Source of the DNA: Macrostomum lignano
Taxonomy: Eukaryota
Direction of reading: 5' to 3'
Assembly (NCBI GenBank): GCA_002269645.1
Contig: NIVC01003012.1
Span: 35,379 to 73,650, forward strand
Length of the DNA: 38,272 nt
Under the pieces are notes generated by a model. The model was not told the origin of the DNA and did not search any database. It saw only the letters and a list, made by a program, of their open reading frames with translations. Shown here one piece after another: positions 1 through 38,272 of this stretch (position 1 is its first letter; every line of letters begins with the position of its first letter). Made by a program: the position numbers and the translations under genes.

Positions 1-850
1 GGGGAGGGTCATTGTGAGGGAGGATCATTGTGGAGAGCGTCATCGTGATGAGAGAAAAAAGCAACAAACTCCTCAAATCGTGAAGTAAACCAGACGGCAT
101 TATTACCCTAGCAACGGTGTGCAAACCGCCTTGGATACCGTGTTTAGAAAGACAGAAGACAATGTATCAAGTTGGAAATTTCAGCACCATCCACGTAGTC
201 AGCCGAATGCGTTCACGGAACTGTTGGAAAGATTATCTGGGGGTTATTGGGCATCACTATGCAGACAAGGGGGGAGCAATATTACTAACCGCCTTGGAGG
301 CCTTGGAGACAGCGGTGAAGGGCCAGTCCGGCTAATTGGCCCAGCAGACTCGCTGCAGTTCCGCATGCATCCGCGTGTTAGCTAATAATCGGCACCCAGG
401 TCCTGGCAGACTGCGCCACCCACCTGTCAACTTTTGCTTGCTTTGCTTCTGCTTTCACTGGCCGGCAAGGGTGGGGGGGGCGGTTGGCGGCGGCGGCGGC
501 GGCAGGGCAAATGCAAGATGAAGAATGAATCTGGGTCAGCTTGCAGCCAGCGCGCAGAGGGGATAAAAGGAAATGTTTCTATGGCTCAGCCTCGAAAGGC
601 GGCCTCCGCGATGCCACACATCGTAAACACGGCAGGTGACTGGGAAGGGTGTGAAAAACGGGATTCTGTGGGTTGGGGGGCGAAATTCCAGACTTCTAGG
701 GGAGACGGTGGCCTCAAAGCCCAGAAATTAACACCAGAATTTGTGCAGGAAGCCGCATCTGATACTGATTGCTGCTAGGGAGACAGGGACTGCCTTGTCC
801 AGGACTGGGTCTGCGTCTGTTTGTTGCTATGCTGCTGTGGGGGTTTTAAA

Positions 851-1789
<939 letters not shown>

Positions 1790-2436
1790 TGAGCATTTGC
1801 ACCCAAGAGCTCCGCGGTTCCAATCAAACCGCATGCAGGCAGTGTGGCTGGCTTCAGAGAGTAGAACACACACAGAGTATAAAAGAGAATGGAGCCACGG
1901 GGAGAATTGAGAAGGGGGGGGCAGCTAGCAAGAGGAAAAAATTAAATTGGGAATTGATTTTTCGTTCACTTCACGCACAATGAGACGACGCTGGGCTCGT
2001 GGCGTCGGATGCAGAGAGACGGGATTTTTATCACCACAACCGAGGGTTGGGGCAATCTGATTGGAATTTCTCGGTGAGAGGGGAGGAAAAAATTGAGACT
2101 GAAGATGCTGAGACTAAAGAGGCAGTTGCAGCATGGGATTTGCTTAGCGGGGACTCTGCTGCAGTCTGCATTATTGGGGAAGTTTTTATGAACTGCTAAG
2201 GAAGCCAGATTGGAGGGGGGATGGCTTTGCCGCCACGTCTGAGAATAATATTGAAGCCTGGACTCCGAGCTGCAGACTCCCACAGCCGGTCATTAGTCAC
2301 TGCTGCATCAGGTGGAGCCCCGGGTGGTCTCAAGTGTCTGCTCAGTGGGATACTCTGAGGGAGACTGGTCATGCAGTTTGCAATAAGTACACAAGCTGAA
2401 TGCTTGCTGTTAACTTTATTTTCTGTACCAGGAAAC

Positions 2437-3457
2437 ATGGAACCCATCAAGCTACAATGGAACCCCATCAAGCTACAATAGAACCCCATCAAGCTACAAT
2501 GGAACCCCATCAAGCTACAATGTAAACCCATCAAGCTACAGTGCAACCCATCAAGCTACAATGGAACCCCATCAAGCTACAATGGAACCCCATCAAGCTA
2601 CAATGGAACCCCATCAATCTACAATGGAACTCCATCAAGCTACAATGTAAACCCATCAAGCTACAGTGCAACCCATCAAGCTACAATGGAACCCCATCAA
2701 GCTACAATGGAACCCCATCAATCTACAATGGAACTCCATCAAGCTACAATGTAAACCCATCAAGCTACAATGCAACCCATCAAGCTACAATGGAACCCCA
2801 TCAAGCTACAATGCAACCCATCAAGCTACAATGGAACCCCATCAAGCTACAATGGAACCCCATCAATATGCAATGGAACCCCATCAAGCTACAATGTAAC
2901 CCCATCAAGCTACAATGTAACCCCATCAAGCTACAATGGAACCCCATCAAGCTACAATGGAACCCCATCAAGCTACAATGTAACCCCATCAAGCTACAAT
3001 GTAACCCCATCAAGCTACAATGGAACCCCATCAAGCTACAATGGAACCCCATCAAGCTACAATGTAACCCCATCAAGCTACAATGGAACCCCATCAAGCT
3101 ACAATGGAACCCCATCAAGCTACAATGTAACCCCATCAAGCTACAATGGAACCCCATCAAGCTACAATGGAACCCCATCAAGCTACAATGGAACCCCATC
3201 AATCTACAATGGAACCCCATCAAGCTACAATGGAACCCCATCAATCTACAATGGAACCCCATCAAGCTACAATGGAACCCCATCAATCTACAATGGAACT
3301 CCATCAAGCTACAATGGAACCCCATCAAGCTACAATGGAACCCCATCAAGCTACAATAGAACCCCATCAAGCTACAATAGAACCCCATCAAGCTACAATG
3401 GAACCCCATCAAGCTACAATGGAACCCCATCAAGCTACAATGGAACCCCATCAAGCT
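2437..3457. repeat. 21-bp minisatellite (ATGGAACCCCATCAAGCTACA)n, about 48 copies
   Basis: Unit read directly from the sequence; some 20-bp variants near the start; translates as 7-aa repeats in several frames. Confidence 0.98.
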
Positions 3458-4224
3458 GCAGAACCATGGTGCAGGAACTGATTCTGGGCTTAGGCCTGCA
3501 TCAAAGTCGATCTGGCCCTCACCAATCGCAGGTACATATACCTGGCGGCTTTATGCAGAAACTGATCCCCTCTACGCCGCATGCCCTGCAGCTACAGCAG
3601 GCAGAGGCTTGACACCCTGGCGTACAGGCAGATAATGACTCCTGACTGTGCCTGATAATTGACAGCTTCAGGCCAGGGCGCTGGGGGTGCGAAAATCCAC
3701 AACTTGTCGGATCGAGGAGGGGGGGGGGTCGGCAGTCGGGTGGGATTCGCGGTTTCCTTGATTCTCTCCTAGCGCTCGGTTGACCTCCGCTGACTTCGAC
3801 GCCGATGAAAAAAAACGAAAGAAAATTTCCTGACACACACAAACTGCTTCGCGGAGGTGGCTATTATAAACAAACGGTTCGAATGCAGTTCCGCAAACAT
3901 ATCGGGAGGAACAAATCTCTATGTTTCTCCATTTTTTAGGCAACGGATTAAACTCGCCAGATTGTAACTTGCCTTTGTTTTTGGCCAGAAAACATGCAGA
4001 ATATTTCTAACTTACCGTGGGTAATGAAAACTGAAATTAAACACAATCAATCGCTTGCCCGTCAGTCAAATTTAAGTCAAAGTCAAGCGTCAAAAATCGA
4101 TCAATATTAATTAAGTTAGCTGGATCTTAAGCTGGCAATCCTACTGCTTAGTAACAAGTTGCAGACATTAACGGTTTTTTACTGTGCGATACTGCCATTA
4201 TTTGACTGCCCGCGGTAAAGCTTC

Positions 4225-4540
4225 AGGTTAAGGGTTTAAAGTAGGGTTTAGGTTAGGAATTAGTGGCTTTAGGGTCTAGGTTTTTAGGGTTTTTTAAGGT
4301 TAGGGTTTTAGGGTTCAGGGTTTTAGGGTTTCTAGTTTTGGGGGTTTTAGGGATTTAGGGTTCTAGATTAGGGTTTAGGCTTTTTAGGATTTTCAGGGTT
4401 TTAGGTTTTTTAGGGTTAGGGTTTTTGGATTTCAAGAGATAGGGTTAGGGTTTAAGGGTTTGGATTTTTGGGTTTTAGGGCTTAGGGTTCGGGCTTTAGG
4501 GTTAGGGTTTTAGGGGTTTAAGGTTAGGGTAGGGTTAGGG
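4225..4540 (+). repeat. Degenerate interstitial telomere-like (TTAGGG/TTTAGGG) tract
   Basis: G/T-rich tract of GGTTAGGG, GGTTTTAGGG and GGTTTAGG variants with irregular T-run lengths. Confidence 0.8.
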
Positions 4541-4747
4541 TCTACAGTCAAACTTCTGACGGTAGTCAGCTGTCGTAGACCCTTTTTGCTGTTTGATAAT
4601 CAACTTATGAGTATAATATTGACAATAGTATATCGTAATTAACTACAATCTACATGTTATTAGCGTTTTTACTGCGGATTTATTTACATCTCGATCGTAT
4701 GTCTCGTCGTTTCGTGGCAGTTGGCTGGTTTTTGCCGATTTCTATTA

Positions 4748-4927
4748 ATTGATATTCATAAAGCTTTTCGTTCAGAAAATTCGGATTCTATATTAATTTT
4801 TTATTCTCCGTGCCGTCCCATTTTAATGGTTTTTAGGCACAGGACATGTGCTATTTGTATTTTTGGAGAATACAAAAATTAACATAAAACCCGAATTTTC
4901 TTAACGAAAAGCTTCATGAATATCAAT
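4748..4927. repeat. Imperfect inverted repeat, about 62-bp arms (4748-4809 / 4865-4927), about 55-bp spacer
   Basis: Reverse complement of the right arm matches the left arm with 5 substitutions and 1 indel. Confidence 0.9.
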
Positions 4928-5159
4928 GGAGCTACAAGAAAGGCACAACATATCAAAAGATGAACATTGGGTCTGCCTCCTATCGAAAGCAATAACAAGT
5001 TTTGTGCTGTAAAATGAAAACTTCCTATCTCAGTAAGTGTATTTTTAGGCGAAAACCAGCCTCCCTAGCACGTAGTTTCCAGTCCTTCTACTCCAGTAGT
5101 CCTTGATCCAGCTATGTACTCATGCAGCTTTCATTTTAAACTGCTCTGTCTCTCAAATC

Positions 5160-5478
5160 AATATATGACTTGAAATTTTGTCCATAGACTTCTGCGGGGT
5201 AAAGACTTCAATGAACTTTAGCAGCATCTTCATCTCCATTCACAGTCGCACTTGGTCTCCGCTCTAACAAGCCTCATTCCCACTTACTGTCAGTTATAGC
5301 CAGGTGTCTCAAAGACTGCACCTCCTTGATCAGTGTTCAGACTTCTCTTTTCCTTGTCTTGTTCTCTTACCATCCTCTCCCTTTGTCTTCTTTCACTACC
5401 GTTCCCCTTTACCTCTTCGTAGCCATGTGGCACATTGGTCGTATTGGTCCTGACCACTCCATCAGATGCGCGATACAT
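5160..5478 (-). mobile_element. Possible degraded Penelope-like element 3' fragment (GIY-YIG C-terminus plus hammerhead-like remnant)
   Basis: ORF 5290-5478 contains EEVK...SERRQRERMVRE...SLNTDQGG, resembling the PLE endonuclease C-terminal pattern (DW..K+..RE....RW+KEA+..R....+NRD.G). It is followed by CCGCAGA-AGTC-TATG-GAC-AAAA-TTTCAAGTC, a degenerate hammerhead-like core. Confidence 0.35.
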
Positions 5479-5944
5479 ACTACTTACTGTTCAATGAACA
5501 AGTAGATTGAAATTTTCATTAACATCCACCCAGTAAAATGAAATAAGAAACGCGGTGCAACACACTACTCGCAAGCATTTAACAGTCTAACTAACAGACC
5601 GAGAAGCATAATTACTAACAAACGACTCCTTGAAACAACACAAGGTTATGCGAGTTCAATTTTTTTATTGTTTTATTTTTCTCAATTTTTATTCGACAAA
5701 CTAACAGCTGACAAAAGACAAGAGGGAGGGAACAAGTCCGACGGCTTATTAAATGTCTTGTTCACCATCATCATATCGGGATGCATAAAAATATGGCTTG
5801 TCCAGATGGGAATATGCTATTATTTATCGATTGCTAACTACTGTTTGAAGTTTAAAACATCGGAGGTGCTACACGGGGTCAGAGTGGAGTTACACACCGC
5901 ATCCTGTCTCGCTGCGTGCCCAGGTTTCCTTTGCAGTTTGCTGC

Positions 5945-5953
5945 TCAAACCGA
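5945..5953 (-). CDS. Putative terminal coding exon of peroxiredoxin (SV-stop)
   Basis: Strong acceptor TTTTATTTTCAG|TCG GTT TGA in phase 0, matching the phase-0 donor CAG|GTGAGC at 6721/6720. Gives the C-terminus SKDYFQSV*. Three AATAAA signals follow about 250-280 nt downstream (5663-5693). Confidence 0.6.
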   Translation of the reverse strand, partial: SV

Positions 5954-6029
5954 CTGAAAATAAAATGGATTGGGCATTAACTGGCTGCACCGCTGCCTTC
6001 GCTTGTGAAAAACGGAATTACCGCACAAT

Positions 6030-6436
<407 letters not shown>

Positions 6437-6720
6437 TGTCTTAGTGATTGCCTCCTTATCTTTAAATAAAACAAATATTGGCAGGAGGGCTGTCGGCACC
6501 TGGCGCAATGCGCTGACGGCAATTCTGCCCATTGCGCTGATTCCTGAGCACAACACACAAGCGCGCCAATGCTGTACACAGACACGCGCTCACACAGGGA
6601 GTACAGGGGCCCTGGTTTTCTTATCGACAGGCACTCCCTCCGGACCAATTTGTTTTTCTCCACACAAGAATCGAACCAGGGGTGCTAACCCGACCGCTAA
6701 AGCCCCGCCCGAGCGCTCAC

Positions 6721-7329
6721 CTGGAAATAGTCCTTGCTTTTAACCGGGTCCGGTTTCATAGTCTTGGCGCCGGGCTTCCAGTTGGCCGGGCAGACTTCGC
6801 CGTGCTTGTCGGTGAACTGGAAGGCCTGCACCAGACGGAGAGTCTCGTCAACGGACCGTCCAACAGGCAGGTCGTTGATTGTGATCTGCCTGAGCTGGCC
6901 CTTCTCGTTGATAATGAACAGGCCGCGGAAGGCGATGCCCTCGTCGCCTTTGAGCACACCGTAGGCGCGGCTAATCGCGTGAGACGGATCGGCGAGCAGC
7001 GGCATGTTGAGCCGGCCGAGTCCGCCGTCCTTGCGAGCCGTGTTGGTCCAGGCCAGGTGGACAAAGTGAGTGTCGGTGCTGCAGGCCACCAGTTCGCAGT
7101 TGGCCTTGCGAAAGTCTTCGGCCCGATCGCTGAAGGCGATGATCTCGGTGGGGCAGACAAAGGTGAAGTCGGCCGGATAGAAGAACAGCACAACATATTT
7201 GCCGCGATAGTTGGCCAGGCTGATGTCGGCGAACGACTGGTCGGGCATCACGGCTTTGCCGGCAAAGTCGGGCGCCTGGCAGCCTGGCAACAGTTGCTGG
7301 GCGGACATCTGGTCGGGCTTGTTAGCTAG
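6721..7329 (-). CDS. PRDX: Typical 2-Cys peroxiredoxin (AhpC/Prx1 subfamily), main exon
   Basis: Motifs [19 protein letters not shown] (peroxidatic Cys), [37 protein letters not shown] (resolving Cys) and YF. Acceptor CCCAG|CTA at 7330/7329 has an upstream ACTAAT branch point. Donor CAG|GTGAGC at 6721. If the last intron is retained, the ORF ends at 6697. Confidence 0.97.
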
Positions 7330-7432
7330 CTGGGATGGATGGGGCGGGTTGTAGATCAGATTAGTATTGACAGACTTATTCATTCAAAGTTTACTGGATT
7401 GCCACTTGGTAACTGCGGCGGCTGTTAAGTCT

Positions 7433-8413
7433 GGCAGTTTGGGATTCTTAAGCTGTGTGACAGTTTGGAGGCGATTCTTAAGCTGCGTGACAGTTTGGAG
7501 GCGATTCTTAAGCTGTGTGACAGTTTGGAGGCGATTCTTAAGCTGTGTGACAGTTTGGAGGCGATTCTTAAGCTGCGTGACAGTTTGGGGGCGATTCTCA
7601 AGCTGTGGGACAGTTTGGAGGCGATTCTAAAAGATGTGTGGCAGTTTGGAGGCGATTCTTAAGCTGTGTGACAGTTTGGAGGCGATTCTCAAGCTGTGTG
7701 GAACAGTTTGGAGGCGATTCTCAACCTGTGTGAAACAGTTTGGGGGCGATTCTCAACCTGTGGAACAGTTTGGAGGCGATTCTTAAGCTGTGTGACAGTT
7801 TGGAGGCGATTCTCAACCTGTGTGATAGTTTGGGGCGATTCTTAAGCTGTGGGACAGTTTGGGGGCGATTCTCAAGCTGTGGGACAGTTTAAGGGCGATT
7901 CTCAAGCTGTGGGACAGTTTAAGGGCGATTCTCAAGCTGTGTGACAGTTTGGGGGCGATTCTCAACCTGTGTGACAGTTTGGGGGCGATTCTCAACCTGT
8001 GTGACAGTTTGAGGGCGATTCTCAACCTGTGTGACAGTTTGAGGGCGATTCTTGAGCTGTTTGACAGTTTGGGGGCGATTCTTAAGCTGTGGGACAGTTT
8101 AAGTGCGATTCTCAAGCTGTGTGACAGTTTGGGGGCGATTCTCAACCTGTGTGACAGTTTGGGGGCGATTCTCAACCTGTGTGACAGTTCGAGGGCGATT
8201 CTTGAGCTGTTTGACAGTTTGGGGGCGATTCTTAAGCTGTGTGACAGTTTGGGGGCGATTCTCAAGCTGTGGGACAGTTAAAGGACGATTCTCAAGCTGT
8301 GTGACAGTTTGGAGGCGATTCTCAAGCTGTGGGACAGTTTAAGGGCGATTCTTAAGCTGTGTGACAGTTTGGAGGCGATTCTCAAGCTGTGGGACAGTTT
8401 AAGGGCGATTCTT
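7433..8413. repeat. 30-bp minisatellite (GACAGTTTGGAGGCGATTCTTAAGCTGTGT)n, about 32 copies
   Basis: Unit read directly; lies about 100 nt inside the peroxiredoxin intron from the acceptor. Confidence 0.98.
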
Positions 8414-9552
8414 GTCGCCTCGGTTTGGTGTCGCCTCAAATACAGCAGTTAATAGTAAGTAAGAAACTTCCCCAAAGCAATAATGCGATAGTTTTATGTT
8501 GGCGCCTAAAAAGTACTTTTTAAAAAAGAAGTTTCAGCACGAGAGTGGAGCAGGCAAAGCCTGGTAGGGGGATTTAGCAACAGTACACTCTATAGAAAAT
8601 ATTATTTAACACTGCAGAACGTGCCCGTCAGGCAGCTTCGGGTCGAGGGCAACGGCAATAGGCCTGGGATGGGATTAAAAAGAGCAACGCCAAAAGATGA
8701 TTGTCAATCCGGCCTATGAGAGATAACACTGGGGCTAAAAAATCCCTAAATATCCCCCATCCCCCTGCAAACAGGGACTAGGCAGGTATTGTTACACTGG
8801 CTAGATGTTAATTTCGAAGCTAGACGATCCTTCCTATCCTTCATGGTACACGTATAGAATGTTGTAAATCCGATTTGGCCATCTGCTACATCCATGTTCA
8901 GTGCACACACACACATATATATACAGCATATAGTGCCGCCGAAACCCTCTAACGAATCGGACCCGTCAAGGACAACTTTTGCGTAGATATCTGGATCGGA
9001 AACAGTCCGCACACCAACAAAGGACCGAACTTGACAGAATTAATTCAAGAGATTTTTCTGCACAACGGGTCTCCAGTCCAGGTAATAGCCAGAGGTAGGT
9101 CCATGGACCAAACTTTCTACAAGGTTCCTTTGCTTTACTAATTAACGGGATGGATGATGAAGGTAAGAGGTAAAAAATGCTTGGGGGGAGAAATCGAGGG
9201 ACAAAAAAGAGCCGGGAGCAGCAAGGGATTAAGCAGGGTGAGTAGGCCGGATTTTAATTTAAGTTTCGCAGCGAACTCAGACCTGGGCATAGCTGGCTTA
9301 ACCGCCCCCCCCCCCGGCATCAGGAAGGCTCTGCAGGCAGGATTAAGATAAGCAGAGTAGTGAGCCGGAGCGGGAGAACAGAAAAAGTAAAAGCAGAAGA
9401 TCAACTAGAGCAAGCTCAAATACTAGACATGAAATGCATATACTTTCGAAAGAAAACATTCGAGTTGCATATACTGAGCTTGATTTTTTTATTTCAGTAA
9501 ATTTATATTTCCACTTTTATTTAAAATTTGGTTTATGAGACATTCTAATATG

Positions 9553-10412
9553 AGAGATTCTGAGGGTTGTTTGTGTGAGATTCTGAGGGTGGTTTGTGTG
9601 AGATTCTGAGGGTGGTTTGTGTGAGATTCTGAGGGTGGTTTGTGTGAGATTCTGAGGGTGGTTTATGAGAGATTCTGAGGGTGGTTTGCGTGAGATTCTG
9701 AGGGTGGTTTGCGTGAGATTCTGAGGGTGGTTTGTGTGAGATTCTGAGGGTGGTTTGCGTGAGATTCTGAGGGTGGTTTATGTGAGATTCTGAGGGTGGT
9801 TTGTGTGAGATTCTGAGGGTGGTTTATGTGAGATTCTGAGGGTGGTTTGTGTGAGATTCTGGGGGTGGTTTATGCGAGATTCTGAGGGTGGTTTGTGTGA
9901 GATTCTGAGGGTGGTTTATGTGAGATTCTGAGGGTGGTTTGTGTGAGATTCTTAGGGTGGTTTGCGTGAGATTCTGAGGGGGGTTTATGTGAGATTCTGA
10001 GGGTGGTTTGTGTGAGATTCTGAGGGTTGTTTATGCGAGATTCTGAGGGTGGTTTGTGTGAGATTCTGAGGGTGGTTTATGTGAGATTCTGAGGGTTGTT
10101 TGTGTGAGATTCTGAGGGTTGTTTATGTGAGATTCTGAGGGTGGTTTATGTGAAATTCTGAGGGTGGTTTATGTGAAATTCTGAGGGTGGTTTATGTGAA
10201 ATTCTGAGGGTGGTTTATGTGAAATTCTGAGGGTGGTTTATGTGAGATTCTGAGGGTGGTTTGTGTGAGATTCTGAGGGTGGTTTGTGTGAAATTCTGAG
10301 GGTGGTTTGTGTGAAATTCTGAGGGTGGTTTGTGTGAAATTCTGAGGGTGGTTTATGTGAAATTCTGAGGGTGGTTTGTGTGAGATTCTGAGGGTGGTTT
10401 ATGTAAGATTCT
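9553..10412. repeat. 23-bp minisatellite (GAGATTCTGAGGGTGGTTTGTGT)n, about 37 copies
   Basis: Period measured from 9577 to 9600; variants TATGT/TGCGT and GAAATT. Confidence 0.98.
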
Positions 10413-11019
10413 AACACTCGCGAGTCTGTGACTGTAGAAGTCTGTGAAAGCAAACAGCATGCGGGCAGAATGAGAAAGAACACAGAATCCCTTTGATGAC
10501 ACAGTAATCGCTTACAGCAGTGAGTGCTGCACTTGACCAAAGTTTTCAGCCAACTCTCGACGACTTTGCAAACTTAGCGTCAAGTAGGGGAGAATGATAA
10601 TAGTAATATAAAGTTTAGCGCTTAATTGGACAGCAAAGATTTGAGAAGCCGAATTGGAGCAAAGTAGAGAAAGTGAAGCTAAAGAAGGCAAGCATTGAGC
10701 TTGAGTTAAGGCTAAGCTTAGTGAAGCACTTAACTAACATAGAACTAATGATCTCCTACCCCGATACATAAACTAACCATCAACGTCCAGTGGGAGACCT
10801 TGTACTTTCCCTGTCACTTTATTCACTGTAGCTTCCTTGACTGCATGCTTAGGACTGCAGGGCCCTCTCTTCCCCACTCTCTTCTCTCTCACATGCACAC
10901 ACGCGAAAGCCAATCCCGAAGATCACTTTAACAACTGTGAAGACTGGAACAGAAAAGGTTGGCAAACTTTTTTAACATAAGGGCTAGATATTGAAGCTAG
11001 CTCATGACTGCGGACCAGA

Positions 11020-11335
11020 GCGAGATGTGAGATGAGAGAGGAAAGGAGAGATGAGGGGAGACAAGGGAGAGAGGGGAGACAAAGAGAGAGGAGAGGAGAT
11101 GCGAGATGAGACAGGAAATGGGAGATGAGGGGAGACAAGGGAGAGAGGGGAGACAAAGGGAGAGGAGAGGAGATGCGAGATGAGACAGGAAATGGGAGAT
11201 GAGGGGAGACAAGGGAGAGAGGGGAGACAAAGGGAGAGGAGAGGAGATGTGAGATGAGAGAGGAAAGGGGAGAGAGGGGAGATGAGGGGAGAGAGGAGGG
11301 GAGGTATGTGAAATGAGAGGAGAGGAGAAAAAATG
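11020..11335. repeat. Purine-rich 74-bp tandem repeat, about 4 copies
   Basis: ATGAGGGGAGACAAGG recurs at 11051, 11125 and 11199. Confidence 0.9.
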
Positions 11336-11990
11336 AGAGCTGAGAAGAGACACAAATCTTAAGCGGATCGAGTTTCGAAGGACCAGATAGAGAGGCTTTG
11401 CAGACCGGAGTTGCCCCCCCCCTGGCCCTGCTATAGATGTGGCGCCAAAATGACCAAAAGCACAATTACCAGCTGCATATTTGTTGAATTCTTTATGCTA
11501 TATATTATTTATTATACATATTTACACACACACACACAACAAAAAACTATTATTAACCAACGCCGGGAAGCCATAGCTACTATAAGAGAGAGAAGGAATG
11601 AATAATAGGCTAGGCAAGGCATGTATATATAGAAACTGTATTATCATCCAGGTTATAGTATAGTAAATAAACATACGAGGAAAATGCCGGGCAGAGGGGA
11701 GGGGGGTTGGAAGAATAGGGGAACGGAAGGCGACTGAAAAGGCGGCGCGAGGTTCTGGAAGAGCCAAAGAAGCGAGGGGGGGGATAGAAATGCATCACAA
11801 GAGAGTGGAGAAGGGAGTTAAGATGCAGGGCGAAAGCGGCTTCATCTGCCAGGGCATGAGCACACGCCAACCACCCCAAGACTGCTCACTAATCGGGGGC
11901 GGCTGGGCACTGACTGAGCTGAGACTTGCCTGATTCAATTAGCACAGCAGGCAAAGGCAAGGCATAGCGGCTCCTGAGAATCTAAAGATC

Positions 11991-12095
11991 CTATTTGGCA
12001 TGATAGAGACGAGATATGCACTCGTTGAGGGAAGGGTAGGGATACGGCAATTGGCCATCTGAGGCTAGCAGCAGCAGCAGCAGCAGCAGCAGTCT
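11991..12095 (-). CDS. Putative terminal exon of an unknown gene nested in the peroxiredoxin intron ([34 protein letters not shown])
   Basis: Acceptor CCCATAG|AGA with a CACTAAC branch point about 30 nt upstream; phase 0 matches the donor at 13289. Confidence 0.3.
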   Translation of the reverse strand, partial: RLLLLLLLLLASDGQLPYPYPSLNECISRLYHAK

Positions 12096-12248
12096 CTATG
12101 GGTGCCAAGTCTATTCTCTTGCGTTAGTGCCATCCTTAATTAATCATTGGATATACCATGCTGCAAGATGCTGAAATACACCTGAAAATTTATCACTAAA
12201 TCAGTGACCCGAAAGCTTGACAGATTGGTGGGATTAAGAATAAAACAT

Positions 12249-13264
12249 AGCTCAGTCAGTGGATCCAGAATTAACACAGTGGCGTGAGCAGCTCAGTCAG
12301 TGGATCCAGAATTCACACAGTGGCGTGAGCAGCTCAGTCAGTGAATCCAGAATTCACACAGTGGCGTGAGCAGCTCAGTCAGTGAATCCAGAATTAACAC
12401 AGTGGCGTGAACAGCTCAGTCAGTGGATCCAGAATTAACACAGTGGCGTGAGCAGCTCAGTCAGTGGATCCAGAATTAACACAGTGGCGTGAGCAGCTCA
12501 GTCAGTGGATCCAGAATTCACACAGTGGCGTGAACAGCTCAGTCAGTGGATCCAGAATTAACACAGTGGCGTGAGCAGCTCAGTCAGTGAATCCAGAATT
12601 AACACAGTGGCGTGAACAGCTCAGTCAGTGGATCCAGAATTCCCACAGTGGCGTGAACAGCTCAGTCAGTGAATCCAGAATTCACACAGTCGCGTGAGCA
12701 GCTCAGTCAGTGAATCCAGAATTCACACAGTCGCGTGAGCAGCTCAGTCAGTGAATCCAGAATTAACACAGTGGCGTGAACAGCTCAGTCAGTGGATCCA
12801 GAATTCACACAGTGGCGTGAACAGCTCAGTCAGTGGATCCAGAATTAACACAGTGGCGTGAACAGCTCAGTCAGTGGATCCAGAATTAACACAGTGGCGT
12901 GAGCAGCTCAGTCAGTGAATCCAGAATTAACACAGTGGCGTGAACAGCTCAGTCAGTGGATCCAGAATTCCCACAGTGGCGTGAACAGCTCAGTCAGTGA
13001 ATCCAGAATTCACACAGTCGCGTGAATAGCTCAGTCAGTGGATCCAGAATTAACACAGTGGCGTGAACAGCTCAGTCAGTGAATCCAGAATTTCCACAGT
13101 GGCGTGAACAGCTCAGTCAGTGAATCCAGAATTCACACAGTCGCGTGAATAGCTCAGTCAGTGGATCCAGAATTCACACAGTGGCGTGAGCAGCTCATTC
13201 AGTGAATCCAGAATTCACACAGTGGCGTAAACAGCTCAGTCAGTGAATCCAGAATTCAGTGGCG
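12249..13264. repeat. 41-bp minisatellite (CAGCTCAGTCAGTGGATCCAGAATTAACACAGTGGCGTGAG)n, about 24 copies
   Basis: Unit read directly; fills the putative intron between the 13289 and 12095 exons. Confidence 0.98.
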
Positions 13265-13288
13265 CGAGTCCCGCATCTTGGGCCTCAC

Positions 13289-13717
13289 CGACACCAGCTG
13301 CAGCTGCTGCGCAAAGCCCCGAAGAAGCCGGTCAAGAAGGCGCTGGCCGCCGTCAGCAGCGAGCTCCGCGGCACCGCAGTTCTCGGTCAGCAGCTCACCG
13401 ACCTCGTCATCCCCGTCGGCCTCGTCATCCTGCTGCTGCATGACCGGACAAGAGCGAGCTACCGGACAGGGGATAACCATCGAGCACTCGGGATGCTCAA
13501 GCAGGCTGACGGGATGCAGATGGCCAACACCTGACACCGTCGACGACGTGGATGCAGCAGCAGCCGCCGCCGCCGCCGCCGCCGCCATGTCGGGAGGCAC
13601 AGGCGACGGCGGCGGCCGGCGATGACTTGGCGGACTGCGGACAGTCGGCGAAAATGAGACGTGCCGTTCGGAGCTCGAGTCGCGAGAGTCCTGCTTGATG
13701 ATTGGCCGGCAGCTCAT
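13289..13717 (-). CDS. Putative coding exon of an unknown gene (Ser/Pro-rich N-terminus, poly-Ala, acidic patch, predicted helical end)
   Basis: GC-rich 143-codon open frame with the same low-complexity style as the ETS exons; donor TCG|GTGAGG at 13289/13288. No family recognised. Confidence 0.5.
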
Positions 13718-15518
13718 GACTGCAGGTTTGCCTGTTCTACTAAGCCTTTTAGCCGACGCAGTACAGCTTCGAGGTCGGTCGCTCTAACAGCGAGGCGATG
13801 CGAGTTCACTCGCTATATTCTCTTTCCAGCCAAGGAAATCTCCCTTCGTCCTCCCGTCTCGCTCTTTTTTTCCTCTATACAGCTGGCCAATGGCATCGGC
13901 GCATCCACGTCGAGGTCAATTTGGTAGGCCATTTGTTTACATGCTTCTAGGGCAAGTTCTATTTTAATAAAATAGAACTTATAAGGTTTGCGCTGCTCTA
14001 CTTTAAGTAGGGAAGCAAGAAAAAAAGATTATTCTTTATATGCAAGTCCTCACTTTCCGTCCCAAACTTGATAACTGACAAGTATTCGTTTACATTGTAT
14101 ATCAAATCCACCACCCCTCTGTTCATATTATTTGCACATGAGCGCCGAGCGAGAGAGTGAATTGTGGAACAACTGGTGGTGAAATAAGCCTGCCCGTCGA
14201 GGCACAAGAAAGAAAGCCGGAAATTCAGAAACAGATCTGCTTATTTAGAGTTACTTTGGTAGTATGAACTGACTAAGCAGTCAAGAGTATAAACTGAAAA
14301 TATGTGAAAAAATATTAAGATTCGTAAATCGTGATCGTTTCCCAATAAATAACCCAAATACTGAAATAATCGCCGAGCCTAATAAATATTACAACCAACT
14401 AAAAAAGCTAGATTCTCTCTTTACGCTTCAAAGGGATAAAGGAGAGATAAGCAAAAGAAAAAGGCAGTAAACTACTAACTAGAAGCTAATAAAAGTAGCC
14501 TATGTCCTAGTAAAGTAGTAAATGAATGTTTCAATGACCTTCACTGTTACTGTTAGCAGGAGCGATTATTAATATCAGCTAGAAAAATTTATAATTGAAA
14601 AATCAAACGATAACCACAAAAACAGTTAATAGAAGAATCAGCAATGCTTACCGATTGAAAGAGTTTAGAAAATAAAAAGATTTGAGACAAGTCAGGTCTC
14701 CAGACTTCAAGTAGAGTGCAGGGAAGAAAGAAAGGCCACAAAGGAGAGACTTGTTCAATTTAGCTAATTTTATATAATTACACTGGCTTCGTGTACAATG
14801 GATCAATGTACGGTGGAAAAACTCCTAACCCCCCAAGACTGAGTGGGGCAGTGTGTGTGGTGGAATTTCACCCAATAAAACCGACGGAGCGAGTGGGGAG
14901 TGGGGACGCGAGGGCTTCAGCGGCGGGCCAGTAAAAGCTGAGCTAGCGGGGGGGGGTTATTATAAACATCTCGGGGTGTTCCAGTTGAACTCTTACCGCA
15001 AGCCCCGTACCCCTCTGACCATTCCAGACTTGCAATGTACTTAGTGCAGGATGATTACAATATACAGTGGACACGCACTTGCACACGACACCTAGGGAGG
15101 CTCGACTGTTGGCTCATTAATTAAGTTCCATTCAGTTTAGTTGATACTGAAAAGTTATTATATATTTTTTCTAGAAACTTCTCCTTGACTAAACAATATA
15201 CTTTACAAAAAATGGAAGTTAAATAAACGGGCCTAAACTTTTATCTCAATAATAATTAACTTGTATAGTTGAAAAAAATAATTTTTTAAAACAATGGCAT
15301 TACAAAACAGCCTGTCTGAGCTGTCTCATATAGCCCCGTTCCCTGTAAACCAAACACAGGCACTATACGAGCGTAAAGGTAATTCAAAGGGTATAAAATA
15401 GTTTAGGCCATACATGTAATAAGGGCTTGTAAATAACCCACCCTCCTCTAAAAAATCATAAAAAATAATACGAGCGTTTTTCGAAAAAGGCTGCTTGACT
15501 ACTTTAAGTAGTGAATCG

Positions 15519-15748
15519 CTAAGATATCATTTGGAGCGCTAAGATCTGATCTGGGGCACTAATATCTCATCTGGGCCGCTAAGATCTCATCTGGGGCGCT
15601 AAGATCTCATCTGGAGCGCTAAGATCTCATCTGGAGCGCTAAGATCTCATATGGGGCACTAAGATCTCATATGGGGCACTAAGATCTCATATGGGGCACT
15701 AAGATCTCATCTGGGGCGCTAAGATCTCATCTGGGGCGCTAAGATCTC
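15519..15748. repeat. 20-bp minisatellite (CTAAGATCTCATCTGGGGCG)n, about 11 copies
   Basis: Direct reading. Confidence 0.97.
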
Positions 15749-15812
15749 TACTTCAGCATACAAATTCAAGGAAGGAATTTTTCTAAATAAATTTATTACA
15801 GATTTTACCTAC

Positions 15813-16001
15813 CTGATTAGACACGGAAAACTGTTGAATACGGCTGCTCAGTCCTGTTGCAGCAATCGGGCTGTTTGTTAGCTGCATGTACTGCCAAGGC
15901 CTTGTAACAACCGTGCTCATTGACCTGGGCAGCTGTGTCAGACAGCGGGTCAGGCATAGGCCCGACCTCATAGCTCTGAACGAAGCCACTGAGACAGACA
16001 T
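15813..16001 (-). CDS. Putative first exon of peroxiredoxin encoding a mitochondrial presequence (63 aa)
   Basis: MSVSVASFRAMRSGLCLTRCLTQLPRSMSTVVTRPWQYMQLTNSPIAATGLSSRIQQFSVSNQ has 6 Arg, no Asp/Glu, is Ser/Leu/Thr-rich and has an R..QFS.S motif. Strong phase-0 donor CAG|GTAGGT joins the 7329 acceptor in frame. Confidence 0.7.
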
Positions 16002-16324
16002 GACGCTAAATTGTATATTGAGCTCAAAGCATGCAATGTTTAATTGAGAAATAGTTGCTATTAAACAACTTTAAACATTGCATTAAACATACGAGATAAA
16101 TACTTCATAATTTAGAAATAAAGTACACAAAAAGGTTTATTGAAGGCCTAATAATTAGTCTAATTTTATTTATACCTATTTTAAGTTAATACGAGAAATC
16201 AATTGATAAACGGTTACGTTAATAAACAAAGTGAATAACTATTAAAGCTATTTTAGGCTGTTTAAGGTAAATTATTTAACTTCAAGTTAAGTAGTCTTAT
16301 TAAAATCTCAATTTTTATCAATAT

Positions 16325-16345
16325 GGCCTCAAAAGGGCCGTTTTT
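16325..16345 (-). terminator. Degenerate histone-type 3' stem-loop (one stem base missing)
   Basis: AAAAAC-GGCCCTTTTGAGGCC-ATA; about 30 nt of upstream flank is similar to the copy at 16678. Confidence 0.55.
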
Positions 16346-16659
16346 ACAAGATAGAATACAGAAAAAAACTTCCTACAACAAACAATTTAATCTCTTTAAG
16401 GATAATACCAGGTATATATATTAGATATCTAACTCAACTCAAGAGGTACAGGTACAGGTACCTCTTCAGGTAAGAGGTAAATTTTAAAAATAAAAAAAGT
16501 AAAAACAATAATATAATAATAATATAATTGGAGGTTTGACGCAACGACTTCGCCGACATCGCCCCGTACATTCCGTTGTCGCCTAAGCATGCAAGCCCAC
16601 CAATACTGTATTCAGGCACGCACTCATACACCCGCTCACATGAATAAGAATGGTAAGAT

Positions 16660-16698
16660 AACTCTTTTAATTACGGTGGCCCTCAAAAGGGCCGTTTT
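16660..16698 (-). terminator. Replication-dependent histone mRNA-type stem-loop plus purine-rich downstream element
   Basis: AAAAC-GGCCCT-TTTG-AGGGCC-ACC (perfect 6-bp stem, 4-nt UUUN loop, canonical flanks), then AAAAGAGTT 9 nt downstream. Confidence 0.75.
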
Positions 16699-17441
16699 AC
16701 GAGATAAAATCTACAAAAAGACCTTAGCTTATGGAAGGAAGGAAAAAAGACTAAATGAAATAGAATAAACAAAATTAATTTCAATCAAGGGAAGCGGGCA
16801 CTAGAAGTAACTGATTAAAAGAAATTTCAAGTTGATGAAGAATAGAAGGGTTAAAGATCGGAACACACACTTTAATTAGTTATCTGGAGAGTTCCTGAGC
16901 AATCCAAAAGCAAAATGACTATTACTCATTCCACTGACACTAGCTGTCGCAAATAGAGAAGGAAAGAAAGTATTATACAATGCGTAGACAGTAGCACGTA
17001 CATAGGAATACATAGAAATTCATGTTAATATGTTTAAAACCAGGCATGGGCCATAAAATATCAGCCACAAATTCTAAACGGTATAAGGTACAGAATATCT
17101 GAAAGTATCAAAATAATCAACAAAGAAAAATCTATAAAATGACATATTACTCAATAAAATAGCTCAAAGAATACACTAGTTACAATAAAAATAAAATTAT
17201 CACACTGAATTCTAATTGTCAAAACTGAGCCCGAACCCTCCCGCGCGGGTGGAACACAATGATGCGGTCCAGTTCCTGGCCTAAGGCCTATATATACACG
17301 AGCTCTTGCGGCTCGTTCAGGACCCATATTCACGCCTCTGGCTGACTCTGTAAGCGAATTGCAGACAGTATTAGGAGAGCTAATTTGCAAGCACGCCAAT
17401 ACGAGCCTATTCTGCAGTTGCTATACTAATTCTAAATTCTA

Positions 17442-17798
17442 ATGGCTGACAGAAATTCCGACTCTGCTACGCCATCGCCAGTGCCACGTGGACACCGAGA
17501 AATTGTGCGAAAACTCGTCGAAGCTAGAGGCACCCAACTGGACCATATTATGTACAGTCTGAAGCATTACCTGCGTCGAATTAGCATGATGCGACTGGAC
17601 AGGCGTCTACCGCAACGAACTCAGGTCATCGCCGCCAAGAGAGCACTTAAGCAGGGCTACAACCGGGTCGAGGCTATGGCAGTCGTCAGGACTATTGCTG
17701 AGGATCTGCGCCGGGACTGGGCTGGCAATGGAGGACCAGTGTACCGCCAGCTGCTAGTAGATGAAGTCAAGTGGCTGCTTGATGACTTTTATAACTGA
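17442..17798 (+). CDS. Orphan 118-aa basic/helical protein, single coding exon
   Basis: GC-elevated ORF inside AT-rich DNA; acceptor-like TTCTGCAG at 17417 before the ATG; AATAAA at about 17906. No family confidently recognised. Confidence 0.6.
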   Translation: MADRNSDSATPSPVPRGHREIVRKLVEARGTQLDHIMYSLKHYLRRISMMRLDRRLPQRTQVIAAKRALKQGYNRVEAMAVVRTIAEDLRRDWAGNGGPVYRQLLVDEVKWLLDDFYN

Positions 17799-19110
17799 AT
17801 AACTGAGTACTGTATATATTTCACTTGTTATATTTCTGTATGTATTACTATATCAGGCTAGGCCTACTTAATTTTTTTGTTCGAATATTGCTCAGTTTTA
17901 CTGTAAATAAACTCACTATAGTATCACTAATTGCATTTGTTAACTGTATTGTATCTATATGAAGTATACTTTATACTTGCAAATAAAATGGTCTGTCTTA
18001 GTGGTAAGCCACCAAACTGCTAAAGTGTTTAAATTTATAATTACTAGAAATATTAACAAAATGAAAAATATAAATTTTAGTGCAAAAAATATGACAAAAG
18101 TCAAATAGAGCAAGGTTGAGGTCTGAAATTTACTAACTACCAAATTTTAATTCTACTCGACTGCTTAACAAAATTCAACTTGAATACTCAGCTTGAACTA
18201 CCAAAGTTTGGTCAAGTATTTGACTTGACCAAAACCTGAGTTTGTCTAGGCTCAATGCTTTAATAGTACTAACTTATACTAAACTACAAGTTAGGCTAGT
18301 ATAGTAGTAATAATATCACTTGACTAGGGCCTACTAATACGAATTAATAAACATGCCTATTGGTCTATATATTATAGTAATAAATGTATCCTTAGCCATT
18401 GTATACCTAAATAAGCCTGGATACAAATGGTAGACCTTGTTCCTGATCCTGATTAATCCCAAGTCCCAACTTTTTAAATTCAATCCTACCTGACCAGAAT
18501 TTTCTTATCCTGGTTGGGCTCTAATACTAATAGACATAGGCCTAGCATAATTTTTTTAGAGACGATATGTGTAATACCAATGCATTGTTTCTATACCTAA
18601 CCTATAATTTTTTTTCATAATCAAAACATTTTGAAACTAAATATTAAACAATGCTATCTAGGTTTTTATTGGTATTAAGATGCAAGTATTGGTATTATGA
18701 AAAAAAGAACAAAATAGGATATTATATCATATCAAAGGTCAAACTTGAAGATATAATTAGAAAGTTGACATGTATGCTATACTTTAGCATCTGAAAAATA
18801 GATAAAAACTTAAAATAAACCATTAATACAAAAGTTACACATTTTAAGCATCAAAGACCTAAATATTATGTGCTATGTTTATATGCCAAATACATTGGTG
18901 ACCCTTTGTAAGAGCACTATAATTTTCTACAGCAAAGGCCACCTTGACTATGGGGCTAGTCTAATTTTAAATATTATAGTAAAGTTTAGAAGGCCTAATA
19001 TGTATACTGTAAAAGATAGGTAAAAGGAATCTTTAGAGAATCTTAGACTTAGAGATAATCAATATTTCTTTGATTATTAAATATAATTGAAGCCAAAAAA
19101 CTGTTCATAT

Positions 19111-20562
19111 TAGGGGGCGACCGGGACGGCCAAAGTCGGGCCCGGGTCGGGCCCGGGAATGAGGACTCGGGCCCGGGTCGGGCCTCGGGAATTCGGGACA
19201 AGATCTTTAAGACAGCTCAATAATTGGAAAAAAATCATAATAAATCTTAATACTTTTAGCATATGCGGATTACTATTAAATATATAATAAATATATTAAT
19301 ATATTATAATATATAAATATATTAAATATATAATAATATATAAATATAATATATTATATTAAATATATAATAAATATTATTTTTATTTAATACATTAGTT
19401 AAGACTTCAGAATAGATAAGAGTTACATTAAAAGACTTAATACTCAAATATCAATATACTCAATAGTTCAAATTCAATGTCACTGTGTGGCACAAGTACT
19501 GTGTGTGTGCCAGTGACAGTGACACTAACACTTAACAGGCAGTGAGGTAGGCAAGCAGGCACTGCGGTAGTGCGGCTGGCACTGGCAGTGGCAGTAAGCA
19601 AAAAGAAGAAAAGCTGAAGCATTAAGTGTAAGGCACTTGGCATTGGAAGCAGTAAGGAAGTAAGAACCAAATCAATTGATTGATTCTTTTATTTGAATTT
19701 TTAGTTTCTTTACATAGCTTCAATGTAAAGAGCCATGTACACAGTCAGTATTCAGTAAGACAACAAGACAAGACAACAGAACAGAACACAAGTGAAGTGA
19801 CAACACAACACAACACTCAACTGTCTCAACAGAACAGGCAAACAGACAATGGAAATACAAGTAATTAGCTGATACCTGCCTACCTGCTCACCTACCTACC
19901 TAAACGAATATGATTACGAATACGATACTGAGTCTACAACTACAACTACCTACGAATACAATACAAATATGAACACGATTACAAACTCTGATAGATAGCA
20001 AACTTCTTGGAAAAATGGTAGCCTTGGCCCTTAATAGGTACTTCTTGGAACGTAAATAGGAAATGTTATTTACAAAAGCTTAAAAATGACAAATCAACTT
20101 TTTAAAGAATCATATTTTTGCTTTTAGGCTGCAGCCTGCAGCGTGTAAAGTGGAATCAATATTGCATCAACTATGTTTTAATTTTATCTTCCTGGAAAAA
20201 ATCCGATCTTCCTGGAAAGTGGAAACTGGCTGTGGCTGACGCTCACGGTCACAGACGCTCACGCTTAGAGCCTACTACGAATCAATGATATTGCTACTTC
20301 ACATCATATCATCTATTACTATTACTGCAGTCGTGCAGTGCTTGAGTCTTGAGTGCTGATGCAATGCTTAACTGAGTGTTGTGCTGTGCTGTGAATAAAA
20401 ATAATTTTATTCTTATTTGCACGCGGTTAGTGCCTTTAGGGAAAAAATACTTGTCCCGATTTCCCGACTTTTTTAGGGTCGGGCCCGGGCCCGGGTCGGG
20501 CCACGATTTTGGTCGGGATTCCCGACTTTTCGGGCCCGGGCCCGGGACTGGGTCGCCCCCTA
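19111..20562. mobile_element. Non-autonomous hAT-type DNA transposon, 1452 bp
   Basis: 12-bp perfect TIRs TAGGGGGCGACC / GGTCGCCCCCTA; identical 8-bp TSD GTTCATAT at 19103-19110 and 20563-20570; GC-rich subterminal CCCGGGTCGGG repeats in inverted orientation; no transposase ORF. Confidence 0.93.
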
Positions 20563-21302
20563 GTTCATATAGTTGCTATTAGTATTGCTGTCATCGCTTG
20601 TCCTGAACTCCGTGAATTTAATATACTATCGGACTTACATTACATACGATCTACTACTACTAGCTGACATGAGAGCACTATTGTATCAGTAATACTATTA
20701 CTGATCAAATATCAAATTTGTTTTTATCAAATATGATACAGATACTAATAGGTCTGTATCAAGCATTAATCATAGGCCTGTATCAACAATAAATAAATGA
20801 GGAACTCCAATTTCTATAACTTCTACACTTCAGTCAGTGAAAAAATTGATCTGTAGCCATTCTTTGTTGATCAATCAAAACTTTTGAATGGCTCATTATG
20901 GAGCCTGATGGTTCATGTTCATTCTTTGAATAAGAATTTGTTCATTTCGAAGAAACTTTAGCTTTTAATTTTGTGTTCAGTAAATCAATATTATCTAGTT
21001 ATTATATGTAAAGAGCGGAACTAAACTCTAATGTTATAGATTCTAGAACAATAAAATTTTCTAGACTATTTTTATTATTAACTGAAATTTTTTCCACAGT
21101 CTGCACGGTAAAACTGAAAATGGATACAACATGCTGAGCAACACTTATAACAAGTTTAAACCTAAGAGCACCCGAGCTAACATGGAGAGCCAAAATCTCG
21201 TAGTATAGCTACGAGTGATAAAGCTGAAGTCAAAATTTAAATCTGCAACGCTGCAAATGGATTTCACAGAATACGTGTGTATATCACATGTACAATATGT
21301 AG

Positions 21303-22476
21303 CTGTGGCAGCTAGGCGCGTCGGTGGGGGGGGACATGTCCCCCCCCCAGTAAAAGCTTTGGGGGTGTCCCCCGACCCCACTTTGTGACCCGTTGTGGTA
21401 ATCAATTTCTTCAGGACGTCAAAATATATAGCGCCTTCTGCGCCAAAATGCGTGCCTGCGCGCGGCGCGAAAAGGAGTACCTGCGGCGCCAAAATGAGCG
21501 CTGACTACACGATTCTCAAAATAATGGAAATTTAGGAATTTAGTCATGTACATGTTGAATTCTTGGCTTTGTCTCCCCACCATAAAATCCATGGCGACGC
21601 GGGCCCTGGCATATGGGATGTGCAAGCATTGCAGATATACGTATATCGTACATGTTCAAGTGAATATTAATTTATAAGCTGCCGCAATCAAACGGTTGCT
21701 TATTTACAATCAAACGGTTGCGATTTACCTTGCGGGCTACCTTACTTCTTTTATTAATCAATACATGTATACATGTACGTAGGAACCACCCCTCTCGCAA
21801 AAAAACTCGCCGGTTTGCAAGTGCGATTCGCTGGCGGCTTTCCGAGAGGGCATGCACCTTTTATATGTAAGTCTCATTAGGGGCGTCGCCTAGATTTTAT
21901 GGCTGGGACAAAAGCAAATAATTTAAATAACTAAATTCCTACATTATTTTAGGAATTAATGTTAGTACTCATTTAGGCGCCGAAGACACTCATTTAGGCC
22001 GCAAGACACTCATTTTGGTGCTTCAGGTAATTTTTTGGCGCCGTAGATTCGGCACGATCATTTTTGAGTGCCGAGATAGGCACCGCGGGCACTCATTTTA
22101 GCGCCGCAGGCATTCCTTTTAGCGCCGCAGGCACTCATTTTGGCACCGCAGGCACTCCTTTTAGCGCCGCAGGCATTCCTTTTGGCACCGCAGGCATTCC
22201 TTTTAGCACCGCAGGCACTCATTTTGGTACCGCGGGCACTCATTTTGGTACCGCGGGCACTCATTTTGGTACCGCGGGCACTCATTTTGGTACCGCGGGC
22301 ACTCATTTTGGTACCGCGGGCACTCATTTTGGTACCGCGGGCACTCATTTTGGTACCGCGGGCACTCATTTTGGTACCGCGGGCACTCATTTTGGCACCG
22401 CGGGCACTCATTTTGGTACCGCGGGCACTCATTTTACGGGACGACGTGCCTGCGAGCGAATGCCCAAGCCCCACTG
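21303..22476. mobile_element. Possible foldback/MITE-like element with inverted subterminal repeats
   Basis: 21440-21500 is an inverted copy of about 3 units of the 22070-22435 array; G-run-ACATGT-C-run palindrome at about 21327-21348; no TSD found. Confidence 0.3.
22070..22435. repeat. 21-bp minisatellite (GGTACCGCGGGCACTCATTTT)n, about 17 copies
   Basis: Direct reading; degenerate units extend back to about 21965. Confidence 0.97.
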
Positions 22477-22663
22477 ACTAACTGCATGCATTGGCCGCGC
22501 GTTGTCGTGACAAAAGGCCTCTCTATTTTACAATTGTTCCTAACAAAGCCCCTACTTATACTGCATGTACAACCGAGCCGTCATGCGAATGTTTGTTATC
22601 TAATATATGTGAAAATTGTGCAACTGTCATCTTCCCACTGGACTGCACCAGGGACTGTTCATT

Positions 22664-22797
22664 TATATAAGAGGGACTGGCACTTGAAAAACAGTTTGTG
22701 ACAAAGCCTGACTCTGAACTGAAACTTCTCAGGTAAGATCCCGGCGAATTTCCAGTTGCTCATCATAGTTGAACTTTTGTTACGACCATTGCAACAG
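22664..22797 (+). promoter_or_regulatory. TATA box and 65-nt 5'UTR intron of cystatin
   Basis: TATATAA at 22664; donor CAG|GTAAGA at 22732/22733; acceptor CAACAG at 22797, 4 nt before the ATG. Confidence 0.65.
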
Positions 22798-22801
22798 AAA
22801 C

Positions 22802-23251
22802 ATGAAGTGCGTCATTATGCTATCCATTGTCGCCTTCTGTCTGGCCGGCGTCGCCATTGGCTCCCTGATCGGCGGCAAGCGCCCGCTGACACAGGAAGAC
22901 GTCAAATCGTCTGAGTTCCGCGGCGCCTTGGACATGGCCACTCTGGAGATGAACCGGCTGAGCAGCCACCCCAGATTCCACGCAGTGCTCAACTTCGTGC
23001 GCGGCACCAAACAGGTGGTTGCCGGCGTCCTCTACGAATTCAGCATCGTTTTGCGCGCCACCGAGTGCGAGAACCACGAGGCGCAGAACCTGGAGAACTT
23101 GGCCAAGTGCGCCCCAGTGAACTTGCTCGGCGCCTCAGAGTTCCACTGCGACTTCAAGGTTCTCTACCAGCCGTGGTCCGGCAACTCTGAGTACCGGGTT
23201 ATGAGCGAGCCGTCCTGCGTGTCACCCCGGGAGGTGCCCTTCGCCGGCTAA
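22802..23251 (+). CDS. Secreted type-2 cystatin (cysteine protease inhibitor), 149 aa
   Basis: Signal peptide MKCVIMLSIVAFCLAGVAIG; N-terminal GG; QVVAG (QxVxG); PW; two C-terminal Cys pairs; AATAAA at 23395. Confidence 0.95.
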   Translation: MKCVIMLSIVAFCLAGVAIGSLIGGKRPLTQEDVKSSEFRGALDMATLEMNRLSSHPRFHAVLNFVRGTKQVVAGVLYEFSIVLRATECENHEAQNLENLAKCAPVNLLGASEFHCDFKVLYQPWSGNSEYRVMSEPSCVSPREVPFAG

Positions 23252-23574
23252 GAGCCCCGAGGATTACTAGGACAACGAGTCGTGGGTCGAATTTCAGTTT
23301 TAGTGCACTATAAGCGCGTCTGAGGCAGAAAAACCGCTTGGTTATCTGCGTACATATCTTTGTTGACTTCAGCCCCTTGGTTTACCAAACATAAAATAAA
23401 TAGACAACTGCAGTACCCGCTAGTTCAATTCATTGTTTCATTTATTATTTTTTAAATGGTCAAGCGAGCTATCCTTACATCTCCGACCCAGTGTACAACA
23501 ATTATGACTTAAAAGAAGAAACACAAATCAGATTTCGCATCCAGATCTGCATACATGTAAATCAGAATTTTATA

Positions 23575-24590
23575 TTGAATCTGAATCTGAATCCGAAATC
23601 AGAATCCGATCTGAATCCGAATCCGAATCTGAATCCGAATCTGAATCCGAATCTGAATTTGAATCCGAATCTGAATCCGAATCTAAATTTGAATCAGAAT
23701 CTGAATCCGAATCTGAATCCGAATCTGAATCCGAATCTAAATCCGAATCTGAATCCGAATCTGAATCCGAATCTGAATCCGAATCCGAATCCGAATCCGA
23801 ATCTGAATCCGAATCTGAATCCGAATCTGAATCCGAATCTGAATCCGAATCTGAATCCAAATCTGAATCCGAATCTGAATCTGAATCCGAATCCGAATCC
23901 GAATCCGAATCTGAATCCGAATCTGAATCCGAATCTGAATCCGAATCTGAATCCGAATCCGAATCCGAATCTGAATCCGAATCTGAATCCGAATCTGAAT
24001 CCGAATCTGAATCCGAATCTGAATCCGAATCTGAATCCGAATCTGAATCCGAATCTGAATCCGAATCTGAATCCGAATCCGAATCTGAATCCGAATCTGA
24101 ATCCGAATCTGAATCCGAATCTGAATCCGAATCTGAATCCGAATCTGAATCCAAACCCGAATCTGAATCCAAATCCGAATCTGAATCCAAATCCGAATCT
24201 GAATCCAAATCCGAATCTGAATCTGAATCCGAATCTGAATCCAAACCCGAATCTGAATCCAAATCCGAATCTGAATCCAAATCCGAATCTAAATCCAAAT
24301 CCGAATCTGAATCTGAATCCGAATCTGAATCCAAACTCGAATCTGAATCCAAATCCGAATCTGAATCTGAATCCGAATCTGAATCCAAATCCGAATCTGA
24401 ATCCAAATCCGAATCTGAATCCAAATCCGAATCTGAATCGAAATCCGAATCTGAATCCAAACCCGAATCCGAATCTGAATCCGAATCTGAATCCAAACCC
24501 GAATCCGAATCTGAATCCGAATCCGAATCCAAATCTGAATCCGAATCCAAATCTGAATTCGAATCTGAATCTGAATCTGAATTTGAATCT
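23575..24590. repeat. (GAATCC/GAATCT)n hexanucleotide array, about 1 kb
   Basis: Alternating GAATCC and GAATCT units with AAATCC/AAACCC variants in the right half. Confidence 0.99.
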
Positions 24591-26187
24591 GCATATATAG
24601 TAGGATTCCACTATAACAAAGACACTACTTTTTCAACGCTCTTCTAGTAGTATATCAAAGTTTTTTTGTTGTATTTAGCTCGTAGAATTCTAAATCTTGA
24701 TCGAATTACAACTGCGAATTTACTCACTAGTAGCTTTGGATTAAAATATAACAAAGAATAGCGTCTCTCGCACACAAGCTAACTCAGGAAACCTGTTCGC
24801 AAATTAATAATGCCTACCCTTATTATTTTTCGGCTCGTAGCAGCCCAGCTATAATAATGATCATCTTCTAACAGGTGAGGCAGGTGCGAAAAATATAATT
24901 AGCATGTTGTCGCCTTGGCATGAATCGCCATGCAGGTTTTTTGGCTCTGACCGGATGTGAAAAAAAAGAAATTGTATGAAATTTAAGTGTAGGTCGATAT
25001 TCTCATTCATATGCGCATGAGAGCTGGGATTTGTTAATCTCGCTTGTTCTCTCTCTCTCTCTCTAGGACTAATCCCCAACAGGTGCTTCCCTGCTCGCAC
25101 AGAGCATTCAATATGCTCGCCTAAGACCAAGTTTCTTGCATGTCTATCGCTGCCGATCGTGCCCTGGCATACACCTAGTTATTAGTTGAGTTGAATCACA
25201 GAGAATTAACACTGTATGGTCAAGGGATAAATTGAAAATTCTGGAATTGAGGAGTGAGAGAGAGTGGGTGAGCGTGTGAAAGTCCCTGAGCAGAACAATA
25301 TGGGAATTAGCAGCAGCAAATGTGAGGCAGATGTAATAAAAGGAAAGTAAAGGCAGGTGCTGAACAAATGCTTGTGAGGCAAAATTATCACTGGCTGTCA
25401 GGCAGGCAGTCGCCAGTACAAACAGTACATATATATAGATTGACCTTATAATCAGGCGTTTGGGAAGAGACAAAAAAGCGACGAATGGATAGTCGCGAAA
25501 AATCCTTTAGCAAACCTCGGGAGCGGGGAGCGGGGAGCGGCGGGGGATATTTGGCGTAAGCCCCACCTCGCCTCCTCGCGGAGCGAGCGCCTTCTTCTCC
25601 TCGCTCAGTAAGTCAACAGAGACAGTCAGTCAGAGTCTAATAAAGATGAGCTGACTGCTCCAATAACTTCCTCACTGGAGAGAGAAGCGGGCTCCAAGTG
25701 TGCCAAACACGCTTTCTCTCTCTCTCTCTCGTCTCCCATTCCCAACGCGCGGGACATCAGTTCTGCTTTTAGAAGCAGCAGAAGCGGAGGCGTCGGCGGC
25801 AGCAGCGGCTGGTTGTGTGCGTGACCCAGAAAGCAATTTCTAGCAAAGATTTTTCAATCCAGTCCGCATTGATCAGCGCAGCTACATGGATTTGAGTTCT
25901 GCAATTTCGCTTCACCTGCAGAGGCTTGATATTGAAGAGCAGTTCGAGCAATTTAAATAATTATCCCCACCGCCTCAGCTCCGGGAAAGACAATTAAAGC
26001 CACACAAGTGGACGAGACTGCAGACTTCTGCAGACTGGCGGCAGAGCATTGTAGGCTGCACGCCCCCGATGGTGACTGCATGGGTTCTCAAACAGCTCGG
26101 CATCTACTCGATTTTCAGACATAGGGCATAATTTTTTTATTCAATTGCTGAAAGGATTTCTGCTGCGCAATTTAATCATTAAGTTGA

Positions 26188-26990
26188 AGATTCAATGATC
26201 CAATGACCCAATGACCCAATTACCCAAAAACCCAAATACCCAATTACTCGATGAACCAATGACCCAATGACCCAAATACCCAAATACCCAATGACCCAAT
26301 GATCCAATGATCCAGTGCTTAATGACCCAATGACCCAATGACCCAATTACCTAAATACCCAATGAACTAGTGACCCAGTGACTTAATGACCCAATGATCC
26401 AATGACCGAATGATCCACTGACCCAATTATCCAATGACCCAATCTGGCGAGTAAAGAAACCAAATAACCCAATTACTCAATGACCCAATCATCCAATGAC
26501 CCAATGACCCAATGATCCAATGATCCAAGGATCCAATGACCCAATGACCTAATAACCCAATGACCCAATGATCCAAGGATCCAATGACCCAATGACCTAA
26601 TAACCCAATGACCCAATGACCCAATGACTCAATGACCCAATGACCCAATGACCCAATGACCCAATGACCCAATGACCCAATGACCCAATGATCCAAGGAT
26701 CCAATGACCCAATGACCTAATAACCCAATGACCCAATGATCCAAGGATCCAATGACCCAATGACCTAATAACCCAATGACCCAATGACCCAATGACCCAA
26801 TGACCCAATGACTCAATGACCCAATGACCCAATGACCCAATGACCCAATGATCCAATGATCCAATGACCCAATGACCCAATGACCCAATGACCCAAATAC
26901 CCAATGAACCAATGACCCAGTGACTCAATGAACCAATGACCCAGTGACCCAATGACCCAATGACCCAATGACCCAATGATCCAATGAACC
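26188..26990. repeat. (TGACCCAA)n octanucleotide array
   Basis: Direct reading, with TGATCCAA variants. Confidence 0.97.
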
Positions 26991-27623
26991 AACCTGGCGA
27001 GTAAAGAAACCAAATAAACCAGACAGCGGACATTGTATAATTATTAAAGTTTATTTCATCAGATATAGCTCGATTTGGTGCACAACTGTTATAATTGTGG
27101 CTGTACAGACAGCACTGACAAGCTGTACAAATGCTAAATTAAAATTGATCAAATATTTTGTGCAGTTCATCCATTTTTTGTGCCACATCAATTTGCTGTT
27201 CGCTGTTAAACACAGGGGGGGCATTTTTAATTTCAGTTTTGATGGTCGAGCTTTCGCACACACAATGCGCGAAGTTACTCGTACATGACAAATTTCGTAC
27301 TGAAAAAAGCAGGATAAAAACAATTAAATTTCAGCCATGAAACCGACAAAAGAGAAACAGAATTGACATACATAGAGAAAGCAACAATTTTCTTTTGACC
27401 AAAATAAGCAACGGCAGCAGAAGAAAGGACAGAGAAACACGCGGCAAAAATATGACAGGTTATAGTTTGTACGTGCTAGAGGCTTGGAGAAGTTGATAAG
27501 AGGAAAAGAGAGGGGGGGGCAACCTTCGGGCAACTCGATGTCAAAATTCGGAAATAACGAATGCGAGACTCTGGAAAGGAAGAATGCCAGCCAGGCCAGT
27601 TGCTGCTGCTGCTGCAGAAGCTT

Positions 27624-28550
27624 CTAGAAGACGCAACTGCTGCCCAGCTTGCCGCTGTCAACGCCCGCCGTAGCCGCCGCCGCCGCCGCCGCGGCCGCCA
27701 GCGCAGCAGCCGTTGTCGGCTTGCCGTTCTCTTCGTCCTCTTCGTCCTCGGTCTCGTCATCGTCTGGAAGCTCCTCGGAGGTGACGGCGGCGGCGGCCGC
27801 GGCGCACATAGCCTGATGGTAGTCGCCTGGAGAGCAGCTGCCGATGCGCTGGAAGTACTCCATGTGCTGCTGGTAGGCCAGCTGCTGCCCACCGCTGCCA
27901 TAGTAGTCCACAGCGCCATCGAGATGCTGCTGCCTGTGCATCGACTGCTGAAGCTGCTGCTGCTGCTGCTGCTGCTGGTGATGGTGCATCGGCACAGGAA
28001 TCGCGTACTGCACCTGCTGGTGCTGATGATGATGCGGTGGCTGCTGCTGCTGCTGCACCTGCGGCTGCGGACTCGGCGCCGAGTACATGTGCATCGGCAG
28101 GCCTATCGCGGCTGCTGCCGCGGCTGCCGCGGCGGACGCGCAGTCGCCGTACGGATAGTTCAAGTAGATGCCACCGGGGCTGTAGCTGTCGCCGCCGCCG
28201 GCGCTGCCACAGTACTGCCTGGCATCGTACGGCTGACCATCCAGATAGCCGATCTGTCTGGCGCTGCTGTAGCCGGCAGCTGAGCCGTACTGCGACTGGA
28301 TCGAATAGCTCCGATAGCCGTCGTCTCCGAGCACAGTCAGCTCTTCCAGAGTCGGCTGCGTTGAGGCCGGGTCGAAATGATCGACGATATGGTGATGCTG
28401 ATGATGCTGATGATGGAGCTGCTGGAGCTGCTGCTGTTGCTGATGCTGATGGTTGGAAGACAGCGGCTGCTGGTGCTGATGAAGTTGAGGTTGCTGCTTC
28501 GGCGGCGGCTGCAGCGGTCCCATAATGAAGTCGTGTTGCTGCTGCTGCTG

Positions 28551-28590
<40 letters not shown>

Positions 28591-28913
28591 AGGCCAATGA
28601 CGTCAGCCGATCGATCAAATGACTGCGAGCCGCGCGCTGCCGTCTTCGAAGAGCCGCCGCCGCCGCTGCCGCCGCTGCTGCCACTGCTGCCTCCAGAGCC
28701 GCCGCTCTTGCCAGTTGAAGTCGCCTGGCGCGGCTGCGGGTCCGGGAAGGCCATGCTGTACAGGATCTCCGGGTCGCACACAAACTTGTAGACGTACCGC
28801 TCGCCTGCCACCTTCTGCATGATGCCCTTCTCGTAGTAATAGCGCAGCGACCGGCTCAGCTTGTCGTAGTTCATGGCTGGCCGGTTCTTCTGGATGCCCC
28901 ACAGCCGGGCCAC
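27624..28913 (-). CDS. ETV1/4/5: PEA3-family ETS factor, terminal exon (second half of the ETS domain plus long low-complexity tail)
   Basis: [56 protein letters not shown] is the PEA3 signature; acceptor CATCAG|GTG at 28914/28913, phase 0. Confidence 0.96.
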
Positions 28914-29185
28914 CTGATGATTGATTGGGGTTGGGGTTGGGGCTCCACTCATACTGCACGGTGAGAGACGTGTCTGATTCTGCGTGTGTGCCAAGCATGA
29001 CTGTAAATAGCGTTTCTGGAATTGCAAACATTATTTAATAATAGACTAGAATTGGGAAGAGATCGGGATTAAAGATACTGACGACTCGTCTGTCCCAGAG
29101 AAATTTTGAATATCTTCAGCCCAATCTCAATGCCAAGATGAACAAATTTCTAATGATTATCGAGTAGGAAGTTTCGCTTGCAAGA

Positions 29186-29535
29186 ATAGAGGAGAGGAGA
29201 AGAGAGGAAAAGAGAGGAGAGATGAGATGAGAGAGGATAGATAAGAGAGGAGAGAGGAGAGAGGAGAGAGAAGAGAGAGGAGAGGAGAGAGGAAAAAGAA
29301 GGAAGGAGAGGAGAGAGGAGAGAGAAGAAAGAGAAGAGAAGAAAGAGAAGAGAAGAAAGAGAAGAAGAGAGGAGAGAGAAGAGATACGCTCGTAGAAGGG
29401 AGAAGAGGAGAGAGAAATGATAGACGAGAGGAACGAGAAGAGAGGAGAGAATAGATAAGAGGAGAGAGAAAAGAGAGGAGAGAGAAGAGAGAAAAGAGAG
29501 AAGAGAGATGAGGGGAGAGAAGAAAGAAAAGTGAA
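29186..29535. repeat. GA-rich low-complexity tract in the ETS intron
   Basis: GAGAG/AAGAG purine run. Confidence 0.9.
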
Positions 29536-29599
29536 GCGAGAGTAGATCTGAGAAGAAGCAATAAAAATTCAGCGGGCCGAATATTGTGTGAAGTTTTAA

Positions 29600-29656
29600 A
29601 GGACCCGAGGGCTGGATAGAGAGGCTTCCCTTCGGGCCGGAGTGTGCCGACCCCTG
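29600..29656. mobile_element. Single hAT(Charlie)-like terminus remnant
   Basis: Ends in GGGCCGGAGTGTGCCGACCCCTG (reverse complement CAGGGGTCGGCA, a common hAT TIR form); partner end not found. Confidence 0.35.
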
Positions 29657-30169
29657 TACTACAGCCTTATTGATGCTCAGGTGTCGCGCGCTGATTTTGA
29701 TTATTAGCAAACTACTGTGGCGCGCCGGCGCTCTTCCTCCGCGGAACAGACACGTGACCTGTCCCGGCCAGTGTCTTCTAGAAATTCTAGCAATAGCTAT
29801 GGTCTGTTTGCATTCCCCCTTCCCTCCATGCGCCAGCTATAGCTCGGAGGAAGCTCAGGTGTTTGGGATTATTAATATCCAGTCTGGACGCCACGGCGGT
29901 GAACTGGATATTGCTGCAAATATTTTCTTCAAGACCGGCCCCGGCACGCGTTTGCTTTCGCGCTGTCATCCGGTTTTGCCTGCTGAAATTTCTGCACAAA
30001 ACTAAACAGATATTTGAGGGGGGACTGGGACTCGAATCTCGGATAGCAAACAGCATTTTGTTTTCTATTTAGTTGGAAGCGGTAGCTTTTATTATTAAAC
30101 AAGCAATTCACGGTTTCCGATCGGGGTGTTGAAATTCTAACAAAGTGAAATTGCTATATGAACCATACT

Positions 30170-30900
30170 TGGAATATTACATTTCTAAGAGTATGAAATC
30201 ATACCGAAAATATGAAATTTCCAAGACTATTAAATCATGTTTGAAATATCAAATATGACATCTCCAAGAATGTTAACTATAGTGGATCATGAAATTTCCA
30301 AGAATATGAACTCATACCGAAAATATGAAATTTCTAAGAATTCAAACTACACTGGAAATATGAAATTTCTAAGAATTCAAACTACACTGGAAATATTAAA
30401 TTTCTAAGAATTCAAACTACACTGGAAATATTAAATTTCTAAGAATTCAAACTACACTGGAAATATGAAATTTCTAAGAATTCAAACTACACTGGAAATA
30501 TGAAATTTCTAATAATTCAAACTACACTGGAAATATGAAATTTCTAAGAATTCAAACTACACTGGAAATATGAAATTTCTAATAATTCAAACTACACTGG
30601 AAATATGAAATTTCTAAGAATTCAAACTACACTGGAAATATGAAATTTCTAAGAATTCAAACTACACTGGAAATATGAAATTTCTAAGAATTCAAACTAC
30701 ACTGCAAATATGAAATTTCTAATAATTCAAACTACACTGGAAATATGAAATTTCTAAGAATTCAAACTACACTGGAAATATGAAATTTCTAAGAATTCAA
30801 ACTACACTGGAAATATGAAATTCCAAGAGTATGAACTATACTGAAAGTATGAATTTTAAACAGATAAGAATAACTGGAAAGATGAAATTTCTAAGAATAC
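30170..30900. repeat. 35-bp AT-rich minisatellite (AAATATGAAATTTCTAAGAATTCAAACTACACTGG)n, about 15 core copies
   Basis: Core 30320-30835 with degenerate flanking units. Confidence 0.97.
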
Positions 30901-31821
30901 AACCTAACTTCAAGCATAACAGGTGGGACCTGCAGTTAGTTAACCACAGGCAATATTGGTATTGAGTGTCAGTTTGACAGTTTCAATATGCAGAATTCTA
31001 TCCCCAATTAGAAGCGGTTGTTAAGATCTGTCAGGCTGGTACAGGTGGGAGCTTGCAGCGGTGGTCAAGCTGATTCGAGGCCCAGATTATACAACCGATA
31101 GGAACACCTGCTGATCAATTTTCGACACAATAAATGTCTTCAAGCACTTGAGTCCGAATTCGAATCTTAGGCCGGTGTCCATTTCACAAAACAGTGCGAT
31201 TCTCGCAGAGCATCGTGGAGGCCTATTGAGCCAATGAAGAGTCTCCAGCTATGCTCATAATCCGGCCTTCTCTTATCAATATTGAGAAAGGTGGCCTTGG
31301 TATGGATACTCAAGCCCCCATAGGCCCTGACTGAGGGATAGATACTCCTAGCTGAAGGGCCGGAGGGCGGAGCGCGCGGGGACGGACGGGCGCAGACCCT
31401 CTCGAAGATCAATGCTCCCTAATTAGAGGACTTCTCTGGTGGCTTAGATTTTAAGCCTCAGATAACAGGGAGCTGAGGATTGAGAAGCTGAAGACTCGCA
31501 GAGTTGAAAGAGGATTTCGGCGCGAACGCCCCTGGACACGGGGTGAATTAATGAAAATTTTGCTGCTTTCCCCAGCCTAGGCTAGGGGCCATTAAACTAA
31601 TGAAACTCAGTCAGCATCTCCCTGATCCTCAGCGAGAGTCACTGCGGGCCGGCTCACTCTAACCAGTTTGTATAAAAATAATAATCATAATCCGTTAAAA
31701 CTCTGTTCAAGACCAGCCAGTCTGAGACCCCGCGGCCTGCGGTTTGAGGAAAAGCAAATTTTCAATTAATTAAAACACGATTAGCTAGGGAGAGGAGGAG
31801 CTGTTTTTTGCTTCATCATTT

Positions 31822-32495
31822 TAGTCTAACAATCTCAAAGTCTAGTCTCGCAATCTCAGCGTCTAGCCTCGCAATCTCAAAAAAATCTCACAATCTCAAA
31901 CTCTAGTCTCACAATCTCTGCGTCTAGTCTCACAATCTCAAACTCTAGTCTCACAATCTCAGCGTCTAGTCTCACAATCTCAAACTCTAGTCTCACAATC
32001 TCAAAGTCTAGTCTCACAATCCTACACTCTAATTCCACAATCCCACACTCTAGTCTCACAATCTTAAACACTAGTCTCACAATCTCAAAGCCTAGTCTCC
32101 CAATCTCAAAGCCTAGTCTCCCAATCTCAAAGCCTAGTCTCCCAATCTCAAAGCCTAGTCTCCCAATCTCAAAGCCTAGTCTCCCAATCTCAAAGCCTAG
32201 TCTCCCAATCTCAAAGTCTAGTCTCACAATCCCGCACTCTAAGTCACAAATCTCACACTCTAGTCTCACAATTCTACACTCTAGTCTCACAGTCCCACAC
32301 TCTAGTCTCACAATCCTACACTCTAGTCTCACAGTCCCACACTCTAGTCTCACAGTCCCACACTCTAGTCTCACAATCCTACACTCTAGTCTCACAGTCC
32401 CACACTCTAGTCTCACAATCCTACACTCTAGTCTCACAGTCCCACACTCTAGTCTCACAATCCCGCACTCTAGTCTCACAGTCCCACACTCTAGA
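31822..32495. repeat. 21-bp minisatellite (CTAGTCTCACAATCTCAAACT-type), about 32 copies
   Basis: Direct reading; begins about 15 nt from the ETS exon donor. Confidence 0.97.
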
Positions 32496-32511
32496 GTCCC
32501 GCCAGTCTCAC

Positions 32512-32774
32512 CTCCTCAGGCTCAATGAGCTTGAACTCCATCTCTTTGCCAGTCCAGCAGATGCAGCCGCCGCTGCCGGGGTCGTCCAGCAGGGTGACGA
32601 GAAACTGCCACAGCTGCAGGGAGCCGCGCCTGTTCGGTTGGCCACCCAGGGCTGCGGCCGCCGGCGCAAACTGCAGTGAGCGGCTGCGGCGGCTGCTGCG
32701 GCTGCGGCAGCTGCCGAATCGGCTGGCTTGGCTTCTTGCTGATGATGAGGCTGCTGCTGCTGCTGCGGCGGAGG
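32512..32774 (-). CDS. ETV1/4/5: PEA3-family ETS factor exon, first half of the ETS domain
   Basis: Frame not listed in the ORF track: QPNRRGSLQLWQFLVTLLDDPGSGGCICWTGKEMEFKLIEPEE, then donor GAG|GTGAGA (32512/32511) in phase with 28913. The 5' boundary at 32774 (CCCAG|CC, phase 1, CCTAAC branch point) is inferred. Confidence 0.9.
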
Positions 32775-33224
32775 CTGGGCCAAGTGGTGATGATGATGAG
32801 GATGATGGTTAGGTGTTGAGAAGGCGGTGAAGTAGCTGTCAGATTTGCAGTGTCGCACCTGGTGCAGATTGGCTAAAATTGATAGATATGTATATAGAAA
32901 TGCATCTCAGTCAGTGGTGTCTCAATTTACCAAACAGACAGAAACATTCACGGAGATCTCACCTGCTGACTCAGGCGTCACTGCAGCCTGATCCCCGAGT
33001 TGACCAGCTGAAAAATTGGGAGATTTCAACAGAATTAAGGAATTATCCCAAAATTCTTTTGCCAGGGGTTTGGACAAGAGGATAAAGTATTTTATAGAGC
33101 ATTTATTTCCTCGAAATCTTTTATCAACAGCATCACCATCAAGCAACCTTTGAAATCCATAAGCATAATCCATAGCCAAAGTTGCTCAGGTCCTTCAAAA
33201 ATTCTACAGCTTCTCAAATATCGG

Positions 33225-33740
33225 CAAAACCTTCTCAAACCTTTTTAACTTCCTCAAACTCCCCCCAGACTCCCAAAAAGCTTCCAAAAACTTCCCCCAA
33301 GCTTCCATGAACTTCCCTCCAGCTTCCCCCAAGCTTCCAAAAACTTCCCTCAAGCTTCCATGAACTTCCCTCCAGCTTCCCCCAAGCTTCCAAAAACTTC
33401 CCTCAAGCTTCCATGAACTTCCCTCCAGCTTCCCCCAAGCTTCCAAAAACTTCCCTCAAGCTTCCATGAACTTCCCTCCAGCTTCCCCAAGCTTCCATGA
33501 ACTTCCCTCCAGCTTCCCCAAGCTTCCATGAACTTCCCTCCAGCTTCCCCCAAGCTTCCATGAACTTCCCTCCAGCTTCCCCAAGCTTCCATGAACTTCC
33601 CTCCAGCTTCCCCAAGCTTCCATAAACTTCCCTCCAGCTTCCCCAAGCTTTCATGAACTTCCCTCCAGCTTCCCCCAAGCTTCCATAAACTTCCCTCAGA
33701 CTTTCCCACAGGTTTCCTCTAAACTCCCCCAAGACTCCCT
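33225..33740. repeat. CTTCC-based 10/11-bp repeat with 31/32-, 21- and 53-bp higher-order units
   Basis: 53-bp period measured at 33302, 33355 and 33408. Confidence 0.95.
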
Positions 33741-34238
33741 ACCCCAAGCCACGCATTCCGCCTGACCAGCAAACCTAATCAAATCCCACCAGATAGAAAT
33801 TTTGAAACCGCAAATTTCAGCAACTGACTGGCTGCTATACTGCCCCGCCGCCTCGCCCTCTCCCCTCTGTCCGTAGGGAACGCAGGTAGGGCCGGGTTTC
33901 ACTCGCAGCAGCAATAAGCCAGCAGAATTTTGACTCTCTTTTCAGGAAATGAGTTTTTCTTCAAGCCCTCCTCCCGGCTGCAAAGCTGCTTTGCTGACTT
34001 CTGAGTCGCCAACTCCCCCCCCCCGCCTAGGCGCTGGGATCGGATTGCATCGAAGGAGGAGAAAATTCAGTAAATCCGAAATCGCACAAATCACTGGGTT
34101 TAGCTGCCTCTGATGATGATGATGTTGTTGATGAACCGCTGCTTGACTGCACTGGAATTAGAAGGCCTGATATCGGTGGCCCGCCCACAGCCCTGCGCCC
34201 CCTTCCCCAGCGGGGGCCCCGTCCCAGACTCGCCGCAC

Positions 34239-34451
34239 CTGTCCGCTCAGCCGTCAGCTCGTCCAGTTCCAGCTCCATCGCCGTGGCGGCCGGAGGAGCT
34301 GAAGATGTCGCTTCGTCGGCAAGCTCGGAGTCTGCGGGCTGCGCGACTTCGTCATCATCTTCTTCTTCTTCTTCTTCGTCTTCGTCCACGTCGTCTTCTG
34401 CGTCGTCTCCGACTGCCCCGTTGAAGCTGCTTGGACTGCGGTCGGAGCAGC
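34239..34451 (-). CDS. Probable acidic exon of the ETS gene (poly-Asp/Glu; 71 codons, phase 1-1)
   Basis: Acceptor CTCTCCGCGCAG|GC and donor ACAG|GTGCGG; reads GCSDRSPSSFNGAVGDDAEDDVDEDEEEEEEDDDE...ELDELTAERT; joins the 32774 exon in frame. Confidence 0.65.
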
Positions 34452-34459
34452 CTGCGCGG

Positions 34460-35128
34460 AGAGTGACATTGGGGAGAGTGACATTTGGGAGAGTGACATT
34501 GGGGAGAGTGACATTAGGGAGAGTGACATTGGAGAGAGAGACATTGGATAGAGAGGGATTGAGGAGAGTGAAATTGGAGAGAGTGGCACTGTAGAGAGAG
34601 TGACACTGCAGAGAGAGTGACACTGTAGAGAGAGTGACAGTGCAGAGAGAGTGACACTGCAGAGAGAGTGACACTGTAGAGAGAGTGACACTGCAGAGAG
34701 AGTGACACTGTAGAGAGAGTGACACTGCAGAGAGAGTGACACTGTAGAGAGAGTGACGCTGAATAGTGACATTGAGTAGAGCGATGACACTGAGGAGAGA
34801 GTGAGACTGAGTAGTGTGACACTCAGTAGAGTGACACCGATTTTAGGGACACTAAGGGGAGGGTGACACTGAGGAGAGAGTGACACTGAGGAGAGTGATA
34901 CTGAGTAGAGTGACACTAAAGAGAGAGTGACACTGAGGAGAGTGACACTGAGTAGAGTGACACTAAGAAGAGAGTGACACTGAGGAGAGAGTGACACTGA
35001 GGAGAGAGTGACACTGAGGAGAGTGATACTGAGTAGAGTGACACTAAAGAGAGAGTGACACTGAGTAGAGTGACACTGAGTAGAGTGACACTGAGTAGAG
35101 TGACACTGAGTAGAGTGACACTGAGGTA
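34460..35128. repeat. GAGAGTGACACT-core minisatellite (mostly 15-17-bp units)
   Basis: Direct reading; abuts the acceptor at 34452. Confidence 0.95.
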
Positions 35129-35759
35129 GCAACATTGTGGAGAGTGTCCTATCCAATACAAGAGTGGCATTTCGCGTGTGACATCCAAGAGGGCAATCTC
35201 TCATTTCTCGATTTGTAGTGTTCGAATTTCTATAATTCAACAGTTTAAAAGTTATTTTTTAATAACTTCTGAAACAGACATCCGACAGATTTCAAATAAA
35301 AACTCGCCAAAATCCTGGCTTTGTTTCTTTAGCAAAAAAGCAGAATTTAAGCAGGCAAAATCAGGAGAATTTCAAGCCAAACCCCCCAATTCCAGCCAGC
35401 CGGTGCCCCCCTCCCCAGTCCACCTGGAGCAAATGGTGGAGCTTTTTTCAATTCTAAAGCCTCAACCAGTCGTTAATTGTTGCGGGTCGGGCTATCGGAT
35501 CCAGAAAAACGATTTATGACACAATTGCAGACAGGCAGCCAGTCCCGTGTCGAGTTCTCGAGTTAAACCAGACCATAATTCAAGTCAGTCAGCCGATGCC
35601 CAGCTCCAACTTCAAACCCCGGCTCGCTCTGCTCTTGATTAGGATTTTTGAGCACAGTTTTTTAAATCAGATGATTTTTTTGTGGACTGATGCCCTCCGT
35701 TCCTCCGCGTTACGGACGGACTGAACGAGACTCGATAACCGTTTACTCTGGTCTCTGCT

Positions 35760-35965
35760 TCCCCCTCTTCTCACCCTCTCTTCTCCCTCTCTCACCCTCT
35801 CTTCTCCCTCTCTCACCCTCTCTTCTCCCCTTTCTCATCCTCTCTTCTCCCCTTTCTCATCCTCTCTTCTCCCCTCTCTCATCCTCTCTTCTCCCCTTTC
35901 TCACCCTCTCTTCTCCACTTTCTCACCCTCTCTTCTCCACTTTCTCACCCTCTCTTCTCTCCTAT
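35760..35965. repeat. Pyrimidine-rich 21-bp repeat (CTCACCCTCTCTTCTCCCTCT)n
   Basis: Period measured at 35770, 35791 and 35812. Confidence 0.92.
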
Positions 35966-36470
35966 TTTTCTCTGAATAATCAGCAGAGAAGAAAAAAAGC
36001 AGAGTTCACAAGCCATATCCATGAAGCATTCTTCAAACCAGTCAGCCCCTGTCACTGCACACCAGGCACGCATACGAGCCCCTCGCATGCCCTTCACATA
36101 CGACCCGCAGCCATTGTCCCTCCCACGGAGCCTTGTGAGAAGCCCCGTTTTCTCAGAAACACATGGTCCAGCTGCATCCTCAATAAATGCCAGCGCCTCT
36201 GCCCCCCGCTCCTCTCTCTCTCTCAGTCTTATAGCTACTCTGCCTTGCCTTCCCCCTCTAGTGTCCCCAGAGCCTAATATTCAATCATAATTCTTGACTC
36301 CGCTCTCGCAGGTAGACAAAATCTGAAGGGCTGTTGAGCAGCATTAGTTGAGCTCAATGACTCTACAGAGGTGACTATAAACAGACAGGGGGGAGCTATA
36401 GAATTCAACCTGTGGCTTTCTTTCTGCTTATACTAGACTGCTTTTTGTTGTTATTGAAGCTCGACTTTCG

Positions 36471-36520
36471 TTTATGTTTAGGTTTAGGTTTAGGTTTAGA
36501 TTTAGATTTATATTTAGGTC
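36471..36520 (+). repeat. Short (TTTAGG/TTTAGA)n tract
   Basis: About 8 hexamer units. Confidence 0.8.
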
Positions 36521-36806
36521 AGGCAGCTAATCCAAACCAAATATTCAGTCCAAGCTTTTGAGCAATTAGGGCAGTTCTGAGATGGAGATCATTTGATTAA
36601 CGATTGAGACTCGTGGACTTCTAAATTGCGTACAGCATATGGATTGGAAGCTCTATAAAAGTTAACAGGGACGTTGGCTACACACACTTCTCTTAAAACA
36701 GTTGGTGCGCTTCCAATCCATATTACTCAATATTTTTTGAAAGTCCATGGACATTTGCAGGAGGGCTGTAGCGTTCTTTGCACACACGCGCACGCACAAC
36801 ACAAAC

Positions 36807-36989
36807 CTTTTGACGCCACGGTTCCTCTGGCTTCAATGAAGGCCTCCATCGGTCCGCCGCCGCTGCCGCCGGGCTCCATGCCTCCAGGCTTTTTATGTAG
36901 TGCGACAGGCCGAAACTGTTGGCGGCTGCGGCTGCTGTGGCTTTTGATGCCGAGTCGCCCTCGGCATAGCTGTTGAAACTGGAATTCAT
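36807..36989 (-). CDS. Possible upstream (first) coding exon of the ETS gene
   Basis: MNSSFNSYAEGDSASKATAAAAANSFGLSHYIKSLEAWSPAAAAADRWRPSLKPEEPWRQK, GC-rich with poly-Ala; donor AAG|GTTTGT is phase 0, which does not directly match the phase-1 exon at 34451. Confidence 0.35.
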
Positions 36990-37047
36990 TTGTTTAAGAA
37001 AGTATGGCACTGTTAGTTATTAATGACAATTAAAAACAAAATGGCAT

Positions 37048-37260
37048 GATAATAATAATTATGGCAGATGTGCCACCGACAGCTCAGGCTGCGTACAGTC
37101 TAAGGACTGCAGGCACCCATTTTACAGCTGGGTGAACACTGAAGCAATGCAGAGTTAAGTGTCTTGCTCAATTAGGACACAAATTGTTCCAAGTGGGACG
37201 AGAATCGAACCCCCGACCTTTCAGTCGTGAATCCGAAGCTCGAACCACTGGGCTACAACC
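37048..37260 (-). mobile_element. tRNA-derived SINE with CORE-like central domain
   Basis: A box TAGCCCAGTGG, B box GGTTCGATTC, then GAGCAAGACACTTAAC...CCAGCTGTAAAATGGG (CORE/MIR-like) and an (ATT)n tail. Confidence 0.8.
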
Positions 37261-38272
37261 TAATAAAAACACATGATCAGTTCAATCCCAAAAATGGCAC
37301 CGATCAGAGACAAAATGATCACGCCAGAAAATGGCACCATAAAGATAGAAGGAAAAAAGTGACACAAAATGACACAAAATGGTCAAATAAGGATTTACTG
37401 ACTCTTGCACGCGATAATGAGAGTTTCCAGCTTTTAGCTGGGCAATACTCGAACTGCCCGAACGAGTTTCTCATCTCTCCCCTATTTAACAGCCGGTCAG
37501 TCCAGCCTTGCTGCTCCAGTTTCTCCCGCTGATAAAAATGACAGTTGCTGTCAAGAGCGAGCGGCAATGGGGGGGAGTGAATGAGGAAGAGCGGGAGATC
37601 TGACGAGATAAAGGGCGCGGGACACGAGAGCTGACCATGCTCAGATGGGGAAGTTCGCCCATAATTGAGGAGATGCTTGGCTAGCGTGAGGCGCAGGGAC
37701 ACAGAGAGAGACTGCAAAAGGAGATTTAGCGAAAGTTCCGAGTCCAGCGCTATGCAGTTTAGAGATTTCAAAATTTATTGTTAAATGAAATGGTAATAAT
37801 GTTGAATAACCGTTTATGCCTGTGTGCAGCGAGAAGCTCGGGTGCAGCTTCACCGGCTCGCGAATTAAACAAGCCGGTTTCATAAGCCCAATGATAATTG
37901 CTGGGGCCAAGAGCCCCTGGCAGGGTTTTTAGACCGCCGGCTGCATGGGGCTATCATCTCCGATTCTCAAGTCATAAATTGTTTTTCCGTGAACTGGCCG
38001 CCGCCGAGCTGGTGGGCTGGGGCTCTCAGATGGCAGCAGAGACAAGACGAGAGAGGGGAGGGAGTGGGGAGAATAATGGGGAGTTTTTGGGAGAGCTGGA
38101 TGGAGAGAGGGGGGCCTGGGTGCGCACGAATAACTGCTGATGGATGAGGTCCAGAGGAGGCCCTCCAATTATCTCCCCAATTATCTTCTGCCTGTTTGCT
38201 CCGGAGTGGCGCACAGTGAGAGAGCTGGCTCAGTGTTTAAACAGCACTGGACTGCATGAAAAACTCTTGGCC

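Follow-up and report, generated by a model that had tools for sequence, protein, structure and literature searches.

Two histone-type 3' stem-loops away from any histone gene in the Macrostomum lignano genome

Replication-dependent histone mRNAs are usually described as the sole cellular mRNAs whose 3' end is a stem-loop and not a poly(A) tail, and the SLBP of human cells binds histone mRNAs only (PMC4604434). A stretch of the Macrostomum lignano genome raises the question of what such a signal means where no histone gene accompanies it. A sequence-only reading had described two histone-type stem-loops there, here designated SL1 and SL2, and had proposed either co-option of the signal or relics of a decayed histone cluster. 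We analysed the window, that is, the last 38,272 nt of the M. lignano contig NIVC01003012.1 (assembly GCA_002269645.1); a window position x corresponds to position 35378 + x of the record. Positions 1-26025 of the window matched locus L014 at 100% identity. SL1 and SL2 are located in 1.4 kb of non-coding spacer, flanked by a 118-aa orphan gene and a mitochondrial-type peroxiredoxin gene, which form a divergent pair:

15810 to 16025, minus strand: peroxiredoxin exon 1 (tblastn of the annotated 276-aa product P0002, and gene model)
16301 to 16344, minus strand: SL2 module (sequence reading, Rfam Histone3 match and fold)
16658 to 16698, minus strand: SL1 module (sequence reading, Rfam Histone3 match and fold)
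17442 to 17798, plus strand: 118-aa orphan gene of the BOX15_Mlig026206g2 type (ORF 99% identical to BOX15_Mlig026206g2)

The peroxiredoxin is a mitochondrial-type 2-Cys enzyme with a mitochondrial-type presequence, and its main exon is at 7383-6700 on the minus strand; the gene gave a match to the Pfam family AhpC-TSA. Its annotated 5' end is at 16025 and its ATG at 16001, which places both stem-loops upstream of the peroxiredoxin promoter, as had been stated, with SL2 300 nt upstream of the annotated 5' end. The 118-aa gene has an ordinary AATAAA about 110 nt past its stop codon and is unconnected with the stem-loops. It matched no Pfam family, and its homologues were found in M. lignano only.

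On the minus strand, SL1 consists of AAAAC (16698-16694), the stem arm GGCCCT (16693-16688), the loop TTTG (16687-16684), the stem arm AGGGCC (16683-16678), ACC (16677-16675), GTAATT and then AAAAGAGTT (16668-16660), letter for letter and position for position what the sequence-only reading had reported. As RNA, 16698-16660 reads AAAAC-GGCCCU-UUUG-AGGGCC-ACC-GUAAUU-AAAAGAGUU, in which 16693-16688 pairs with 16683-16678 to give a 6-bp stem. After the 6-nt spacer, a purine core, AAAAGAG (16668-16662), starts +10 nt from the stem, so that the layout in short is TATCTYGTAAAAC...ACC...AAAAGAG. SL1 has the bases that SLBP contacts: a G at stem position 2, a U-A closing pair, U at loop positions 1 and 3, and an A-rich 5' flank. 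This list of determinants is established knowledge of the SLBP-RNA complex.

SL2 reads AAAAAC-GGCCCT-TTTG-AGG-CC-A at 16345-16324 on the minus strand. Its 5' flank, 5' arm and loop are like those of SL1, and its 3' arm is one G short in the window copy, leaving five pairs and a bulge. Downstream, AUA replaces ACC, and only a weak, interrupted A-rich run follows, with no clear purine core. The purine-rich downstream element that had been claimed is thus borne out in SL1, where AAAGAG stands at +10 (with eight AAAGAG on the 38-kb minus strand, the chance of one at this position is p ~0.005), but not in SL2. In folding, the SL1 hairpin was the minimum-free-energy structure (-12.3 kcal/mol); SL2 gave -11.5 kcal/mol when intact versus -7.5 kcal/mol with the deletion.

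The two elements have in common an exact 18-nt repeat, AAAACGGCCCTTTTGAGG, at a spacing of 354 nt, and a 26-nt core is identical between them. The common stretch is GTAAAA(A)CGGCCCUUUUGAGGGCCA plus about 12 nt further upstream (ATTYTATCTYGT), and in a stem-loop-anchored alignment the 5' flank of SL1 was matched as follows:

16699 to 16710, minus strand: 12-nt 5' flank of SL1, ATTTTATCTCGT, common to SL2 (stem-loop-anchored alignment)

The SL2 counterpart, ATTCTATCTTGT (16357-16346), agreed at 10 of the 12 positions. Beyond about 12 nt the likeness of the flanks did not exceed that of shuffled sequence; of the similar 30-nt upstream flank that had been noticed, only this part holds. A tandem duplication of a 354-nt unit was also considered and rejected, as the flanks were no more alike than chance.

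We compared both elements with the histone 3' UTR stem-loop family of Rfam, Histone3 (RF00032), for which the curated gathering score is 34 bits. They resemble this family in their 6-bp stem with two G-C pairs at the base and a U-A pair at the top, their 4-nt loop with U at positions 1 and 3 and their A-rich 5' flank, and SL1 also in its ACC 3' flank and its AAAGAG 10 nt after the stem; pairing of the latter with U7 is putative. Unlike RF00032, they have no histone ORF 20-60 nt upstream or anywhere in the 38 kb, the last base of the loop is G, SL2 is without ACC and a clear purine core, and the scores in the window were 31.3 bits for SL1 (E = 5e-7 in 701 nt and 4e-5 in 58.6 kb) and 19.6 bits for SL2. 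An Rfam scan at the gathering threshold reported nothing, both being below 34 bits, and Histone3 was the sole meaningful Rfam match in the region. By every readable feature of their sequence, SL1 and SL2 appear to be genuine histone-type SLBP/U7-style signals, and on present evidence the pair adds one more case of a known element, in an unusual setting.

The assembly contains two further copies of the locus, on NIVC01000846.1 (L001/L013) and NIVC01002203.1 (L002), which we take to be haplotypes or homeologues of a recently duplicated genome. In the spacer, these sister copies (B and C) are 97.6% identical to the window (copy A) and 99.4% identical to each other. Both elements were found in all three copies. 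The SL1 core is the same in all of them, with the purine core AAAAAAG in B and C, and both SL1 and SL2 are perfect in B and C, where they scored 32.3 and 33.8 bits; the 6-bp stem with its 4-nt loop is thus present in SL1 of all copies and in SL2 of B and C, and every copy of the locus has at least one intact stem-loop. Two earlier statements can be qualified here. A sub-threshold covariance score had been named as a result that would count against the signal; the scores are indeed under 34, but the intact copies fall short by just 0.2-2.7 bits. Also, SL2 had been called a degenerate copy with a lost stem G, which is true of the window but not of the sister copies. The lost G is a one-base length change in a G-run, private to copy A, and could be an assembly error.

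Across the three copies, the 1,416-nt spacer showed 54 variable events. Five of them fell in the modules and their 5' flanks, versus 4.2 expected; among these five were the SL2 stem deletion in copy A and, in B and C, G-to-A changes in the purine stretches that follow the two stem-loops. There was no sign of purifying selection on the modules, in a test that three copies of 97.6-99.4% identity (2.4% divergence) leave nearly without power.

The UUUG loop had been regarded as atypical, but it does not disqualify the elements. A scan of public metagenome contigs with AAACGGCCCTTTTGAGGGCCA returned 10 contigs, and a viral-contig scan with the 21-mer returned none. The identical 21-mer, UUUG loop included, was found in environmental eukaryote contigs with Histone3 scores of 32.1-35.7 bits, and in contig L004 the stem-loop lies 1 kb upstream of an H4 gene, which indicates that the UUUG loop is in natural use. 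With other flanks, the same stem-loop reached 35.5-35.7 bits (L004 and L009). Across all stem-loops collected, the purine run started at +10 to +15 nt after the stem, so the position of the SL1 core is normal.

We then examined what surrounds the stem-loops. Tblastn with Drosophila H2A, H2B, H3, H4 and the H1 globular domain, covering the 38-kb window and three further loci that include the sister copies, gave noise only: no match had E <2.5 in the window or in L001, and none had E <1 in the other loci. The absence of a histone CDS from the window, claimed on reading alone, is confirmed and extends to the sister loci. On the minus strand of 16250-17440 there was no ORF longer than 82 aa, and no ORF ended near SL1 or SL2. 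A small coding gene upstream of the stem-loops was rejected, for the region held short ORFs only, which are broken by 2-, 7- and 18-nt indels between copies. The region contained no tRNA. Candidates from other RNA families were weak chance matches (snoR104, EBV sisRNA), and a structured RNA in the G+C-rich block at 16525-16660 was dismissed on a fold z-score of +0.56.

Some candidate promoter elements were present upstream of the stem-loops on the minus strand:

16590 to 16606, minus strand: 17-nt motif GTATTGGTGGGCTTGCA, with CCAAT on the plus strand at 16600-16604 (15/17 match to 17402-17386)
17289 to 17296, strand not assigned: palindromic TATA-like box TATATATA (sequence reading; conserved in all copies)
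17386 to 17402, minus strand: second CCAAT-containing 17-mer, GTATTGGCGTGCTTGCA (conserved in all locus copies)

Such a 17-mer, GTATTGGYGKGCTTGCA with CCAAT on the other strand, is found in a G+C-richer block upstream of each stem-loop; four of 500 shuffles reached a score as high as the 15/17 match of the pair. GTATTGGTGGGCTTGCA is part of a G+C-rich block of 110 nt that precedes SL2 by about 250 nt, and GTATTGGCGTGCTTGCA falls in a region that also contains the promoter of the divergent 118-aa gene. Judged from these letters, the CCAAT 17-mers may have a promoter role. On the minus strand, TATATATA precedes TCATTG by about 30-36 nt, and would yield a non-coding unit of about 585 nt ending at SL1; it might equally serve the plus-strand gene.

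Our tentative first choice among the readings of this locus is that SL1 and SL2 are orphaned and probably inert processing signals. They would be histone-type 3'-end signals (SLBP-type in both, with a U7-type core in SL1) that lost their coding body, DNA-level leftovers of small replication-dependent-type genes or of the 3' flanks of such genes. The source may have been histone genes or another class of stem-loop-ended genes, and the leftovers would now drift neutrally between the peroxiredoxin and 118-aa genes. Minus-strand transcription by RNA polymerase II might still run through them, starting for instance in the CCAAT/TATA region that they share with the 118-aa gene. If so, SLBP binding and cleavage 4-5 nt past the stem would still be expected of SL1, and the maximal role of the pair would be that of incidental terminators ahead of the peroxiredoxin promoter.

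We favour this orphaned-leftover reading because no ORF is left, because the variation appears unconstrained and because SL2 is incomplete, without ACC and a clear purine core. SL1, and SL2 in copies B and C, show every readable stem-loop determinant, and AAAGAG at +10 is within the natural range; neither the window nor the sister loci have any histone similarity or transposon ORF, no ORF exceeds 82 aa upstream, and indels break the small ones. Variation in the modules, five events against 4.2 expected, includes the break of the SL2 stem and the G-to-A change in the SL1 purine core. The human precedent is a further ground: SLBP has no non-histone targets there, and the single non-histone genomic match to the stem-loop, on chrX (Brooks et al. 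2015), is unexpressed and no real SLBP target (PMC4604434). The sequence anatomy, the missing ORFs and the unconstrained variation between copies are what the data show; the origin as leftovers and the present inactivity we infer.

Several points weigh against orphaned leftovers. The coding body is gone, yet in two copies neither 16-nt palindrome has a flaw; decay alone fails to account for this, and one has to postulate clean deletions or patchy copying on two occasions. The identical 26-nt core amid unrelated flanks is what selection on the core would also give, and the G+C-rich block with the same CCAAT 17-mer before each element resembles two small transcription units. Each locus copy retains at least one intact stem-loop, the copies differ by just 2.4%, so that the missing constraint has almost no statistical power, and molluscs do have non-histone genes with the signal. 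The same palindromes bear on the relic half of the earlier proposal. Histone-type signals without a nearby histone gene are there as described, but relics of a decayed histone cluster in the literal sense fit poorly and are unlikely, because the coding bodies are traceless while the palindromes are perfect.

Known cases of scattered histone signals offer partial parallels. Like the human chrX match and histone pseudogenes, the M. lignano elements are stem-loop motifs outside a working histone gene. Unlike the chrX match, they are two in tandem, one with a downstream purine core, and unlike the pseudogenes, neither has a recognisable pseudogene body beside it. Histone orphons are solitary histone gene copies dispersed from tandem clusters, as in sea urchin and Drosophila. 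They too are pieces of the histone system away from the clusters, but orphons retain the coding region, whereas the M. lignano elements keep the 3' signal only. If the pair is inert, it is a clean example of signal scatter in a repeat-rich, recently duplicated genome, and a warning to annotation pipelines that call histone genes from Rfam matches.

A functional co-option, in which the stem-loops end non-coding units or act as terminators that shield the peroxiredoxin promoter, is rather less likely. In one version, there would be two short RNA polymerase II units, one of about 585 nt (from ~17260 to 16673) and one of 170-250 nt (to ~16320); in the other, the elements would stop antisense transcripts that run upstream from the promoter of the 118-aa gene. 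Both versions predict a shielded peroxiredoxin promoter and RNAs that are bound by SLBP and not polyadenylated. The complete signal in SL1, the tandem arrangement in one orientation pointing to the peroxiredoxin start, the CCAAT 17-mer and TATA-like runs upstream of each unit and the identical cores within unrelated flanks are consistent with co-option, as are the intact stem-loop, at least one, in every locus copy and the large mollusc family of non-histone genes that ends in the same signal with compensatory stem changes. Against it stand the stem-breaking deletion of SL2 in copy A, the purine-core change of SL1 in B and C with no deficit of variation, the want of ACC and a clear purine core in SL2, scores under the Rfam gathering score for both, and the histone specificity of SLBP where tested. 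That the histone SLBP/U7 machinery was recruited for short non-coding transcripts, or for a promoter-upstream stop before a housekeeping gene, we consider unlikely. If the pair were active, the signal would be a general-purpose terminator or a non-coding RNA end; if co-option is true, the signal is used beyond protein-coding histone genes, in a phylum whose mollusc relatives already use it for a large family of non-histone proteins.

Alternatively, the modules could come from a dispersed repeat or mobile element with a terminal histone-like stem-loop, through two independent insertions or as fragments, a reading that we consider less likely still. The shared module is only about 40 nt long with unrelated flanks on either side, and a unit of about 125 nt with the same stem-loop recurs with differing downstream flanks in the environmental contigs L005, L006, L009 and L011, as such an element might. 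However, a four-module profile turned up no further copies when run over the window, the sister loci and an additional 13.6 kb of M. lignano sequence (the repeat search covered about 60 kb of distinct sequence from this species), no terminal inverted repeats or target-site duplications were found, no transposon ORF occurred in the window or the sister loci, and the presence of both elements in all three locus copies also speaks against this reading. A Helitron end was considered in particular: its 3' terminal hairpin is likewise a short G+C-rich hairpin in A+T-rich DNA, but no CTRR follows 10-12 nt after the M. lignano hairpins, whose flanks fit the histone signal, and this candidate was rejected. 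Our literature searches yielded nothing on histone 3' ends in M. lignano, nor on such stem-loops in transposons.

It is very improbable that the elements are 5'-truncated retrocopies of the 3' ends of mature histone mRNAs. The similarity of SL1 and SL2 does stop just after GGGCCA, near the expected cleavage site, and starts about 12-30 nt upstream, as it would in such copies. SL1, however, retains AAAGAG downstream of the cleavage site, and since this core is kept, SL1 is unlikely to derive from a retrocopied mature mRNA; the sequence-only reading had made the same argument, and it stands. In addition, there is no A-tail, no target-site duplication and no coding trace, and it would take a coincidence for two such events to fall 354 nt apart with the same orientation. 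That the hairpins arose by chance in A+T-rich DNA is effectively refuted. Both elements do score under the Rfam gathering score, and scaling of the E-value gives about one 31-bit match per 760-Mb genome, but here a pair of matches shares one strand and an identical 26-nt core at a distance of 354 nt, the intact versions reach 32.3 and 33.8 bits, only 0.33 matches with at most three mismatches are expected in the shuffled window, and 24 nt are identical to the stem-loop of an H4-bearing contig.

The environmental contigs led to a by-product that may outweigh the M. lignano pair in importance. Contigs L007, L008 and L012 contain small non-histone ORFs that end 35-40 nt ahead of the stem-loop. 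Homologues of the L008 ORF occur in the mussel Potamilus streckersoni and other assemblies, and a profile search gave a family of 1,005 cluster representatives; the few named members are 'uncharacterized' proteins of Ostrea edulis and Nucella lapillus. The protein is about 106 aa long, with a predicted two-helix hairpin (pLDDT 86.5) that is not the histone fold. No member is encoded in the window, and homology of the 118-aa gene product to this family was rejected (hhalign probability 0.1%).

Like the M. lignano elements, this mollusc family has the signal outside core histone genes in a lophotrochozoan, with the identical GGCCCUUUUGAGGGCC variant and a purine run at +10. Unlike them, it has an intact conserved ORF upstream. 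Seven further family loci, fetched via protein hits, showed an ORF followed by a Histone3 match of 27.5-37.6 bits, with 24-38 nt from the stop codon to the stem-loop in six and 133 nt in the seventh, whereas the M. lignano elements follow no ORF. Two loci from one tandem-repeat contig (L019, L020) had no stem-loop, and no core histone gene was present on the three homologue contigs tested (L016-L018). The stems of the family include GGCCCU/AGGGCC, GGUCCU/AGGACC and GGCUCU/AGAGCC, that is, compensatory changes. That the signal is normally confined to histone mRNAs, as the sequence-only reading had assumed, is weakened by this non-histone gene family, whose canonical histone stem-loops with compensatory changes directly challenge the 'histone-only' rule.

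The two-helix proteins of about 106 aa form a large family, with 1,005 cluster representatives, and its named members belong to the molluscs Potamilus streckersoni, Ostrea edulis and Nucella lapillus. A search for Pfam and PDB matches to these proteins returned none. The genes are intronless, with a TATA element upstream, and their 3' ends consist of a canonical histone stem-loop followed by a purine-rich element. Stem variants among these stem-loops are compensatory. The family looks like a class of non-histone genes with histone-type 3' ends. The following loci were assigned to it.

Loci of the ~106-aa family
L016, 5001-5354
L017, 125-171 and 1979-2376
L018, 458-859
L021, 472-868
L024, 1850-2338
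L008, 3928-4327, minus strand (metagenome contig)
L012, 1417-1972, minus strand (metagenome contig)
L019, 3001-3324, and L020, 3001-3324: member lacking the stem-loop

L019 and L020 represent one family member repeated at a spacing of ~6.3 kb on an ENA contig, and the stem-loop was absent 3' of its ORF. Because of this member, the family comprises both stem-loop and non-stem-loop genes, a mixture that resembles the situation among histone variants.

When the whole contigs were compared, L008 and L012 each proved to be a rearranged version of the other: L008 1-1910 corresponds to L012 2841-4750, and L008 1784-3784 corresponds to L012 1-2003. It looks as if both derive from a ~4.6-kb unit, tandem or circular, that contains the 106-aa ORF and its stem-loop.

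Four other metagenome contigs carry an identical stem-loop.

Identical stem-loops in metagenome contigs
L005, 1332-1377, minus strand
L006, 2790-2835, minus strand
L009, 541-586, plus strand
L011, 1371-1416, minus strand

The sequence common to these four contigs is only ~110-125 nt around the stem-loop; it stops ~45 nt past it, after which the downstream flanks are unrelated. The 540 nt upstream of the stem-loop in L009 showed no histone similarity. The shared unit is one of two things: a dispersed element that bears the stem-loop, or a multi-copy gene's 3' end.

In the window, the two stem-loops, SL1 and SL2, lie between a peroxiredoxin gene and a gene for a 118-aa protein.

Genes and palindrome in the window
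17442-17798, plus strand: 118-aa gene
15810-16025 (presequence exon) and 6700-7383 (catalytic exon), minus strand: peroxiredoxin gene
16433-16474, between SL1 and SL2: palindromic (GTACCT)n-like stretch
22769-23251, plus strand: cystatin-like secreted protein gene
27624-29027, minus strand: ETS-domain transcription factor gene, C-terminal exon, with long Gln/Ala runs

The 118-aa gene matched no Pfam family, and no homologue of it was detected beyond M. lignano. On L014, the copy of the locus to which the window belongs, the gene is unannotated despite its intact DNA. The annotated peroxiredoxin product is marked 5'-partial because the frame is open upstream of the ATG. The ~8.4-kb intron between the presequence and catalytic exons is crammed with tandem repeats, and more than 12 long micro- and minisatellite arrays (periods of 4 to 90 nt, up to 235 copies) occupy introns and spacers of the window.

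Micro- and minisatellite arrays in the window, among others
850-1789
2437-3457
7443-8412
9554-10412
12249-13258
15517-15748
23577-24591
26193-26992
30289-30906
31822-32494

Most long 'ORFs' in the window are a product of these arrays, whose lengths vary among the three copies of the locus. The (GTACCT)n-like stretch carries an 18-nt deletion in the two sister copies, B and C.
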